Below, piece by piece: positions 1 through 64,000 of a DNA stretch of 64,000 bases; within the stretch, counting starts at the first letter, position 1, and each line of letters opens with the position of its first letter. Source of the stretch: Candidatus Eiseniibacteriota bacterium (lineage in GTDB: Bacteria > Eisenbacteria > RBG-16-71-46); contig OY970342.1 of NCBI GenBank assembly GCA_963717505.1, positions 3,296,001-3,360,000 of the forward strand. Direction: 5' to 3'. A model generated the notes under the pieces. The model was not told the DNA's origin. It was given only the letters and a program-made list of their open reading frames with translations, and made no database searches. The position numbers and the translations under genes are program-made.

Positions 1-1440
1 GACCATTCGGTCGCGCGAGGGATCGACAATCGCGGCATGATCGAGCCGCGCCGCCGGCAACGTTCCATTCGGAGCGGCGACCGTCCACGCCGGCGCGCCA
101 CCGAGTGGCAGGACATTGATCGCTCGAGTCGTCGGGTTGGTGGCCCCGCCATCGTTGCGATACCCACCGCTCTCGCCGCCGAAGACCACGATCCGGTCGC
201 GCGCCGCGTCGTGAACCGCAGACGAAGACAGAAGCCCGGTCGGCGACGCACCGGCCGGGGCCAACTCGCCCCAGGACTGGACGTCACCGAGGTCCAACGA
301 CCAGACGTCGCGTAGCGGCAGGTCGTTCCCGTCCTCGCCACCGTAGGCGACCATGCGTTCCCGCGCGGGGTCCAGAATCGCGACATGTCCGAATCGTGCG
401 ATCGGCGGCGCACCCGCCGGCGTGAGCGGCGCCCACGAGGGCTCGCCGTCGAGTGACATTGCCCAGGCTTCGACTGAAGCCCCGACGCTCTCGCCGCCGA
501 ACACCACCATCGTGTGCTGGATCGGGTCGTAGACCGCGGTGTGGGCCCAGCGCCCTGCGGGTGTGGATCCGGAGGGAGCGAGCTCAGTCCACGTCGGCAT
601 GGCATCGAGCGAGAGCTGCCACACGTCAGCGCGGTCGTTCCAACCCCCGTAGACGATCATCCGATCGCCTGCCGGATCCACGATCGCCGAATGATGATCA
701 CGACCCTCGGGACCTGTGCCCGACGGCGCCAGCTCGGTCCAGGTCGGCGTTCCCGAGAGGGTCAGCTCCCAGACGTCCTGAAGCGGGCCGTTGTTCCAAC
801 CACCGAAGACGATCATCCGGTTGCGCGCCGCGTCGATCACGGCGGTGTGCCCGCGCCGGATCAGAGGCGGCGTTCCGGCGGTGGTCACCGGAGTCCACGT
901 CGGCGGATCGGCGAGCGTCAGCGACCACAGGTCGGCGCCGCCACCAAACACAAGAATGCGATCGCCCGCGGGATCGTAAACCGCGCTGTGTCCCGAGAGC
1001 AGTCCCGGGGGCGAACCGCCCGGGGTCAGAGGCTGCCAGGCAGGATCATCGCCGAGCGCCAGAGCCCAGGCATCGCCGTAGCCGATTCCGGCCCACCAGT
1101 CCTCGCCACCGAGAACAACCATTCGATCACGGACCGGGTCGTGGATTGCCGCATGCCAGGAACGCTGCGCCGGAGTCGGCAGCAGGTTCCAGGAAACATC
1201 GCCCGCCGTCAGCGTCGAGGCTCGAAGACCACCCGATTCAGCCATCCGCAACGTGAACCCGCGTTCTGCCGGACGACCGAGGCGCGAGGCCAGCTCGCGA
1301 TTCCACCCCTCGTTCAGTACCTGGCGCGCGCGCGTGGGATCTGGCCCGGGTGACGCCACTCGGGCCGTCGCCACGCCAGTCGCGACCAACGTGGCGGCCA
1401 GAACCAGGGCACCGACCGAGCCGGAAGAATGGATGGTCAA
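1..1440 (-). CDS. Secreted kelch-repeat (galactose oxidase-like beta-propeller) protein, runs off the left edge
   Basis: Not in the ORF track because it has no stop in the window. Manual translation from TTG at 1440 (GGAG upstream) gives a signal-like N-terminus LTIHSSGSVGALVLAATLVA, then repeated R.gH.A.yDp..dRMiVfGG...DvW.L.L....W units. Confidence 0.85.
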   Translation of the reverse strand, partial: MTIHSSGSVGALVLAATLVATGVATARVASPGPDPTRARQVLNEGWNRELASRLGRPAERGFTLRMAESGGLRASTLTAGDVSWNLLPTPAQRSWHAAIHDPVRDRMVVLGGEDWWAGIGYGDAWALALGDDPAWQPLTPGGSPPGLLSGHSAVYDPAGDRILVFGGGADLWSLTLADPPTWTPVTTAGTPPLIRRGHTAVIDAARNRMIVFGGWNNGPLQDVWELTLSGTPTWTELAPSGTGPEGRDHHSAIVDPAGDRMIVYGGWNDRADVWQLSLDAMPTWTELAPSGSTPAGRWAHTAVYDPIQHTMVVFGGESVGASVEAWAMSLDGEPSWAPLTPAGAPPIARFGHVAILDPARERMVAYGGEDGNDLPLRDVWSLDLGDVQSWGELAPAGASPTGLLSSSAVHDAARDRIVVFGGESGGYRNDGGATNPTTRAINVLPLGGAPAWTVAAPNGTLPAARLDHAAIVDPSRDRMV

Positions 1441-1729
1441 CCGAGGTCTCCATGGGCGTCGGCTGGGCCGACAGTTTCCGAGTGACGTCTCGAATTCGTC
1501 TCCACCTCCAGAAAACACTGGAGCTGGAGCCCGCAAGTGATAGCTGGAACGTCGGATCACCAACACGACACGACTCCCTTCGCGGCGCGCGTGATGCGCA
1601 AGTGCGAGCACCGGGCAGTGCGATCGAGGAAGCGCAGTCGAGGAGGTTTACGCTTTAGCGCCGGTGGACGCGCAATTCAAGGGAGTAGGGGCAAGATCCG
1701 GGCCGTGCTCCATGCCCGAAATTAGGCGG

Positions 1730-3067
1730 CTACGCGTCGGTCTGGAGTCCGAGCTTGCGCAGCTTTTTGTACAAATGACTGCGCTCGATTCCCAATTTCT
1801 CCGCGGCGCGCGTGACGTTGCCACCCGCCGCCTCGAGGGCGCGTTCGATCTGCTCGCGCTCGAACCGGCGCATCGTGTCGGCGAGTCGACCGGACTCCTC
1901 GGTCGCGGGCTCGGCGGCGGACGGCAGGACGGCGCGTACCTCGGCCGCGCTGATGGCGGGCCCGCGGCTCATGATCGCCAGCCGTTCGACCAGATTCCTC
2001 AATTCCCGGACGTTGCCCGGAAATCGGTAGCCCGCGAACACCGCCATCGCCTCCGGCGCGAAGGCGCGGGCCGCACTCGGGACATCGCGCGCAACCTGCG
2101 CCAGGAAATGCTCGACCAGGAGCGGCACATCCTCGCGCCGATCACGTAGCGGGGGCACTGTCAACGGGATCACCGCCAGACGGAAATAGAGATCCTCGCG
2201 AAAAGCTCCCGTCTGTGCGGCAGCCGACAGATCGCGATTGGTCGCCGAGACGACGCGGACGTCGACCCGCACGCCGCGACTGCCGCCGACCCGGGTGAGC
2301 TCGCCTTCCTGGAGGACCCGCAGCAGCTTGGTCTGCGCGCGCGGGCTCAGGTCGGCGACCTCGTCGAGGAACAGCGTGCCGCCGTCGGCTTCCTCGAACC
2401 GGCCGCGACGTGCTTGAGTGGCGCCAGTAAATGACCCGCGTTCGTGGCCGAACAGCTCGGATTCGATCAGCTCCTCGGGAATCGCCGAGCAGTTGACGGC
2501 GATGAACGGACGGTCGCGCCGAGGACTCGCCTGATGGAGCCCGCGCGCGACCAGCTCCTTGCCGGTCCCGTGCTCGCCCTGGATCAGGACGCGAGCCGAC
2601 GTCGGGCCGATCCGTTCGATGTCGGTGATCAGGGCCCGAAGCGCCGGCGATCGCCCGATGATCCCGCTGATGCGCGACTTCCGCAGCCGACGATTCTCCG
2701 ACTGGAGCGCGCGGGCTTCGCCTGCGTTGCGGAGCAGGACCAGCAGGCGATCGAGCCCGATCGGCTTCTCGAGGAAGTCGTAGGCCCCGAGCCTCGTCGC
2801 CCGCACGGCGGCTTCGATGCTCGCCTGACCCGACATCATGATCACCACCGTTTCGGGCGCGGCCGCCGCGATTTCAGCCAGCAGATCGAGCCCATTGCCG
2901 CTCGGAAACGAGACGTCGAGCAACACGAAGTCATAGGCTTCGCGCAGCATCGGCCGAGCCTCGTCGGGCGAGGACGCGACCTCGACCTGAAAACCCTCAC
3001 GACCGAGGGCCCCAGCCAGGCTCGAACGGATCCCGGGTACGTCGTCGACCACCAGAATCGTAGGCAC
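1730..3067 (-). CDS. Sigma54-dependent response regulator (NtrC/NtrX family: REC-AAA+-Fis HTH)
   Basis: ILVVDD receiver, GEHGTGKE Walker A, GSFTGA, FLDEV, FPGNVRELRN and C-terminal HTH; start trimmed to GTG 3067. Confidence 0.95.
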   Translation of the reverse strand: MPTILVVDDVPGIRSSLAGALGREGFQVEVASSPDEARPMLREAYDFVLLDVSFPSGNGLDLLAEIAAAAPETVVIMMSGQASIEAAVRATRLGAYDFLEKPIGLDRLLVLLRNAGEARALQSENRRLRKSRISGIIGRSPALRALITDIERIGPTSARVLIQGEHGTGKELVARGLHQASPRRDRPFIAVNCSAIPEELIESELFGHERGSFTGATQARRGRFEEADGGTLFLDEVADLSPRAQTKLLRVLQEGELTRVGGSRGVRVDVRVVSATNRDLSAAAQTGAFREDLYFRLAVIPLTVPPLRDRREDVPLLVEHFLAQVARDVPSAARAFAPEAMAVFAGYRFPGNVRELRNLVERLAIMSRGPAISAAEVRAVLPSAAEPATEESGRLADTMRRFEREQIERALEAAGGNVTRAAEKLGIERSHLYKKLRKLGLQTDA

Positions 3068-3069
3068 GT

Positions 3070-4746
3070 TCAGTTCCCGCGCTCGACCGGAAGCAGGAGG
3101 CGCACCGTGGTCCCGCGCCCCGGAGCCGAGTCGACTTCGATCGATCCGCCGTGGTCGTTCACGATCCGATCGACGATCGCGAGCCCGAGTCCACGACCTT
3201 GCCCCTTGCTCGAGAAGGTCGGGACGAACATGCGCGAGCGTGCCGCCGCGTCGAGACCCGGGCCGTTGTCGGTGACCGCGATGCGCACTTGGTGATCCTC
3301 GGTCCACGCCGAGACGCGCACACGACCGGTGTCGTCGACGGCCTCGAACGCGTTCTTCAAGAGATTGATCACCGCTTGCCGGATCTGAGCACGATCGCCC
3401 CAATAGACCGGCTCGGCCTTGAGATCCGCGAACGCCAGCCGGCCGGACTGGAGCTCGGCGCCATACAGCATCCGCAAGTCGGCGAGCAGTTCCGAAACGC
3501 GCGACCGGGCGAACTGAGGTTCGGGGAGGCTGCCGAGTTCCGAGAACTCGTCGAGCATGTGCTTGAGCGACTGCACCTCTTCGTCGACGGTGCGCACGGC
3601 CTGGTCCAGGATCGCGGGGAAATCGGAGCGCTTCTGATCGAACGAGCGCTTGAGGTCGGCGATCGACACCGCAATCGGGGTCAATGGGTTCTTGACTTCA
3701 TGCGCCACCATGCGCGCCATGGTGCTCCAGGCCGCGTGACGTTCGCTGGCCACCAGACGCCGGCGGTAGCCGTGCAGATCGGACCGCATGCGCTCGAGAG
3801 CGGTCACCAGGGTCTCGAGTTCGCGGAAGCTCTTCACTGCCAGCGGCTCATCCCATTCGCCGCGCGCAACCCGCTCCGAGAACGCGGCCAGTCGCTCGAC
3901 CGGGCGCGATACCTGTGCGGACCACAAAACCGCGAGCACCACGGCCAGCGCCACCGCGAGTAGGCCGAGCAGGGCCGACGTGGTGCGCAGCGCCGCGATC
4001 GTCTGCTCGGCTGGCCGCGTCGACGCGTGACCGGTGAGCGTGGCCTGGGCGCCCGTGCCACCGACGGCGACGCTCCGGCTCAGGAAGCCAGGCGGAGCGC
4101 TACCGCCCGCCGTCGTGTCGATGGGCAACGTCGACGCCACCGGTCCGACCGAATCCGCGAGCACCAGGTCGAGACCACTGGTTCGCTTCAGACGGTCGAG
4201 GTAGGTCTCGTCGAGCACGACGCCCCCGCGCAGGAATCCCGCCCGCTGATTCTGGTAGAGGATCGGAGTGTCGACGAACAGCGCCAGGGCCGGGCGATCG
4301 TCGAGCCGGCGCGTGCTGGGGACGTTGTCCCGGCGAGGCCGGAACTGGCTCCGGGCGGGCTGATCGGTCCCGTCGATCAATACGCCGACGGCGAGCGCCG
4401 CGTCGGAAACGACTCTTCCTGTCGTATCCGAGATGCGCAGGAAATCCAGGTCCAGCAGGAAGCGCTGCTCGGCGAGATGGTCGGCGAGGTCGCGCGGCGA
4501 CGATCCGACGAGATAGAGCCGCCTCAGCTCGGGGTCGCGCGCGAGGATCCGGACCTTGTCGGTGATTCTCACGGCTTCGGCGTCGATTTGCTCTTCGAGG
4601 ACGGCGAGGGCCGAGTTCAGGCGCTCCTCGGCTTGCCTCCGCACGGTGTCCTGGATGCGCAGGGACATGAAGTAGAGCGCTGCCGCCAGCGGCACGATGG
4701 CCGCCAGGGAGATTCCGAAGATCAGGCGCGAACGCAGGGATCTCAT
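3070..4746 (-). CDS. HAMP-domain sensor histidine kinase (NtrY-like)
   Basis: Two TM segments, HAMP, H-box AHEVKNPLTPI, N-box NLLKNA, DNGPG, GLGLAI; ATG overlaps the upstream stop. Confidence 0.93.
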   Translation of the reverse strand: MRSLRSRLIFGISLAAIVPLAAALYFMSLRIQDTVRRQAEERLNSALAVLEEQIDAEAVRITDKVRILARDPELRRLYLVGSSPRDLADHLAEQRFLLDLDFLRISDTTGRVVSDAALAVGVLIDGTDQPARSQFRPRRDNVPSTRRLDDRPALALFVDTPILYQNQRAGFLRGGVVLDETYLDRLKRTSGLDLVLADSVGPVASTLPIDTTAGGSAPPGFLSRSVAVGGTGAQATLTGHASTRPAEQTIAALRTTSALLGLLAVALAVVLAVLWSAQVSRPVERLAAFSERVARGEWDEPLAVKSFRELETLVTALERMRSDLHGYRRRLVASERHAAWSTMARMVAHEVKNPLTPIAVSIADLKRSFDQKRSDFPAILDQAVRTVDEEVQSLKHMLDEFSELGSLPEPQFARSRVSELLADLRMLYGAELQSGRLAFADLKAEPVYWGDRAQIRQAVINLLKNAFEAVDDTGRVRVSAWTEDHQVRIAVTDNGPGLDAAARSRMFVPTFSSKGQGRGLGLAIVDRIVNDHGGSIEVDSAPGRGTTVRLLLPVERGN

Positions 4747-5879
4747 CGCGGATTCCCGGTGGGGAGGCAGACGTTCATGTTGGCGAAGTGATAGGCGCCA
4801 AGCCTCGTGACCAGCGCGTGCAGCCCGCGCCTGGGGACCACGGCGCAACGGATTGCGAACACCGGCATGGCGTCCAAGACGAAAAGGGAGTCGGGGACCA
4901 CGGATCCACCCCAGGCGACGTGCCGGTCCACGTACGTAAGGCGCCGGCGAAATTCCGCGGGCCGCTCGGCCCCACGGTTGAGAAACCGCCCGATCGTCGC
5001 GTGTCCGGGCATGGTGCTGTCGACGGCGATGCTCCACAGGGTGTCGTGGGGAGCGACGTTTCCCGGCCCACCCGGCCAGGGCAGAAGGTCGCCTCGAAAC
5101 AGCTGCTCGTTGAGCTCGGAAAAGACCCGCAGCGGCGCCCCGGCGAACAGGACCACACCGCGATCGCGCACCGTCAATACGACGCCCTGGTCCAGGTTCC
5201 TTCGTGCCGCCGGTGACAACTCGCCCGGCCAGAAAACACCAACGTCCAGGTCGCCGCGCTCGAGCGCAATCTCCTGGTCGGCTGCGTCGTCGAAACGCCG
5301 AACGATCAGGGTATCCGGCCAGCCACCGAGGAGCTGCGGGTCGCCCACGAAGCGACTCGATCCGTCCTGAAGGGTCTCGATCGACTCCGCGTAAGCCGGA
5401 CTGACGGGTGGTCGCAGGGAAGGCTCGGCGCAGGCGAACAACAGGCTCGGTCTACGAGCGGATGGAAACCCGATCCGGAGAACCGTGGGCCTGGTCGAGA
5501 GTGGCGCTTCCGCCAGCGTTCGGATTCGATCCAGTTTCTTGATCTTGCCGAGCGAACCCGAAGTCAGCGCAGCCACCGCCAATCCATCCTGGAACGACCG
5601 CAGCACGGTTCCGGTTGCCGCTGTCTTGCCGCGGTACTGAAACGTGAGGCGCGCGCCATCGATCAGCGCCGTCGAGTCCGCAGGCGCTGCCAACAGGTAG
5701 ACGCGGTTCTCGCGCACCGCGATCACAGTCGCGTTCACTTCGCGCGGTTGGGCGTCGGCGGAACGTGCGAGCGCGAAGAACCCGAGCAGCGTGAACCGGA
5801 AGAGGGGCCACCAGCCCGGGCGGTGCGAAGGTCGTTCCGGGTGTGTCCGAAACGGCAACCACCGCGTCAATGAAGCCAC
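4743..5879 (-). CDS. Putative periplasmic protein, co-transcribed with the two-component pair (possible accessory sensor or solute-binding-like)
   Basis: Open frame with a signal-like FRFTLLGFFALARSADA; stop overlaps the kinase start. Start uncertain; the ORF-track extension to 6185 runs through a promoter region. Confidence 0.6.
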   Translation of the reverse strand: MASLTRWLPFRTHPERPSHRPGWWPLFRFTLLGFFALARSADAQPREVNATVIAVRENRVYLLAAPADSTALIDGARLTFQYRGKTAATGTVLRSFQDGLAVAALTSGSLGKIKKLDRIRTLAEAPLSTRPTVLRIGFPSARRPSLLFACAEPSLRPPVSPAYAESIETLQDGSSRFVGDPQLLGGWPDTLIVRRFDDAADQEIALERGDLDVGVFWPGELSPAARRNLDQGVVLTVRDRGVVLFAGAPLRVFSELNEQLFRGDLLPWPGGPGNVAPHDTLWSIAVDSTMPGHATIGRFLNRGAERPAEFRRRLTYVDRHVAWGGSVVPDSLFVLDAMPVFAIRCAVVPRRGLHALVTRLGAYHFANMNVCLPTGNPR

Positions 5880-5943
5880 ATGGTCTCGAATGGCCGAATT
5901 CCTCGCGTCCCGAATGGGGTCGAGGTTGGGTTTCGGCACACAC

Positions 5944-6040
5944 CGTGTCAAGCATGACACGCCTGGTTCGTGTGTGTTTCGAGGCACGTCCTGCAACCTA
6001 TTGGCAGTCATGGATATGCGTGTGCGGCACGGGCATTGAT
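5944..6040 (+). promoter_or_regulatory. Putative sigma54 promoter with enhancer palindrome and IHF-like site, driving the lipoprotein at 6146
   Basis: Perfect inverted repeat CGTGTCA-N4-TGACACG (5944-5961), CAA-N4-TTG (about 5994-6003) and CGGCACG-GGCA-TTGAT (GG 6026-27, N10, GA 6038-39). Confidence 0.55.
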
Positions 6041-6145
6041 CTAGTGAGCTAGAGAAGCGTCGCTTGGACGCCGAATGTTCGCCGCCACCGCATCCCGGCG
6101 CGGAACCGCGAACCCATGAGCTCGATGCCGGAAAGGAGATGGACC

Positions 6146-6724
6146 ATGAAGTTCGCTCACCAGAATTCCCTGTCCCTCGCGGCACTCGCCCTGACCGCGA
6201 TCATCGCGGCCGGCTGCGGCAGCTCGAGCCGCAAGAGCACGACCGAGGATGCCGGCGCAAAAGTCCAGGAGACACCCGTAGCCGAGAATGAAGCGACCTA
6301 TGCGACGTATCGACACGACGAGGCCGGCGACGTGGATCCGGCCTCGGGTGAAGTGAAGTCGCAGATTCCGATGGCCCGCTCGGGCGATCCGCAGCCTCCG
6401 GACGTCGAGGTCACGCTGTCGGACACTTCGGTTCAGCGGCGCGATCGGGTGGACGTCACCGCTCGCACCACCGCCGATGCGGTCGAGGTCGTCCTGTTTG
6501 ACGGCATCGGCGAGAAGCAGGCGCTCACCTACGACGAGTCGGCGAACGTGTGGCGTGGCTCCTACCGGGTTCCGCTGCGGGCGCCGGACCGGCATGGACT
6601 GTCCGTGACGGCAAAAGACGGGTCGAACCGGTGGCGCCGCGTCTGGGCGTTCCTCGACCTCACCGAGCAGCAGCCGGCGGCCGCGGTGGATTCGTCTTCC
6701 ATGTCCGGGGAAGTCTCCAAGTAG
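6146..6724 (+). CDS. Lipoprotein with an Ig-like C-terminal domain
   Basis: AAGGAG RBS, lipobox IAAGC, beta-rich C-terminal part. Confidence 0.75.
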   Translation: MKFAHQNSLSLAALALTAIIAAGCGSSSRKSTTEDAGAKVQETPVAENEATYATYRHDEAGDVDPASGEVKSQIPMARSGDPQPPDVEVTLSDTSVQRRDRVDVTARTTADAVEVVLFDGIGEKQALTYDESANVWRGSYRVPLRAPDRHGLSVTAKDGSNRWRRVWAFLDLTEQQPAAAVDSSSMSGEVSK

Positions 6725-6840
6725 CGCTACGCAGCCGCACCGAGAGCCGGGCAGGGCACGACGCTCTGCCCGGTTTGGCGCAGGTGGAGGAGCATTGCGG
6801 GCGTACACTCCAGCCTGCCCGACAAACAGGAGGCCGCGTC

Positions 6841-7668
6841 ATGAACCGCATGGTCCGTTGGCCAGCCGTTTCGTTCCTCTCGTTGACGGCCGCGCTTTGG
6901 TGGCAGGCCGCCGAGGCCAAACCCAATCTTGGGAAGAAGCTCCTTTCGGCGGCGCTGAAAGGCGACACCGAGAATGTGCAGGCGCTCCTTGCCAAGGGGG
7001 CGGACCCCAACTACACCGACGCCGAGGGATGTACGCCGCTCATCGTTGCCGCCGGTGGCTGCGCCAGCGCGGCAAATATCGACGCGAAGGGTCGCATCAC
7101 GTACACCGCCGTCGCGAGCGCAGGGACCGACGAGATGGTCCGCGCATTGCTCGTGGCCGGAGCCCATGTGGACGTCGCGAACCCTCGTGGAGTCACGGCC
7201 CTCATGCACGCTGCCCTGTATGGGCGCATGGAGGCCGTCCGCGCCCTGCTCGAAGCCGGTGCCAATCCCAATCTCAGGGATTCGGTGGGTTTGTCGGCAC
7301 TTCACCAGGCCGCACGCGAGGGCAAGACGGAGGTCGTAGGCCTGCTGCTCAAGAAGGGTGCGACGGTCGATGCCCAAGCCATCACGCGGGTCACGCCACT
7401 CGGACTGGCGGCCTTTGGCGGGTTCGTGGAAGTCATGAGTGCATTGGTCGGCGCGGGAGCCGACGTCATGGCCCGAGACTTTGGCGGCAACACGGCGCTA
7501 TCCAATGCGGCGTACGCCGGCCAGGCTGCTGCGGCTTCGTGGCTGCTCGACCACGGGGCTGAAATCAACTCGCGGGACGTGAACGGGCAGACGGCCCTTT
7601 CCGTGGCGAGGAAACGAGGCCACCAGGATGTCGCCGCATTGATCGAATCCAGGGGCGGCACCGAGTAG
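6841..7668 (+). CDS. Secreted ankyrin-repeat protein
   Basis: AGGAGG RBS, signal peptide, multiple G.TpL..Aa..G...v..LL..GAdvn repeats. Confidence 0.92.
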   Translation: MNRMVRWPAVSFLSLTAALWWQAAEAKPNLGKKLLSAALKGDTENVQALLAKGADPNYTDAEGCTPLIVAAGGCASAANIDAKGRITYTAVASAGTDEMVRALLVAGAHVDVANPRGVTALMHAALYGRMEAVRALLEAGANPNLRDSVGLSALHQAAREGKTEVVGLLLKKGATVDAQAITRVTPLGLAAFGGFVEVMSALVGAGADVMARDFGGNTALSNAAYAGQAAAASWLLDHGAEINSRDVNGQTALSVARKRGHQDVAALIESRGGTE

Positions 7669-7757
7669 ATGGCCGAGGCCCGTTTCGAGTCGGGCGTTCC
7701 AGAGGCGGGAACTCTCATTGCCGACCCCCCGGTCGGCTCCCTACACTGCGCGGCTCC

Positions 7758-8946
7758 ATGCTCAAGACCTCGCCCTTCCATGCCCGCACCGCACCTCTGG
7801 TTCGCGCACAGACTTGGCGGCGTTGGGCCGGCCACCAGATGGCGAGCGCCTACGAGCCGCACCCGGACCGCGAATACGCGGCGATCCGCAACGCAGCGGC
7901 GCTGATCGACGTCTCGCCGCTCTACAAGTACGTGATCTCGGGTCGCGACGCCGGCCGCCTGCTCGACCGGATGATCACCCGCGACCTGACCAAGCTCAAG
8001 ATCGGGCAGGTCTATTACACGCCGTGGTGCGACAGCGCCGGCAAAGTGATCGACGACGGCACGGTCACCCGGCTCGCCGAATCCAGCTACCGCCTGACCA
8101 GCGCCGATTCATCGTTGCGCTGGCTGCACCTGAACGGGGCGGGGATGGAGGTCGCGATCGAGGACGTCTCGGACCGACTGGGCGCCCTCTCGCTCCAGGG
8201 TCCGTTGTCGCGCGCAATCCTCGAACGCGTGTCGCCGGTTGATCTCGGCAAGCTCGCCTACTTCCGAATGGTCGCGACCACGGTGCGCGACCTGCCGGTC
8301 ACCCTGTCGCGCACCGGCTACACCGGAGACCTGGGCTACGAGATCTGGGTCGAGCGCGAGCGGGCGGTCGGGTTGTGGGACGCGCTGATCGACGCGGGAG
8401 CGGGCTACGGCATCACCCCGTGCGGCATCTGGGCGATGGACATCGCGCGCATCGAAGCCGGGCTGATCATGCTCGACGTCGACTACTTCTCGGCGCACCA
8501 CGCATTGATCGAGGCGCGCAAGTCCTCGCCGTTCGAGATCAACCTCGGCTGGGCGGTGAGCAAGGGTAAGGGCCCGTACAACGGCCGGCGCGCACTCGAA
8601 GCGGAGCGCGCGCGCGGCGCGGCCTGGGGATTCGTCGGGCTCGAGATCGACTGGGAGTCGTTCGAGCGGCTGTTCGCGGCGCACGGCCTGCCGCCGCAGA
8701 TTTCGAACGTCGCCTGGCGCGCCAGTGCGCCCATCTATCGCGACGGCGCCCAAATCGGCTACGCGACCAGCGGCTGCTGGTCGCCATTGCTCAAGAAGCC
8801 GCTGGCGCTTGGCGCACGTCATGGCGCCGCACCACCGGCCGGGCACGCGGGTGCGCATGGAGATCACTGTCGAGCACCGTCGCGAGCGGGCCGACGCCGT
8901 GGTCCGCGCGCTGCCGTTCTACGATCCGGAGCGCAAGAAGGCATGA
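7758..8946 (+). CDS. Aminomethyltransferase family (GcvT-like, folate-binding) protein, apparent frameshift near 8811
   Basis: LKTSPFH, IDVSPLYK, LSRTGYTGDLGYEIW, ARIEAG; C-terminus (LAHV...LPFYDPERKKA) lies in the frame of ORF 8725..8946. Confidence 0.88.
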
Positions 8947-10524
8947 CGCCCCGCTACGACGCGATCGTGATCGGCGGCGGCCACAACGGTCTGGTCGCCG
9001 CCGCCTACCTGGCGCGCGCCGGCCGCAAGACGCTGGTGCTCGAACGCCGGCCGCTGGTCGGCGGCGCCGCGGTCACCGAGGAAGTGTTCCCGGGTTTCAA
9101 GTTCTCGGTGTTCTCGTACGTGGTCAGCCTGCTCCGGCCCGAGATCATTCGCGATCTCGACTTGCCGCGACACGGGCTGCAGATCCTGCCGCTCGAGAGC
9201 ACGATCACGCCTCTCGAGAACGGCGACTACCTGGCCTCGTGGGCGGATCCCGACGAGACCCGGCGTGAGTTGTGCCGCCATTCGACGCGCGACGCCGACG
9301 CCGCCGTCGTGTTCGGCCGCCTGATGCACCACATGGCGATGGCGGTGAAACCGATCCTCGGCATGGTGCCACCCGATCCGGCGTCGCTCTCGCCGGCGGA
9401 TCTCGCCGGACTCCTGAGGCTGGGCGGACATTTCCGCTCGCTCGGCGCCGAGCGCTTCCACGCGCTCCACAAGCTGATGACCATGAGCAGCGCCGACTAC
9501 CTCGACGAGTGGTTCGAGTTCGATCCGCTCAAGGCGACCAAGTCGGCGAGCGGCATCATCGGCACCTTCCTGGGGCCGCGCTCGCCCGGGTCGGCCTACG
9601 TGCTGCTGCACCACTACATGGGGGAGATCGACGGCGCCTTCCGCGCCTGGGGCTTCCAGAAGGGCGGAACCGGCGGGATCAGCAATGCGATCGCCGGGGC
9701 GGCGCGTTCGTTCGGGGTCGACATTCGCACCGGGGCGTCGGTCGAGCGCGTGGTCGTGCGGAGCGGACGCGCGACCGGCGTGGCGCTGACCAGCGGCGAG
9801 GAGATCCCGGCGCGCCTCGTGGTTTCGGGGCTCGACCCGCGGCTGACTTTCACGCGTCTGGTGGATCCGCGCGACCTGCCGGGTGATCTGGTCGACGGCA
9901 TCGATCGCTACAAGTTCCGCGGCTCCTCGGGGAAGGTGAACCTCGCGCTCTCGGGGCTCCCGGACTTCACCTGCCTGCCCGGGCACGGACCGCACCTGCG
10001 GGGTGCCTTCTCGATCAGCCCGAGCGTCGAGTACCTCGAGCGCGCCTACGACGATGCCAAGTACGGCGAGTTCTCGCGCCACCCGTACATGGACATCGTG
10101 ATTCCCTCGATGATCGACCCAGGCATGGCCCCACCTGGGAAGCACGTGATGAGCATCTTCGTCCAGTACGCGCCCTATCACCTGAACGGCGGCTGGAACG
10201 ACGCGCGCCGCGAAGCGTTCGGCGACACCGTGGTGCAGCACGCTGGCGCGCTACGCACCCAACATCGAATCGCTGATCCTGCACCGCCAGGTGCTGACCC
10301 CGCACGACATCGAGCGCATCACCGGGCTGTCCGAGGGCAACATCTTCCAGGGCGAGCTGGCGCTCCAGCAGTTGTTCTTCCTGCGCCCGGTGCCGAAGTG
10401 GGCGAAGTACCGCACGCCGATCCACGGCTACTGGCAGTGCGGCGCCGGCACACATCCGGGCGGCGGCATCATGGGCGCGTCGGGACGGCTGGCGGCGCTC
10501 GAAATGCTGCGGGCGTCGTCGTGA
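8943..10524 (+). CDS. Phytoene dehydrogenase-like FAD-dependent oxidoreductase (subunit 1), apparent frameshift near 10236
   Basis: YDAIVIGGGHNGL Rossmann motif; C-terminus YRTPIHGYWQCGAGTHPGGGIMGASG in ORF 10291..10524; ATGA overlap with the upstream gene. Confidence 0.88.
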
Positions 10525-12108
10525 GTACCCCCGCCTTCGATGTCGTCGTGATCGGGGCCGGCGCCAACGGCCTGGTCGCGGCCACGATGCTGGCGCGCGC
10601 CGGGCTGCGGGTCGTCGTGCTCGAGGCCGGGGCCGAACCCGGCGGTCAGGGGCGATCCGTCGAGTTCGCGCCGGGATTTCGCGCAGCACCGCTCGGACTC
10701 GATCCCGGGTGGCTGCCGGGGCCGATCGCAGCGGCACTCGGATTCGAGTCGCTGGCCACGATCGACGTTCCCCCGGTGAGTGTCGCCGGCGAGGGCGGCC
10801 GCTGGCTCACGCTGGCTCCCGATCCGGTCCGCGCCGCGCAGTCGATCGCGCCCTGGTCGCCGGCCGACGCCCAGCGCTGGCCGGAGTTCGTGTCACGCCT
10901 GCATCGCCTCGCGGGGTTTCTCGAAACGCTCTATCAGACACCGACGCCCGACGTCGACGCCAGCTCCCTCGCGGAACTGCTCGAGCTGGCGCGGCTCGGA
11001 ACCCGGTTCCGCGCCCTGGGCCGTGCCGACATGATCGAGCTGTTGCGCATTCTGCCGATGTCGGTGTGGGAGCTGCTCGACGATTGGTTCGAGTGCGCTC
11101 CGCTCAAGGCGGCGGTGGCGGCCGGCGGCGTTCTGGACCATCGGCAGGGACCGCGCTCGGGCGGCACCGGCTACGTGCTGCTTCATCACCTGGTCGGCGC
11201 GCCGCTCGGCTCGATTCGCGGCCGCCGCCCATGGCGCGAGGGACCGCTGGCGTTCACGTCCGCTGCACTCGGCGCCGCGCAGCGTGCCGGGGTCGTGCAG
11301 CGCACCGGCGCCACCGTCGCGCGCATCGAGGTACGCGACGACGCAGTGTCGGGCGTCGTGCTCGAGGGCGGCGAAGACGATCCCGGCGTCGAAGGTGCTC
11401 TCGACCGCGAGCCCGGCCGACACGCTGCTCGATTGGATTGATCCGGTATGGCTCGATCCCGAGTTCCTGCACGCCGTCGCCAACATCCGTCATCGCGGCT
11501 GCACGGCGTTCGTTCTTTACGGGATGGATGCGCTGCCCGAGTTTCCGGGTCTCGAGGCCGGATCCCCTCATGGAACGCTGTTGCTGACGCCCAACCTGGT
11601 GACGCTGGAAAAGGCAGCTGATGCCGCGAAGTACGGCACCGTCTCCGAGCAGCCGCATGTCGAGCTGACGCTGGACCGGGGGCGCGCGGCTGATGAGCGA
11701 CCCGTGATGGTCGCCCGCGTCCAGTACGCGCCCTATCGCCTGCGCGACGGGCCGTGGGACCGGGCGCGCACCGAAGCGCTCGCCGATCGCGTGACCGGCG
11801 CGATCGAGTCGGTTTCACCCGGATTCGGCACGCGGGTCCGGCACCGGGTGTCATGGTCACCGGCCGACCTCGCCGAGAAGTTCGGCCTGCGCGAGGGTGC
11901 CCCGTCGCAGGGCGAGCTGGCGCTCGACCAGATCCTGTTCATGCGACCGGTTCCGGGCTGGGGCCGGCACGCGACGCCGATCGCGGGGCTCTACCTGGGC
12001 GGCGCGGGCACCCATCCCGGCCCGGGCGTGCTGGGTGGAGCCGGCTGGCTTGCGGCCCGGCGCATGCTGGATGATCGGCGCTCGACGCGACCCCCGGGGA
12101 CCCGATGA
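10521..12108 (+). CDS. Second, more divergent phytoene dehydrogenase-like oxidoreductase, apparent frameshift near 11376
   Basis: FDVVVIGAGANGL at the GTGA overlap; C-terminus TPIAGLYLGGAGTHPGPG in ORF 11284..12108. Confidence 0.85.
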
Positions 12109-13239
12109 GCTCGTTCCAGCCCACCGCCACCAGCTTCCAGCAGGGCGCGCGCACCCTGCCCGGCGAGTACTACACGTCGCCCGAGGTCCTGGTCGAGGAA
12201 CGCGAGCGAATCTTCGCTCGCGCCTGGAGCTGTGTCGGCCGCGCCGCACAGCTCGCGCAACCGGGCGACTTCCTGGTGCGCGAGGTCGCGGGCGAATCGT
12301 TGATCGTGCTGCGCGATACTGCGGGTGCGCTGCGCGCGTTCTTCAACGTCTGCCGCCACCGCGGCACGCGTCTCTGCTCGGAGGCGTCCGGGCGACTTCA
12401 CCGAGCTCGATTCAGTGTCCCTATCACGCGTGGACCTACGGCCTCGACGGCCGCCTGATCGGGGCACCGCACATGCAGGAGGTCGAGGGCTTCGACAAGA
12501 CGACTACCCGCTGCACGAGGCGGCGCTCGCCGAGTGGGAGGGATTCCTGTTCGTGAATCCTGCGCGCCAACCGGCGCCGTTCGAGTCGGCATGGGCACCG
12601 ATGCGCGGCCGGCTCTCGCGCTACGGACTCGCCGGACTCGTGGTCGGCCACCGCGTGCGCTACGACGTGCGCGCCAACTGGAAGCTGGTGTTCCAGAACT
12701 ACTCCGAGTGCCTGCACTGCCCGACCATCCATCCCAAGCTCGCGACCGTGCTGCCGTATCAGAGCGGCGCCAACGATCTGGTCGAGGGTCCATTCCTCGG
12801 CGGCTACATGGAGATTCGCGCGCCGAACCAGAGCGCGACCATGAGCGGGCGTAGCTGCGGTCGCCCGGTCAGCAGCGAGCTGCCGGACGCCGACCGCCAC
12901 CGCGCTTTCTACTACACGCTGATGCCCAACCTGTTGCTCAGCCTGCACCCGGACTACGTGAACTACTACCTGGTGCACCCGATCGCGGCCAACCACACCG
13001 TGGTCGAATCCGAGTGGCTGTTCCATCCCGACACGCTCGCCGGCGCCGATGGCAACATTCAGGACGCGATCGAGTTCTGGGACGTCACCAATCGTCAGGA
13101 TTGGGACATCGTCGAGCGGAGCCAGCTCGGCATCGCCTCGAGCCGCTACCAGCCCGGACCTTACTCGCCGCGCGAGAGCATGCCGGCGGCATGGGATCGC
13201 GAGTACCTCAAGTGGATGGGCACTCCGTCGCGAACCTGA
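12105..13239 (+). CDS. Rieske non-heme iron oxygenase alpha subunit (GbcA/choline monooxygenase-like), frameshifts near 12400 and 12500
   Basis: NVCRHRG and CPYHAWTY Rieske ligands, NWKLVFQNYSECLHCPTIHP mononuclear iron motif, split over three frames. Confidence 0.87.
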
Positions 13240-13289
13240 TCCGAGAGACACCCCGAACCCGCATCGCCGAGTCGAAAAGGAGATCTCGA

Positions 13290-16200
13290 ATGCGACGTCC
13301 CCCGATGTGGATCCTGCCGCTCGCCGCCCTCGTTGTCGCTTTCGACGTGGCGCCGCCCGCATCCAGCGCGCCGGCGCGCAATGACCCGCGCGTGCAGAGC
13401 GCCCTCGCTGGGCTTCAGTGGCGGAACATCGGCCCCTTCCGCGGCGGTCGCGTGACCGCGGTCGCCGGCGTCGTCGGCCAGCGCAACGTCTACTACTTCG
13501 GCGGCACCGGCGGCGGCGTGTGGAAGAGCGAGGACAGCGGCGTGTCGTGGTCGTGCCTGACCGACGGCCAGCTCGGCACCGGATCGGTCGGCGCGCTGGC
13601 CGTGGCCGAGTCCGACCCCAATGTGATCTACGCCGGCATGGGCGAAGCCTGCATTCGCGGCAACGCATCGCACGGCGACGGCGTCTATCGCACGGTGGAC
13701 GGCGGCCGCACCTGGAAGAACGTCGGACTCAAGGACACGCGGCACATCGGCCGGATGCGCGTCCACCCGCGCGACCCGGATCTGGTCTACGTCGCGGCAC
13801 TCGGACACTCGTTCGGACCCAACAAGGAGCGTGGCGTGTTCCGCTCGCGTGACGGCGGCGCCACCTGGCAGCACGTCCTCGCCGTCAACGACAGCACCGG
13901 TGCGGTCGACCTCGCGATGGACCCCGGGAATCCTCGCGTGCTCTACGCCGCAACCTGGCAGGTCTTTCGCACGCCGTGGTCGCTCGAGAGCGGGGGTCTG
14001 GGCAGCGGGCTGTGGAAGTCGACCGACGGCGGCGACACCTGGAAGCGACTGAACGGCGAGGGGCTCCCCAAGGGCGTCTGGGGACGGGTCGGTGTCACCG
14101 TTTCGCCGGCGCGTCCGAGCCGGATCTATGCCGCGATCGAAGCCGTCGAGGGGGGTGTCTACCGCTCCGACGACGCCGGGCGCACCTGGCGCCGGACCAA
14201 CGAGGATCGCGACTTGCGTCAACGGGCTTGGTACTACACCCACATCCACGCCGACCCGGGCAACGCCGACGGCGTCTACGTGCAGAACGTCTACTTCATG
14301 CGCTCGATCGACGGCGGACGCACGTTCAGCCGGATTACCACCCCGCATGGCGACAGCCACGACCTGTGGATCGATCCGCGCGATCCGATGCGCATGATCG
14401 AGAGCAACGACGGCGGCGCCAACGTCTCGTTCGACGGCGGCCTGTCGTGGTCGCGCCAGGACAACCAGCCGACCGCGCAGTTCTACCACGTGGTCACCGA
14501 CGATGCCTTCCCATACCGGATCTATGGCGCGCAGCAGGACAACTCGACCATCGCGATCGCCAGCCGGACCGGTGGCTTCGGCATCGGCGCGACCGACTGG
14601 CACGACGTCGGCGGCGGCGAGAGCGGTTCGATCGCGCCCAAGCCGGGCGATCCCGACGTCGTCTACGCCGGCTCCTACGGCGGACATCTCACGCGTTACG
14701 ACCACCGCACCGGGCAGGAGCGCAACATCCACGTCCACCCCGACAATCCGATGGGCGCGGGGGCGGAGGGGGCGAAGTACCGTTTCCAGTGGACGTTTCC
14801 GATCGTCGCCTCACCGCACGACCCCAACACGCTGTACGCGACCTCGAACGTCGTGCACCGCACGCGCAACGAAGGGCAGAGCTGGCAGGTGATCAGTCTC
14901 GACCTGACCCACAACGATCCGAAGAAGCTCGGTTCGTCGGGCGGGCCGATCACCAAGGACAACACCAGCGTCGAGTACTACTGCACGATCTTCGCTTTCG
15001 CGGAATCGCCGCTGACTCCGGGACTGCTCTGGGCCGGGTCCGACGACGGTCGCGTACACGTTTCTCGGGACAGTGGCGACAACTGGACCAACGTCACCCC
15101 ACCGTCGTTGCCGGAGTGGAGCACGATCAGTCAGATCGATCCGGGGCGTCACGATCCCGCAACCGCCTACGTTGCGGCCTATCGCTACAAGCTCGACGAC
15201 TACCGCCCGTACGTCTTCGTCACCCACGACTACGGTCGCAACTGGTCGCCGATCGGCCGCAACCTGCCGCACGACGGGGGCTTCGTTCGCGTCGTGCGCG
15301 AAGACCCGGTGCGCAAGGGGTTGCTCTACTGCGGCACCGAGACCGGAGTCTATTGGTCGCCCGACGACGGGAACCTCTGGCTGCCTTTGCGCGTCGCGCG
15401 TCCGGGGCTGATCGCGGACCTCGCGGACCCCGAGGGCGAGCTCAAGGGAGCGCTGCCCCTGGTGCCGATCACCGATCTCGTGGTCCAGGATGACGACGTC
15501 GTGGTCAGCACCCAGGGCCGGGCGTTCTGGATCCTCGACGACGTGAGTCCACTGCGCGAAATCGCGGGCCGGGGCACCAACCCGGAGACCCGGCTCTATC
15601 AGCCTTCGCCCGCGTACCTGTTCGGCGGGCCCGCGGGCGCGCCGGGAGTCACCGGCATGAATCCACAACGCTACGCCACGGTCTACTACCGGCTCGAGAA
15701 TGCGCCCGCCGAGGGCGAGGAGGTCACCCTTGAATTCCTCGATGCCAGCGGCAAGTCGATCCGGAAGCTGTCGAGCAAGAAGGAGAAACCGGCGGAGGCG
15801 GAGGATGCGTCCGGCGCTCCGGCCCCGCCGGTGATTCCCTCGAAGGCCGGCCTCAATCGATTCGCCTGGGATCTGCGCTACCCAGAGGCCAGCCGCTTCA
15901 AAGGCCTGGTGCTGTGGACGCGTGGCGGCCTCGCCGGGCCGCAGGTCGTCCCCGGCCGCTACCAGGTGCGCTTGACTGCCGGCGGCAAGTCACAGATCCA
16001 GCCGCTCGAGCTGCGCAAGGATCCACGGCTCGCCACTACCCCCGAGGAATACCAGCGCCGTTTCGACCTGCGCCTCGAGATCCGCGACAAGCTCACCGAA
16101 TGCCACGACGCGATCACTCGAATCCGTGACGTCCGGGATCAGGCGAAGGCAGTGGCGGAGCGCGCCAAGGCCGCGACCGGCGACACGACGCTTGCTACCG

Positions 16201-16526
16201 CTTCGAAAGCGCTGGCCACCAAGCTGACCGCCATCGAGGAAGCGCTCTACCAGACCAAGAATCGCAGCGCGCAGGATCCGCTCAACTACCCGATCCGGCT
16301 CAACGACAAGCTGAGCGGACTGGCGAGCGTCGTCGAGAGCGCCGATGCACCGCCGACCGATCAGAGCCTTGCGGTCTACCAGGACCTCGCCGGGCGGATC
16401 GATGCGGAACTGAAGAAACTCAAGACCGCGCTCGACGTGGACCTGGCCGAATTCAATCGGCAGGTGCGGGAGCTGAACGTTCCGGCGGTGGTGGTGAAGG
16501 AGAAGAAGGAGTCGGCCGGAAGCTGA
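13290..16526 (+). CDS. Secreted VPS10/sortilin-like BNR-repeat beta-propeller protein (often labelled glycosyl hydrolase)
   Basis: AAGGAG RBS, signal peptide, WRNIGPFRGGRV, many S.D.G.tW Asp-boxes, C-terminal helical region. Confidence 0.92.
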   Translation: MRRPPMWILPLAALVVAFDVAPPASSAPARNDPRVQSALAGLQWRNIGPFRGGRVTAVAGVVGQRNVYYFGGTGGGVWKSEDSGVSWSCLTDGQLGTGSVGALAVAESDPNVIYAGMGEACIRGNASHGDGVYRTVDGGRTWKNVGLKDTRHIGRMRVHPRDPDLVYVAALGHSFGPNKERGVFRSRDGGATWQHVLAVNDSTGAVDLAMDPGNPRVLYAATWQVFRTPWSLESGGLGSGLWKSTDGGDTWKRLNGEGLPKGVWGRVGVTVSPARPSRIYAAIEAVEGGVYRSDDAGRTWRRTNEDRDLRQRAWYYTHIHADPGNADGVYVQNVYFMRSIDGGRTFSRITTPHGDSHDLWIDPRDPMRMIESNDGGANVSFDGGLSWSRQDNQPTAQFYHVVTDDAFPYRIYGAQQDNSTIAIASRTGGFGIGATDWHDVGGGESGSIAPKPGDPDVVYAGSYGGHLTRYDHRTGQERNIHVHPDNPMGAGAEGAKYRFQWTFPIVASPHDPNTLYATSNVVHRTRNEGQSWQVISLDLTHNDPKKLGSSGGPITKDNTSVEYYCTIFAFAESPLTPGLLWAGSDDGRVHVSRDSGDNWTNVTPPSLPEWSTISQIDPGRHDPATAYVAAYRYKLDDYRPYVFVTHDYGRNWSPIGRNLPHDGGFVRVVREDPVRKGLLYCGTETGVYWSPDDGNLWLPLRVARPGLIADLADPEGELKGALPLVPITDLVVQDDDVVVSTQGRAFWILDDVSPLREIAGRGTNPETRLYQPSPAYLFGGPAGAPGVTGMNPQRYATVYYRLENAPAEGEEVTLEFLDASGKSIRKLSSKKEKPAEAEDASGAPAPPVIPSKAGLNRFAWDLRYPEASRFKGLVLWTRGGLAGPQVVPGRYQVRLTAGGKSQIQPLELRKDPRLATTPEEYQRRFDLRLEIRDKLTECHDAITRIRDVRDQAKAVAERAKAATGDTTLATASKALATKLTAIEEALYQTKNRSAQDPLNYPIRLNDKLSGLASVVESADAPPTDQSLAVYQDLAGRIDAELKKLKTALDVDLAEFNRQVRELNVPAVVVKEKKESAGS

Positions 16527-16582
16527 CGGGGAGGGCTCGGCGCGAAGTCGGGGGTCGAGCCGGCTGGGCCGAACGAAACAGT

Positions 16583-16615
16583 GCGCGGGCGCAGCCTCCA
16601 GGACTGCGCCCGCGC
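16583..16615. terminator. Hairpin between convergent genes (probable terminator)
   Basis: GCGCGGGCGCAG-9 nt loop-CTGCGCCCGCGC, 12-bp perfect stem. Confidence 0.7.
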
Positions 16616-16633
16616 GATTTGGCTCCGACTCTG

Positions 16634-17503
16634 CTACGTCATGATCAGCAGGTGCTTGACCTTGCGGAACTCTTCCGGGTTCACGATGTGGATCACGGTT
16701 TCGTTGCCTTCGACCACGACCTCATAGCTGGTCACCGGCTGGGCGCTCAGAATCTCCACCTTCTCCGCCGGGATGCGAATGGTGGTCTGGTAGTCGGTGT
16801 CGAGCGGCGTGAACAGGGTCTGGTCGACCTTGCCGGTCGGCTCCAGGGTCTTGCCGATGCCGAGCACGCCGCCCGAGGGGGCGACCACGCCGGCGGTGGT
16901 CAGGTCCTTCTTGGTGCCGACCATGTAGTAGACCGTGGCCAGCTCGCTGCGCTTCTCCTCGATCGTGGCGCCCTGCACCTGGATCGTGTTCTCGTTCTCC
17001 TGGACCTCGGCGGTGAGCCCCGACACCTGTGTCTCGAGTGACTGGACCTGCGCCGTCAGCGCCGCGATCTCGGACTCCTTTTGGGCCACGTTCTTCTTGA
17101 GGTTGGCGACCATCTTCTGCAGCCCGGCCACCTTGACCCCCGACGCCTTGAGCCTGGTGTCGAGCTCCTGGATCCGGACCTTCGTGCGCTCGATGCCCGC
17201 CTTCAGCTCGGCGATCCGCTCCATCACCTCGTCTCCCTGCGAGGCCGTGAGCTTCTGCTCGGCCGAGAGCTGGCTGGGGTGGAGCTTGGCTTCTTCGTCA
17301 CTGAGCACGATGGCGTTGAGGCTGTCCTGGATCATCGCGATCTCGTTGATCGCGCGCCCATAGCGGTTTCGGGTCTCCGCTTCGCTCGCCTGCGCCTCGA
17401 CGTAGTTCGTCGACGCCGTACGGTATCTCTGGAACAGGATTCCGGTTGCGCCGAGCAAGACGACAACCAGGGCGATGAGCGCGACCTGTGCGGGATTCTT
17501 CAT
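16634..17503 (-). CDS. Membrane-anchored coiled-coil protein resembling the Bacteroidota Cbp1-type family
   Basis: N-terminal TM, long heptad region, C-terminal VYYMVGTKKDL...ILSAQPVTSY...HIVNPEEF; family assignment from memory. Confidence 0.65.
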   Translation of the reverse strand: MKNPAQVALIALVVVLLGATGILFQRYRTASTNYVEAQASEAETRNRYGRAINEIAMIQDSLNAIVLSDEEAKLHPSQLSAEQKLTASQGDEVMERIAELKAGIERTKVRIQELDTRLKASGVKVAGLQKMVANLKKNVAQKESEIAALTAQVQSLETQVSGLTAEVQENENTIQVQGATIEEKRSELATVYYMVGTKKDLTTAGVVAPSGGVLGIGKTLEPTGKVDQTLFTPLDTDYQTTIRIPAEKVEILSAQPVTSYEVVVEGNETVIHIVNPEEFRKVKHLLIMT

Positions 17504-17812
17504 CACTCCATCTCCTTTGGGGTGTGAGCAGGATGTCTCTCGTGACCCGGAGCCGACCGCGACACGCGAGCCGGAACCGGAAGCATCTTCACCGTTCGGC
17601 AGCCGTGATTTCCACCAAAAACTTCCCGAACGCCGATCGACGTCGGATCGGGTGCGGAACCGGAGCTTCCGCTAGTGCATTGTCGGACCGGCGTTTTGCC
17701 GGTGAGGAGATGCGGGTGTTGAGGTGCGAGCGCCGCCCAGACTTGGCAGGTCGTTGACGATCGGGAACACGGAAAGCGCAAGTCGCCGAACCGCGGTCTT
17801 GGGAAACTCCGT

Positions 17813-20063
17813 CTAGCGAAGCATCAGCACTTTGGCGGTGGCGGCATGACGCCCGGCCTCGGCCTTCAGGAAGTAGATCCCGGCCGGAGCAACGGTGCCG
17901 TCCTCGAGACGCCCGTCCCACGTCACGCGATGCGTGCCGGCTTCGAGGGCGCGGTCGAGCAGCGTATGCGCCCGTCGGCCCGAGAGGTCGTAGAGGGCCA
18001 GCCGAGCGTGCGCCGCCGCCGGCAGGGTGAACTCGGCCGCCAGACTGCCGCGGGTCGGATTGGGCCCAACTGCCAGCCCGAGCGACGATCCACCGGGCGT
18101 TTCTCCGACCGCGGTCGCCAGCGATGCGTCGTAGGTCACATAGACCGGCCCGGTCCAGATGCGCTCGTTGTCGTCGGTGCGGATGCGTAGGTAGTAGTGG
18201 ACCTCGGTGCCGTCGGCGAACACGTCCCGTTCGCGCCAGTCGAAGCGCGAGCTTCCGATCGACCCCGCGACTTTGACTGCGCTCGATGCCCCGGTGATGC
18301 CGCGGAACAGCTCGACCTCGGCCACGAAGTCGTCGAGGTCCGGATCGGTGACGTCGAGCGCGATCCGGATGCCGGCGGGCGTGGCGAAGACCCGCCCCAT
18401 CGGGAACCCGTTGGCCGATACACCGACCACGGCATTGTGATCCTGAGTGGCGTAGCTGCGGCCTTCGGCCAGCCCCGCCAGGATTTCGCTCTTGCTCAGG
18501 CCGGCGGCCAGCACGCGCCGTGCGGCTCTGGCTCGACGCGCCCCATGTGGCATTGTGATTGTCCTGGTCCGCGACCGGGGAGACGCGATAGCCCTTGCGC
18601 AGCGCCTCCTGGAACTGCCCATCGAAATTGGTATTGCCGATGTCGGACTCGGTGGTCGAGGTCGATTGTGCGGGACCGTTGACCAGTGCCATTTGGTGCA
18701 CGACGCCCAGTCCGGCAGCCGTCACCGCCAGGTTTGCGAAGTCGCCAGCCGCGGGATGGCAGAACTGCGCAACCGGGGCATGCTCGGCCGGTGGGTTGGC
18801 CTGGATCGCCGCGTACAGGCCGGGATAGTCCCCCTGCGCCACGAACACGTCGTAGTTGCCCGGCTCCCAGCCAAAGAGTACCGGGGACTCGAAGATGTTG
18901 ACATGTCCCTCGGCGGCAATACCCCACTCCTGGCCGTAGATCGCGACGAACTCGCCATCACTGTTCGCGGCTTCGGCCTGGAGCATGCCGAGCGCGTAGC
19001 TCGGCAGCAGCATGCCGGCCGAGGAGTGGTTGTGATCGGTGACGGCCAGGAAGTCGAGCGGGGTCGGCGCGGTGTAACGCGCATAGAACCACGCATCCGT
19101 CGGGGTCTGAACGCCATCCGAAAACGACGTGTGCGAATGAAGGTTGCCGAAGTACGCGTTGTAGCCGAGATCGGTCGACAGTCGCTCGCCGGTCGCCGGC
19201 GCAGCTCCCGGACTGTTGGAGACTCCGCTCGAGTTGGGGACCTCGTCGCGCGTCTGCAGCGCGAAATAGTAGGTAGAGTCAGGATCCATCCCAAAGACGT
19301 ACAGGGTCTCTGCGGTTCCCGCGGCCGAAGGCACGTGCTCGACCAGCCAGCGGTCGAGATCGCCCGCGGCGCCAAACGTGCCCGAGGTCAGCGGTGCGTC
19401 GTCGACCCGGATGATGTACTCGCTGGCCGTTTCCGAGGCGCCGTCGTCGCCGGGCGCCGTCCACGTCAGGCGGACCTCACCGGCGAAGGCGCCAGGAATC
19501 GCCATCAGATCGAGCACCGTGGCCGGCGCCGTGACGTCGCCGACGCCGCCGTTGGACGCGCAGAACGTGTCCGGAAAGCGCCAGGCGAAGTTGGCGGACC
19601 CGTTCGGAATCGCCGACCAGACGTTACCCGATTGCGCCGCCGCGTCGGGGTAGGAGATGACATGGACGACAGTCGAGGGGAAGGTGCGATTGGAAACCAG
19701 ATAGACCGTGTCGCCGCCGTTGTTCAGGTACGCGCCCGTGCCCTGACCCCGGATGACACGAAACTCTCCGGGCTGGATCACGGCGGTCCCCGGACAGCCG
19801 ACGAAGTCCTCGGGAATTCGGGCCCGGATCGTGGCGTCGTCGATGGTGGCGGCGTCCTCGATCGCCCAGCCGGTCATGTCCACCGGGGCCGCGCCCGCGT
19901 TGTAGATCTCGATCAGCTCTTCGGCGCCGGTCTCGCTGCCGTTGGGGTTCGGAATCAGCTCGTTGATGACGATCTGGGCGCCGGCGATGCCGGACAGGGT
20001 AGCCAGCGAGAGCGCGGCGGCAACCATCGGGGCGAGAACGGCAAAGCGGGCGGGTCGGCCCAT
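17813..20063 (-). CDS. Secreted lamin-tail + FN3 + PHP (CehA/McbA-like) metallohydrolase with FlgD-Ig/T9SS-like C-terminal domain; frameshift near 18520
   Basis: IVINELIPNP (LTD), VRLTWTAPGDD (FN3), GNLHSHTSFSDG / VTDHNH / DQDNH (PHP), C-terminal PNPTRG...LYDLSGR...WDGR...GIYF in ORF 17813..18622. Confidence 0.85.
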
Positions 20064-20137
20064 CGGGGAGGGCTCCAGGGTTCAAGGTCGGGTTGTCGAT
20101 GCGGGCCGGCCCCGATTCTAGCAGACGGGCGGGTGGG

Positions 20138-20593
20138 TCAGTGGTGGAATCCCCCGAACCCGTGCCGCTTGTCCTTGAAGCTGACCGACACCAGTTTGAA
20201 TGGGGACTTTCCCTGTGCCGTGAAGGTGAACTCGTGACTCGCCGCATCGGAGTCGAGCAGCGTCACGACCAGCTCGTTCGGCGCCTCCCGGATGACGGCC
20301 CCCAGGGTCAGACGCCCGAGCCGTTCGCGCAGCTTGCGGTAGTTCTCGATTCGCGTCCCCATGCTCTTCTTCGCGAGGACTTCGGGATCCATTTCGCGCA
20401 GATAGAATTCGCGCATCGCGGAGTCGCCCGTCGAGAACGCGCGCACCCATCCGCGCCCCAGCTCGCCGCAGCGGGTCCCGGGCCAGCCGTCGCGGGCCTT
20501 GGTCGCGGGTTCGGCGCTGGACTTGGTGTCCGCCGGGGCCGAGTGGCCCACGCACAGCAGCAGAAACGCGAGAACGAGTTTCAGTCGAAACAT
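20138..20593 (-). CDS. Small secreted hypothetical protein, last gene of the ABC operon
   Basis: GGAGG RBS, signal peptide, directly downstream of the permease. Confidence 0.7.
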   Translation of the reverse strand: MFRLKLVLAFLLLCVGHSAPADTKSSAEPATKARDGWPGTRCGELGRGWVRAFSTGDSAMREFYLREMDPEVLAKKSMGTRIENYRKLRERLGRLTLGAVIREAPNELVVTLLDSDAASHEFTFTAQGKSPFKLVSVSFKDKRHGFGGFHH

Positions 20594-20617
20594 GGATTCC
20601 TCCCCTGTGGAAATCGT

Positions 20618-22999
20618 CTATTGCTCGACGGCGAGCGCCACCCGGACCGGCATCCGTGAGGCACGCCGGGCCGGCAGCACGCTGCTGATCGAAGCCAGCA
20701 CGATGACCAGCACCAGCCACGCGCCGGTGGCGACGGGTGTCATGTAGAACTCGAGCGGGGCCTTGAAGAAGATGCGGCCGCTCGCAGCCTGGAGGACGTA
20801 GCTGGCCGGCGCGGCCAGGAGGCTCGCGACGACCCAGCTCAGAGTCCCGATCAGCAGCGCTTCGCACCAGACGTGGCGTGCGATCACCGACGGCCGAGCG
20901 CCGATCGCGCCCAGAACCCCGAACTCGCGCGTACGCTGGATCACGCTGAGCGCCAGAGTCGAGGTCAGCGCCAGGGCGCCGACGAACACGACGATCAGCG
21001 TTGCCATGGTCAGGATCGCCATGATGATCACCAGGTGATCGAGGATCCCCTGCCGGACGCCCTGCATCCGCTGGAGTCCCGATACCTCGATGCCGGCAGC
21101 CTCGAACGCCTGTTCCAGTCGCCGCGCGGCGTCGCGTTGCGCGGCGTCGTCGTGGCCACGCGTCACGATGCGCACCGTGCGCGACGAATCCGGCGATCGG
21201 CCGGTCGCGGCCAACACGGCGCCCTGGGCGGCATAGATGACCGGCATGGGCGCCAGCTCGCGGACCACCCCGACGATCGGGAACGAGACGGTTCGGTTTC
21301 CGATGCGAACCTGAACCTGCTTGCCGACGCCGAGCGAGGGATTCCGGGTCAGGACGGCGCGATTGACCACCGCCGCATTCGAGTCCGCCGGCTCGAGCCA
21401 TCGGCCGTCACCGAGCTGGAGCGTCAGCAGCCGCGAGCCGGGATCCGGGCCGACCAGGGCGACGGTTGCTCCCGGTACTCCACTCGGACCGATCAGGTAG
21501 GGCGAGGCGCCGGGCCAGAACTCGGCGCGCTCGACTTCGGGGACAGTGGTCAGGACCGCGTTCAGCTCGGCGATCGCCTGGGGCTCCGCGAGACTCAACG
21601 TCAGATCGTAGCGCCGGGCAGCGAAGTCTTTGTCGACCGCGCGGTTCCACGCGGCGGCCACATTGAGCGCCGACATGAACACTGCGCCGCCCATGGCCAG
21701 CGTACCGACGGTGAGTGCCAGTCGCCCGCGCTGTTGAAACGAATTCCGCAGCGACAGCGCGAGCGGGCGCGGTAATCCCCGCAGTCCGGCGAGCCATCGA
21801 TCCAGGCGACGAACTCCAAAGGGCAGCACGGCACCACCGGTGCTCAACGCCTCGCGCACGCTGATCCTCGAGGCGCGGTGGATGGGAACCAGAGCGACCG
21901 CGAGCGGAATCAGGACTCCAATCGGAACCTCGGCGGCGAGCAGCCACCACGGGAAGGGAACCTGCGTGATGTCCGCATTCAGGATGCCCGCGGCGAACTG
22001 GGCGTAAGCACGGCCGACCACCAGCCCCAGGGGAATGCCGATCGCCAGCGCCCCGATGGCGAGGACGGCGACCTGGCCCAGGTAGATCCCCGCCACCTGG
22101 CGGCTGGTCGCACCGATCGCCTTCATCATTCCGACCTGACGAACCTCCTCGGCCATCAGGGCGTGGACCATGGCGGCGACCAACACCGCGCTGAGCGCGA
22201 AGCTGAGAATGCCGAACGCGAGCAGCAGGAACAGGAACGATTCCATCTGATCGGCGTGGGGATGTCGCCCCGGCGCCGGCACCGTGACGCGGAACACCGT
22301 GCGCCCCTGACGCTCGAGCATGGTGCGCACCGAATCGGCGACCTCGCGGATGTAGCCTTCGTCGGTCACGTGGTCGGCCACGAGGATCTTGAGCTGCGCC
22401 GACTCGCCGTCTCCGCCGCGAAGCGGCGAATCCCAGCGGACGAAGCCTGGAACCATGTGCTCCATCCACGCCGGAGCCAGTCCGGCGGCGTGCACCGTTC
22501 CGGCCACGCGCACTGGACGCTCGTCGCCGCCCGAGGCGCGCACCACCAGGCGATCGCCGATGCCGACCTGCGCGACGGTGAGCGCGCTGCGTTCGAGCAG
22601 CACATCGGCTTCATCCGGCGGCCAGTCGCCGGCTTCGGGTTCGAAGGTGTCGAGGCGCTGGTGATCGAAGTCCCGAACCACGTACAACACGGCCGGCACC
22701 CATTCGTCGGCGCCGAGGCGGACGCGCGCCACGATCACCGGTCGAGCCTCGGCGTCGCCGACTCCCGGCACGCCGCGCACCGATTCGACCAACGCATCGT
22801 CGACCTGGTCCAGGGTCAACGTCGCCGACGCCGGCCGCGTGCGCCCGTACATCGAATTCAGTTCGGGTTGCAGCAGGATGTACTTGTAGAGCATCGCGCC
22901 GACCTGGAACACGCCGGCGGCCATGGCGACCATGGCCAACAAGGTGCGACCCGGCCGGCCGATCAGATCGCGGACGACCTTGCGCCACCTCGGGGCCAT
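20618..22999 (-). CDS. ABC transporter permease, FtsX/MacB family (duplicated module)
   Basis: Two periplasmic + TM repeats, RQVGMMKAIGA and REFGVLGAIGA motifs. Confidence 0.92.
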   Translation of the reverse strand: MAPRWRKVVRDLIGRPGRTLLAMVAMAAGVFQVGAMLYKYILLQPELNSMYGRTRPASATLTLDQVDDALVESVRGVPGVGDAEARPVIVARVRLGADEWVPAVLYVVRDFDHQRLDTFEPEAGDWPPDEADVLLERSALTVAQVGIGDRLVVRASGGDERPVRVAGTVHAAGLAPAWMEHMVPGFVRWDSPLRGGDGESAQLKILVADHVTDEGYIREVADSVRTMLERQGRTVFRVTVPAPGRHPHADQMESFLFLLLAFGILSFALSAVLVAAMVHALMAEEVRQVGMMKAIGATSRQVAGIYLGQVAVLAIGALAIGIPLGLVVGRAYAQFAAGILNADITQVPFPWWLLAAEVPIGVLIPLAVALVPIHRASRISVREALSTGGAVLPFGVRRLDRWLAGLRGLPRPLALSLRNSFQQRGRLALTVGTLAMGGAVFMSALNVAAAWNRAVDKDFAARRYDLTLSLAEPQAIAELNAVLTTVPEVERAEFWPGASPYLIGPSGVPGATVALVGPDPGSRLLTLQLGDGRWLEPADSNAAVVNRAVLTRNPSLGVGKQVQVRIGNRTVSFPIVGVVRELAPMPVIYAAQGAVLAATGRSPDSSRTVRIVTRGHDDAAQRDAARRLEQAFEAAGIEVSGLQRMQGVRQGILDHLVIIMAILTMATLIVVFVGALALTSTLALSVIQRTREFGVLGAIGARPSVIARHVWCEALLIGTLSWVVASLLAAPASYVLQAASGRIFFKAPLEFYMTPVATGAWLVLVIVLASISSVLPARRASRMPVRVALAVEQ

Positions 23000-23664
23000 C
23001 ACAACGCCAGTCGACCGTCGGACAAAGTGACGTTGCGGGTGACGCGTGGTCCGGGGTCGCGCTCATGGGTGACCACCACCACCGTCTTGCCCGATGCCAC
23101 GAGATCACCGAACAGGCGCAGCACCGCCGCGCCGGTCTCGGAGTCGAGATTGCCGGTGGGTTCGTCGGCGAGAATCAGCGGCGGGTCATTGGCCAGGGAA
23201 CGGGCGATCGCCACCCGCTGCTGCTGGCCGCCCGAGAGTGCGTTCGGCAGCTTATCCGCCTGGTCCGCCACCTCGACGCGCTCGAGCAGCTCGAGTGCTC
23301 GCCGGCGTCGCTGACTGGCCGGGAACGTTCCACAGAAGTCCATCGGCAGCATGACGTTCTCCGCGGCGGTCAACGCCGGCAGGAGCTGGAAGAACTGGAA
23401 CACGATGCCGACCTGGCGTCCGCGCCAGGCGGCGAGCTGATCGGGATTCAGCGAGCCGAGCTCCGTGCCGGCGACCGTCACGCGACCCGAGGTCGGGTGG
23501 TCGATACCACCCACCATGTTGAGCAGCGTGGACTTTCCACTGCCGGATCGGCCGACGATCGCGACGAACTCGCCCGCCCGAATCTCGAGGTCGAGTTCAC
23601 GCAGCGCCGGAAATGTGCCGGCCGAGGTCTCGTAGGTCTTGGTCAGATTCTGGAGCGAGATCAC
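22999..23664 (-). CDS. ABC transporter ATP-binding protein (LolD/MacB type)
   Basis: GRSGSGKST, LSGGQQQRV, ILADEPTGNLD; start set at GTG 23664 behind GGAGG. Confidence 0.95.
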   Translation of the reverse strand: MISLQNLTKTYETSAGTFPALRELDLEIRAGEFVAIVGRSGSGKSTLLNMVGGIDHPTSGRVTVAGTELGSLNPDQLAAWRGRQVGIVFQFFQLLPALTAAENVMLPMDFCGTFPASQRRRRALELLERVEVADQADKLPNALSGGQQQRVAIARSLANDPPLILADEPTGNLDSETGAAVLRLFGDLVASGKTVVVVTHERDPGPRVTRNVTLSDGRLAL

Positions 23665-23762
23665 GATCGAAGGCCTCCGGGGCGCATGGTGTCGGACCCG
23701 CAACGCGGGCTCCGCGAATGGCGCAGCTTCGGCGCGCTGCGCAACACCCCGCCACATTGCTG

Positions 23763-23836
23763 GGACGAGCGGCGTCTCGGCGGGGACGAGCGGCGTCGGT
23801 CGAGGACGCGCGGCGTCAGTCGAGGACGCGCGGCGT
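23763..23836. promoter_or_regulatory. Four direct repeats GGACG(A/C)GCGGCGT, putative LytTR operator
   Basis: Copies at 23763, 23784, 23804 and 23824 (period 21/20/20) in the divergent intergenic region between the ABC operon and LytS/LytTR. Confidence 0.7.
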
Positions 23837-23906
23837 GGCGTCACGTTTCAAACATGCGCGCAATTCTCGACGCCACGTCGATCGCGACGATGATAGGATT
23901 CCCGCA

Positions 23907-24992
23907 ATGCGTTCCTCGCTTCGCGCCACCACCCTGGCCCTGACCGCAGCCTCGTTCTTCGCGCTGCTCGAGATCGTTCGCACCACGCTGACCCGCGTGC
24001 TCGAAGGCGACGTGGTGACCGGGCGCGATCTGCTGCACGGGGTGCTGCCGCGCTGGGGCGCGGTCATGATCGTGTCGCCGTGGTGTGCCTTCATGGCGCG
24101 GCGCTTCCCGTTTCGCGATGGACGCATCGGGCGCACCCTGGCCGCGCACTTCGGCGGCGCCATGGTCTTCGTGGCACTGCACCTGGGCCTGATGATGGCG
24201 TTCCATCGGGTGATCCGGGGTCAGGACCGGTTACCGACAGGTCACCAGCTGCTCCACACCTACGCGTTCCTCCTCTTGCTCGAGTTGGGCATCTACACGG
24301 CGATCGTGATCGTGGTCTTGATGGTCGACGCACGTCGTGAGTCGGCCGAGCGGGCCCTGGCGTCGGCGAAACTCGAGCAGCATCTGGCGAGCGCCCGCCT
24401 CGAGAGCCTTCAGTCGCAGATCCGGCCGCACTTTCTGTTCAACACGCTGAATGCGCTGGCGGTCCTGGCGCGCAAAGGGGATGGCGCCGCCGTGGACCGG
24501 GCGATCGGCGACCTCGGAGAATTGCTGCGCGCGTCGTTCGCCGCCCCCGGACGCCACGAGATTCCGCTGTCCGAGGAGCTGGAATTCCTCGAACGCTACG
24601 TCAGCCTGCAGCGCATCCGCTTCCCGGACCGGCTGAACGTCGAATGGCAGGTGCCCGACGAGGTGCGGCCGGCGTTGGTGCCGGCCTTGCTCGTCCAGCC
24701 GCTGGTCGAGAACGCGCTCGAACACGGCCTCGCCACCGCCCGCGGGGGACACGTTCGCGTCGCCGCGCGTCGCGATCACGACGTGCTCGAGATCGAGGTC
24801 ACCGACGACGGACCGGGTTTCGGAGCGGCGGACCCGCGCGGAGCCGGTGTTGGACTGGCCAACACCCGGGAACGTCTCCGGCTCCTCCACGGAGAGCGAG
24901 GCACGTTGTCGTGTGGGAATCGCCCGGGCGGCGGCGGGCTCGTACGTATTCGCATCCCGTGGCGCGTGAACGGCGCGGGAGCGAGACCATGA
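23907..24992 (+). CDS. LytS/YehU-family sensor histidine kinase
   Basis: TM N-terminus, LQSQIRPHFLFNTLN, QPLVENALEHG, GVGLANTRERL. Confidence 0.93.
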   Translation: MRSSLRATTLALTAASFFALLEIVRTTLTRVLEGDVVTGRDLLHGVLPRWGAVMIVSPWCAFMARRFPFRDGRIGRTLAAHFGGAMVFVALHLGLMMAFHRVIRGQDRLPTGHQLLHTYAFLLLLELGIYTAIVIVVLMVDARRESAERALASAKLEQHLASARLESLQSQIRPHFLFNTLNALAVLARKGDGAAVDRAIGDLGELLRASFAAPGRHEIPLSEELEFLERYVSLQRIRFPDRLNVEWQVPDEVRPALVPALLVQPLVENALEHGLATARGGHVRVAARRDHDVLEIEVTDDGPGFGAADPRGAGVGLANTRERLRLLHGERGTLSCGNRPGGGGLVRIRIPWRVNGAGARP

Positions 24993-25750
24993 TCCGGGTG
25001 GCAATCGTCGACGACGAGCCGGTCGCCCGCGAGGGTCTACGCCTGTGGCTGTCGCATGAATCCGACGTGATCGTGGCCGGCGAGGCAGCGTCACCCGCCG
25101 AAGCCGTCGCGCTCATCCTGCGCGAGCGGCCCGATTTGCTGTTCCTCGACGTCCAGATGCCCGACGGCGACGGGTTCGACGTGATCGAGGCGATCGGCGG
25201 CGAGCACCTGCCCGAAGTCATCTTCGTCACCGCTCACGAGCGTCACGCGCTAAAGGCGTTCGACGCCGCAGCCCTCGACTTCCTGCTCAAGCCGGTGCGC
25301 GAGGAGCGCTTTCGCACGGCACTCGATCGGGCCCGTCACGAGCTGGAACGTGGCGAAGGTCGCACCGGACCGGCGCGAATCACCGCGTTGCTCGATCACG
25401 TTCGCGGGGCGGGTGGCACCGGGGGCGAACGGCGGATCGAACGATTCGCGGTGCGCACCCGGGATCGATTCGTCATCGTGCCCGCCTCCGCGGTGCGCTG
25501 GATCGCCGCGGCCGGCAACTATGCCGAACTGCACGTTGCCGGAGGCTCGCACCTGGTGCGAGCGACCATGGCGGAACTCGAAGCCGGGCTCGACCCCGAG
25601 CGATTCGCGCGCATCCACCGCGGGACCCTGGTTCGCGTCGATTGCGTGCGCGAGGTGGTTCCTTCCGCACACGGTGACTACGACGTCGTGCTCGACGATG
25701 GCGTCGAGCTGCGGCTCAGCCGGCGGTTTCGCTCGAGACTTCTGCCGTAG
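24989..25750 (+). CDS. LytTR-family response regulator
   Basis: AIVDDEP, FLDVQMP, DFLLKP, AAGNYAEL, FARIHRG. Confidence 0.94.
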   Translation: MIRVAIVDDEPVAREGLRLWLSHESDVIVAGEAASPAEAVALILRERPDLLFLDVQMPDGDGFDVIEAIGGEHLPEVIFVTAHERHALKAFDAAALDFLLKPVREERFRTALDRARHELERGEGRTGPARITALLDHVRGAGGTGGERRIERFAVRTRDRFVIVPASAVRWIAAAGNYAELHVAGGSHLVRATMAELEAGLDPERFARIHRGTLVRVDCVREVVPSAHGDYDVVLDDGVELRLSRRFRSRLLP

Positions 25751-26687
25751 TGGGTCGCTCGAGTTCGGCGCGATTCCAGCCGCCGAGCGCCGCGGCGGCC
25801 TCGTACGTGCTCTGCAGGAACTCGAGCAGCGTGGCGTCGGGGTCCGGCGAGCGACGGACGAGTTCGTAGGGGAGGACCCACTCGTGAAGCACCGGGTGGT
25901 AAGCCGCACCCGCGGGCCGCACACGCGCCTCGGGACACCCCGGCGGCTCGGGATAGGCGTAGGCGTAGAAGATCGCCTCCTCGACCGGCGCCCCGACGGA
26001 ACCGGGCCACCAGCCGGCACTGATGCACTCGTGCGAGTAGGACTCGCGGGTCACGTAATCGGGCAGGTTGGGGATACCGCCGGGATGGGGTGGCGCCCGA
26101 CGACCCGAGAATCGCGTGCACGCCAGGTCGAAGCTGCCCCACCAGAAATGCACCGGGCTGCACTTGCCGAGGAATCGTGCGCGAAACCTCTTGAGCACGC
26201 GATCCGCCTGCGCCAGCGCCCGCCAGCAGCGCTGGGCAGCGTCGGGATCGTACGAGGCGTGCGTGCGGTCGAGGTCGAAGCGGATCGGGTCCGCGATCTC
26301 ATTGGGCAGCGGGCGCATACGCACTTCGACCTCGAGTTCCCGCAGCAGCTCCCGATAGCGGCCGTAGAAGTCCGCCACGGTCTGCGGCACGAGCGGCAGC
26401 GTACGCAGCGCGCCGTCGCTGGTCCGGGCCACCAGGCGATGGTCGATGAAGTCCAGCTCGACTTCGAGCGTTCGTCCGCCACACGGCATCGGCGACGTCG
26501 TGAGTCCGCGCGCGGTCAGGTATTGAACCACGTGCCAGTAGTGGTTCTCCGCCGGCGACAGGGCGAGCCGCGTCTTGCCGATGATCTGGGTCCACAGATG
26601 GAGCGTGGCACGTGTGTCCTCCCAAGCGTGAAGCGGGAGATCGGGCCAAGCGCTCGAGGCCAGTGTCGTCGAATCGGAACGGGTCAT
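25716..26687 (-). CDS. DUF5996-family protein
   Basis: TRATLHLWTQIIGK, F.GKCSPVHFWWGSFDLA.TRFSGR, EAIFYAYAYPEP; 3' end overlaps the LytTR gene by 35 bp. Confidence 0.85.
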   Translation of the reverse strand: MTRSDSTTLASSAWPDLPLHAWEDTRATLHLWTQIIGKTRLALSPAENHYWHVVQYLTARGLTTSPMPCGGRTLEVELDFIDHRLVARTSDGALRTLPLVPQTVADFYGRYRELLRELEVEVRMRPLPNEIADPIRFDLDRTHASYDPDAAQRCWRALAQADRVLKRFRARFLGKCSPVHFWWGSFDLACTRFSGRRAPPHPGGIPNLPDYVTRESYSHECISAGWWPGSVGAPVEEAIFYAYAYPEPPGCPEARVRPAGAAYHPVLHEWVLPYELVRRSPDPDATLLEFLQSTYEAAAALGGWNRAELERPTTAEVSSETAG

Positions 26688-26707
26688 CGGGTCTCTCGGA
26701 TCACGGT

Positions 26708-26983
26708 CTAGCCCGGGATCGCCTCGAGGAACACCTCGTCGACGTAGCACCAGCCCCAGTCTTCGCCCAGCTCGAAGCTGCGAATCACCGGATGCTTGGT
26801 GGCGTGAAAGTGCTTGGTCGCGTGGCGATTCGGCGAGTTGTCGCAGCAACCAACGTGACCGCAGGTCAGGCACAACCTGAGGTGCACCCACCGGCCCCCG
26901 GCCGCCAGGCACTCCTCGCAGCCTTTGGGGGTTCGTGGCTCGACCGGATCGAGGCCGGCAAAGTGCGGGCAGGCGGGGGTCAT
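26708..26983 (-). CDS. Stand-alone UBP-type zinc finger protein
   Basis: CPH...GCEECL...WVHLRLCLTCGHVGCCDNSPNRHATKHF...WGWCYVD. Confidence 0.9.
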   Translation of the reverse strand: MTPACPHFAGLDPVEPRTPKGCEECLAAGGRWVHLRLCLTCGHVGCCDNSPNRHATKHFHATKHPVIRSFELGEDWGWCYVDEVFLEAIPG

Positions 26984-27009
26984 GGGGCCCATCCTAGCAT
27001 CGACGTCGG

Positions 27010-27777
27010 CTACGACTTCCGCGCTGCGGAATCCTTCGCGGCTGGCAGGTGTGGCTCGTGCAGCCGCACCGGGGCCGCCCCCTTGCGCAGCCGAAGATTC
27101 AACATCTCGACGAACACCGAGAACGCCATCGCGAAATAGATGTAGCCCTTGGGAATGTGATGGTCCAGGCCCTCGGCGATCAACGCGACTCCGATCAGGA
27201 GCAGGAAGCTCAAGGCCAGCATCTTGATCGTCGGGTGGCGATCGACGAAGCCGCTGATCGGACCGGCGAACACCAGCATGAACCCAATCGCCAGGACGAT
27301 GGCGGCGATCATGATCGGGATCTGGTCGACCATCCCGACCGCAGTGATCACCGAATCGAGCGAGAACACGATGTCGAGCAGCAGGATCTGGACGATGACA
27401 CCTAGGAACGACGCCTTCGCGCGCACCGTTCCCTCGTGCTCCGCCCCCTCGAGCTTGTCGTGGATCTCGCGGGTCGACTTGGCCATCAGGAACAGGCCAC
27501 CGAGGATCAGGATCAGATCGCGACCCGAGATCTCCTGGCCGAGCACGACGAACCAGGGCGCGGTCAGTCGGACCAACCACACCAGCGACAGCAACAGCCC
27601 GATGCGCAGGAACATGGCGAGCGAGAGCCCGATGTGGCGGGCCCGCGCCTGCGAAGCACGGGGCAAGCGGCCGGCCAGGATCGCGATGAAGATGATGTTG
27701 TCGATGCCGAGCACGATCTCGAGCACCGTGAGCGTGGCGAGCGCGATCCACACCTGCGGATCCTGGATCCATTCCAT
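27010..27777 (-). CDS. TerC-family membrane protein
   Basis: LEIVLGIDNIIFI, LLDIVFSLDSVITAVG, HPTIKMLALSFL. Confidence 0.93.
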   Translation of the reverse strand: MEWIQDPQVWIALATLTVLEIVLGIDNIIFIAILAGRLPRASQARARHIGLSLAMFLRIGLLLSLVWLVRLTAPWFVVLGQEISGRDLILILGGLFLMAKSTREIHDKLEGAEHEGTVRAKASFLGVIVQILLLDIVFSLDSVITAVGMVDQIPIMIAAIVLAIGFMLVFAGPISGFVDRHPTIKMLALSFLLLIGVALIAEGLDHHIPKGYIYFAMAFSVFVEMLNLRLRKGAAPVRLHEPHLPAAKDSAARKS

Positions 27778-27935
27778 GCGGCGAGATCTCCCTTGGGTCT
27801 CGACGGGGTTTGCAGGACATCACCGCCGTGGGCCGGCGGCCGCGCACTCTATCGCACGCGGGCGGGTCTGAGATAGATTGGCGTCCTGGCGGCCGCGCAC
27901 CGCAAACCGTGCGCCGCCCAGGAAAGGAACCCGAC

Positions 27936-28700
27936 ATGAATCGACGACAGGCCCTCAGAAACCTCGCACTCGGATCCGCGGCGGTGGCGCTGGCCGGCGC
28001 CCAACGTGGGTTCGCCGACGCGCCCGCCACCCACGCAGCCGCCTCGAGTCCGCAAGCCGCGCCCGCGGCCCCGACCGCCGCGGGACCGTTCACGGTGCCA
28101 GCGCTCGGCTACGCCTTCGACGCGCTCGAGCCCCATCTCGACGCCCAGACCATGCAGATCCACCACGACAAACATCACGCGGCCTACGTCACCAACCTCA
28201 ACAAGGCGGTTGCCGGCCGCAAGGAAGTCGAGGGCTGGAGCGTCGAACGGCTGGTTCGTGAGCTGACCGCGGTTCCGGAGGACATTCGCCCGGCGGTGCG
28301 CAATCACGGCGGCGGACACTGGAACCACTCGCTGCTCTGGACTTCGCTCAAGAAGGATGGAGGCCGCGAGCCGGACGCGGATCTCGCCAAAGCGGTCGGC
28401 GCCGCGTTCGGTAGCTTCGAGACCTGCCGCGAACGTTTCCAGGCGGCCGCCCTCGGGGTGTTCGGCAGCGGTTGGGCGTGGCTGTCGACCGACGCGAAGG
28501 GCGTGGTCCAGATCGAGACATCGCCCAACCAGGATTCGCCGTTGAGCTCGGGGCGCGTGCCGCTGATCGGGGTCGACGTCTGGGAGCACGCGTACTACCT
28601 CAAGTTCCAGAATCGGCGCGCCGACTATCTCGCCGCATTCGCCAATGTCATCGACTGGAGCGTAGTTTCGTTGCGCTACCGACAGGCGATGCAGGGCTGA
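27936..28700 (+). CDS. sodA: Fe/Mn superoxide dismutase (Mn-type signature) with twin-arginine signal peptide
   Basis: MNRRQAL Tat motif, HHDKHH, NHGGGHWNH, SPNQD, DVWEHAYY. Confidence 0.92.
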   Translation: MNRRQALRNLALGSAAVALAGAQRGFADAPATHAAASSPQAAPAAPTAAGPFTVPALGYAFDALEPHLDAQTMQIHHDKHHAAYVTNLNKAVAGRKEVEGWSVERLVRELTAVPEDIRPAVRNHGGGHWNHSLLWTSLKKDGGREPDADLAKAVGAAFGSFETCRERFQAAALGVFGSGWAWLSTDAKGVVQIETSPNQDSPLSSGRVPLIGVDVWEHAYYLKFQNRRADYLAAFANVIDWSVVSLRYRQAMQG

Positions 28701-28712
28701 CGCGGAACGCTC

Positions 28713-30059
28713 CTGGCCGCGAACCACGAACCTCCGCCGGGGGACCTGCGACGGGTCCTCAGCCTGTGGGACGCGACCTGCGTCGTGGTCGGCGCGATCA
28801 TCGGCGTCGGCATCTTCTTCACCCCGAAGGACGTCGCTCAGGTCACCGGCAGCCCGGGTGGAGCGCTGACCGCGTGGATCCTGGGCGGCGTCATCGCATT
28901 GCTGGGCGCGTTCACCTTCGCCGAGCTGGGCCGGCTCCGCCCGGTGGCCGGCGGCCAGTATCACGTGCTGCGCGACGCCTACGGCAAGCCGGCGGCCTTC
29001 CTCTTCGTGTTCTGCAACCTGACGGCGGTGCAGGCGGGCGCGGTCGCGATCATCGCGATCCTGTGCGCGCAGAATCTGGGAGTGGCGCTGCACGGGGCCG
29101 ACCCGTCGGGACGCTGGGTGACGCTGGTGGCGGCAGTACTCACCTGGGCGCTGGTTGGCGTCAACGTCCTCGGCGTGCGCGCGGGCGCGCGGCTCCAGGA
29201 TTCGACCGTGATCCTCAAGCTCGTGACGCTCGGCGCACTGGTGGTTCTCGCGGCCGTGGTCGACCCGGGAACGCCGCGGCCGTCACCCGCGACGGCTGGG
29301 GTCGCGCCTCTGGGATTCTCCGCGCTGTTCGCCGGCGTCACGTTGACCCTGTTCGCCTACGGCGGCTGGCAGCAGGTGCTGTGGGTGGCGGGCGAGGTGG
29401 TCGACGCTCGCCAGGCCGTGCCACGGTCCATCGTGCTCGGCGTCGGCATCGTGGTGGTCGCCTATCTTGCCGCCAACTGGGCCTACCTCGACTTGCTCGG
29501 CTTTCTCGGCGTGCGCGAGTCGAACGCGCTGACCGCCGACGCGTTCTCGGTGTGGAATCCAGGGATCGGACGGCGGCTGGCGGCCGCTGGGGTCGCGCTC
29601 TCGGCGTTCGGAGTGCTCAACGCCCAGTTCCTGACCGGGCCTCGCCTGACCTGGGCCATGGCCCGCGAAGGCCAGTTCTTCGCTCCGTTCGCCCGCTTGA
29701 GCCCCCGGTTCTCGACGCCGGTCGCCGCGATCCTGCTGCTCGGCCTGCTCGCGACCGCACTGATGCTCGGCCTCGGCTTGAATCGCACGGACCTGCTGAC
29801 CACGGGCGTGGTCGTGGTCGATGCCGTGTTCTTCGCACTCACCGGGCTCGCCTTGCCCGTGCTCAGGCGGCGCACGGCCGCCGACCGACTCGGGGCCGGC
29901 TGGGTGTCGTGGGCCGCGATCGGGTTCGCAGCACTCGAGCTGATGGCGATCGCCGGTTCGTTGCTCCAACGGGACGTTCGCTGGGTGGCGCTCAGCGGGT
30001 TGGCGTGGATCGCCGTCGCGGCACTCGTCTGGTTCTTCTGGTTTCGCCGGAGCCGCTAG
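28713..30059 (+). CDS. APC-family amino acid permease
   Basis: LRRVLSLWDA..VVGAIIGVGIF, FAELG, FAYGGW, about 12 TM. Homology extends upstream of the GTG at 28785, so a CTG start at 28713 is proposed. Confidence 0.85.
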   Translation: MAANHEPPPGDLRRVLSLWDATCVVVGAIIGVGIFFTPKDVAQVTGSPGGALTAWILGGVIALLGAFTFAELGRLRPVAGGQYHVLRDAYGKPAAFLFVFCNLTAVQAGAVAIIAILCAQNLGVALHGADPSGRWVTLVAAVLTWALVGVNVLGVRAGARLQDSTVILKLVTLGALVVLAAVVDPGTPRPSPATAGVAPLGFSALFAGVTLTLFAYGGWQQVLWVAGEVVDARQAVPRSIVLGVGIVVVAYLAANWAYLDLLGFLGVRESNALTADAFSVWNPGIGRRLAAAGVALSAFGVLNAQFLTGPRLTWAMAREGQFFAPFARLSPRFSTPVAAILLLGLLATALMLGLGLNRTDLLTTGVVVVDAVFFALTGLALPVLRRRTAADRLGAGWVSWAAIGFAALELMAIAGSLLQRDVRWVALSGLAWIAVAALVWFFWFRRSR

Positions 30060-30083
30060 GCGAGGCGTGATGCGGTAAGCCAA

Positions 30084-30110
30084 AGAGGGCCGGCCGCGGG
30101 CCGGCCCTCT
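30084..30110. terminator. Terminator hairpin between convergent genes
   Basis: AGAGGGCCGGCC-GCG-GGCCGGCCCTCT, 12-bp perfect stem. Confidence 0.75.
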
Positions 30111-30129
30111 GGCGGTGCCAACGTGCCGA

Positions 30130-30900
30130 CTACGCCGTCAGCGATCTTCCCAGCGCGTCCAGTCGCTCGGTCCAGTAGACCTTCATGCGCGCAGCGGACT
30201 CCTTGTCGGGCAGCTTGCCGTGCTGGATCTGCGCCGTACTCTTGCCGTCGCCTTTCGCGATCAGCCAGACCTCGACCGAACTGCCGTCTTCCCACGTCAG
30301 GCGCACCGATTTGTTCGCGGTCGCTTTGCGTACCGCGAGCCGAACGCGCGGCAGCCATTTTGCCCGCCCGCGCGCTTCAGCGAACGCCTCGTACAACGCT
30401 CCGACCGGCACCGGGAAGGTCCGGCTCTTGCTGGCTTCGAACGCGCCGCCCCGTCGCTGGCCAACCTCGCGCAGGCCGCGGATGCGCTCGTAGCCGACCG
30501 TGACGGCCTGGGCCCACCACCCCGGGACACCGTAGGTTTCATGGACGTAGGTGGCGATCTTTCGATGGGGCCAGTCGTAGGCCTTGGCGTAGTCGAGCGA
30601 CTTGACCCACTTGCCCCACGCACATCCGGTCCTGGTCTTGAGCGTGGCATCGCTCACGCCCGCGACCTTGGCGTAGTCGGCAGGTGAAACGCGGGTGAGA
30701 TTCGCGGCGGGAGGGGCCTTCTTCGCGCCGGCGCCCCGAGTCGTCACGGGAACGGACTTTCGAGCGGCGCTGACCTTCGGCGTCGTGGAACGGGCGGATT
30801 TCGGGGCATTGAGGATTTGCGCGCGGGCGGCGGTGTAGGACTCGCCCGTCTTCTGAATGCGCCGGCGCACGAGGCGCTTGAAGTCTTTTTGGGTCGGCAT
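30130..30900 (-). CDS. Hypothetical protein: basic N-terminal helical module, low-complexity linker, DUF4287-like middle and SRPBCC/START-like C-terminus
   Basis: MPTQKDFKRLVRRRIQKTGESYTAARAQIL; TG..W..W...LD...H..IA......GVPGWWAQAVTVGYER; SKSRTF...LYEAF...QH.KLPD...MK.YW...L. Confidence 0.8.
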   Translation of the reverse strand: MPTQKDFKRLVRRRIQKTGESYTAARAQILNAPKSARSTTPKVSAARKSVPVTTRGAGAKKAPPAANLTRVSPADYAKVAGVSDATLKTRTGCAWGKWVKSLDYAKAYDWPHRKIATYVHETYGVPGWWAQAVTVGYERIRGLREVGQRRGGAFEASKSRTFPVPVGALYEAFAEARGRAKWLPRVRLAVRKATANKSVRLTWEDGSSVEVWLIAKGDGKSTAQIQHGKLPDKESAARMKVYWTERLDALGRSLTA

Positions 30901-31064
30901 TGATGGATCCTTCTGGTTGAGCCACGGCCGCGCGCCCCCCAGCGGCGACGCTCCGAGGCGTCACCAAAAGTCTCGCATGCCGATCCGGGAGTTTGCCTCC
31001 CTTTGCCTCACGAGGATCCCTGCTGGGGAGGGATCGATGAGGTTGGGCGTGGACGATCGCCGAG
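30901..31064 (-). ncRNA. Candidate structured cis-regulatory leader RNA with pseudoknot
   Basis: Four to five helices plus a 7-bp pairing between a hairpin loop and the 3' segment, lying between a sigma70-like promoter and the SD/ATG of the 30900 gene (details in findings). Confidence 0.6.
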
Positions 31065-31069
31065 CCGCA

Positions 31070-31098
31070 ACTATGCTCCGGGGGACGCCGGGAAACAA
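31070..31098 (-). promoter_or_regulatory. Sigma70-like promoter for the leader RNA and the 30900 gene
   Basis: TTGTTT (31098-31093), 17 bp spacer, CATAGT (31075-31070). Confidence 0.55.
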
Positions 31099-31208
31099 GG
31101 GAAGATCGGGGGCAGGAAGCGGGTGCGCCGCCGGTGCTAACATCCGCCGGTCGACCCCAACCGCCAACCCAGACCCGGGCGCATCGCCCGCTTCATTCGA
31201 GGCCATCC

Positions 31209-31721
31209 ATGAGCACATCCATGAGCCCTCCCCGAACCATCTCGGAGTCGTTCCTGACCGAGCTCGATTCGGAGATGCCGACCACCCGCCGGCTGCTCGA
31301 GCGCGTCCCGAGCGACCGTGGATCGTGGAAGCCGCACCCGAAATCGTTCTCGCTCGGCCACCTGGCTCAACTGGTGGCACGGATGCCGGGCTGGCTGACC
31401 TTGACCATGAAGCAGACCCAGCTCGACCTGAGTGGCGCCCCCGCTTATTCGCTCGAGACCACGGAGACGCTGTTGTCCGAGTTCGACCGGTTGGTGAAGG
31501 AAGCCCGTGAAGTGCTCGCCGCCGCGAAGGACGAAGACTATGCGATTCCCTGGTCGCTGGCCGCGGGCGGCCATGTGCTGTTCACGCTGCCCAGACTTGC
31601 GGTGATGCGCCAGAACATCAACCATCTCATGCACCACCGCGGGCAGCTCACGGTCTACCTGCGATTGCTCGACGTGCCTTTGCCGTCGATCTACGGACCC
31701 ACGGCCGACGAGAAGTGGTAG
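31209..31721 (+). CDS. DinB/YfiT-superfamily (four-helix putative metalloenzyme) protein
   Basis: E...TRRLLERVP, WKPHPKSFSLGHLA, NHLMHHRGQLTVYLRLLDVPLPSIYGP. Confidence 0.9.
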   Translation: MSTSMSPPRTISESFLTELDSEMPTTRRLLERVPSDRGSWKPHPKSFSLGHLAQLVARMPGWLTLTMKQTQLDLSGAPAYSLETTETLLSEFDRLVKEAREVLAAAKDEDYAIPWSLAAGGHVLFTLPRLAVMRQNINHLMHHRGQLTVYLRLLDVPLPSIYGPTADEKW

Positions 31722-31771
31722 GGGTTTGCACGAAGCCTTCCCTGTTTCCATGATCAGCAAATGAGCACTGC

Positions 31772-32047
31772 ATGAGCATCACAATCCACGTTCCGGGGGC
31801 GTTGCGCGACCGTTGCGGCGGCGCTTCCCAGCTCACCGTGTCCGCTCCGAGCGTGCGCGCCGCGCTCGACCAGCTGGAACTGAGTCACCCGTCCTTGTAT
31901 TTCGGCATCTGCGACGAAACCGGCGCGGTCCGTCGCCACATCAACGTTTTCGTCAACACATCCAACGTCAGGGACGGGGCCGGGCTCGAAACACCGCTGT
32001 CCCCCGGCGACGTCCTGACGATCCTGCCCGCCGTCTCAGGAGGCTGA
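31772..32047 (+). CDS. MoaD/ThiS-family ubiquitin-like protein
   Basis: 91 aa beta-grasp pattern, RRHINVFVN, C-terminal PAVSGG. Confidence 0.93.
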   Translation: MSITIHVPGALRDRCGGASQLTVSAPSVRAALDQLELSHPSLYFGICDETGAVRRHINVFVNTSNVRDGAGLETPLSPGDVLTILPAVSGG

Positions 32048-32049
32048 AC

Positions 32050-33162
32050 ATGTCGGAACGCGTGGTCCTCACGATTGGAACCAAGAAGGGGCTGTTCGTC
32101 GCGGAGTCGGCGAAGGCCCGGCGCAGCTTCACGCTGCGCGGACCGTACGGCGCCGGAGTGTCGGTCTATTCCAGCATGATCGACACTCGAGGCACGCCGA
32201 AGCTCTATGCCTCGAGCTGCAATCCCTTCTTCGGCATGAAGGTGCTGCGCTCGACCGACCTCGGCAAGTCGTTCAAGGAAACCAAGTCGGCGCCCGCGTT
32301 TCCCAAGGACGACGGCCGCGCCCTGATCAACATCTGGGCGCTGGAACCGGGTGCCGACCGCAAGGATCTGCTGTGCGGTGTCGAGCCCGCCGCATTGTTT
32401 CGAAGCGGCGACGGCGGCGACTCGTGGGAAATGGTCCCCGGCATCAGCAACCACGAGCACGCGCGCAAATGGCACCCGGGCAACGGCGGCCTGTGCATGC
32501 ACACCATCATTCGGGACGGCAAGCGCGTGCATCTCGGGATCTCGACCGGCGGCCACTACCTGAGCGAAGACGGCGGCACGAGCTTCAAGGCCTCCAACAA
32601 AGGCATCGGTGCCGGCTTCACGCCCGACCCGTACCCGGAATTCGGTCAGTGTGTGCACAAGATCGCCCGTCATCCGGACGCTCCGGGACGTCTCTACATG
32701 CAGAACCACGGCGGCTGGGCCAATTGGGACGGACCGGGAGGGCCGCGTCCGGGTATCGGCGTGCTGCGGAGCGACGACCACGGCAGGACCTGGCGGTCGA
32801 TCGCCGAGGGTCTGCCGTCGGATTTCGGCTTCCCGATCCTGGTCCATCCGCACGATCCCGACACGGTGTACGTCATGCCGCTCGAGCCGATGACGCGCAC
32901 CTGTCCCGGTGGCGCCCCCGCGGTGTGGCGCAGCGAGAACGGCGGCGACTCGTGGCGGCGCCTGGCCAAGGGACTGCCGAAGAAGCAGAGCTACTTCACG
33001 GTGCAACGCGATGCCATGGACATCGACGAACTCAAGACGCCTGCGATCTACTTCGGGACCACGACGGGCCAGCTTTGGATCGGGCGCGAGGGTGGTGAGG
33101 AGTGGAGCTGTGTGTTCGACGCGTTGCCGCCGATCCACAACGTGAAGGTCGGCCTGGTTTGA
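32050..33162 (+). CDS. Cytoplasmic BNR/Asp-box (sialidase-like) beta-propeller protein
   Basis: IGTKKGLF, GVEPAALFRSGDGGDSW, GQCVHKI, QNHGG, GLPSDFGFP; no signal peptide. Confidence 0.88.
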   Translation: MSERVVLTIGTKKGLFVAESAKARRSFTLRGPYGAGVSVYSSMIDTRGTPKLYASSCNPFFGMKVLRSTDLGKSFKETKSAPAFPKDDGRALINIWALEPGADRKDLLCGVEPAALFRSGDGGDSWEMVPGISNHEHARKWHPGNGGLCMHTIIRDGKRVHLGISTGGHYLSEDGGTSFKASNKGIGAGFTPDPYPEFGQCVHKIARHPDAPGRLYMQNHGGWANWDGPGGPRPGIGVLRSDDHGRTWRSIAEGLPSDFGFPILVHPHDPDTVYVMPLEPMTRTCPGGAPAVWRSENGGDSWRRLAKGLPKKQSYFTVQRDAMDIDELKTPAIYFGTTTGQLWIGREGGEEWSCVFDALPPIHNVKVGLV

Positions 33163-33264
33163 TCGGCGGCACGACCGCCGAGGGTGTGTCCGCAGCTTGA
33201 AACGGGCGCCGGCGACCGCCGGCGCCCACTGCGTTCACTCACCCGGCTGGAGTAGACTCGACCC

Positions 33265-35538
<2,274 letters not shown>

Positions 35539-35614
35539 GTCGCTTTCGTCGTGGAACTGGAACGGGCGGGTCGCCTTCTGCACGACCCGCCCGTTGTGCT
35601 TCAACGATCGCGCG

Positions 35615-36067
35615 CTACTGGACGACGAAGTCCCTCGATCCGGCGGGTACGCCGTTGGCCGTCACCTCGACGCGGTATTGCCCGGTCGGCCATCCACCGG
35701 TCTTGCTGATGTGGAACTCGGTCGCTGCCGGGCCGGTCGGCGCGATGGCTTCGCTCATCTCATTCACCAGCTGACCGTCCCCATAGGTCCAGCGCACCGC
35801 CAGGGTCGCGCTCGGCGTCGTGCCTTCGGTCGAGATCGAAACGTAGATCGTGTCCTTGGTTCCAAACGACGTCGTCGGGGTCAGCACGCGCTTGTCGGGT
35901 CCGACCTCCGAGCCCAGCTCGAGACCGAGGACCTTGAATTCCACCGGAGCCGGAGGCGGTGTCGATGCCGGGGCCTCCTCGGCCGGCTTGGGCTTGGCGC
36001 AGCCGGCCAATCCGATCGCCGCAAGACACAGCAGAGTGGTCGCCACGCATCTCGTCACTGATCTCAT
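35615..36067 (-). CDS. Lipoprotein with a small beta-sandwich domain
   Basis: AGGAGG RBS, lipobox LAGC, GWPTGQYRVEV. Confidence 0.8.
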   Translation of the reverse strand: MRSVTRCVATTLLCLAAIGLAGCAKPKPAEEAPASTPPPAPVEFKVLGLELGSEVGPDKRVLTPTTSFGTKDTIYVSISTEGTTPSATLAVRWTYGDGQLVNEMSEAIAPTGPAATEFHISKTGGWPTGQYRVEVTANGVPAGSRDFVVQ

Positions 36068-36190
36068 GTGTGCATCCTCCTTGAGCACGGGTGGGTCAGG
36101 CTTCGGGGATCCTGAACTTCTGGCTCGGCGGGCATCCTAGCACTCCTGACGCCCGGAGTTGGTGCGCCGATACACCCATTTGGAGAGCCT

Positions 36191-37039
36191 CTACGTACCG
36201 TACGTCCCGGCTCGTTGGGCTTCGGTTCGGTTCATCCAAACCACGAAGACTCCGGCGCAAACCCAAAGCAGACCTACGGTGAGCCAGGCCACCAGGGAGG
36301 CGCTGAGGCCGAACACGTTCGTCGCCCCCGGGGTCGCCGAGGGCACGATGTCCTTGGTGTTGTTCACCGCGGCGTGCAGCAGCATGGGGAGCAGCAGGCA
36401 GCCGTTGGCCTTGACGTAGAGCCATGCAAACGCCACTGACAGCGCCGTGACCTGCAACAGAAACACGACGAACGACTGCCCGTAGGTGTCGCCTGCGCGC
36501 AAGAAGAACAGCGGCAGGTGCCACAGCGCCCAGATCACGCCGAGCGCCAGGCTGGCGCGCGCGAGGCCCAGCCGCGATGCCAGCCGGGGGAGCGCATAGC
36601 CTCGCCAACCGATCTCCTCACCCGCCTGGAACGGAGTCGACATGGCGATGACGAACGGAATGAACGGCCACGGCAGATCCCCGAACGGCGGCCACTCCCC
36701 AGTCACCACACGGTGGACCAGGGCGGCGGTGAGTTTGATCGCCGCCATGTAGCCGACGGCAAACACATACCAGCGCACCGCCACGGATCGCGGGATCACG
36801 CGACCGAGCAAGGCGTGAACCCCGGCGTCCCCCTGGTTCCTGGACGTGAGCCAGATCGCGACCAGGGAAGGGGCGTAGGTCCCCAGGTGCAGGAGGATGC
36901 TCCCGAGCAGCGTATGCGACGAAATGCCAGCGAGGATCGGCGTCCAGCAGGCCCAGGTCACGGCGAAGGTGATCCCGATGAACTCGAGGGCCGAGCCTGT
37001 CGTCCCGTTATTCCGAAGGAGTTTCATCACCGTCACCAT
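36191..37039 (-). CDS. CPBP (CAAX/Abi) family intramembrane metalloprotease
   Basis: GEEIGWRGY, WALWHLP, LLHAAVN motifs, multi-TM. Confidence 0.92.
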   Translation of the reverse strand: MVTVMKLLRNNGTTGSALEFIGITFAVTWACWTPILAGISSHTLLGSILLHLGTYAPSLVAIWLTSRNQGDAGVHALLGRVIPRSVAVRWYVFAVGYMAAIKLTAALVHRVVTGEWPPFGDLPWPFIPFVIAMSTPFQAGEEIGWRGYALPRLASRLGLARASLALGVIWALWHLPLFFLRAGDTYGQSFVVFLLQVTALSVAFAWLYVKANGCLLLPMLLHAAVNNTKDIVPSATPGATNVFGLSASLVAWLTVGLLWVCAGVFVVWMNRTEAQRAGTYGT

Positions 37040-37136
37040 TCCAGAAGTTCGCCGTTGGGCCGAGGTCGGGACTCCGGTAGGCTGATGGGTGGACCGGGAC
37101 CCCCACGAGCACCAACCCTATACGATCGGAGTCGTG

Positions 37137-39872
37137 ATGAAGAGGTACGGCACCGGCCTCGCGGTCCTGGCGGTCCTGGTCGTATTGGTCGCGATCGCGC
37201 TTCCGCGCCTGAATCCCCGCGTCGCGGGCGACAGTGTATCCCGCCTTCCTGTCGGCCAGAACCCGATGGCGGTCGGCACCGAAGACAATCCCGACGCTCA
37301 GGCCGAGATGGAATTCATGATGCTGCGCGACCCGCGGACGAACGCGATTCCCCGGGGCATTCGCCGGCGTGAGGTCGTGTTCGCACGGAGCCTGCCCCGC
37401 CCCCTGGCGCGCTCGTTCCGCAATGGCCCCGATCGAGTCGCCACGCAGGACCTGGTCTGGACGGAGCGCGGCCCCAACAATGTCGGTGGTCGTACGCGAG
37501 CCTTTGCCGTGGACGTCGCGAGCCCGACCACCCTGCTGGCCGGAAGCGTCGCCGGCGGCATCTGGCGATCGACCGACGATGGTGCATCGTGGTCCCTGCG
37601 CACGAGCCCCGGCCAGATCCACAGCACGACCTGCATTGCCCAGGATGTGCGGGCGGGCAAGACCGACACCTGGTACCTCGGCACTGGGGAGATCCGCGGC
37701 TCGACCACCAACGCCACCCGCTGGGGCGCGCTCTACGTTGGAGACGGCATCTTCAAATCCAGAGACGGCGGCGCGAGCTGGACCCTGCTGCCCGCGACCT
37801 CGTCGGGCACGCCCCAGGTGACCGATGCGTTCGACTACGTGGTCAACGTCGCCACCAATCCGGCCAACGCCGGGCAGGACGAGGCGTTGGCCGCCACGTT
37901 CAGGGGCATCTATCGCACCACCGACGGCGGCGACCTCTGGTCGCCGGTCCTGACTTCCGACTCCGGGTTCACCGACGTCGCGGTCACCGCCACCGGTGTG
38001 TCCTATGCGTGCACCCGTTTGGGCCCCCAGACTCGCATCTGGCGATCGACCAACGGCACGGTCTGGAATCAGATCCAGCCGGCATCGTTCCCGGCGCTGT
38101 CCAATCGCGTGGTGATCGGGCTCGCGCCCTCCAATCCGCAGGTCGTGTATTTCCTGGTTCAAGGCGCCAACACCACGCCGGCCGTCGGTGGGCATCAGCT
38201 CTGGAAGTACACCTACCTTTCCGGCAACGGCTCGGGCGCCGGCGGCACCTGGGTCAATCGCGGCGCCAATCTGCCGAGCGACATCAACACACAGACCGGA
38301 TACGACCAGATCGTCCAGGTCAAGCCCGACGACGAGAGCTTCGTGCTGATCGGGGGCACGAATCTCTATCGCTCGACCGACGGCTATGCGACCAACACGG
38401 CCACCACGGTGATCGGTGGCTATCCGTTCTATCCGGACGGCAACCACCACCCCGACTTGCACGCCGGCGCATTCAGCCCCGCCAACCCGAGCGTCTACTA
38501 CTCGGCCGGCGACGGCGGCGTGTCGAAGGCTCCCGACATCACTGCAATCCTCATGACGTGGGAGAGCCTGAACCATGGGTACAACGTGACCCAGTTCTAT
38601 TCGGTGGCCATCGCACCCGACGCAGGCAGTGATCTGATCCTGGCCGGCGCGCAGGACAATGGCTCTCAGCTCGGAAACGCGCCGGGGGCATCTGACTGGG
38701 TGCTGGCCTACGGCGGTGACGGCACGATCGTCGAGGTATCGCCGGCGGCCGACAATCGCCTGTACACCCAGTATCAGAACGGCCCAATCCAGCGCCAGAA
38801 CTGGGACGGCTCCAACGTCTTTGCAATTACGCCGTCCGGCTCGGCCAACCAGATGTTCGTCAATCCGATCGTGCTCGACCCGAATGTTTCGAGCAGGCTC
38901 TATTATGCGGCCGGCAATTCCCCGACCTCGAGCATGATCTGGCGGAACGACGACGCGCCGAACGCGGAGCCGACCACCGGCTGGACGGCCCTGACCACGA
39001 CCGATGTCGGGGCCGGGGTGGGCTACGTCCGGCGAATCAGCGCACTCGGCATCTCGACCGCGAACCCTGCGAACGTCCTGTACTACGGAACCGTCGACGG
39101 TGTCGTGATGAAAGCCGAGGACGTGCACACCGCGAACCCGACGATGACTTACGTGGCCCCGCCCGGGCTGGGCGCGGGATCCTCGACCGGGGGATTCGTG
39201 CGGTGTATCGCCGTGGATCCCACCAATGCCGAGCATGCTCTGGTTGCGTTTGGCAACTACAACTTCCCGAGCCTGTGGCGAACCACCGACGGCGGCCTGA
39301 GCTGGACGGACGTCGAAGGCAACCTGGCCGGACCCTCGGGGCCGTCGATTCGTTGGGCGACGATGTTCTACCTCGACGATCAGCTCCAGGTGTTCCTGGG
39401 AACCAGCGTCGGCGTGCTCTCGACTTCGGTCTTGGATGGTGCCGCAACCGTTTGGGCACTGGAGGCCGGCGATGCGATCGGCAACGTGATCGTCGGCTAC
39501 ATGGACTATCGCGCGTCGGACCGGACGCTGGCGGTCGGAACCCACGGTCGGGGGGTGTTCACCACCCAGTTCCCACCGGTCACCGCAGTCGGCGACGGGC
39601 CTGTGCGCGGCCGCGCCACGCTGGGCGCGAGCTATCCGAATCCGACGCTCGGAACCGCGACCATTCCCTTCGCGCTGCCGCGCGCGAGCCAGGTCTCGCT
39701 GCGCCTCTACGACGTGGCCGGGCGCGAAGTCGCAGTACTGGCGGATGGACGGCGTGAGGCGGGCCGGCACGAGGTCCGGGTGGCGACCCAGCGCCTGGCG
39801 ACCGGCGCCTACTACTACGTGCTGCGGGCGGACGGTGCGACCGAAACTCGCACGCTGCTGGTGAGGCGCTGA
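37137..39872 (+). CDS. Secreted BNR-repeat beta-propeller protein with T9SS/FlgD-like C-terminal domain
   Basis: WTERGPNNVGGRTRA, repeated S.DGG.sW, C-terminal YPNP...LRLYDVAGREVA...GAYYYVL. Confidence 0.9.
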   Translation: MKRYGTGLAVLAVLVVLVAIALPRLNPRVAGDSVSRLPVGQNPMAVGTEDNPDAQAEMEFMMLRDPRTNAIPRGIRRREVVFARSLPRPLARSFRNGPDRVATQDLVWTERGPNNVGGRTRAFAVDVASPTTLLAGSVAGGIWRSTDDGASWSLRTSPGQIHSTTCIAQDVRAGKTDTWYLGTGEIRGSTTNATRWGALYVGDGIFKSRDGGASWTLLPATSSGTPQVTDAFDYVVNVATNPANAGQDEALAATFRGIYRTTDGGDLWSPVLTSDSGFTDVAVTATGVSYACTRLGPQTRIWRSTNGTVWNQIQPASFPALSNRVVIGLAPSNPQVVYFLVQGANTTPAVGGHQLWKYTYLSGNGSGAGGTWVNRGANLPSDINTQTGYDQIVQVKPDDESFVLIGGTNLYRSTDGYATNTATTVIGGYPFYPDGNHHPDLHAGAFSPANPSVYYSAGDGGVSKAPDITAILMTWESLNHGYNVTQFYSVAIAPDAGSDLILAGAQDNGSQLGNAPGASDWVLAYGGDGTIVEVSPAADNRLYTQYQNGPIQRQNWDGSNVFAITPSGSANQMFVNPIVLDPNVSSRLYYAAGNSPTSSMIWRNDDAPNAEPTTGWTALTTTDVGAGVGYVRRISALGISTANPANVLYYGTVDGVVMKAEDVHTANPTMTYVAPPGLGAGSSTGGFVRCIAVDPTNAEHALVAFGNYNFPSLWRTTDGGLSWTDVEGNLAGPSGPSIRWATMFYLDDQLQVFLGTSVGVLSTSVLDGAATVWALEAGDAIGNVIVGYMDYRASDRTLAVGTHGRGVFTTQFPPVTAVGDGPVRGRATLGASYPNPTLGTATIPFALPRASQVSLRLYDVAGREVAVLADGRREAGRHEVRVATQRLATGAYYYVLRADGATETRTLLVRR

Positions 39873-39952
39873 CGGGACCTCCATCGTTTGCGGCCGAGCA
39901 GACGTGCCCATAGGCTTCGCGCGTCGAACTCGGACCGTGGAGTGACCCGACG

Positions 39953-40876
39953 ATGAGCGTTCTCGACGCAATCGGCGATACGACGATGGTTCGTCTGCGC
40001 AAGATCGTGCCGCCCGACTGCGCCGACATCTTCGTGAAGCTCGAGTGGGAGAACCCCACCGGCAGCGTCAAAGATCGGATGGCGCTCGCGGTGATCGAGC
40101 GCGCCGAGTCGGACGGTCGCCTCAAGCCCGGCGACACCGTCGTGGAGTACACCGGAGGTAGCACGGGGGCGTCGCTGGCCTTGGTCTGCGCCGCCAAGGG
40201 GTACCGCCTCAGGATCGTCAGCTCCGATGCCTTCAGCCCCGAGAAGCTGAACCAGATGGCCGCCCTGGGCGCCGAGCTGACGTTGGTCCCGAGCGAGGGT
40301 GGGTTGACCACCAAGAAGCTGATCCTGGACATGATCGAGACTGCGCGCCGCCTGAGCCAGGAGCCGCGGACGTACTGGACCGATCAGCTCAACAACGCCG
40401 ACAGCATCGCGGGCTACCACGCCCTGGGCGAGGAGATCTGGAACCAGACGGGGGGTAGTGTCGACGCCTTCGTGCACAGCGTGGGGACCGCGGCCTGCAC
40501 CCGCGGGGTAGCGAACGTGCTCAAGCGACACAAGCCGGCGGTCCGGATCGTGGTGGTCGAGCCCGCCGAGTCGGCGGTCTTGTCAGGCGGTGCTCCGGGT
40601 CCGCACAAGATCGAAGGCGTTGGGGTCGGCTTCGTCCCGCCCCTGTGGGACCCCTCTCTAGTCGACGAGATCGTGCCGGTTCGAACCGATGACGCGAAGG
40701 CGATGGCGCGGCGCATCGCGCGCGAGGAAGCCTTGTTCGCCGGGACCTCGTCCGGCGCCAATGTCATCGCCGCGATCCATGTGGCCGAGCGCCTGGGACG
40801 GGGAGCCACCGTCGTGACCCTGATGGCCGACTCGGGGCTCAAGTACCTGAACACCGACGTGTACCGAAAGGGATAG
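39953..40876 (+). CDS. cysK: Cysteine synthase family PLP enzyme
   Basis: KLEWENPTGSVKDR, HKIEGVG, GTSSGAN, DSGLKYL. The substrate loop is TGGSTG rather than the canonical TSGNTG. Confidence 0.85.
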   Translation: MSVLDAIGDTTMVRLRKIVPPDCADIFVKLEWENPTGSVKDRMALAVIERAESDGRLKPGDTVVEYTGGSTGASLALVCAAKGYRLRIVSSDAFSPEKLNQMAALGAELTLVPSEGGLTTKKLILDMIETARRLSQEPRTYWTDQLNNADSIAGYHALGEEIWNQTGGSVDAFVHSVGTAACTRGVANVLKRHKPAVRIVVVEPAESAVLSGGAPGPHKIEGVGVGFVPPLWDPSLVDEIVPVRTDDAKAMARRIAREEALFAGTSSGANVIAAIHVAERLGRGATVVTLMADSGLKYLNTDVYRKG

Positions 40877-40882
40877 CAGGAT

Positions 40883-41575
40883 TCAGAACGGCTCTCGAGC
40901 GAACGCGATCCCGAGCGTGACGAGCCACAGCGGCAGCACGACGTTGTTCACTTCGGCGGCCAGAGCCACCGCTGGAGTGACGTTTCGAAACATCGCGGCA
41001 AACCCGACGACGCTGACCGCAATCCCGGCGATACCCAACCATCGGGGCCGCCGAACCGAACGCAGGATCGCGTAGGCGGTCAGCAGAAAGAACAGGTTGA
41101 GCGCCAGCTCGCCGACGAACTCCCCGATGAAGTTCCCCAGGTAGGAGTTCAGTCCGGCGAACAGGGTTTCCAGACTTGCTCTCTCGGGTGGCGATGCGGT
41201 CGCGTAGGCCCGTCCGATCACCCATTGAATGCTGGGCCAGCGCGAGAGACCCAGCATCATGCTGAACGCAGAGATCATCGCGAACATCGCGCTGCTCCCC
41301 GCGGCTCCTGGTGCGGCAGCGCGCAACGCGATCGCGGCTCCGACCCCCGCGGGCACCAGTAGCAGCGGGATGAGCGCATAGAGGGACCAGACCGCGCGCC
41401 CCTCGGTTCCGAGAGCGATCAGGCGCGGCAACACTTCGACGGCCGGTCGATCGAGGATGTCCGGGTAGTCGAAGCGTGCCGCCAGGTAGCTGAACACCGC
41501 GACGAACAGGATCGCCGCCAGGATCAGGGACCAGCCTCCCGCACGGACTGCCAAGACTTCGGCCGACCGGGTCAC
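40883..41575 (-). CDS. DUF4386-like membrane protein
   Basis: FSYLAARFDYPDIL, GLSRWP, YLGNFIGEFVGE; GTGA overlap with the upstream gene. Confidence 0.75.
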   Translation of the reverse strand: MTRSAEVLAVRAGGWSLILAAILFVAVFSYLAARFDYPDILDRPAVEVLPRLIALGTEGRAVWSLYALIPLLLVPAGVGAAIALRAAAPGAAGSSAMFAMISAFSMMLGLSRWPSIQWVIGRAYATASPPERASLETLFAGLNSYLGNFIGEFVGELALNLFFLLTAYAILRSVRRPRWLGIAGIAVSVVGFAAMFRNVTPAVALAAEVNNVVLPLWLVTLGIAFAREPF

Positions 41576-42359
41576 GGGACCAGCTCGGTCACCGGAGGAC
41601 CCACGTCGTTGGACACCGGCGGCACGGTTCGCAGATACCGGTACATCGCGCGCAGGTCGTCCTCGCTCATGCGCTGAAACCCCTGCCACGGCATCGGCGA
41701 GCCGGGCAGGACACGCCCGGCGCGAAAGCGTCCAACGAAATCGTCCTCGCTCATGCGGCCGAGTCGCCCGGTGGTCGAGTCGCTCGTGATGTTGGGGGGC
41801 GCCCACACGTGAACGGGTTGGCGAGCACCGTGGCTTTCACCACCTTGCCGAGCAGGCTGTAGCGGTGCGCGGGCACCGGATTCGCCACCGGGGCCTGGGA
41901 GCGCAGATACGACACCACCGCGACCAGATCCTCGTCGGAAAGTCCCTGCATTTCCATGAACGGCAGCAGCGCCCGCCCATCGGCTCCGACGCCATGCCGC
42001 AGCGCTCGGGCGATCGCGCCATCGCTGAACCCGCCGATACCCGTCTCGACGTCGGGAGTGATGTTGCGCGCGTAGAACGTGCCGGGCGGAATCTCCCAGG
42101 CAAACCCGCCGATGAGCGACACGTCGGCGCCCGCCATCGCTGCGGCGTGTTGTGTCGTGTCCCCATGGCACTGGGCGCAATTCGTGACGTTTCGCACCAG
42201 GTAGTGTCCGCGCGCGATCACGGCGGAATCGGTGCTGGCCGTGACGTCGGGGTAGGGGGGGTCGAACTTGAGATTCTGCCGCGAGCCGACGAATGCCGCT
42301 CCAGCCGCGATCACCAGCACCACCAATCCGACCAGGACCAGCAGGATCTTGCGCACCAC
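41572..42359 (-). pseudogene. Membrane-anchored c-type cytochrome, broken near 41815 (second heme region apparently missing)
   Basis: RGHYL...CAQCH, NITPD.ETGIG, MEM..LSDEDL; frame switches to VWAPPNITSD...MPW....MSEDDLRAMY.YL with no second CxxCH. Confidence 0.7.
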
Positions 42360-42425
42360 GGACGGCCCTCCTTGAAATGTTTCGGCCCCGGGAGCGGGAA
42401 CCCCGGGGCGCGAACGGAACTCGCG

Positions 42426-43172
42426 TCAGCCCTGCTCGTCGATGATCACCGGATCGTTCTGCTCCGGCCAGTGTCGTTTGCCGTCGAACTCGATCTGGTG
42501 ACCGGATCGGCTCGCCTTGGTCTCGAGATAGAAGCGGTTCCACTCGGTGGCCGGAATCACGTGCGGAATGCGATCGTTGACCCGGACCCCGAGTTTCCCG
42601 AGTTCCTCGACCTTCTTCGGGTTGTTGGTCATCAGACGGATCGATCCGACGTTCAGGCTCGCCAGCATGTGAGCGGCAACCTCGTAGTCACGTTCATCGT
42701 CCCGAAAGCCCAACGCCAGGTTGGCGTCGACCGTGTCGAGCCCCTGGTCCTGAAGAGCGTAGGCGCGCACTTTGTTGATGAGCCCGATGCCTCGGCCCTC
42801 CTGGCGCATGTAGAGAACCAGGCCACGTTCCATCGTGCCGATCTTCTGCATGGCGACTTCGAGCTGATCCCGGCAGTCGCAGCGCAGGGAGCCCATCACG
42901 TCGCCGGTCAGGCACTCGGAGTGAAGCCGGGTCGGCACTTCCTCGGAGCCCATGACGTCGCCGTGCACCATCGCGACGTGCTCCTTGCCGTCGCGATTGT
43001 TCCAGAAGGCCACGATATGGAAGCCGCCAAACCGGCTCGGTAGTTTGGCAACCGCCTCGACCCGAACGCAGATGTGGTGGGGGCCGAGTCCGTCGCAATC
43101 GTGGTCCCGGTCGCGCTCGACCAGCTGTTCGAGCGTGTCGACGCGCGGGAACTTACCGCAGGGCTGGGTCAT
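42426..43172 (-). CDS. ribA: GTP cyclohydrolase II
   Basis: RLHSECLTGDVMGSLRCDC, QEGRGIGL, DERDY, LMTNNPKK. Confidence 0.95.
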   Translation of the reverse strand: MTQPCGKFPRVDTLEQLVERDRDHDCDGLGPHHICVRVEAVAKLPSRFGGFHIVAFWNNRDGKEHVAMVHGDVMGSEEVPTRLHSECLTGDVMGSLRCDCRDQLEVAMQKIGTMERGLVLYMRQEGRGIGLINKVRAYALQDQGLDTVDANLALGFRDDERDYEVAAHMLASLNVGSIRLMTNNPKKVEELGKLGVRVNDRIPHVIPATEWNRFYLETKASRSGHQIEFDGKRHWPEQNDPVIIDEQG

Positions 43173-43230
43173 GAGCCGACCATAGCATGACCCGTCATCC
43201 CTATTGCATCGGCGTTCGCCACGACCTCAG

Positions 43231-43267
43231 AAAAGGACCGCCCCGCTCGGCGAGGTCGAGCGGGGCG
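43231..43267 (-). terminator. Rho-independent terminator downstream of the di-heme protein gene
   Basis: CGCCCCGCTCG/CGAGCGGGGCG 11-bp stem followed by TTTT on the minus strand. Confidence 0.75.
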
Positions 43268-43309
43268 ATCGTTTCGTGGTGCTGGTGCACGCAGTCGACG
43301 TTGATGAAC

Positions 43310-44590
43310 CTACAATGACTTCAAGAACGCCATGAGCGCTTGCCGCTCACGAGAGTCGAGCCGGGTGAATGCCCGACGCGAATCCCTCGCCTGGCCCGCA
43401 TGCGCGAGAATCGCCGCCTCCGCGGTCTTCGCCCGACCGTCGTGGAGGAACGTGGGCCGCGACTTCAAACCCCAGAGTGGCGCCGTCCGCATCTCGCGAG
43501 CACCCGCCTGTCCCTGAACGATGCCATCGCCGAGCTCGCCCATGTCGTGCAGCAGGAAGTCCGAGAAGGGTTGGAATGTCTTGTTCGACAGGGCCGGCAC
43601 CGGATTGGAACCCGTGACGTGCGTCGGCGTGTGGCAGTTGACGCAACCGATGTTCTGGAAGACGCGGGCTCCGGCGTCGGTCAGATTCGACCTGGCGCCA
43701 CGCGGCGGCGGACCCAGGAGGGTCATGAACGCGGTAAACAACTCGACGCCCTCGCCGTCGTCATTCAAATCCGGCGCCGGGTTGAAGTCCAGAGCTTCCT
43801 GGTCGCCCTGCGGCACACTCTCGTTCGGGAACTCCGGATTCGTGATTCCCATCTCGTTCAAGTAGGCATCGCCCGAGAACTGGTGCAACGTCGGGACCTG
43901 AGCCTTCCAGCCGAAACGTCCGACCCGCAACGCGCCGGTGCGAATCTCGCGTACCATGTTCGGCGTACCCGCCGTCGAGGGTGTTTTCCGAGCTTGTTGC
44001 CGTGCGAGTTCAATCAATGCCTGATCGGGAACGGCGTCCACCAGACCGAGACCGAACAGCGGCGTGGTGACTCTCGAGGCACTCACGTTTGCCCGACGAG
44101 GCACGATCTCGGGAATGAACGTGAAGAATCTCCGGCGGCCGGTCCTGATGCGACCAATCGCCTGATCCTGAATGAGTGAGCCTCCGAGACGATCCAGTGG
44201 ATCGAACCGCCCGCGTTCCCACTTTCCGAAGCGAGTCTCGACCCGCCCGGTCGTGCCACCGATCGGGGCGTCGTGGCACACGACACAGCCCGCCTCATTG
44301 AACACCGGGCCAAGACCGTCCTCGACAGTCTCGATCTCCTGGAAGTCCTCGCGGCCATCATTGAACCGCGCCAGATCCTCCGGACTGAGGCCGCCGATCG
44401 GACCTCCGAGGGTCGTGGCCAGGGCAAGGTCGCCGGTCTGATTGAGGATCGACGTGGTGTCCTCATGCGCCGACTCGAACGGCGCGGTGTTGACGGGTTT
44501 TTCGCGAGAGCACCCGGCGAGCGCGAGACTCGCGACCAAGGCGATTGCGAAGGACGTCGCCGAGTGAATGGATGAACGGTGCGGAGTCAT
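43310..44590 (-). CDS. Di-heme oxidoreductase (DHOR)-family lipoprotein
   Basis: Lipobox LAGC, GLGPVFN..GCVVCH, PLFGLGL, GRFGWKA, GCVNCH, LLHDMG, RTAPLWG, LHDGRA. Confidence 0.9.
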   Translation of the reverse strand: MTPHRSSIHSATSFAIALVASLALAGCSREKPVNTAPFESAHEDTTSILNQTGDLALATTLGGPIGGLSPEDLARFNDGREDFQEIETVEDGLGPVFNEAGCVVCHDAPIGGTTGRVETRFGKWERGRFDPLDRLGGSLIQDQAIGRIRTGRRRFFTFIPEIVPRRANVSASRVTTPLFGLGLVDAVPDQALIELARQQARKTPSTAGTPNMVREIRTGALRVGRFGWKAQVPTLHQFSGDAYLNEMGITNPEFPNESVPQGDQEALDFNPAPDLNDDGEGVELFTAFMTLLGPPPRGARSNLTDAGARVFQNIGCVNCHTPTHVTGSNPVPALSNKTFQPFSDFLLHDMGELGDGIVQGQAGAREMRTAPLWGLKSRPTFLHDGRAKTAEAAILAHAGQARDSRRAFTRLDSRERQALMAFLKSL

Positions 44591-45097
44591 CAGGGCCTCC
44601 TGTGGAGTGCGGGATCGCCACAAAGCGGAGGCTCGCGCGGGGTGCGCAAGCGCTTTTGAGGTAGCAAAAGGCTACGTTGCGCATGGCACCTGACAAAGCA
44701 AAATATCCATCTCGAGCGCTCGATACAGGCTCATCGATGTCAATTCATGCGATGCAAAAAGTGACAACGCTGATTTCATCTCCGTTTCTCCGTTCGAGGA
44801 GATCAAACTCGAATCGGAGCGATAGCGAGATGCACTTTTAGAATCCGCGGGCAACGCACCGTGCGGTGGGAGGTTGCGGCGGCCCGGACTCGCCGTGAGT
44901 GATTCGTCGATCACTTCGATCTGCTCGCGGATGGTCGCGTCGCGATGAGACGCGACGGGCAGGATCCTGCATCGTGTTGTGCCGGTTGGCCTCGAACCAA
45001 TCGTGCCGTGTTTTCTAAAGTGAACCGCCCAATCTCTGGCCGCTCGCCGCCGCGGGGGAGCGCGGGCTCGAAACCCGACCTGAGGTAGACTCCCGCG

Positions 45098-48175
<3,078 letters not shown>

Positions 48176-48221
48176 CCAGGTTTCGAGAGAATCCCCTAGG
48201 CGGTAGCGGCACCAAGTCACA

Positions 48222-48251
48222 CCGCCCGTCCTGCGCAGGGCCCGCTCGTCC
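48222..48251 (+). promoter_or_regulatory. Two direct repeats CCGC(C/T)CGTCC, putative LytTR operator
   Basis: Copies at 48222 and 48242 (period 20), about 90 bp upstream of the hydrolase-LytS-LytTR operon; same motif as the reverse complement of the 23763 repeats. Confidence 0.55.
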
Positions 48252-48340
48252 GCCCGGCGGCCCGTCGCTACCAATCCTGCACCTTTAGACCTTCTTTGCG
48301 CGTTGAATGGAGCAACCTTTCAACCCAAAGGAGGATGGTC

Positions 48341-49303
48341 ATGAACCGGTTCACGGAAAGCAGACTCGTCACCATGGCCTCGGTACTGGCCGCCGCAATC
48401 ACGACCCTGATTGCCATCCCGCTGCCCCAACCGCTGGTTGCCGCGGTTTCTGCCAGCCGCTACGAGAACCCCGTCCTGCGCGTCGATGTGACAGGCAAGG
48501 GACGGCCGATGGTGCTGATCCCGGGGCTCACCTGTTCGGGCGACGTCTGGCGCGATGCGGTGTCGCGGTACTCGGACCGCTACGAGTGCCACGTCGTGAC
48601 CCTCGGTGGCTTCGCCGGGCGCCCGCGCTTCGAGGGCCCGTTCATCGACACGGCCCGCGACTCCTTGCTCGCCTACGTTCGTGCACGCAGACTGGCTCGC
48701 CCTGTGTTCGTCGGTCACTCACTGGGTGGCGTGCTCGCCCTCGAGTTGGCGGCCGCGGCGCCGGACGCGATGGGTCCGTTGGTGATCGTGGACGCGCTGC
48801 CGTTCCTCGGCGGCGCTGGCGACACGGCGGCAACTTCCGAGTCGGCACGCAAAGCCATGGAACCGATGTGGATGATGATGCGCGGTCAAACCCAGGAGGC
48901 CTACGCCGCCTACCAGCGTCAGGCGCCTTACCTCAAGAGCATGGTGGCGCCGGGGCCCAACTACGACCGGGTCGTCGAATGGGCCGCGGCGTCGGATCGG
49001 ATCGCGGTGGCCGACGCCATGTACGACCTCAGCTCTCGTGACCTGCGCGGAAAGCTCACCTCGCTGCGTTCGCCGGTCCTCGTGCTCGGTTCCTGGTATG
49101 GCATGAGGAGCTTCTCGACGCGCGAGGCGGTCGAGGCTACGTTCCGCAGGCAGTACGCTCGGGCGCCACAGTGGCAACTGGCGCTCGCGGACACCGCACG
49201 ACATTTCATCATGCTGGACTCTCCGGAATGGACCTGGACCCAGATGGACGCGTTTCTCGGCGCTGCGGCTTCGAGCGCGCCATCGACCGCGGGCGGGCGG
49301 TGA
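48341..49303 (+). CDS. Secreted alpha/beta hydrolase
   Basis: GGAGG RBS, signal peptide, LIPGL, GHSLGG nucleophile elbow, HFIMLD. Confidence 0.9.
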   Translation: MNRFTESRLVTMASVLAAAITTLIAIPLPQPLVAAVSASRYENPVLRVDVTGKGRPMVLIPGLTCSGDVWRDAVSRYSDRYECHVVTLGGFAGRPRFEGPFIDTARDSLLAYVRARRLARPVFVGHSLGGVLALELAAAAPDAMGPLVIVDALPFLGGAGDTAATSESARKAMEPMWMMMRGQTQEAYAAYQRQAPYLKSMVAPGPNYDRVVEWAAASDRIAVADAMYDLSSRDLRGKLTSLRSPVLVLGSWYGMRSFSTREAVEATFRRQYARAPQWQLALADTARHFIMLDSPEWTWTQMDAFLGAAASSAPSTAGGR

Positions 49304-49319
49304 CGTCCGCTCGAACGCA

Positions 49320-50363
49320 ATGAAGACCGAAACGCGTCCCAGCCGCGCCTATTGGATCTGTCAGGTGGCCGGCTGGGGCGCCTTTGGCCTGGTTGGCGTG
49401 GGAATGTCCCATGCCTTCGGCTATGGCAGCCCGCGCATGGACGCGACCACGCTGCTGGGTTCAGCGATCGGTGGAATGGCGTCCCACCTGTGGCGCGGCG
49501 TCCTCCTGCGCCGGGGCTGGCTGGCACTGGGATTCGCGCAACTGCTGCCCAGGCTGGTGGCCGGCGTGTTGGTCTCCGCGTTGGTTGCCGAGGTCGCGGT
49601 GTGGCAGGTGGGGCTCCACGTCACTCGCGCGTACACATGGCAGACCAGCACACGCGGGGTGATGTTCGCCACCTCATTCAACTGGATCTTCACGTTGTTC
49701 CTGTGGACCGCCCTCTATGTCGGCAGCCATTGGTTCGCGCGCTGGCGCGATAGCGAGATCCAGCGTCTGCGGCTCGAGGTGCTGGCGCGTGACGCCCAGC
49801 TCGACGCGCTCACGGCCCAGCTCCAGCCTCACTTCCTGTTCAATGCCATGAACGTGCTGCGCGCGCTCATCCACGAAAACCCGGCGCGGGCGAGCGAGTT
49901 GGTCACCGAGCTTTCGGACCTGATGCGCTACGCCCTCCAGGCCGGGCGTCGCGAGCGCGTGAAGCTCGCGGAGGAGCTGGCCACGGTCGAGAGCTACCTC
50001 CGGGTCGAATCGGCGCGCTTCGAGGAACGCCTGCGCTGGCGCGTCGAAGCCGAGGCCGACGTCCGCGACCGGATGTTGCCGCCGATGCTGCTGCAGATGC
50101 TGGTCGAGAACGCCGTCAAACACGGCATCGCCGCCAGCGAAACCGGCGGCGACGTGGTGGTGCGCGCGGAGCTCGTTGACGGCGTGGTTCGGCTGCGGGT
50201 CACGAACCCGGGTCGGCTCGGCGGCTCGGGCGGCACGCGCATCGGGCTCGCCAACGCGCAGGAGCGCCTGCGTCTCCTCTATGGGGGGCGGGCAGCGCTT
50301 CGGCTCACGGCGGTGGACGACGTCGTCGAAGCCGAGGTCACGCTACCGGCGGAGTCGTCGTGA
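49320..50363 (+). CDS. LytS-family sensor histidine kinase
   Basis: YWICQVAGW, AQLQPHFLFNAMN, LVENAVKHG, IGLANAQERL. Confidence 0.93.
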   Translation: MKTETRPSRAYWICQVAGWGAFGLVGVGMSHAFGYGSPRMDATTLLGSAIGGMASHLWRGVLLRRGWLALGFAQLLPRLVAGVLVSALVAEVAVWQVGLHVTRAYTWQTSTRGVMFATSFNWIFTLFLWTALYVGSHWFARWRDSEIQRLRLEVLARDAQLDALTAQLQPHFLFNAMNVLRALIHENPARASELVTELSDLMRYALQAGRRERVKLAEELATVESYLRVESARFEERLRWRVEAEADVRDRMLPPMLLQMLVENAVKHGIAASETGGDVVVRAELVDGVVRLRVTNPGRLGGSGGTRIGLANAQERLRLLYGGRAALRLTAVDDVVEAEVTLPAESS

Positions 50364-51064
50364 GGGCGCTGATCGTAGACGACGAGCCACTGGCTCGCCG
50401 CGAGCTGCGCCGGCTACTGGAGGTGCATGCCGAAGTGCAGGTCGTGGGCGAAGCGGGAGGCACGGCGGAAGCCGAACGCCTATTGACGGACCTCGGCCCC
50501 GACCTGCTGTTCCTCGACATCCAGATGCCCGGCCGCACCGGCTTGCAGCTCCTCGAGTCGCTGGACGACGCGCCCCAAGTCATTTTCACAACGGCTCATG
50601 ACGAGCACGCGCTCCGAGCGTTCGAGCTGGGCGCGCTCGACTACCTGCTCAAGCCGATCGCGCCCGCGCGACTGGCCACCGCACTCGACCGGGTGCGACA
50701 GCGACTGGCCACACCTGCGACCAACACCCTGTCCATGAACCGGCCGCTGCTGGTGCGTGAACGCGACCAGGCGTGGCTCGTGACTCTGAACGACGTGTCG
50801 GTGATCGAGGCGGCGGGCAACTACGTTCAACTCCACCTCCGCGAACGCCGGCCGCTCCTGCTCCATGCCCTCGGCGCGCTCGAGCGGCGCCTGGATCCCG
50901 ATCACTTCTTCCGGGCCAGTCGGAGCATCATCGTGAACCTCGACCACGTCGAGCGTTTCGACACCGGCGTTCGGCTCGAACTGATCGCCCACCTGCGTGA
51001 CGGCAGGATCGTCGCGTTCTCCCGACGCCAATCGATGGAGTTCCGCCGGCAAAGGGGTCTGTGA
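50360..51064 (+). CDS. LytTR-family response regulator
   Basis: ALIVDDEPLAR, FLDIQMP, DYLLKP, FFRASRS. Confidence 0.94.
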   Translation: MRALIVDDEPLARRELRRLLEVHAEVQVVGEAGGTAEAERLLTDLGPDLLFLDIQMPGRTGLQLLESLDDAPQVIFTTAHDEHALRAFELGALDYLLKPIAPARLATALDRVRQRLATPATNTLSMNRPLLVRERDQAWLVTLNDVSVIEAAGNYVQLHLRERRPLLLHALGALERRLDPDHFFRASRSIIVNLDHVERFDTGVRLELIAHLRDGRIVAFSRRQSMEFRRQRGL

Positions 51065-52176
51065 GCATGGCGAGGATTCCCTTGATCCGACGCATCGTGC
51101 ACATCGACATGGACGCGTTCTACGCGTCGGTCGAGCAACGCGATCGGCCGGAGCTCAGCGGCCGAGCGGTGGCGGTTGGCGGTTCACCTGACTCACGCGG
51201 CGTGGTCGCCGCCGCCAGCTACGAGGCGCGCCGGCACGGCGTTCGGTCGGCCATGCCGATGAGCCGAGCTATCCGCCTCTGTCCCGACCTCGCGATCGTG
51301 CCGCCGGACTTCGCGAAGTATCGATCGGTCTCGCAACAGGTGTTCGCGATCCTCCGCGAGGTCACGCCACTGGTCGAGCCGCTCTCGCTCGACGAGGCCT
51401 ATCTCGACGTGACCGAGAATTCCTGGGGGGAGCCCCTCGGGGTGGATGTGGCGAGGCGGCTCAAGGCCGCCATTCTCGAGATTACCGGGCTCACCGCCTC
51501 GGCGGGGGTCGCACCCAACAAGTTTCTGGCGAAGATCGCTTCGGGGTGGCGCAAGCCTGACGGCCTGACCGTAGTGGCTCCGGAACGGATCGAGTGGTTC
51601 CTCCAGCAGCTTCCGGTGGACGCTCTGTGGGGTGTTGGCCCGGTGACCGCGCAGCGCCTGCGCGCGCGTGGGATCGAGCGCGTCGTCGACATCCGGACAG
51701 CCGACCCCGAAGCCCTACGCGCCACTGTGGGTAGCTCGACCGAATGGCTCCAGCGACTCGCGGTCGGCGAGGACGACCGACCCGTGGAGCCGAACCGGCC
51801 GTCCAAATCGTCGTCATCGGAATGCACCTACCCGGAGGACCTGATCGATCTCGAGCGCATCCGCGACGAGATCGCGACGATGGCGCGGGACAGCGCTCAC
51901 TGGCTCGCCCGCAAAGGGATCGTGGCGCGGACCGTGACGATCAAGGTGCGCTACGGCGACTTCACCACCATCACGCGGAGCCATTCCCAAGAGGCGACCA
52001 GCGATCCGGACGAAATCGTTCAGCGCGCGGTCGCTCTGCTCGACAAGACCGAGGCCGGCCGGCGCCCCGTGCGACTACTCGGCGCCGGCGTCCACAACCT
52101 GCAGCCCCTCGGGGAGTCCCGAGCCGGAGAAGCCACCGACAGCGAGCAACTGCGGTTCGAGGACCCGCCCGGCTAG
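51061..52176 (+). CDS. dinB: DNA polymerase IV
   Basis: HIDMDAFYASVE, SYEAR, SLDEAYLD, NKFLAKIAS..RKPDG. Confidence 0.96.
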   Translation: MSMARIPLIRRIVHIDMDAFYASVEQRDRPELSGRAVAVGGSPDSRGVVAAASYEARRHGVRSAMPMSRAIRLCPDLAIVPPDFAKYRSVSQQVFAILREVTPLVEPLSLDEAYLDVTENSWGEPLGVDVARRLKAAILEITGLTASAGVAPNKFLAKIASGWRKPDGLTVVAPERIEWFLQQLPVDALWGVGPVTAQRLRARGIERVVDIRTADPEALRATVGSSTEWLQRLAVGEDDRPVEPNRPSKSSSSECTYPEDLIDLERIRDEIATMARDSAHWLARKGIVARTVTIKVRYGDFTTITRSHSQEATSDPDEIVQRAVALLDKTEAGRRPVRLLGAGVHNLQPLGESRAGEATDSEQLRFEDPPG

Positions 52177-52817
52177 CTTCCGAACCGCTCGAAGCGGTAC
52201 GCGATCGCCGGATCGTCGCCGACCTCGTACGCGAGCTGTGCGATGAGCAGCGTGAACGGCTCCGCGTATCGGGCCATCCGCAGTGGGCCAACATCCACCG
52301 GATCGAAGCCCACGTCGCGGATCAGTTCCGCGGCGACCTCCTTGGCCCCGGCGTCGTCGCCGCAGTACAACATGGAGGGTCGGCTCGCCTTGCGCCGAGC
52401 CTCGAACACGCCGAACAGCACCTCGCTGGGCACGGTCCCGAACGCCGAAACGATCCGAGCTCCCGGGACCTTTGTTGCGAGTGCCTCGGCGCCCGACGAG
52501 GTGTGGGCCACGACCAGCGCGCTGTCGTCCGCGCTCATCGGGAGCACGCAGCTGACGATCACCTTGTCCGACACGTCTCCTGCCTGCTTCAACACGTCAT
52601 CGACCCGGGACCAATGAACGGCGAGGAGCAGGACGTCCGCGTCGCGCGTGGCTTCGGCCGGCGTGCCCGCTCGCGCCTTTCCCTGAGCCTCGCGTGCGAG
52701 GCGCTCCAGCTTCTGATCGCTGCGCGCATAGCTGAACACCACGTCATGCCCGGCGCGCGCGAACAGCGTGCCGAGCTTGCCGCCCATCAGGCCGGAACCG
52801 AGAATACCTATGCGCAT
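52173..52817 (-). CDS. NADPH-dependent F420 reductase-like NADP oxidoreductase
   Basis: MRIGILGSGLMG, CGDDAGAK, GFDPVDVG. Confidence 0.88.
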   Translation of the reverse strand: MRIGILGSGLMGGKLGTLFARAGHDVVFSYARSDQKLERLAREAQGKARAGTPAEATRDADVLLLAVHWSRVDDVLKQAGDVSDKVIVSCVLPMSADDSALVVAHTSSGAEALATKVPGARIVSAFGTVPSEVLFGVFEARRKASRPSMLYCGDDAGAKEVAAELIRDVGFDPVDVGPLRMARYAEPFTLLIAQLAYEVGDDPAIAYRFERFGS

Positions 52818-52911
52818 GTCGCTTCTCCCGGCGTTATGATCTTCACGTCGATGCGTGCCGTTCGGACGGCTGCTCGGCTCGCCGCACCGGTAATCGGAGG
52901 ATTCTAGCGCG

Positions 52912-53529
52912 ATGTCCAAGCGCGAGCACTGGGAAGGGATCTATCAGCGTAAGGGCTCGGACGAGGTCAGTTGGTACCGCCCGCACCTCGACTGTTCGCT
53001 CCGCTTCATCGACGACGCCCAGCTGCCGCTGACCGCCTCGATCCTCGACGTCGGGGGTGGGACCTCGACTCTCGTCGACGACTTGCTCGATCGGGGCTAT
53101 CGGAGTGTGACGGTCCTCGACCTGTCGGCGAGCGCTATCGATGTGGCAAAGCAGAGGCTAGGCGAGCGGGCGGCAACCGTGACTTGGCTGGTGGGGGACG
53201 TCACGGAGATCGCGCTCCCCGAGCAGCAATTCGATTTCTGGCACGATCGAGCAGTGTTTCATTTTCTCACCGACGAGGCCGCTCGTGGGCGATACGTCGC
53301 GGCGGTTCGCCGCGCGTTGAAACCGAACGGGCATATCGTCGTGGCAACGTTTGGCACTTCGGGCCCCGACCGATGCAGCGGGCTCCCCGTCGTGCGGTAC
53401 AGCGCGGAAGGTATCCACGAGCAGTTTGGAACCGCGTTCAGGAAGGTTGGCGGCGACACCGAGATCCATCACACTCCATGGGGCAACGAGCAGGAGTTCG
53501 TGTACTGCTACTGCCGCATGCCCGGCTGA
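52912..53529 (+). CDS. Class I SAM-dependent methyltransferase
   Basis: ILDVGGGTS, WHDRAVFHFL, GPDRCSGL. Confidence 0.92.
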   Translation: MSKREHWEGIYQRKGSDEVSWYRPHLDCSLRFIDDAQLPLTASILDVGGGTSTLVDDLLDRGYRSVTVLDLSASAIDVAKQRLGERAATVTWLVGDVTEIALPEQQFDFWHDRAVFHFLTDEAARGRYVAAVRRALKPNGHIVVATFGTSGPDRCSGLPVVRYSAEGIHEQFGTAFRKVGGDTEIHHTPWGNEQEFVYCYCRMPG

Positions 53530-53568
53530 CCTCCACTATCGCGGGCTCGAGCACTGACCAGAGCAGCC

Positions 53569-54393
53569 CTACCCCTCGCGCTTCGCCGTCAGGAACACCT
53601 CAGGATCGGCGATCGTGAGCTGGCTGACGCGAGCACCCGCACGGGCGAACGCGATGCGCACCGAAGGCACGCCGCTCGGGAAGAACACGAGCTCTCCCGT
53701 GTGCATGAGCATCCGCCGCGTCCCCCCGGGTCGCTGGATCCCGAGCTTGTCGGACTTCACGTCAACGTCGAAGAGGTCCTGCTCGCCGGTGCCGTACACG
53801 TAGCGCCCCATGACGGCATCCCGATCCGCAGTTTCCAGCGGCCGCGTCGCGGCGCCCTGGTCGGCATCCCCGAGGCCCGCGAGGTAGGCGACGACGGGTT
53901 CCGCGTCCTTGCCGCCGGCCCGCGCGTGATTCATCAACGTGATCCCGTGCGGACCCAGGGTGCGCTGACATCCCGGCACCGCGGTGACGAACGCTTTCAC
54001 CACGTCGAGTTGTCCGAGCATTGCGGCCGAGAAGAGCGTGGGGTGCGCGCCACCGGCCAGGAGCATCAGCGCGATCTCACGGCCTCCCGTGTGTGCTGCG
54101 GCACCCAGCCCTGTCTCCCAGTCACCGAATCCCCAGTCCCAGGAGGCACTCGCCAGCGCGGGCTGGGCCTCGAGCATCTTGCGCACCTCGATCGGATCTC
54201 GATGAGCGAGCCCGACGAACTTCTCGACGACGGCGAGGTCGACCCGGGGGAAGCCCGCATGCAGGATGGAAGCAACCGCCGGCGGTGCCGGCTCGGCGGC
54301 CGTAACCACCGGGTGCAAGCTCCGGGCGACACCGGCGCCGGCGAGCACCGAGACCCCGGCGATGAAGCGGCGGCGCGAAACGGTTCGAGTCAT
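53569..54393 (-). CDS. Tat-exported ankyrin-like protein with C-terminal beta domain
   Basis: SRRRFIAG Tat motif, WDWGFGDWETGLGAAAHTG, LFSAAMLG, GPHGITL. Confidence 0.8.
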   Translation of the reverse strand: MTRTVSRRRFIAGVSVLAGAGVARSLHPVVTAAEPAPPAVASILHAGFPRVDLAVVEKFVGLAHRDPIEVRKMLEAQPALASASWDWGFGDWETGLGAAAHTGGREIALMLLAGGAHPTLFSAAMLGQLDVVKAFVTAVPGCQRTLGPHGITLMNHARAGGKDAEPVVAYLAGLGDADQGAATRPLETADRDAVMGRYVYGTGEQDLFDVDVKSDKLGIQRPGGTRRMLMHTGELVFFPSGVPSVRIAFARAGARVSQLTIADPEVFLTAKREG

Positions 54394-54584
54394 GCAAGAC
54401 CTCCCAGGCCGATCTGAGCCCGAAGCCTCGCACAGCCTATGCACCTCGTCGTCGTCCGACGTCCCAGTGCGTGAATGTCCGTGACCAGCGCCCAGCGCAA
54501 CCCAGTGGAGGACCGGCCCGTATGGCCCAGCATGACCGGAGACCGGCGTAAGGGAGTACCTGTTCCGCCCGCGCGGGACCCGCG

Positions 54585-56216
54585 TTGAACGGCCGGAGGT
54601 TACCCTGGCTCGCACTGGTCGCGATCGCGCTCGCCTGGAAGCCTGGGGTCGGCCAGGCTAAAGGGATAGGTGAGGAGTGGGTGGCCAAGTGGCGGTCGGA
54701 CCTGGCTTTCGCGGCCGACAGCCTGCCCCGGACGCACCCCAACTTCTTCCACACGGTCACCCGCCAGGCCTACCGCGCAGCACTCGATTCCCTTTCGAGG
54801 CGCGTGCCCCAGCTCGAGCACCACGAGATCACCGTCGAGCTGGCGAGGATCATCGCGCTGGTCGGCGACGGCCACACGCGACTCACGCTTCCCTTCGATC
54901 CGAGCGCCGGCTTCTTCACCGGTCATTTGTCGACCGCGGCGCACAAAGTCCCGGGGCTCGTGATTCGCCACTACCCGATTCGGCTCGGGCTGTTCGCGGA
55001 CACACTTTGGGTCATTCAGACCGACTCGGCGAATCGCGACCTGCTCGGTGGGCGGGTCGTGACCATCGGGAGCCACTCGGCCGACGACGCAATGGCCGCG
55101 GTCGCGCCGACCGTCCAACGCGACAACGACAGCCAACTCGAGGATCTGCTTCCGACCTGGCTGGTGTGTCCCGAGATCCTCCATGCTCGCGGCGTCGTTC
55201 AAGACATGGAGCGCGCGACAATCGTGGTCGAGCACGGCGACGGGAAACGCGTGACGTCGGCCTTGTCGCCCGTGACACCGGCCAAGCCGGCGCATTGGCT
55301 CGTCGCGCGGGACACGACCTCCTTGCCGCTATGTGACCGGTTCCCCGAACGCAGCCATTGGTTCACACAACTCCCCGGAACTAAGACGTTCTACGCACGC
55401 TATCGCGAGGTACTGGACATGCCGAGCCAGAGCGTCGCCCAGTTCGCCGATTCGCTGTTCGCGGCGTTCGAAGCTGCGCGTGCCGACCGGCTGGTGCTCG
55501 ACCTGCGGGACAACGTTGGCGGCAACGGGTTCTTGAACCGACCCCTGGTCCAGCACCTGATCCGCGAGGAGAGGCTGTGGCAACCCGGCGCGCTGTGGGC
55601 CCTCGTGGATCGCGGCACGTTCTCGGCCGCGGTCATGCTCGCCGCCGACCTGGAGCTGCGCACCCCTGCGCTGCTCGTGGGGGAGAAGACGGGCGGACAC
55701 CCCAATACGTACGGTGATTCGCGGCGCACGGTGCTCCCCAATACCGGCCTGACGGTTCGGGTCTCGAGCCTCTACTGGCAGCTCACCGGGCCGGGGGACC
55801 GGCGAGATGGCATCACGCCCCACATTCCGGTCGAGATGCGTTTCGCTGATTGGCGTGCCGGGCGCGACCCGGCGCTCGACGCGGCCACCGCGCGTGGCGG
55901 AGCCGAGAGCAGCTTCGCCGGATCATGGAGCGGGCAGGTCGGCTGGGAGTACCAGCGGCTGCCGGTACGAATCGACTTCGAGCAACGTGGCCAATCGTGG
56001 AGCGGACGCATCGACCTGCCGGCCGCCGGGATCCAGGGCGTGGCGTTCACCGAGATGCAACTGTCGGATGGCGTGCTCACGGCCCGATGGAGTTCGAATG
56101 GGCAGGGGTGGGCGTTACGCGGGCGGCTCGCCGGAGAGCGAATGGTGGGGCTCCTGCACTACAACGGGCATGACTTCGCCGTTTCCCTGGACTCGATGAA
56201 CTCGTCGACGCCGTAG
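54585..56216 (+). CDS. Secreted S41 peptidase-like protein
   Basis: Signal peptide, GDGHT, LVLDLRDNVGGNG, TFSAA, VGEKTGG, GITPH. Confidence 0.8.
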   Translation: MNGRRLPWLALVAIALAWKPGVGQAKGIGEEWVAKWRSDLAFAADSLPRTHPNFFHTVTRQAYRAALDSLSRRVPQLEHHEITVELARIIALVGDGHTRLTLPFDPSAGFFTGHLSTAAHKVPGLVIRHYPIRLGLFADTLWVIQTDSANRDLLGGRVVTIGSHSADDAMAAVAPTVQRDNDSQLEDLLPTWLVCPEILHARGVVQDMERATIVVEHGDGKRVTSALSPVTPAKPAHWLVARDTTSLPLCDRFPERSHWFTQLPGTKTFYARYREVLDMPSQSVAQFADSLFAAFEAARADRLVLDLRDNVGGNGFLNRPLVQHLIREERLWQPGALWALVDRGTFSAAVMLAADLELRTPALLVGEKTGGHPNTYGDSRRTVLPNTGLTVRVSSLYWQLTGPGDRRDGITPHIPVEMRFADWRAGRDPALDAATARGGAESSFAGSWSGQVGWEYQRLPVRIDFEQRGQSWSGRIDLPAAGIQGVAFTEMQLSDGVLTARWSSNGQGWALRGRLAGERMVGLLHYNGHDFAVSLDSMNSSTP

Positions 56217-56317
56217 GCTGCAGCGGACACGTGGTCCGCAGCTCGGCACGTGGTTCTGGGCCCCCGAGCGCGACCCGTCGCCTCACGCGCAATTCCTCCA
56301 TGCGGTAGATTCCGGCG

Positions 56318-59230
56318 ATGCCCCTGACCGCCGGCACCCGCCTCGGGACCTACGAGATCGTCGAGCCGCTCGGGGCCGGTGGCATGGGTGAGGTGTACCG
56401 CGCCCGCGACACCAAGCTCGGGCGCGACGTCGCGATCAAGGTGCTGCCCGATGACGTCGCCCGCTCGCCCGACCGCCTGGCCCGCTTCGAGCGCGAGGCG
56501 AGGGCCGTCGCGAGCCTCAATCACCCCAACATCGTCACGCTGCACACGATCGAAGAGGTCGCCGGCACGCGCTTCCTCACGATGGAGCTGGTCGAAGGTC
56601 AGAGCCTCGAACGGCATCTCGTTTCCGGCGGTCTCCCAGTCGCGCGAGTGCTCGACATCGGCATCGCGCTCGCGGACGCACTGGCCGCGGCGCACGACAA
56701 GGGCGTGGTGCACCGCGATCTCAAGCCCGCGAACGTGATGATGACGGCGAACGGGCGCGTCAAGGTGCTGGACTTCGGACTGGCGAAGCTCGCCGCCACC
56801 AGCTCGGACCTGGGCGCCACACAGGCGGAAACCATGGCCGCCCCGCTCTCGACCCAGGGCCAGGTCATGGGCACGGTGCCGTACATGGCCCCCGAGCAGA
56901 TCCGAGGCGAGGCGGTCGACGCGCGCACCGATCTGTTCGCGCTGGGGGTGGTGCTGTACGAACTCGCCACTGGCCGGCGACCCTTCGTGGGCGCGACCGC
57001 GGCGGACGTGAGCTCGGCAATTCTGAGGGATGTCCCGCCGCCGCTCGCTAGCCTGCGTGCCGACCTGCCGAAAGACCTCGAGCGAATCGTAGGACGCTGC
57101 CTCGAGAAAAGCCCGAGCGCCCGCTTCCAGTCGGCCCTCGAGGCGGCCAACGAGCTGCGGCGTGCAAAGCAGAGCCTCGACAGCGGTGCAGTCGCAAGCC
57201 GCCGGCGCCTCACTCAGGTTCTGGTGGCGAGCGGGCTGCTGCTGCTCGTCGCGGCCGTCTGGATCGTGGGAGGCGTCAGGCGCAACGCCCGAGCCCAGTG
57301 GGCCCAGGCGGCGATACCGCGGATCGGCGCGCTCGCCGATTCAGCCAACATCGAGGGCGCTTGGTCGCTGGCCCAGGAAGTTCAATCGGTTCTTCACGAC
57401 GATCCGATGCTCGCGCCCGTATGGCCCCGCATCTCCCGGATCGTGAACGTGCATACAGACCCGACCGGCGCCCGCGTGCAGCGCCGCGCCTTCGCCGGAG
57501 CGGACACCGCGTGGCACGACCTCGGCGTGACGCCACTCGACAGCATCCGCGTGCCGCTCGGCGGGTGGTACCTGAGGCTCGAGAAGGAGAGTTTTCAGCC
57601 TACGCAGGTACTGGTGGCGGGACTGATTCCCACCGATCTCGAATACACGCTCGATACGGGGAAGGGCCCGACCGCGGGCATGGCGCGAGTGCCGGGCGGC
57701 CTGATGCCGGAGCTGAATCTGCCGGGACTCGAGCGATTCGGCGGCGTCACGCTCGAACCCTTCTGGATCGACGTCCACGAAATCACCAACCAGAAGTTCA
57801 AGGAGTTCGTGGACGCCGGAGGCTATCGACGGCAAGAGTTCTGGACCGAACCCTTCGTGCTCGAAGGACGCACGCTCACCTGGGAAACCGCGATGGCCCG
57901 CTTCACCGACCGGACCGGCCGGCCCGGCCCGGCAACCTGGGAGGCGGGCGATTTTCGCCTCGATCAGTCCGACCTTCCGGTGAGCGGCGTGAGCTGGTAC
58001 GAGGCGGCCGCGTACGCGAAGTTCGCCGGCAAGTCGCTGCCCACCATCTTCCACTGGGTCCGGGCGGCGCGCACTCAGGCCGCGGCCTTCATCGTCCCGC
58101 GCAGCAACTTCGACGCGCACGGCCCCGCACCCGTGGGGACGTACCACGCGATCGGCCCTTACGGCACCTTCGACATGGCCGGCAATGTCCGTGAATGGTG
58201 TCGCAACGCGGGCGGCGCCGAGCGGTACATCCTGGGCGGCGGCTGGAATGACCCGGGATACGCCTTCGCCGACGCCTACACCCAGCGCGCCCTCGACCGC
58301 TCGCCAACCAACGGGATTCGGCTCGCGAGCTATCGGGAAGGAGACTCGACTCTGGTCACGCTGGGGCACCCTGTTTCCCCTGCTTTCCGTGACTTCTACA
58401 AGGAGCGGCCGGTCGCCGACGGCATCTTCACCGTGTACCGCAGGCAGTACGACTACGACCCGTCACCATTGAACGCCAAGGTCGAGGTCCGTGATACCAC
58501 CTCCGATGGCTACGTGGTGGAGCGTGTCACGTATGCCGCGGCGTATGGCAGCGAACGGGTGACCGGCTACCTATACCTTCCCCAACGTCGCCAGGTTCCA
58601 TACCAGACCGTGGTGTTGTTCCCAGGGTCCGATGCCCTCAACATGCGGACGTTCGATCGCGGACGTTACCTCCGCATCTTCGATTTCATGTTGAAGAGCG
58701 GCCGCGCCGTCTTCTTCCCGGTGTACCAGAGCACCTACGAGCGCGGCGACGGGTACGAGACCGATACCGGAGACGAGTCGATTGCCTACCGGGATCACGT
58801 GGTTATGTGGGTCAAGGACTTCCGGCGATCTGTGGACTACCTGGCAACTCGCGCCGACGTGGATACGAGCCGCATCGCCTATTTCGGCCTCAGCTGGGGC
58901 GGCGCGATGGGCGGGATCATCCCTGCCGTCGAGCCACGGATCCGCACGGCCATCCTCTATGTTGCCGGGCTCGCGATGCAGCGCAGCCTACCGGAGGTCG
59001 AGCCGATCAACTTCCTGCCACGGGTCACTGTGCCGGTGCTGATGCTCAACGGTCGCTTCGATCACTACTTCCCGGTGGAGACCAGCCAGCGCCCGTTCTT
59101 CCAATTGCTCGGAACGCCCCCGGCGCTGAAACGTCAGGTCATCGCCGACGGCGGGCATTTCGTGCCGCGCAACCAGGTCATCGCCGAATCTCTCGACTGG
59201 TTGGACCAACACCTGGGACCGGTACAATGA
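56318..59230 (+). CDS. Ser/Thr kinase - TM - FGE/SUMF1-like domain - alpha/beta hydrolase fusion
   Basis: Kinase motifs, TM VLVASGLLLLVAAVWIV, HEITN, PVSGVSWYEAAAYA, DMAGNVREW, then GLSWGG, NGRFDHYF, GGHFVP. Confidence 0.92.
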   Translation: MPLTAGTRLGTYEIVEPLGAGGMGEVYRARDTKLGRDVAIKVLPDDVARSPDRLARFEREARAVASLNHPNIVTLHTIEEVAGTRFLTMELVEGQSLERHLVSGGLPVARVLDIGIALADALAAAHDKGVVHRDLKPANVMMTANGRVKVLDFGLAKLAATSSDLGATQAETMAAPLSTQGQVMGTVPYMAPEQIRGEAVDARTDLFALGVVLYELATGRRPFVGATAADVSSAILRDVPPPLASLRADLPKDLERIVGRCLEKSPSARFQSALEAANELRRAKQSLDSGAVASRRRLTQVLVASGLLLLVAAVWIVGGVRRNARAQWAQAAIPRIGALADSANIEGAWSLAQEVQSVLHDDPMLAPVWPRISRIVNVHTDPTGARVQRRAFAGADTAWHDLGVTPLDSIRVPLGGWYLRLEKESFQPTQVLVAGLIPTDLEYTLDTGKGPTAGMARVPGGLMPELNLPGLERFGGVTLEPFWIDVHEITNQKFKEFVDAGGYRRQEFWTEPFVLEGRTLTWETAMARFTDRTGRPGPATWEAGDFRLDQSDLPVSGVSWYEAAAYAKFAGKSLPTIFHWVRAARTQAAAFIVPRSNFDAHGPAPVGTYHAIGPYGTFDMAGNVREWCRNAGGAERYILGGGWNDPGYAFADAYTQRALDRSPTNGIRLASYREGDSTLVTLGHPVSPAFRDFYKERPVADGIFTVYRRQYDYDPSPLNAKVEVRDTTSDGYVVERVTYAAAYGSERVTGYLYLPQRRQVPYQTVVLFPGSDALNMRTFDRGRYLRIFDFMLKSGRAVFFPVYQSTYERGDGYETDTGDESIAYRDHVVMWVKDFRRSVDYLATRADVDTSRIAYFGLSWGGAMGGIIPAVEPRIRTAILYVAGLAMQRSLPEVEPINFLPRVTVPVLMLNGRFDHYFPVETSQRPFFQLLGTPPALKRQVIADGGHFVPRNQVIAESLDWLDQHLGPVQ

Positions 59231-59287
59231 CGACCTTGGTTCCGTTACAGGACTCGTAGCCCGCCGGCCGCCACGAAAGGGAGACGG

Positions 59288-59659
59288 ATGAATACGACCA
59301 AAGCAACGCACATTCGCTGGGACGCCATGCCCGACGAACGGCTGAACGACAAGCTCGAGCGCCGCTTCGTGACCGGGGAGCGCATGACGCTCGCCCAGTT
59401 CTTCCTGGCCAAGGGCTGCCTGGTGCCCCAGCACGAGCACGAGAGCGAACAGTTCTCGTTCGTAATGAAGGGCTGCCTGCGCTTTCGTCTCGGCGCCGAC
59501 GGCAACGAGGTGGTGGAGGTCCGCGGTGGGGAAGTGCTGTTGATTCCTTCGCGGCTGCCGCATTCGGCCGAAGCGCTCGAGGACTCGGTGGTCTCCGACT
59601 CGTTCAGCCCGATTCGCGGCGACTGGCTGGAGAAGCGCGACGACTACCTGAGGCGCTGA
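59288..59659 (+). CDS. Cupin domain protein
   Basis: VPQHEHESEQ, IPSRLPHSAEALED, FSPIRGDW. Confidence 0.9.
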   Translation: MNTTKATHIRWDAMPDERLNDKLERRFVTGERMTLAQFFLAKGCLVPQHEHESEQFSFVMKGCLRFRLGADGNEVVEVRGGEVLLIPSRLPHSAEALEDSVVSDSFSPIRGDWLEKRDDYLRR

Positions 59660-59664
59660 GCCCG

Positions 59665-60456
59665 ATGGATCTGGGACTCAAAGGCCGCGTGGCCCTGGTT
59701 GCTGCCGCCAGCAAGGGACTCGGCCGCGCGATCGCCGAGGCGCTGGCCGCCGAGGGCGCCTCGCTCACGATCTGCGCGCGCGGCGAAACGGCGCTCGCGG
59801 CGACGCGGGATGCGATCGCGCGCTCCGCGGGCACCCCGGTGAACGCCGTCGCTGCCGACGTCTCGCGCGCTGAAGACATCCACAAGGTGGTCCGTTCGAC
59901 GATCGAGCGCTTCGGGCGCGTCGACGTGCTGGTCACCAACGCCGGCGGGCCCCCGGTCGGCACGTTCGAGACCCTCGGCTGGGATGCCTGGCAACGCGCG
60001 GTCGAGCTCACGCTGCGCAGTGCCGTCGAACTGACGCGTGCGGTAATGCCGGGCATGCGCGAGCGGCGCTGGGGTCGCGTGATCCACGTCACCTCGATCG
60101 CCGTGAAGCAGCCGATCGACGGCCTCATGCTCTCGACCTCGATCCGTGCCGCGGTGACCGGGTTCTCGCGCACGCTCGCCAACGAAGTCGCGGCGGATGG
60201 GGTGACCGTCAACACCATCCTTCCGGGTTTCATGAACACCGAGCGCGTGAAGGAGCTGAACGAAGTGACGGCGGCCCGCGAGGGAATAGCGGTGGGGGAG
60301 ATCGAGCGGCGGACGATCGCCCAGATTCCGACGCGGCGGATCGGCGAGCCCGCCGAGTTGGCGGCACTCGCCGTGTTTCTGGCGTCGGAGCGCGCCGCCT
60401 ATGTCACCGGGCAGTCGATCGCGGTGGATGGCGGGTGGATTCGCAGCCTGATGTGA
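59665..60456 (+). CDS. SDR family oxidoreductase
   Basis: ALVAAASKGLG, VTNAGGPP, VNTILPG, VDGG. Confidence 0.92.
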   Translation: MDLGLKGRVALVAAASKGLGRAIAEALAAEGASLTICARGETALAATRDAIARSAGTPVNAVAADVSRAEDIHKVVRSTIERFGRVDVLVTNAGGPPVGTFETLGWDAWQRAVELTLRSAVELTRAVMPGMRERRWGRVIHVTSIAVKQPIDGLMLSTSIRAAVTGFSRTLANEVAADGVTVNTILPGFMNTERVKELNEVTAAREGIAVGEIERRTIAQIPTRRIGEPAELAALAVFLASERAAYVTGQSIAVDGGWIRSLM

Positions 60457-60562
60457 GTAGCACACTCTTCTCTTGGCTTCTCCTGCGCGGCCGGATGATC
60501 CCCATCTTCCTGGCCTGTCTCGGGGTGGCCGCCCCGCAACCGTGATATAGACTGCCCGGGCG

Positions 60563-61909
60563 ATGACCCAGCCTCCCGACCCGTCCCACGTGACGCCAGA
60601 ACGAAAAGTCCTCAGCGCGACCCAGCGTCGCGTGCTCGGCGCCCTGATCGAGAAGGCCAAGACGACACCCGCCGGCTATCCCATGTCGGTCAACGCGATC
60701 GTCGCGGGCTGCAACCAGAAGAGCAATCGCGACCCGGTTACGGCTTACGACGACTTCGACGTCGAGAAGGCGCTCGGCGAGCTCCAGGCGCTCGGGGTGG
60801 TCAAGGAGATCGACTGGTTGGGCCGCGTCGCGAAGTACAAACACCTCGGGCACGAGTGGTTGGGCGTTCGCCCGGTCGAGCTGGCGATCCTGACCGAGCT
60901 GATGCTGCGTGGACCGCAGAGCCTGGGTGACCTGCGTGCTCGAGCCGCCAGAATGGAACCGATTGAAGACCTCACGGCATTGAAGCCGATCGTCGAAGGT
61001 CTGGTCGAGCGCAAGCTGATGATCGAGCTGACGCCACCCGGCCGCGGTCAGATCGTGAGCCACAACCTGTATGAGCCCGAAGAACTCGCCGGACTTCGTG
61101 GACTGCACGGACGGCACGCCACTGGAGCGGCGCCAGCGGTCGTTGCGATCTCATCCCCGCAATCGGGCAGGTCGATTGAAATCGGACAGGTCGAGGCGAT
61201 CTTCCGGTATCCGGTGAAGTCCATGGGCGGCGAACGACTCGATTCCGCCCAGCTGGGATGGCACGGCCTCGACGGCGACCGGCGCCTGGCGTTCCGCAAG
61301 ATGGACGACCGCGGCGGATTTCCGTGGCTCAGCGCAAGCAAATGTCCCGACCTGCTCCGGTTTGCTCCGCACCGGCGCGTAGACGGTGCTCAGGGAGAGC
61401 TTCCCACGCATGTTCGCACACCGGATGGCCAGGACCTACCGATCTTCGGGGAGGACTTGGCCACCAAGGTTGGGCGCCGGCTCGGGGCTCCAGTGCAGAT
61501 GATGCAATTGAATCACGGCATCTTCGATGAAGCGACCATTTCTGTCATCGCCTCGGATACCGTGCGCGAGATCGGGCGACTCGCGGGGCAGAGCCCGGAC
61601 GTGCGTCGTTTTCGACCGAATGTGCTGGTTCGCCTGCTGCGACCCGGTCCTTTTCAGGAGGATGAATGGGTCGGCGGCGTGCTCTCGTTCGGCGCGGGAG
61701 ATGACGCCCCGGCCGTGGGCGTCACCATGCGTGACATTCGCTGCTCGATGGTGAACTTCGATCCCGATACGGCGGGCCCCGCGCCCGAGATGTTGAAGGC
61801 GGTGGTTCGCGTGAACCAGAACACCGCGGGGGTCTACGGCACAGTACTCAGGATCGGTCGCCTCTCCGTCGGACAGGCCGTGCTCTTCCATTCCGGGACC
61901 GAGAAATAG
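60563..61909 (+). CDS. YceH/DUF480 - MOSC domain fusion protein
   Basis: RVLGALIEK..TTP..YPMS.N....CNQKSNRDP and LMLRGPQS (DUF480); IFRYPVKS, GDRR, RRFRPN, RC.MVN.DP (MOSC). Confidence 0.85.
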   Translation: MTQPPDPSHVTPERKVLSATQRRVLGALIEKAKTTPAGYPMSVNAIVAGCNQKSNRDPVTAYDDFDVEKALGELQALGVVKEIDWLGRVAKYKHLGHEWLGVRPVELAILTELMLRGPQSLGDLRARAARMEPIEDLTALKPIVEGLVERKLMIELTPPGRGQIVSHNLYEPEELAGLRGLHGRHATGAAPAVVAISSPQSGRSIEIGQVEAIFRYPVKSMGGERLDSAQLGWHGLDGDRRLAFRKMDDRGGFPWLSASKCPDLLRFAPHRRVDGAQGELPTHVRTPDGQDLPIFGEDLATKVGRRLGAPVQMMQLNHGIFDEATISVIASDTVREIGRLAGQSPDVRRFRPNVLVRLLRPGPFQEDEWVGGVLSFGAGDDAPAVGVTMRDIRCSMVNFDPDTAGPAPEMLKAVVRVNQNTAGVYGTVLRIGRLSVGQAVLFHSGTEK

Positions 61910-61981
61910 GGAACGCGCGCGGGGCCATGAAAGCCCTGCGCGCGTTCCTACCAGCGGCGACTCGTTGCGCGAGCCGAACTA

Positions 61982-64000
61982 CTAACGAACGACCGCGATC
62001 CTCCGGCGGATCACGTGCAGCGTTCCGCCAGTGCCCTCGGCCTCGATCAAGGCCAGATAGCCACCGCTCGCCACCACCTGGCCTTCGCCGTTCTTCCCGT
62101 CCCACACGAACTGGTTGAGACCCGCTTCGCCACCCGGTTGCCCGCGCCCGAACTGGGTCTCGCGCACGAGGCTCCCGGTCTGGGTGAAGATGCGGATGGT
62201 GACTGACGCTTGGTCGTCGAGCTTGTAGGCCAGCGTCGTCAGCTGGGTCGGAGGGTGGAATGGATTCGGGAAGTTCGTGACGTAGCCGCCTGCGGCCGTC
62301 GGATTGACCAGACCCACCTGGAGGTCCAGGAATTGCTCGAGCGCACCCGAGGACGCGCGAATTCGGTCGACCTCGGGCTGGCTGGGGCTCAGGAAGTCGG
62401 CGCGCGTGTTGCCGTTCACGTCCGTCAGGCTGTCGCTGGGCGTCAAGGAGCCGGCGCCGGAAATGAGCGCGAAGGCTACCGACCGGTCCGGGACACCATT
62501 CTCATAGGCATCCACCACCCGAGCAGTCACTGTGGCGTGCTTGCTGCCGCCCACCCAGGTTGGGTTCGAGGCGAGCCGAACCGCGCTCGGCGGCCCCGGC
62601 GTGATGGTGATCGGGTTGCTGGTCGCAGGCGCGTTGCCCGCGTCGTCGCGCGCCACCAGGACGATCGGTTCGCTGTACGTGTAGGTCTGGGTGATCGAGC
62701 GCTGACCCCCGAGCAGTTGGAACTGCAGCGTCGAGAGCGTCCCACGCCCAGGCTCCCGGGTGGTCGCGTTCTGGACCTCGACGGTGACCGCCGAGTTGAT
62801 CTCCGAGATGACGGCTCCCGCGTCGTTCTGCACTTGCACGGTCAGCGTAAAGGGGTCTCCCGCCTGAACCGTCGGCGGAGTCACGGCAGCCACCAGGTGG
62901 AAACCGCTGGAAATCGCCCGCACCTGCGTGCTGCTCCCGGTTCTCGACGAATTGGTGACGTCCGAAACGGTGACTTGCTGGAAGCCTCCGGTCGCCAAGC
63001 GCAGCGGCATTTCGGCGCGGCCGTTGACCATCGCCTGGTCGGGCGGCACTTGCGCTAGAGGATCCGCGCACGTGATGTGCACGACATCGGTGGGCCCGGT
63101 GACCGGGTTCCACCACTGATCGGTCGCGAGCACGGTGAGCGTGAAGGCGTAGTTGATCGACTGGTCGATCGCTGCACCCGTCCGGCCGCTCGCCGTGCCC
63201 GGCGCCGGGGACTGGCCCGGTGCCAGGACCAGCACGCGCGAGAACGTGCCTCCGACGACGGTGACGTCGCTGGAGGTGTTGTCCGTGATCGCACCGTTGT
63301 CCAGGTCGTGGGCCGTGATCGTCTGCGCACCACTCTTGTAGAGCCTGCCCGGGAAGACCAGCTGCCCGCTCACCAGCGTCGTCTCGGCGGGAATGCCCGC
63401 GAACTCGTCGGTCGAATTGAGCGCCACCAAATCACCGATGCCGCTCACCACGTTCCAGTAGGCATCGACCGCACGAATGGTGATGGGGAAGGGGGTGCCG
63501 GCCATCTGATTGTTCGGCGTCCCGTCCTTGCCATCGGCCGTGCCGCCCCTTGCGGTCTCGCCGGGCAGGAGGACCTGAAGCTTCGTGAACGAGGCGGGAT
63601 TCGCAATGATGTTCACACTGGTCCCGGTTCTGGGAGGCGCCGAGAAGTCGGTGCACGTGAGCCGCACCGACGACCCCGCTCCGAACAGCGTAACCTGGCC
63701 GCTCCACACCCCGCCGGCAAACGTGATCAGGGAGGGTGTGCTGGTGCCCGAGCCGGTATTGGAGCCGAGCACGGCGTCACCCGCGTAGTCGTAGACGGTA
63801 TTCCCGCTCGCGTCGGTGGCGCGGATGGTGACCGTGAACGGCACCCCCGCGACCTGCGGAGACGCAATCGACGCAAAGGCGAAGTTGTCTGCGGCGTTGG
63901 GGACTACCTGGATCCCGGCGCTCGTCATCGCCGTGATCGACGAGTTGGTTTGATCGGTCACGGTCAGAGTCTGGGTTCCCACCGTCATGAACGTGAACGA
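61982..64000 (-). CDS. Large secreted multi-Ig-domain protein with FlgD-Ig C-terminal domain (5' end outside the window)
   Basis: Repeated AG.PF.vTirA.D...N units, Big-1-like segment, C-terminal NFPNPF...IRIFTQTG...WDGKNGEG..VASGGY. Confidence 0.85.
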   Translation of the reverse strand, partial: SFTFMTVGTQTLTVTDQTNSSITAMTSAGIQVVPNAADNFAFASIASPQVAGVPFTVTIRATDASGNTVYDYAGDAVLGSNTGSGTSTPSLITFAGGVWSGQVTLFGAGSSVRLTCTDFSAPPRTGTSVNIIANPASFTKLQVLLPGETARGGTADGKDGTPNNQMAGTPFPITIRAVDAYWNVVSGIGDLVALNSTDEFAGIPAETTLVSGQLVFPGRLYKSGAQTITAHDLDNGAITDNTSSDVTVVGGTFSRVLVLAPGQSPAPGTASGRTGAAIDQSINYAFTLTVLATDQWWNPVTGPTDVVHITCADPLAQVPPDQAMVNGRAEMPLRLATGGFQQVTVSDVTNSSRTGSSTQVRAISSGFHLVAAVTPPTVQAGDPFTLTVQVQNDAGAVISEINSAVTVEVQNATTREPGRGTLSTLQFQLLGGQRSITQTYTYSEPIVLVARDDAGNAPATSNPITITPGPPSAVRLASNPTWVGGSKHATVTARVVDAYENGVPDRSVAFALISGAGSLTPSDSLTDVNGNTRADFLSPSQPEVDRIRASSGALEQFLDLQVGLVNPTAAGGYVTNFPNPFHPPTQLTTLAYKLDDQASVTIRIFTQTGSLVRETQFGRGQPGGEAGLNQFVWDGKNGEGQVVASGGYLALIEAEGTGGTLHVIRRRIAVVR

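Follow-up and report, generated by a model that had tools for sequence, protein, structure and literature searches.

We identified a conserved leader RNA of about 156 nt upstream of an uncharacterised gene in the window, the 64,000-nucleotide stretch of Candidatus Eiseniibacteriota DNA analysed here. Comparison with related sequences indicates that the leader RNA is real and that it belongs to a new, apparently undescribed RNA family, whose predicted fold combines an H-type pseudoknot with a kissing loop inside the same molecule. Judged from the genes that follow it in other genomes, this RNA tracks a short N-terminal motif of the downstream protein and not the remainder of that protein. Our preferred reading, to which we give a probability of roughly 0.45, is that the leader acts as an operator of translation, to which the N-terminal motif of its own product binds in a negative feedback. 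An earlier note, made from the letters of the window, had proposed a conserved, novel, pseudoknotted cis-regulatory leader at this place, and that reading is supported. About half of its set of helices has been replaced, by two helices of the 5' domain (P0 and P1) and by a long 3' hairpin (30970..30910).

Extent, conservation and distribution of the leader

The leader is housed in the spacer of about 300 nt between a 256-aa ORF (30900 to 30130, minus strand) and a divergent DinB-family gene (31134/31209..31721), and extends from the predicted start of a conserved promoter to the ribosome-binding site of the ORF. As the next gene in the window converges on ORF 30130..30900, the unit of this ORF looks monocistronic. 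Positions of the RNA refer to R1, a covariance model of 156 positions, and are numbered from 31061 (position 1), so that a window coordinate equals 31062 minus the position. The features of the locus are the following.

31093..31098, minus strand: -35-like hexamer TTGTTT, read from the sequence and below the threshold of the consensus scan
31070..31075, minus strand: -10-like hexamer CATAGT, 17 nt past the -35-like hexamer, with a predicted start at about 31061-31063
31061..30906, minus strand: leader RNA, model positions 1-156, R1 self-match of 183.7 bits
30820..30900, minus strand: start codon and N-terminal motif, residues 1-27 (alignment A10)
30130..30900, minus strand: 256-aa ORF encoding the N-terminal motif, a disordered linker, a DUF4287-like helical domain and an SRPBCC/AHSA1-like domain

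The promoter had been read in the earlier note as TTGTTT-N17-CATAGT with a start near 31063. This proposal was not picked up by a promoter consensus scan of 30700-31400, which gave 0 promoter-like sites, but it is favoured by the positions of the corresponding hexamers at related loci. CATAGT aligns with GATAGT, CATGCT, CATAGT and CAGAAT in four relatives. At the 83 related loci for which 60 nt of upstream sequence were available, hexamers of the form NANNNT reach 84 counts at -15..-12, against about 2-3 per other position, and TTG reaches 63 counts at -38..-35 from position 1 of the RNA. Because both the -10-like hexamers and TTG pile up at a fixed distance from position 1, these promoter-position statistics predict that transcription starts within a base or two of it, at about 31061-31063.

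In a DNA search covering 40 relatives, a stretch of about 155 nt was recovered from three other genera, with a nucleotide identity of about 81%. In each of these genera the conserved stretch lies directly upstream of the orthologous gene, whose protein is only 62-72% identical. The conservation is abrupt and runs from 31061 to the start codon; further upstream only the -35-like and -10-like hexamers align. Covariation among homologous leaders, which the earlier note had proposed as a test, is pronounced: in 85 aligned sequences, 41 out of the 56 pairs show double-sided changes, a number reached by 0 of 500 shuffles and compared with 16-22 in slid controls. In the same 85 sequences paired cells amount to 92.5% (83.2% in shuffles) and compensatory cells number 474, as against 59-105 in the slid versions. 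On this comparative evidence, namely an RNA identity above the protein identity, a sharp conserved edge and covariation beyond shuffles, the leader RNA is real. The idea that the leader folds better than shuffled sequence turned out to be marginal, the single-sequence fold of -76.0 kcal/mol corresponding to z = -1.75 with 11 of 200 dinucleotide shuffles folding at least as well (z = -0.39 for the opposite strand). We thus treat the folding energy as weak evidence, and the case for a more-than-chance structure comes from the comparison of sequences.

A repeat or mobile element was ruled out since the leader is single-copy in its own 4.16-Mb genome, and a protein-coding leader was ruled out by indels that are not multiples of three together with compensatory base changes. 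Regulation shared with the divergent DinB-family gene was also ruled out, as the flanking genes vary between loci.

The earlier note had recognised no known family in the leader, and our searches of Rfam 15 agree with this. The whole window gave 0 matches at the gathering score, and relaxing the threshold to E-values of up to 10 for 30800-31300 added just three matches, which scored 13.9-16.9 bits where the cut-offs are 37-55. Nothing was matched at the element in 20 main-type loci or in 12 variant loci, and none of the ribozyme and riboswitch models of Rfam 15 came above threshold. In the openly readable literature, neither the RNA nor the motif was tied to anything. The main text of PMC5737381, as distinct from its motif-listing supplements, makes no mention of the product fold (AHSA1, START domain), of two of the carrier lineages (Gemmatimonadota, Acidobacteriota), of kissing or of autoregulation.

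R1 matches are present in 5 of the 89 genomes of the bacterium's own family. Scanning one genome per prokaryotic species with a pattern for the P3 region (about 19.5 specified bases) yielded at least 120 matching stretches, and a full-length R1 match of 45.8-130.5 bits was found in all of the 80 loci taken from these. A metagenome scan with a second pattern, directed at the variant in which P2 contains a C-G pair, likewise yielded at least 120 stretches, of which 80 were analysed, so that the counts are lower bounds. Both patterns were derived from the RNA itself, and the gene association described below is independent of them. According to their labels, the carriers amongst 80 of the at least 120 loci are Gemmatimonadota, Krumholzibacteriota, Planctomycetota, Actinomycetes, Chloroflexi and Eiseniibacteriota, to which are added Acidobacteriota (Thermoanaerobaculia, Vicinamibacterales) and one Moorena assembly.

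Predicted architecture and control of the ribosome-binding site

The 5' domain covers positions 1-81 and consists of an H-type pseudoknot, P0/P1, enclosing the hairpins P2/P2b and P3 and joined by nearly invariant junctions. Its elements are listed below.

31061-58 with 31049-46, minus strand: P0 hairpin, GGCG with CGCC, positions 1-4 with 13-16, 98.8% paired in an alignment fitted to P0, which belonged to model R1
31055-31051, minus strand: P1 5' strand, positions 7-11 pairing with 76-80, family consensus GAUCC, CGUCC in the window genome
30986-30982, minus strand: P1 3' strand GGAUC, partner of 31055-31051
31042-37 with 31011-06, minus strand: P2, positions 20-25 with 51-56, 86.1% paired
31035-29 with 31021-15, minus strand: P2b, positions 27-33 with 41-47, 7/7 pairs compensatory, 95.1% paired
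31001..30987, minus strand: P3 hairpin GGGAG-GCAAA-CUCCC, positions 61-65 with 71-75, 100% paired in 85 main-type sequences

Two sequences have compensatory versions of P0, namely CGCG/CGCG and GGCC/GGCC. Since the P0 loop contains the 5' strand of P1, the two helices make up the H-type pseudoknot. P1 was absent from the alignment model and yet is 96.0% paired, with double changes in three of its five pairs (85 sequences). Between subfamilies it is swapped as a whole, as GAUCC/GGAUC, GACCC/GGGUC, GUCCC/GGGAC or GCCUC/GAGGC, and complementarity is kept. Since the length of P3 shifts the columns of the mixed alignment A11, P1 was compared across subfamilies with a string-based test, in which a perfect match of at least 5 nt was found in 105 of 183 own leaders as against 66 of 915 cross pairings. 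In the window genome P1 has only four pairs in the family register, one of them G-U.

Several helices of the earlier note reappear in the family consensus. CCUCA/UGAGG (31042-38/31010-06) stacked on GAUCCCU/AGGGAUC (31035-29/31021-15) is retained in P2/P2b, all seven pairs of the latter helix being compensatory. The hairpin GGGAG-GCAAA-CUCCC is retained as P3: four of its five pairs are invariant in the 85 main-type sequences, the fifth varies one-sidedly (G-U/A-U), and in the variant subfamilies the sequence is changed while the hairpin is kept. In contrast, CUCG/CGAG (31064-61/30975-72) is absent from the consensus and begins in the upstream stretch that is not conserved among relatives. CGAUC/GAUCG (31059-55/30985-81), GGUGACGC/GCGUCGCC (30965-58/30951-44) and CGCCC/GGGCG had to be dropped as well, being jointly 65.0% paired against 64.5% in shuffled sequences, with a covariation of 0.095 against 0.096 (85 sequences). 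The CGAUC/GAUCG register may be a local alternative in the window genome, but it conflicts with P0. Outside the helices, a near-invariant junction, GGCAAAG, precedes P3, and the junctions CGCC-C/A-AACC and GGCAAAGGGG are near-invariant in all subfamilies.

The 3' domain (positions 92-152; 30970..30910, minus strand) forms a single long hairpin from P4a to P5, all 22 pairs of which carry compensatory changes in the 85 sequences. Its elements, the linker in front of it and the two partners of the kissing loop are as follows.

30971..30981, minus strand: linker; UCGGCAU (30983-30977) is complementary to AUGCCGA at the start codon
30970-63 with 30917-10, minus strand: P4a, anti-SD with SD, positions 92-99 with 145-152, 81.5% paired, 8/8 compensatory
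30959-53 with 30927-21, minus strand: P4b, positions 103-109 with 135-141, 93.0% paired
30951-49 with 30932-30, minus strand: P4c, positions 111-113 with 130-132, 82.2% paired
30947-44 with 30936-33, minus strand: P5, positions 115-118 with 126-129, 91.0% paired
30914..30908, minus strand: Shine-Dalgarno sequence AGAAGGA, partly within P4a
31028..31022, minus strand: kissing partner 1, P2b loop CCCCAGC, positions 34-40, 7 nt
30943..30937, minus strand: kissing partner 2, P5 apical loop GCUGGGG, positions 119-125, 7 nt

The long-range pairing of CCCCAGC (31028-22) with GCUGGGG (30943-37), claimed in the earlier note, is borne out by the comparison. Also absent from the alignment model, this pair is 99.4-99.8% paired, with double changes at four of its seven positions (85 sequences), and it is swapped between subfamilies. 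Its versions include CCCCAGC/GCUGGGG, CCCCCGC/GCGGGGG, UCCACGC/GCGUGGA, CUCACGC/GCGUGAG and CCGUCC/GGACGG, along with single-pair swaps; CCCCGGC/GCCGGGG, CCCCGAC/GUCGGGG, CCUCAGC/GCUGAGG and UCCCGGC/GCCGGGA were seen as well. A perfect complement of at least 7 nt to the P2b loop is present in the own 3' part of 180 out of 192 leaders; the cross-pairing control gave 336 out of 960, a number that is too high because shifted words of one class were scored as different. In the predicted fold the kiss docks the 3' hairpin onto the 5' domain. The idea that paralogues of one genome carry orthogonal kissing loops was unsupported, two of the three copies in one genome (G211) using nearly the same pair.

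The Shine-Dalgarno sequence and the start codon are where the earlier note had placed them, and the predicted fold occludes this region. The mean unpaired probability of -14..+3 is 0.295 in native leaders compared with 0.467 when the upstream part is shuffled, the native value being lower in 140 of 150 leaders. Alternative pairings are also conceivable. RNAalifold pairs the linker region with the start codon in 4/4 close relatives, and RNAduplex gives a mean z of -1.81 for the P1 3' strand plus linker against the start-codon region, with 62.5% of 152 leaders below -1. The G-rich 5' strand of P3 could for its part pair with the anti-SD, with 92-99% standard pairs. Neither of these two alternatives shows covariation of its own. 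A search of 30700-31400 for a hairpin followed by a U tract found 0 terminator-like sites. Given that the ribosome-binding site is part of a covarying helix and that terminator-like sites are absent from this region, the predicted structure indicates that control is at the level of translation. The earlier note had left translation and termination side by side; the covarying SD helix speaks for the first and the missing terminator-like site against the second.

A buried ribosome-binding site in the predicted ground state and a hairpin right at the predicted 5' end of the RNA could also be those of a ligand-independent element, which would ensure low basal translation, protect the 5' end or sense temperature or ionic conditions. 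We regard this as improbable. Two covarying pseudoknots would be superfluous for a thermometer or a stability hairpin, as would junction bases conserved across phyla, and whereas an RNA thermometer is expected to be a simple SD hairpin with little sequence conservation, the leader has two pseudoknots and invariant junctions. Such an element would also leave the exclusive tie to the motif described below unexplained.

Autoregulation has its main rival in an orphan metabolite riboswitch, in which the 5' double-pseudoknot domain would bind a small molecule or ion, thereby favouring docking of the kiss and the hairpin that hides the ribosome-binding site, and the motif would be unrelated to sensing, for instance a DNA-binding or interaction module. 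The fold is complex and conserved, with junctions near-invariant in all subfamilies, and near-invariant unpaired junctions together with a double pseudoknot would suit a metabolite aptamer equally well. Moreover, subfamilies differ in the sequence and length of the 3' part but retain the 5' domain and the kissing pair, which resembles the division into expression platform and aptamer. The alternative pairing of the P3 5' strand with the anti-SD could provide a switch, but it is expected from G-richness alone. The genes found downstream also bear on this rival.

Association of the RNA with an N-terminal motif

The product of ORF 30130..30900 starts with the motif M-[PT]-x-x-K-x-[LF]-K-x-x-[VI]-R-x-R-x-x-K-T-G-E-x-Y-x-x-A-R, residue 1 of which is always the start. 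Residues 1-27 are strongly basic and are the best-conserved part of the product, with K8, R12, R14, E20, Y22, A25 and R26 invariant in 37 diverse sequences (A10). AlphaFold2 places two helices here, at residues 5-18 and 22-31 (pLDDT about 95), whereas residues 32-72 are predicted to be disordered. The five-helix DUF4287-like domain comes next and is followed by the SRPBCC/AHSA1-like domain, and structural comparison ranks bacterial Aha1-type proteins highest. No relative of the motif was found in Pfam, a profile search of the PDB with the motif gave nothing meaningful (best E = 8.3), and an atlas search gave one unnamed cluster of 37 aa at 0.78 and no relative of known function. Short stand-alone forms make up 32 clusters, mostly single sequences, compared with 535 of normal length, and may be fragments.

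The motif is all that is common to the three C-terminal architectures encoded behind the RNA, which are DUF4287 + SRPBCC (the majority), BtrH_N + DUF4872 and a TPR-containing form. Out of the 85 R1 matches, 83 have a motif-bearing ORF directly behind them; the two exceptions are a locus at a contig edge (L071) and a decayed copy (L081), which by eye adjoins a gene resembling a PadR-type regulator. Out of the 80 metagenome loci, 69 have the motif by regular expression and five more by eye (two of them damaged), while five of the remaining loci are at contig ends and one is rearranged. The converse also holds in whole genomes. Five genomes from five differently labelled lineages contain 6 motif genes and 6 RNAs, each RNA directly upstream of a motif gene and none elsewhere. 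In one actinobacterial class, 12 of the 22 genomes carry 29 motif genes in all, with the RNA at 29/29. A sample of 206 genomes of the own phylum gave 12 motif matches in 11 genomes, 11 of them with the RNA; the twelfth was a false match within an unrelated reading frame. By contrast, the DUF4287-SRPBCC homologues of six related genomes gave neither a match to the N-terminal motif nor the RNA, the best score being 12.7 bits with filters off, and three such motif-less homologues read by eye begin differently. We conclude from these loci that the RNA tracks the N-terminal motif and not the remainder of the protein.

These associations also weigh on the riboswitch. An argument for it from the protein is that the commonest product contains an SRPBCC fold, which is a ligand-binding one, but SRPBCC homologues that lack the motif also lack the RNA. 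The RNA precedes only motif genes, in spite of their three unrelated C-terminal architectures, and it was not seen to accompany different gene families that share a pathway or a role in transport. A transporter or biosynthetic gene never followed the RNA at about 190 assessable loci. The neighbourhood is not conserved either, no recurrent family having emerged amongst the flanking genes (80 ORFs scanned of 126 listed). We rate an orphan riboswitch as less likely than autoregulation. The earlier note had left open riboswitch or autoregulation, and the balance has shifted towards autoregulation, as the RNA goes with the motif and not with any pathway.

The strict 1:1 pairing with the motif and the nested double-pseudoknot architecture might also suggest that the RNA is a ribonucleoprotein cofactor or assembly platform for the motif protein, or else a catalytic, self-cleaving or processed RNA. 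No ribozyme family of Rfam 15 matches the leader, however, and the covarying SD pairing points to control of translation; we regard this explanation as improbable. Lastly, co-occurrence of the RNA and the motif could be linkage rather than function, since the leader and the N-terminal coding segment are adjacent and would move together in domain shuffling.

Proposed autoregulation and comparison with known systems

In the autoregulatory reading, the basic two-helix N-terminal motif of the product would attach to the 5' domain once this is folded, or to the kissing complex, and binding would lock the form in which the ribosome-binding site is hidden, resulting in negative feedback of the product on its own translation. 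Both the role of the motif as effector and the repressive outcome of binding are our inference. This operator is preferred because it is the simplest mechanism that makes use of a leader starting at the RNA 5' end, both pseudoknots, the SD helix, the absent terminator and the tie to the motif. As the motif has no relative among solved structures, Pfam families or atlas clusters, it is from its charge and predicted shape that we consider it a putative RNA-binding module. Furthermore, the predicted fold buries the ribosome-binding site without a ligand, so that a repressor is not obviously needed.

The leader and the motif could also act in cis, as a co-translational feedback unit that allows only few proteins per transcript. 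In this version the motif would fold beyond the exit tunnel before the ribosome has left its mRNA, bind the kissing-loop or pseudoknot domain of that mRNA and close the ribosome-binding site; the whole would be a portable module that occurs in fusion with three or more unrelated proteins. Such folding is possible because the motif always makes up residues 1-27, ahead of a disordered linker of about 40 residues, but we rate this specific form as quite unlikely.

If confirmed, the leader would add a large and structurally elaborate class to the catalogue of bacterial cis-regulators, one that joins an H-type pseudoknot to a 7-nt kissing loop within the same molecule and that is frequent in lineages of soil and sediment, which current family libraries sample poorly. 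The exclusive tie to the motif makes a portable, small, N-terminal RNA-binding autoregulator directly testable, and it provides a first clue to the function of hundreds of uncharacterised proteins of the DUF4287/SRPBCC, BtrH_N/DUF4872 and TPR types. Should the effector be a metabolite, we would be dealing with a new orphan riboswitch whose gene association is unusual.

Autoregulatory leaders are found on the mRNAs of ribosomal and other RNA-binding proteins, and those of S15 and L20, which are pseudoknot operators, are among the closest parallels to the proposed operator. Like them, the leader is structured and pseudoknotted, occurs once per gene, acts in prediction on the ribosome-binding site and has the product itself as the proposed effector. 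Unlike in the S15 and L20 systems, the product here is non-ribosomal, no Rfam leader family matches, and the putative binding module is a 27-residue motif without known relatives that is common to three architectures. Purine, ZTP and guanidine-II riboswitches have long-range loop-loop or pseudoknot contacts, and the leader shares with them conserved junctions, a tertiary contact joining two subdomains, SD sequestration and a more variable 3' part. It differs from these riboswitches in being tied to a peptide motif and not to a pathway, and its 7-nt loops are fully complementary, so that the kiss should form without ligand. Fully complementary 7-nt loops are also a feature of the ColE1 RNA I / RNA II kissing complex, which is stabilised by the helical-hairpin protein Rop, just as a small helical-hairpin protein might stabilise the kiss proposed here. 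The kiss of the leader lies within one mRNA and has no sequence relation to that of ColE1, and we take this resemblance as a lead only.

Other genes in the window

The structured leader shares its intergenic region with a divergent DinB-family gene, a pairing that is not kept at other leader loci. The genes are listed below, and the resemblances given for the superoxide dismutase-like and kinase-like ORFs were recognized by eye.

27810-28700, plus strand: iron/manganese superoxide dismutase-like ORF
31134-31721, plus strand: DinB-family gene
31772-32047, plus strand: ThiS-family small protein
32050-33162, plus strand: ORF of about 370 aa
33265-35538, plus strand: serine/threonine protein kinase-like ORF, 757 aa

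The ThiS-family gene lies directly upstream of the 32050-33162 ORF, and the two may form a small operon. By eye, the N terminus of the dismutase-like ORF is also extended by a long stretch resembling a twin-arginine signal, and the C-terminal half of the kinase-like ORF appears TPR-like.

Damaged and decayed loci

At four loci (L056, L116, L208 and L256) the leader is intact and the motif ORF, which encodes the conserved basic N-terminal motif, is frameshifted or truncated; these damaged ORFs may be pseudogenes or assembly errors. At L081 (2969-3083 plus 300 nt downstream) the 5' domain of the leader is present as a decayed copy, with breaks in P0 and in the first junction and a short tandem duplication in place of the 3' domain. 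The motif gene is absent from this copy and the 300 nt downstream of it, where by eye a gene resembling a PadR-type regulator follows.

Multiple copies and a possible cyanobacterial carrier

Some actinobacterial genomes contain up to four motif genes, and every one of these genes has a leader to itself; a single metagenome contig carries two leader copies about 10 kb apart (L206:4207-4350 and L206:14115-14256). One leader with its motif gene was also observed in a cyanobacterial assembly, within an 8.26-Mb contig (L121, record titled Moorena bouillonii PNG5-198); this organism may offer a carrier in culture for experimental work.
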